Shown here piece after piece: positions 1 to 7,973 of a stretch of 7,973 nt of DNA. Source of the DNA: Candidatus Wukongarchaeum yapensis (GTDB lineage Archaea > Asgardarchaeota > Wukongarchaeia > Wukongarchaeales > Wukongarchaeaceae). The position numbers and the translations under genes are program-made. The first letter of the stretch is position 1. Each line of letters starts with the position of its first letter. A model generated the notes under the pieces. It saw only the letters and a program-made list of their open reading frames with translations, was not told where the DNA came from and searched no databases. The stretch covers positions 1 to 7,973 of the forward strand of contig JAEOSI010000096.1 in assembly GCA_016840425.1 (NCBI GenBank), in the 5' to 3' direction.

Positions 1-9
1 TTATGCCAT

Positions 10-1392
10 TTATTTTTCTCGCTTTTTTAGGCTGGCTATCCTAAAGGCATAAGCTCCAAGACCTCCAAGGGTTACTATTGCAGCCATGGCCATAAGTATT
101 AACGCTGTGGAGTTTAAAGATGTTCGAGGAGCCTCTTCTGGGAAAACGTCCACCATGATCCATGGATATGTTGTGATGTTTGTGTATCCGCGAACCTTTG
201 AACTGTTTGTCGAAAATTCTATCGCTCCAGCTTTCTCAAAAGTTGTAGAGTTATAGACAGCGTAGAAATGTTTTCCCATCCTACTAATATTTAACATAGT
301 TATGTTCATTGTGCCTATTTTATGTACTACAAAGCTTGCGTTTATTCCCGCAACTTCTTCCATGTTTTCGTCTTCGATTATCACAGAAACATTCACTTGC
401 TCCCCATAAGTTATCTGTTCTTTATCGGTGGTCATATCCTCATAAAGGACTACACCCTTAAGCTTTGCAAGCCATTTTATCGTTTCATTGGCAAACAGCA
501 AGTTTTCATAAGCGCTAAAATTACCGCTGCTATTTGTATAAGTGTTGTTAAACATTGTAACAGAGCCTATTCCTATAAATCTTCCCTGATTTTCTGTTTC
601 AGCGCACACACCTAAAACTACATCTGTTCCATTAATATCTCCTACATCATTTACCGAGTTATTGTTTTTATCAGCAAAAGCGGTATCGCTTGCCCATGTT
701 AAGTTATAATGGTCAACTACTTCAAGGATTGTGGAATTTATTAAGGAACTGTTAGTGGTTATAGGTATACCTCGGTATATTAGGGAGGCATTTTTTTGGT
801 CTAAAACAAGGGTTTGAGGGATTCCATCCAAGAAGAAAGGGACTTTTATTGAGGTTGTTGTGTTTTCATAATTTACTGGATCTATTACTGTTACATTTTC
901 AAGGAACTTGAAACCAAAATATTGGGTCACATTGTTGATATTGGTATCGGTGTTTGGACCTTCTGGAGCATTACAAATCATAAGACTTCCGCCTTTCTTA
1001 ACAAACTCCTTTAGCGCGTCAATAGCGCTCTCTGTAAAAGTCAAATTGGACTGAATAAAGATAATGAAAACGTCTACACCTCGCAAATCAATGGATGCAA
1101 AATCCGTCCTAATAACAGTTTCATTCTCCCAAACATCGAGATCGAAACCGGTTTCATTCTCTAACATATCTAAAAATATGCTTGCAGATGTCTTGTTAAT
1201 ATATTGAGACACGTTTGCAGCAAAATTTACAAGCACTCTAATATCTTCGGGCTCAGGTATCGTGGTGTCGGAAATTGTTTCTCTTCCAACGGGATTAGAT
1301 TCAATTTTAGATAAGGAATAAGTGAAAGATGTAGAGAATATAACGAAGAGAAATAAGATTGCCATTAAAACTGCTTTGTTTTTAAAACCCAT
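10..1392 (-). CDS. Exported, C-terminally membrane-anchored glycoprotein with a GIFT/DUF4350/GldG-like (class I GATase-like fold) domain and a probable Ig-like domain
   Basis: 460 aa. Basic plus hydrophobic N-terminus (MGFKNKAVLMAILFLFVIF). GIFT-type motifs DVFII...FTESAIDALKEFVKKGGSLMI, INNVTQYFG and GRFIGIGSVTMFNN...NLLFANETIKWL. C-terminal TM helix (ALILMAMAAIVTLGGLGAYAF) with basic tail KKREK. About 26 N-x-S/T sequons by manual count. Domain call is by motif recognition only. Confidence 0.7.
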   Translation of the reverse strand: MGFKNKAVLMAILFLFVIFSTSFTYSLSKIESNPVGRETISDTTIPEPEDIRVLVNFAANVSQYINKTSASIFLDMLENETGFDLDVWENETVIRTDFASIDLRGVDVFIIFIQSNLTFTESAIDALKEFVKKGGSLMICNAPEGPNTDTNINNVTQYFGFKFLENVTVIDPVNYENTTTSIKVPFFLDGIPQTLVLDQKNASLIYRGIPITTNSSLINSTILEVVDHYNLTWASDTAFADKNNNSVNDVGDINGTDVVLGVCAETENQGRFIGIGSVTMFNNTYTNSSGNFSAYENLLFANETIKWLAKLKGVVLYEDMTTDKEQITYGEQVNVSVIIEDENMEEVAGINASFVVHKIGTMNITMLNISRMGKHFYAVYNSTTFEKAGAIEFSTNSSKVRGYTNITTYPWIMVDVFPEEAPRTSLNSTALILMAMAAIVTLGGLGAYAFRIASLKKREK

Positions 1393-1526
1393 TTTTTATG
1401 GCGCTCCATAAGCTTTTACTGTGTAAAATTTTTAAGTTGAGAGGATAGCATAGGTTTTTGATTTTCTTTTTTCAACTTTTATTTTAGTAGTTGGGTTTTC
1501 TTTTTATATGTATAGGTTTAATAAAG

Positions 1527-1552
1527 GATTTTAACGGGTAAGTTTTAAAATC
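1527..1552 (+). promoter_or_regulatory. Candidate rpo5 promoter: purine-rich GGGTAAG then TTTTAAAA TATA-like box, overlapped by an 8-bp inverted repeat
   Basis: GGGTAAG at 1536-1542 and TTTTAAAA at 1543-1550, about 43 nt before the TTG at 1593. GATTTTAA (1527-1534) and TTAAAATC (1545-1552) form a perfect inverted repeat. An alternative TATA, TTTATAT, lies at 1503-1509. Confidence 0.35.
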
Positions 1553-1592
1553 TTAACGCTAACAAAGTAAGTTACTGGGGCGTGTTTTTAAG

Positions 1593-2168
1593 TTGACAAT
1601 CAGTTCTATTGATGAGAAAGCTGTTTCTGAGAGATTAATTGAGGGCATCAAAGCCGTTATTAAGAATAGAGGATACACCCCGGTTAGCGCGGAGGATAAG
1701 GGGGATAAGATAGAAGTTTTAGGGGAGAAAAAGGAGGGAAGGAAGAAGATTCAGGTTGTTGCTTGGCTGCCCAAGTTTAAAACTATTGGTGTTAAATTTG
1801 TCAGGGAATTGAAAAAGTCGATGGAAGAAAGAAAGATACATAATGGTTTTTTGTTAACTGTGGGCAAATATACGCACTATACGCGTAAGGAAGTTTCGGG
1901 AAATGAGAATATTGAACTTATACCGGCCGAATACGCCTTTTTTGATATTTTCGTTCATGATTTAGTGCCAGAACATGAAATAGTTTCAGAGGAAGAAGTG
2001 GGAAAATTAGTGAAGGACTATGGAATTCAAGTTAATCAGTTAGCTATGCTAAAAGCGAGTGACCCTGTTGCTCGGGCTGTAGGGGCGCGTGCAGGGGATG
2101 TCGTGAAGATTACAAGAAAAAGTCCTACTGCTGGTGTTTCGGTAGCTTACCGTTACGTTGTAAAATGA
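1593..2168 (+). CDS. rpo5: DNA-directed RNA polymerase subunit Rpo5 (RpoH/RPB5), long two-domain form
   Basis: 191 aa, TTG start. The C-terminal ~75 aa is the classic Rpb5_C domain (HDLVPEHEIVSEEE...DPVARAVGARAGDVVKITRKSPTAGVSVAYRYVV). The N-terminal ~115 aa resembles the eukaryotic RPB5 jaw domain (NRGY; IGVKFVRELKKSMEERKIHNGFLL). Confidence 0.92.
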   Translation: MTISSIDEKAVSERLIEGIKAVIKNRGYTPVSAEDKGDKIEVLGEKKEGRKKIQVVAWLPKFKTIGVKFVRELKKSMEERKIHNGFLLTVGKYTHYTRKEVSGNENIELIPAEYAFFDIFVHDLVPEHEIVSEEEVGKLVKDYGIQVNQLAMLKASDPVARAVGARAGDVVKITRKSPTAGVSVAYRYVVK

Positions 2169-2175
2169 GTGGTTG

Positions 2176-3108
2176 ATGAAAGAAATAATGATACTTTTTC
2201 TTTCTGGCGGTACTGGTACGCCCAAGTTACTCCAAGGTGTTTTAACTTTAATCAGTCCCGAAGAGTTTTCGGTTATTAGTAATGTGGGCGATGATTACGA
2301 GATATACGGTCTTTATGTTTCGCCTGATCTTGATGTTATTACCTATACTATTGCCGGAATCGTTGACGAGGAAAAAATGTGGGGGATAAAAGGGGATACT
2401 TTTAACTTTATTCAATGCCTTGAGAGGATTGGTGAAGATTCTTGGTTTAAACTTGGAGATAAAGACCTTTCTTTCTGTTTCTTGCGCTCTTATCTTTTAC
2501 GAAAAGGGTTGCGTTTAAGCGAGGCTTGTAAGTTTATTTGTGATATTTTGAATGTGGGAGTTTCTGTTTTTCCTGCAAGTGATCGAAGTATTCAAACAAG
2601 GATTTTAACTGAAAAAGGATGGATGCATTTTCAGGAATGGTGGGTGCGTGAAAAAGGATCCTTAAAGGTTTTAAATATTGACTTCAAGGGCGCAGATATC
2701 GCTAAATCAGCTCCCGGCGTTTTAAAAGAGATTAATTGCGCTGAAAAGATTGTTATCGGTCCAAGCAATCCTGTGACGAGTATCGGTCCAATATTGGCAG
2801 TAAAAGAGATTAGAGAGGCTTTAGAAAAAACGCAGACAAAGGTAATCGCTATATCTCCAATCATAGGAGATAGTCCTTTAAGCGGTCCTGCTGGAACTCT
2901 TATGGAGTTTTTAAACCTTGAAGTTTCGCCTCTAGGTGTTGCTAAAGTTTATGAATCTTTTTTAGATTGCTTAATAATAGACAAAAGGGATAAAAGTATA
3001 GCTAAAAGGATTGAAAAAGAGCTTGGCATTGAAGTTGTTTCGGTAAACACTATAATGAAGACACTTAATGATAAAAAAGAACTAGCAGAAAAAGTGTTAA
3101 GAGTTTGA
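2176..3108 (+). CDS. cofD: 2-phospho-L-lactate (or PEP) transferase of F420 biosynthesis (CofD/FbiA family)
   Basis: LSGGTGTPKLLQG, NVGDD, SPDLD, WFKLGDKD, HFQEWWV, IGPSNPVTSIGPIL and SPIIG...SGPA are CofD hallmarks. Start is ATG 2176 (in-frame TTG 2173 and ATG 2188 are alternatives), 7 nt after the rpo5 stop. Confidence 0.93.
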   Translation: MKEIMILFLSGGTGTPKLLQGVLTLISPEEFSVISNVGDDYEIYGLYVSPDLDVITYTIAGIVDEEKMWGIKGDTFNFIQCLERIGEDSWFKLGDKDLSFCFLRSYLLRKGLRLSEACKFICDILNVGVSVFPASDRSIQTRILTEKGWMHFQEWWVREKGSLKVLNIDFKGADIAKSAPGVLKEINCAEKIVIGPSNPVTSIGPILAVKEIREALEKTQTKVIAISPIIGDSPLSGPAGTLMEFLNLEVSPLGVAKVYESFLDCLIIDKRDKSIAKRIEKELGIEVVSVNTIMKTLNDKKELAEKVLRV

Positions 3109-3114
3109 GGGGTC

Positions 3115-3121
3115 TTTTTTT
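3115..3121 (+). terminator. Oligo-T tract, probable archaeal intrinsic terminator of the rpo5-cofD unit
   Basis: T7 run starting 7 nt after the cofD stop, followed by further T-runs up to about 3240. Confidence 0.5.
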
Positions 3122-3544
3122 GTTGTTGGGGCGGGTTTCCACTGTGTTTTTCTCCTTTTTTGTGCGGAGACCTGTTTTTGTTTTTTACCGTCTTGCTTTT
3201 AGTATGTTTATTCTTTGTTTCTTTTTTTGGGCATTATTTTTTCACTCTTAATTTTTGCCGCATAGGGTTATTTTTTGAAAAAGTGTATTAACAAGCTTTT
3301 TTTAAGCTGTTTTTAATCTTTTATTTTCGATTAAGAATGAGGGGGAAAAGGGAAAGAAACTGGGAAAGATTGGAGATTGTCAAAGAGGTTGAGGGAGGAT
3401 CATTTTACATCTCGTGTATGGAGAAAAAAAGGATGATTACCCTGCAAGTGGCCAATTTTTGCAGGTGCTGCTTTCAATACTTTTTTATACATACTTACCC
3501 TATGCTTACCCTACTCCTTGTTGATAAAGTGAGGATTGAGAGCT

Positions 3545-4270
3545 ATGGAAAAAAATCAATTAATTACAATCGCTTTGGTTGCACTTTTTTTCTCTGTAGG
3601 CTTTATTACCGGAGAGTACATTCTTGAAGATGAAGAAGAAGAGCCTGCTGTTACATGGACAGAGACCTTTAACATTGAAGGTTGTAATTTTTCTGCTACT
3701 GGACGAAATGATTACTTCATCTTAGAGCCTGGATATCAATTAATTTTTGAAGGCGAAGAGGATGGCGATACAGTTATACTTAACATTACTGTATTAGATA
3801 ACATCACGATGATTGGGGGCATTGAAACAAGGGTTGTTGTAGAAACTGAGACATTAAACGGTGAATTGGTAGAAATATCAAGAAACTTTTTTACAATATG
3901 CAATGAAACTAACAGTGTCTTTTATTTTGGTGAAGAAGTAGATATTTATGAAAACGGAGTAGTTGTCAGTCATGAAGGTGCTTGGATCGCGTTTTCTAAT
4001 GATGCAAAGCCAGGTGTAATGATGCCAGGAATAATCCTTTTAGGTGCCAGATATTATCAAGAAATTGCCCCGGGAGTTGCGGAGGACAGAGCTGAAATTA
4101 TTAGCATGACTGAAACGGTTCAAACCCCTTTTGGAACATTTGAGAACTGCTTGAAAATAGAAGAGACAACCCCATTAGAACCTGGAGTTAAAGAGTATAA
4201 ATACTATGCAGCGGGAATTGGCTTAATCCAAGATGGAGACTTGAAATTAACATCGTTGGTATCTATTTAA
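3545..4270 (+). CDS. Uncharacterised N-terminally membrane-anchored, acidic, beta-rich exported protein
   Basis: 241 aa from ATG 3545, with GAGGA at 3531-3535 upstream (ORF track starts at TTG 3536). Hydrophobic N-terminal segment then an acidic stretch (EDEEEEP). Motifs YFILEPGYQL, YFGEEVDIYE, YYQEIAPGVAED, TPFGTFENCLK..ETTPLEPG..EYKYYAAGIGL recall a widespread prokaryotic hypothetical family, possibly DUF3108-like. Confidence 0.8.
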   Translation: MEKNQLITIALVALFFSVGFITGEYILEDEEEEPAVTWTETFNIEGCNFSATGRNDYFILEPGYQLIFEGEEDGDTVILNITVLDNITMIGGIETRVVVETETLNGELVEISRNFFTICNETNSVFYFGEEVDIYENGVVVSHEGAWIAFSNDAKPGVMMPGIILLGARYYQEIAPGVAEDRAEIISMTETVQTPFGTFENCLKIEETTPLEPGVKEYKYYAAGIGLIQDGDLKLTSLVSI

Positions 4271-4286
4271 AAATAAATAAAAAATA

Positions 4287-4322
4287 TTGCACCTACTGTG
4301 CAAACACCTACCTCTTTTCTTT
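4287..4322 (+). terminator. Small hairpin plus pyrimidine tract, possible terminator after the exported-protein gene
   Basis: TTGCAC-ctact-GTGCAA (4287-4303), followed by TTTTCTTT (4315-4322). Confidence 0.3.
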
Positions 4323-4412
4323 ATGCCAGAAACAACAAAAAAGGAAGCTTCTTACTAACAAGTATAGTAGGTAGATAGGTAGGATTAGTTCACAAGTTTT
4401 GAGGTAACTGGG

Positions 4413-5153
4413 TTGATTTCAGGGAAAAAGACTGTTACGGCTGCGGCGGTTGCGGTTAGAGGTCTTGATGGTGGTAAAAGCAGGCTTTCTTTAGAGCTTG
4501 GGTATGAAAATAAAAGTCTTGTAAAGGAACTTATAATGGCGATGTTTCTCGACATATTAGACGTATTATCTCGTGCTATAAATCGATCTGTTATGGATTT
4601 TATGATTGTTTGTAGTAGTGACGATAAATTATTAGGGCTTTCAAAGGAGGGGAATTTTTTGCCTTTGAAGGATGATGGAAAGGATTTAAATTTTGCTGTT
4701 TTTAAAGCATTAAACGAGGCAAAAAAAAGGTTTGCGACTCAATCCATTGTTATCATGGGTGATACGCCTCTTATTAGCGTTAAAAATATTAGGGATCTTG
4801 TGGAAATAGCGAAAGATTATGATAGAGTAGTAGTAGCTTGTCCTACTAACGATGGTGGTACGTCTACTGTTTTGTTTAAACCTTGTAACGTTATGGTGCC
4901 TGTTTTTGGTGGAACATCTTTTAAAGCGTTTCAGGAGAAAGCACGTTTAGAAAAAGTTCCCTTTAGAAGATATGAAGATCCTAGCGTAACCCTTGACGTT
5001 GACACATTAAAAGATTTAGAAAAATTATTAAAAATCCTAGAAGATAAAAAGAGAGAATTAGAAGAAGAAGGAATAATGTCGAAAAGAACTTTAAAAGCTT
5101 CTAAAAAAATTTTAAGTAGTAATGTTTTACGTGTTTCACCTTTATCCAAGTGA
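4413..5153 (+). CDS. cofC: 2-phospho-L-lactate/PEP guanylyltransferase of F420 biosynthesis (CofC/FbiD family)
   Basis: 246 aa, TTG start with GAGGT SD at 4401-4405. GKSRLS, AMFLDIL, LNFA, IVIMGDTPLI, DGGTS, FGGTSF and LDVDTLKDL match CofC motifs. cofD lies nearby. Confidence 0.88.
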   Translation: MISGKKTVTAAAVAVRGLDGGKSRLSLELGYENKSLVKELIMAMFLDILDVLSRAINRSVMDFMIVCSSDDKLLGLSKEGNFLPLKDDGKDLNFAVFKALNEAKKRFATQSIVIMGDTPLISVKNIRDLVEIAKDYDRVVVACPTNDGGTSTVLFKPCNVMVPVFGGTSFKAFQEKARLEKVPFRRYEDPSVTLDVDTLKDLEKLLKILEDKKRELEEEGIMSKRTLKASKKILSSNVLRVSPLSK

Positions 5154-5168
5154 TTGGAGGTCTTTGTC

Positions 5169-6326
5169 GTGTTAGATATTGAGTTGGAAGTAATAGAAAG
5201 GGCTCAAAAACTTCTCAAAGAATTTGGTTATGATGGTTGGTTGATCGTTACCCGTGAAAATGAGGATGTTCATTCTCGTTATGTATTAGGCATTCGCGTT
5301 TATTCTACTCACGCGATAATTGTTCCAAAAGAAGGAGATGTAATGGTTTTAATCACGCGAATGGAGGGAGCAATGTTAAGGGATAGAGGGTTTGATGTTG
5401 AGGAATATAGTAGCGGGAAAACTTTTATTGAAAAATTGAAGGAAAAGGTTTCTGATCTTGGTGAAAATCCTAAAATTGTTATAAATTACGTTGAAAACTC
5501 AATTCTTGCGGGGAAAGGGGGATTTGATAAGATGCCTGTCGGCATTTTTACAAGCCTTAAAACAATCCTTCAAAACGTTTCTTTAGAGTCTGCAGCTCCT
5601 TTTCTTGAAAAATTAAGAAGTATAAAAACTCCAAAAGAGATAAAAAAGATAGAAGAAGCGGTAAAAGCCACTATAGAAATATTTGAAAATAAAATACCAG
5701 GATTCATTACAGAGGGAGTAACTGAAAAAGAAGTTGGAGCAAAGATTAATTTCGAAATTAATAAAGTGGGCGAACCATCCTTTGCAACAATAGTTGCTTC
5801 GGGTCTAAATAGCGCTTATCCACATCATCAAACAAGTAAGAAAAAAATAGCCAAAGGTGACATAGTTTTAATTGATATGGGGGTAAAGTTGGATGGATAC
5901 TGTGCAGACATCACGCGGACGTACCAATTTGGGAAAAAAGGTAGTGAAAAGATCGAGCAGATGTATGAAGCGGTTTACGACGCGAATAAAGAGGCTATTG
6001 AAATTTTAAAACCCGGAATAATGGGGATGGAAGTGGATAAAACCGCGAGAGAAGTTCTTAAAAAACACGGTTTTGATCCTGATAAGTTTTTCATTCATGG
6101 CTTAGGACATCCTCTTGGCATAGAAACACACGATGTCGGAGCAATGCTTAGTACTGAAGCCAACCCTTATGCAAAAATCCCTATACCAGTAGGTTCAGTA
6201 TTAACAGTGGAACCAGGGCTTTACATAGAAGGTGTTGGAGGCATAAGATTAGAAGATGATATAGTGGTTACTCCGGAAAAATGCAGACCTTTATCATATT
6301 CGCCCCGTGAACTTATCCATTTGTAG
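5169..6326 (+). CDS. Xaa-Pro aminopeptidase/dipeptidase (M24B, PepQ/PepP-like) with creatinase-N domain
   Basis: All metal-ligand motifs are present: LIDMG, YCADITRT, HGLGHPLG...HD, TVEPGLY, GIRLEDD. Likely start is GTG 5169, 7 nt after GGAGGT (5156-5161). The ORF track starts at TTG 5154, directly after the cofC stop. Confidence 0.92.
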   Translation: MLDIELEVIERAQKLLKEFGYDGWLIVTRENEDVHSRYVLGIRVYSTHAIIVPKEGDVMVLITRMEGAMLRDRGFDVEEYSSGKTFIEKLKEKVSDLGENPKIVINYVENSILAGKGGFDKMPVGIFTSLKTILQNVSLESAAPFLEKLRSIKTPKEIKKIEEAVKATIEIFENKIPGFITEGVTEKEVGAKINFEINKVGEPSFATIVASGLNSAYPHHQTSKKKIAKGDIVLIDMGVKLDGYCADITRTYQFGKKGSEKIEQMYEAVYDANKEAIEILKPGIMGMEVDKTAREVLKKHGFDPDKFFIHGLGHPLGIETHDVGAMLSTEANPYAKIPIPVGSVLTVEPGLYIEGVGGIRLEDDIVVTPEKCRPLSYSPRELIHL

Positions 6327-6335
6327 AATAAGAGT

Positions 6336-7627
6336 TTACCGGTATAAGTTGTCTTCAAAGCTTTTAGGCGTCGTATTGGCACAATATAATCGGAGTTTAA
6401 GCGGTTTCTTTACAACATCTCCTATTGTGCCTCCTACAAGTATACTTATGTCTTTTTCAGCAGCTACGTCAACAATACGCTGTGTTATGACTCCATCAAA
6501 AACTACAGCGTGAATTTTTTCCGCTATATTTTGAATCTTTTCAACTAATTCTCTTACCGGTATCCTTGAAATTTCTTTGAAATTTTCGTCAAGTAAAACG
6601 CTTTCACCAGTACCTTCTATTTGCACAACGATATCGGTTAAGGGTTCGGGTAGATCTATCCTTTCTTCTTCCTTTTTTGGCAGAGGGGCTTTAATGGCTT
6701 TTTCTTCTATTATCTTCTTTTTTTCAAGCTGTTTCTTAGGTTTTCTTGCTTTTAGAGAGATTTCTGGTAATTGCTCTAACGGCATCTTGTTTCTTAAAGC
6801 CTTAATCACTTCTTTCCTTTTAAGTTCTTCAACTTCTTTACTTGGAGGAGCTCTTGATACATAGTCAACATCTGCCACTTGCAACAGTTCAGCTAAAATA
6901 AGATCACCGCCTCGATCACCGTCAAGAAAAGCGGTAACAGTTTTTGATTTGGATAGCTCAATGATTGTCTTTGGTATGCTCGTGCCTTCTACCGCTATAG
7001 TGTTTCTTATACCGTATTTTAAGAGATTAACAACGTCCGCCCTCCCCTCAACGATTATTATGCTGTCAGCTTCTTCCACATCAGGACCACCAGGAAGTCC
7101 TTCGTGACCGTAATTTTTAATAGTGCTTCCCCGAACCGATTTAACCACTTCTTCTGCAAGTTCGGAGTAGCTTAGGCTTTCTCCTTCCTCCCAGTTTCGA
7201 ATCAAGTCAATAGCCCTATCGATCACTTGTCGCCTTTTCGATTCTCTAACGTCTTCTATCTTTTCAACTCTAACATTCGCTTCACAAGGACCGATACGAT
7301 CAACTGTTTCTAAAGCACCAGCCAATATGGCTGTCTCAACTTTATCTAGAGAGCTTGGAATTATTATTGAGCCGGAGCATTTTCCGCCTTCACTTTTCAG
7401 CTCTACTTGAATTCTACCAATCCGCCCCGATTTTTGTAGTTCACGCAATTCTAAGTCCGGGCCTAAAAGACCCTCCGTTTAACCCCGATCGTGAGATTCC
7501 ACGCCCCGGTTTGGCCAAAAAGAGCGCCAACTACATCAGACTTTTCACACATGCCGTTAGTTTCAAACCGAGAACGGATTAAATATTTAGTAGTACCGCT
7601 CATTATCGAGCTTGTATCTCTACCCAT
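6336..7627 (-). CDS. dnaG: Archaeal DnaG (TOPRIM protein, exosome-associated in Sulfolobus). Two exons: 7627-7511 and 7478-6336, predicted 419 aa
   Basis: Exon 1 (39 codons): MGRDTSSIMSGTTKYLIRSRFETNGMCEKSDVVGALFGQ, with AGGAGGA SD at 7643-7637. Exon 2 begins TEGLLGPDLELRELQKSGRIGRI and contains TOPRIM motifs IIVEGRADV and FLDGDRGGD, plus the C-terminal FDGVITQR. Joined, they give the canonical archaeal DnaG N-terminus. Confidence 0.93.
7479..7510 (-). other. 32-nt bulge-helix-bulge (BHB) intron in a protein-coding gene
   Basis: RNA ACCGGGGCGUGGAAUCUCACGAUCGGGGUUAA. Exon GGCC pairs with intron GGUU (central 4-bp helix), each strand followed by an AAA bulge. Inner stems are CCGG/UCGG and CGUG/CACG. 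Cuts after the second bulge nucleotide give GGC CAA|ACG GAG GGU (G-Q-T-E-G). Confidence 0.85.
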
Positions 7628-7636
7628 GATTATGAA

Positions 7637-7672
7637 TCCTCCTGAAAAATTTTCGTTTCTAAACGATTAAAA
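7637..7672 (-). promoter_or_regulatory. dnaG SD (AGGAGGA) and candidate TATA-like box with an adjacent palindrome
   Basis: Minus strand reads TTTTAATC (7672-7665), CGTTTAGAAACG, then AGGAGGA 9 nt before ATG 7627. TCGTTT-ct-AAACGA palindrome at 7653-7666. Confidence 0.45.
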
Positions 7673-7973
7673 GGCGCAAAAAACAAAACGCCTTCTACAA
7701 TACATTCTAAGCTAAGGTTTTAACCAACATTTTTACAAATTACAAGCAAATAAATGGTATAAGTAAACGTTATATTAGTGAGGAATTTCTTTACAGATGA
7801 TACAACATGTTTTATATCTTTAACCTTTACTATAATAATTATATGGTTTTTCAGAATTAAAAATCTTCATATTATATATACTTTACATGATCTTCGTTTG
7901 GCTAACTATTTTAAGATTTCCGAATTCTCCAAAGATAGGAAAAAATAGATAATAAATAAAAGAAAGGGGGTGG

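What the first reader, a model, noticed from the sequence alone, without database searches (positions are those of the whole stretch)
7479..7510. Archaeal BHB-type intron splitting the protein-coding gene dnaG
Seen in sequence: the conserved DnaG motif GALFGQTEGLLG is interrupted between Q39 and T40 by 32 extra nt (19/32 GC, far above the AT-rich surroundings) that shift the frame. The pre-mRNA folds as 5'-CUUUUU GGCC AA^A CCGG GG CGUG GAAUCU CACG A UCGG GGUU AA^A C GGAGGG-3'. This gives a central 4-bp helix (GGCC/GGUU, two G-C and two G.U pairs), two 3-nt AAA bulges, an inner intron hairpin, and an outer exon helix rich in G.U pairs with one closing U/C mismatch (relaxed BHB). Established: the archaeal tRNA splicing endonuclease (EndA) cuts after the second nucleotide of each bulge, and RtcB ligates. 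Those two cuts remove exactly 32 nt and rebuild CAA ACG GAG, so structure and protein conservation independently give the same junction. mRNA introns of this type are well documented mainly for crenarchaeal cbf5, and I do not know of one described in dnaG. Inference: the gene is intact and spliced rather than a pseudogene.
Basis: partly seen in the sequence, partly recalled or inferred. Interest (0 to 1): 0.93.

Follow-up and report, generated by a model that had tools for sequence, protein, structure and literature searches.

The report
tRNA-type intron splitting Asgard dnaG
The only dnaG gene of this Asgard archaeon is broken by a 32-base insert with the shape that the archaeal tRNA-splicing enzymes cut, so the mRNA almost certainly has to be spliced; published cases of this inside a coding sequence are limited to one gene (cbf5), but splicing was not seen at the RNA level here.

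Summary
Observation confirmed. On the minus strand, dnaG reads M…GALFGQ (7627-7511), then 32 frame-shifting bases (7510-7479, 59% GC in a 38% GC genome), then TEGLLG… to its stop (7478-6336).

The insert is at the same place, also 32 nt, in four other congeneric assemblies. Both exons are under purifying selection (omega 0.10-0.18). The ten codons after the junction have only synonymous changes and no start codon.

The geometry is bulge-helix-bulge: GGCC/GGUU helix, two AAA bulges, cuts that remove exactly 32 nt.

The minimum-energy fold pairs the 3' AAA with exon UUU, and that helix is not conserved. This is a relaxed motif.

New here: the same codon boundary carries 29-43 nt inserts in two other Asgard families (54 more genomes). 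Across 52 distinct sequences the glycine wobble base always pairs with an intron base, using six pair types.

The genome encodes a broad-specificity EndA alpha subunit and RtcB. At least three other genes in it (pcm, Alba, aIF2-alpha) have such introns.

No RNA data cover the junction.

This scan has noted dnaG introns before on other DNA (Lokiarchaeia, Hermodarchaeia, Brockarchaeota). No paper in the searched library describes one.

Verdict: a new member of a known kind.

The parts
7638..7642 (-). Shine-Dalgarno-like GGAGG, 10 nt upstream of the exon-1 ATG
   Evidence: Read directly from the sequence. Conserved in L002, L036, L040 and L041.
7511..7627 (-). dnaG exon 1: 39 codons, M...GALFGQ
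   Evidence: Translation. Against the relatives, dN is 0-0.011 and dS is 0.23-0.41.
7513..7516 (-). 5' strand of the central 4-bp helix (GGCC; Gly codon plus the first base of Gln)
   Evidence: It pairs with 7481-7484. Across 52 distinct same-site introns all four pairs are kept, and the Gly wobble pair shows six pair types.
7510..7512 (-). 5' bulge AAA; predicted cut between 7511 and 7510
   Evidence: It is a 3-nt bulge in the minimum-energy fold. The geometry was tested.
7479..7510 (-). 32-nt intron (59% G+C)
   Evidence: It is single copy in the genome and has no Rfam match.
7485..7509 (-). Intron-internal helix h' (CCGG/UCGG) closing a 5-bp hairpin (CGUGG/UCACG)
   Evidence: The four variable positions among congeners are G-U to A-U in h', one internal-loop base and two hairpin-loop bases.
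7481..7484 (-). 3' strand of the central helix (GGUU), the last paired bases of the intron
7478..7480 (-). 3' bulge AAA; predicted cut between 7479 and 7478
   Evidence: The geometry was tested. In the minimum-energy fold these A's pair with exon U7517-7519. In half of the 52 related sequences that pairing loses its closing pair.
6336..7478 (-). dnaG exon 2: 380 codons plus stop, TEGLLG... with the Toprim domain
   Evidence: Translation. Pfam Toprim_4, Toprim and Toprim_2 match. Omega is 0.10-0.18. Gene callers in the protein collection start it further in, giving products of 363-376 aa.

Best explanation
The 32 nt at 7510-7479 are a bulge-helix-bulge (BHB) type intron in the dnaG pre-mRNA.

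Proposed mechanism:
- The transcript folds so that exon bases GGCC pair with intron bases GGUU.
- Each strand of this 4-bp helix is followed by an AAA triplet.
- The intron's own hairpin (CCGG/UCGG plus CGUGG/UCACG) closes the inner side.
- The organism's splicing endonuclease cuts after the second A of each triplet. The enzyme is a crenarchaeal-type alpha subunit that keeps the broad-specificity loop, presumably working with a beta subunit.
- RtcB joins the exons to give ...GGC CAA|ACG GAG..., the only mRNA that encodes a full DnaG (419 aa).

The exon side of the 3' cut is not held by a conserved helix, so this is a relaxed (HBh'-like) motif, not a strict hBHBh'.

Shown here: the anatomy, its conservation and covariation, the selection on both exons, and the presence of the enzyme genes. 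Inferred: cleavage, ligation and which enzymes act. The intron may have no function of its own beyond having to be removed; it does make DnaG synthesis depend on the tRNA-splicing machinery.
For: (1) Exact excision restores the universal GA(I/L/V)FGQ|TEGLLG motif.

(2) BHB geometry occurs only at the offset that gives the right product. The chance of that is about 2e-4.

(3) The same 32-nt insert is present in G001/L002, L036 (a JGI metagenome), L040 and L041 (Logan contigs), and in a DNA contig of an unrelated mangrove run that runs through it without a gap.

(4) Exon 1 has dN 0-0.011 against dS 0.23-0.41; exon 2 has omega 0.10-0.18. The intron differs at only 2-3 of 32 positions, and three of its four variable positions would be non-synonymous if translated.

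(5) The ten codons between the junction and the first possible start (TTG at 7448) show only synonymous changes. The exon-2 frame has a TAA immediately before the junction, so this frame must be entered exactly at the junction.

(6) The same codon boundary carries 29-43 nt inserts in 3 genomes of family f7 and 51 genomes of family f9. In 52 distinct sequences, 206 of 208 central-helix cells are standard pairs. The pair involving the Gly wobble base is standard in 52/52, using C-G, U-G, A-U, G-C, G-U and U-A; 0 of 20,000 shuffles reach this. Sliding the partner by one base drops pairing from 0.99 to about 0.5.

(7) These inserts come in all three length phases and many carry in-frame stops. That rules out one recoding mechanism for all of them.

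(8) EndA alpha is encoded at C113:735-1346. Its best solved relative is the Aeropyrum pernix alpha subunit 3P1Z_B (E 1.7e-49), and the alignment runs without a gap through the specificity loop, with Lys and Lys at the K44 and R46 positions. RtcB is at C137. PMC3241643 ties this loop to cleavage of relaxed motifs. PMC5829648 reports the (alpha-beta)2 type with this loop in Asgard archaea.

(9) The same genome has BHB introns that restore conserved motifs in pcm (C126:5278, 30 nt), Alba (C201:428, 36 nt) and aIF2-alpha (C70:1481, 30 nt). 16 of the 18 tRNA genes that ARAGORN finds have a predicted intron.
Against: - No RNA evidence: no spliced junction and no circular intron were seen.
- The minimum-energy fold pairs the 3' AAA with exon UUU, 4.6 kcal/mol better than leaving it open.
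- Within this genus the central helix never varies, so the compensatory evidence comes from other families whose introns may not be homologous.
- An EndA beta subunit was not found with the Pfam models used; the genome is 92% complete.
Confidence: 0.87

Rival explanations
1. Translational recoding: the ribosome passes the insert by a hop (take-off at CAA, landing on the near-cognate UAA, 32 nt apart) or by a frameshift just before ACG. The mRNA would stay unspliced.
For: The take-off and landing triplets are similar (CAA / UAA), and a stable hairpin lies in the gap.
Against: No stop codon or slippery heptamer lies at the take-off site. Intron substitutions are mostly non-synonymous in the read-through frame. 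Same-site inserts in other families have all three length phases and immediate in-frame stops, and in nine of the 52 distinct sequences a CAG take-off. The covariation is specific to a 4-bp helix flanked by 3-nt bulges, a feature a hop does not need.
Confidence: 0.03
2. The gene is broken. It is either a pseudogene, or a split gene giving a 54-aa N-terminal peptide and a 370-aa protein started at TTG 7448.
For: Gene callers annotate it this way: products of 363-376 aa plus a 54-58 aa ORF.
Against: This is the only dnaG in a 92%-complete genome. Both parts are under purifying selection, including the ten codons upstream of the TTG, which no start codon can reach. The GGAGG lies about 21 nt from that TTG. 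The break sits inside the most conserved motif, in 58 sequences from three families.
Confidence: 0.03
3. The insert is removed from the RNA, but by something other than EndA and RtcB: another nuclease and ligase pair, or self-cleavage.
For: The 3' site lacks a conserved closing helix, and cleavage was not tested.
Against: Nothing matches any Rfam ribozyme or intron family. The conserved features are exactly those read by EndA. The enzymes are present, and 16 of 18 ARAGORN tRNA predictions in this genome carry a predicted intron.
Confidence: 0.05
4. Assembly or sequencing artefact.
For: None.
Against: The same insert occurs in a second MAG, a JGI contig, two Logan contigs and a mangrove-run contig, with a few substitutions among them. 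The 801-nt stretch around it (6900-7700) is held by DNA runs from many separate studies, up to 15 counted with the three low-share RNA runs.
Confidence: 0.005

Closest known systems
cbf5 pre-mRNA intron of Crenarchaeota (Watanabe 2002; Yokobori 2009, PMC2738675)
   Same: A short BHB-type intron inside a protein-coding sequence. It is removed by the tRNA-splicing endonuclease and ligase, is patchily present among relatives, and occurs in organisms with the (alpha-beta)2 endonuclease.
   Different: The gene is different (dnaG, not cbf5) and so is the phylum (Asgard). Splicing of cbf5 was shown experimentally; here it is inferred. According to PMC7714728, cbf5 was the only coding-sequence case reported up to 2020.
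tRNA introns of intron-rich Asgard archaea (Valentin-Alvarado 2024, PMC11291895; bioRxiv 10.64898/2026.10.13.758758)
   Same: The same presumed machinery, the same size range, and frequent relaxed or non-canonical motifs in the same phylum.
   Different: Those papers deal with tRNA genes only. The terms 'mRNA' and 'cbf5' do not occur in the 2026 preprint, and every passage mentioning introns in the 2024 paper concerns tRNA.
BHB intron in the 5' UTR of Haloferax volcanii HVO_1309 (PMC7714728)
   Same: An mRNA substrate of the splicing endonuclease.
   Different: It lies in the untranslated leader, so the reading frame does not depend on it.
dnaG inserts in other lineages noted earlier by this scan (Lokiarchaeia 37 nt at the same codon; Hermodarchaeia 28 nt; Brockarchaeota 32 nt)
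   Same: The same gene. For the Lokiarchaeia-type (my family f9) it is the identical codon boundary, with the same helix and bulge layout.
   Different: The internal sequence and length differ, so homology with the intron of this genus cannot be shown. The 28-nt type sits 13 nt further downstream. These are unpublished AI notes; I re-derived the f9 and f12 cases myself and did not examine the Brockarchaeota case.

Membership tests
Archaeal BHB (splicing-endonuclease) intron | Central 4-bp helix with a 3-nt bulge 3' of each strand | tested here: met
   GGCC/GGUU pairs 4 of 4, with AAA after each strand, only at offset 0. Across 52 same-site sequences the helix is kept, with six pair types at one position.
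Archaeal BHB (splicing-endonuclease) intron | Cuts after the second bulge base excise the intron exactly and restore the functional product | tested here: met
   Removal of 7510-7479 restores GALFGQTEGLLG in frame.
Archaeal BHB (splicing-endonuclease) intron | Inner flanking helix h' | tested here: met
   CCGG/UCGG plus a 5-bp hairpin. One G-U to A-U change occurs among congeners.
Strict hBHBh' motif | Outer exon-exon helix h closing the 3' bulge | tested here: not met
   The closing pair is a U/C mismatch here and forms in 0 of 52 related sequences. The positions that do pair show no compensatory change (h3 invariant U-G; h5 U-A or U-G). The minimum-energy fold uses another register. I therefore file it as a relaxed (HBh'-like) motif.
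Archaeal BHB (splicing-endonuclease) intron | Host encodes a splicing endonuclease able to cut relaxed motifs, and an RtcB ligase | tested here: met
   EndA alpha has N and C domains and is closest to A. pernix 3P1Z_B, with the specificity loop retained; RtcB scores 586 bits. A beta subunit was not found with the queries used.
Archaeal BHB (splicing-endonuclease) intron | Spliced RNA and excised (circular) intron observed | not testable with these tools
   No RNA run was listed for the gene's 5' half. RNA-library contigs cover only 6661-7063.
Archaeal DnaG (Toprim primase / exosome subunit) | Toprim domain and conserved N-terminal GxxFGQTEGLLG motif, full-length similarity to DnaG | tested here: met
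   Pfam Toprim_4 E 9.7e-12. 50-57% identity over more than 94% of its length to proteins named DNA primase DnaG.

The most novel reading that the evidence does not exclude
The FGQ|TEG boundary of dnaG is a shared or repeatedly re-used intron site across Asgard classes. I found it occupied in three GTDB families, with a second site 13 nt downstream in a fourth. This genome carries a whole set of endonuclease-spliced mRNA introns (dnaG, pcm, Alba, aIF2-alpha and probably more). If so, protein-spliced introns in coding genes would be a regular feature of gene structure in the closest archaeal relatives of eukaryotes. They would be either inherited from deep Asgard ancestors or spread by site-specific insertion into mRNA folds that already resemble half a BHB.
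Probability: 0.45. Interest if true: 0.85.

Novelty: new member of a known kind. Interest (0 to 1): 0.62.

Why it matters
In the searched library, the published record has this kind of splicing interrupting a coding sequence in one gene only (cbf5), in one other phylum. Here the single copy of a core gene cannot be read without it, in the archaeal phylum closest to eukaryotes. DnaG is reported as a primase and is an RNA-binding subunit of the archaeal exosome (PMC7667871).

In practice, gene callers split or truncate the gene: every close homologue in the 5.8-billion-protein collection is a 363-376 aa fragment. Proteomes and marker sets built from these genomes are therefore wrong at this locus.

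For evolution, one codon boundary occupied in three families, with presence/absence differences inside single genera, gives a tractable system for asking how such introns are gained and lost. The covariation with a synonymous codon position also shows that the intron constrains the codon choice of its host gene.

Tried and rejected
- RNA evidence. A search for RNA runs holding 7100-7640 listed none. Three RNA-library runs with small word shares were laid. Their contigs cover only 6661-7063 and say nothing about the junction.
- Genome-wide, homology-free scan for BHB motifs whose removal joins two open frames. About 128,000 geometric candidates were found. After open-frame and codon-usage filters, the 3-4-3 geometry was no more frequent than control geometries (3-3-3, 3-5-3, 2-4-2, 4-4-4, 3-6-3). 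The strictest filter even lost dnaG. The scan cannot count mRNA introns and I dropped it.
- More congeners. The metagenome scan gave only one further relative. The ENA contig for P0004 had no DNA available.
- Other RNA classes. No Rfam match at E up to 1 in 7300-7750.
- Mobile-element idea. The intron has no second copy in the genome or in the window.
- EndA beta subunit. Not found with PF01974 or PF02778; only the alpha gene matched.
- Family f30 (12 genomes). All open frames are long at this locus, so I looked no further for an intron there.
- Literature. Searches for a dnaG or Asgard mRNA BHB intron found none.

Full report
**What is there.** The window is a whole contig (C87) of a 2.16-Mb, 92%-complete genome. 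A congeneric genome carries the title 'Candidatus Hodarchaeota archaeon'. I did not resolve which is right; it is an Asgard archaeon either way.

On the minus strand, a GGAGG (7642-7638) and an ATG (7627) open 39 codons that end in ...VVGALFGQ at 7511. Then come 32 bases (7510-7479, 19 G+C, in a genome of 38% G+C) that shift the frame. From 7478, TEGLLGPDLELRELQ... runs for 380 codons to the stop at 6336. The downstream part has a Toprim domain. It is 50-57% identical over its length to proteins named DNA primase DnaG. It is the only dnaG match in the genome.

**Is the gene alive?** The same 32-nt insert sits at the same place in:
- the congeneric genome G001 (90% protein identity);
- a JGI metagenome contig (88%);
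- two Logan contigs.

A contig of an unrelated mangrove DNA run also passes through it without a gap. This rules out an assembly artefact.

Between these sequences, exon 1 has dN 0-0.011 against dS 0.23-0.41, and exon 2 has omega 0.10-0.18. The intron differs at 2-3 of 32 positions, which is slower than synonymous sites. Its four variable positions are:
- a G-U to A-U change in the inner helix;
- one internal-loop base;
- two hairpin-loop bases.

Three of the four would change an amino acid if the insert were translated.

The most telling detail is in the ten codons between the junction and the first possible start codon of the downstream frame (TTG at 7448). They show only synonymous differences (ACG/ACA, GGT/GGG, TTA/TTG/CTA, GAC/GAT). 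That frame also has a TAA immediately before the junction. These codons are therefore translated, and the frame must be entered exactly at the junction.

**The fold.** The helix GGCC/GGUU, the two AAA triplets, the inner helix CCGG/UCGG and the hairpin CGUGG/UCACG are all present. The 5' AAA is a clean 3-nt bulge in the minimum-energy structure. In a scan of all 4.6e8 (site, length) pairs of this genome, a geometry at least this good occurs at a rate of 4.7e-5. That is about 2e-4 for a junction fixed in advance by the protein alignment.

The weak point is the exon side of the 3' cut:
- the minimum-energy fold (-26.4 kcal/mol) pairs the 3' AAA with exon UUU;
- forcing both triplets open costs 4.6 kcal/mol;

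**Relatives change the picture.** The same-order genome G002 and 26 other sequence-checked Asgard genomes from a dozen families have an uninterrupted FGQTEG. However, the identical codon boundary is interrupted in two other families:
- 3 genomes of family f7, with inserts of 31-34 nt;
- 51 of the 65 sequence-checked genomes of family f9, with inserts of 29-43 nt.

126 f9 genomes have a dnaG match. The 61 I did not fetch have long open frames at this locus. Presence and absence both occur inside two f9 genera. Earlier notes of this scan identify the f9-type as Lokiarchaeia.

In all 58 sequences the best offset is again 0. In the 52 distinct ones:
- 206 of 208 central-helix cells are standard pairs;
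- sliding the partner strand by one base drops pairing from 0.99 to about 0.5;
- the pair between the wobble base of the Gly codon and an intron base is standard in 52 of 52, as C-G, U-G, A-U, G-C, G-U or U-A;
- that pair switches within single genera, and 0 of 20,000 column shuffles reach the observed value.

This is compensatory evolution between a synonymous codon position and the intron, which is what a functional central helix predicts.

The outer helix fails the same test. Its closing pair forms in 0 of 52 sequences, and the only positions that always pair there show no compensatory change (one is an invariant U-G, the other is U-A or U-G). The alternative AAA-UUU pairing loses its closing pair in half of the sequences, those with a TTC Phe codon. 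The motif is therefore a relaxed BHB: central helix, 5' bulge and inner helix are firm, and the 3' site is loosely held.

The inserts come in all three length phases and many begin with an in-frame stop. No single frameshift or hopping mechanism could serve them all.

**Machinery.** The genome encodes one EndA with N- and C-terminal domains (C113:735-1346). Its best solved relative is the catalytic alpha subunit of the Aeropyrum pernix heterotetramer (3P1Z_B, E 1.7e-49). The alignment runs without a gap through the 'Crenarchaea-specific loop', and positive residues occupy the K44 and R46 positions. That loop confers cleavage of relaxed motifs (PMC3241643). It was reported for Asgard (alpha-beta)2 enzymes (PMC5829648). 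RtcB is present. I did not find the beta subunit with the Pfam models.

**The same genome uses this route elsewhere.**
- ARAGORN finds only 18 tRNA genes, 16 of them with a predicted intron.
- Following leads from first-stage notes, I confirmed three more coding-sequence introns, each restoring a conserved motif:
  - a 30-nt canonical BHB intron in pcm (restores GQTISAPHMV);
  - a 36-nt one in Alba (KPV|MNYV);
  - a 30-nt one in aIF2-alpha (HISE|IASTWVRNIR).
- The dnaG intron itself is single copy and matches no Rfam family.

**What is missing.** No public RNA run covers the junction. Cleavage, ligation and the identity of the enzymes are inferred, not shown.

**Comparison with what is known.** A 2020 study states that cbf5 of Crenarchaeota is the only reported BHB intron in an archaeal mRNA besides its own 5'-UTR case (PMC7714728; PMC2738675). 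Papers on Asgard introns treat tRNA genes. My searches found no paper on a dnaG or Asgard mRNA intron.

Inside this scan the theme is not new. 97 notes in at least 71 genomes mention dnaG introns, and follow-ups describe them in Lokiarchaeia, Hermodarchaeia and Brockarchaeota. Other Asgard genes are noted as well.

This case adds a further lineage. Its intron has a different internal sequence at the same site as the Lokiarchaeia-type. That leaves open whether the site is ancient or repeatedly re-used.

**Verdict.** I put the probability at about 0.87 that this is a splicing-endonuclease intron of the relaxed type. It is a new member of a known kind. It is of real interest as part of an unpublished, wider pattern, but it is still unproven at the RNA level.

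Noticed in passing
L029 about 1470-1500 (+) and L030 (-), genomes G042 and G059 (family f12): In this family dnaG carries a 28-nt canonical BHB intron 13 nt downstream of the site studied here: GCCU AC^A ... GGG(C/U) AA^U, with an inner helix of 5-9 bp. Removal restores FGQTEGLLGEDLDLRELQ. Fifteen f12 genomes listed have open frames of 384-410 aa, with matches starting at query residue 2. Earlier scan notes call this type Hermodarchaeia.
   Followed up: partly
G000 C126:5278 (-), C201:428 (+), C70:1481 (-): Three more coding-sequence BHB introns occur in the same genome: pcm (30 nt, in-frame UGA), Alba (36 nt) and aIF2-alpha (30 nt, 9-bp inner helix). Each restores a conserved motif when removed. 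First-stage notes also list a radical SAM gene and ftr, which I did not check.
   Followed up: partly
G000, whole genome: ARAGORN finds only 18 tRNA genes in a 92%-complete 2.16-Mb genome, and 16 of them have a predicted intron. Many tRNA genes are probably hidden by multiple or non-canonical introns.
   Followed up: no
window 1593-2165 (+): A 191-aa protein joins an N-terminal Mrr_cat-like (restriction-endonuclease fold) domain to the Rpb5 C-terminal domain (RNA polymerase subunit H). Its two-domain length recalls eukaryotic Rpb5 more than the short archaeal RpoH.
   Followed up: no
window 13-1392 (-): A 460-aa protein matches the N-terminal domain of OST48 (oligosaccharyltransferase subunit, E 7.8e-14, above the Pfam cut-off). 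It also matches IFT52 GIFT (35 bits, above that family's cut-off of 27.2). This is a eukaryote-type family.
   Followed up: no
G060:C30:3416-4564, G104, G105, G107, G111, G116, G149: The dnaG matches in these Asgard genomes contain a single in-frame TAA or TAG further inside the gene. These could be further in-frame introns at other dnaG positions.
   Followed up: no
window 6661-7063: Contigs from three RNA-labelled libraries (one of them only guessed to be RNA) match this part of exon 2. A leaf-litter metatranscriptome contig is 98.8% identical over 403 nt. This hints that the gene or a close relative's is transcribed, but DNA carry-over is not excluded and the junction is not covered.
   Followed up: partly
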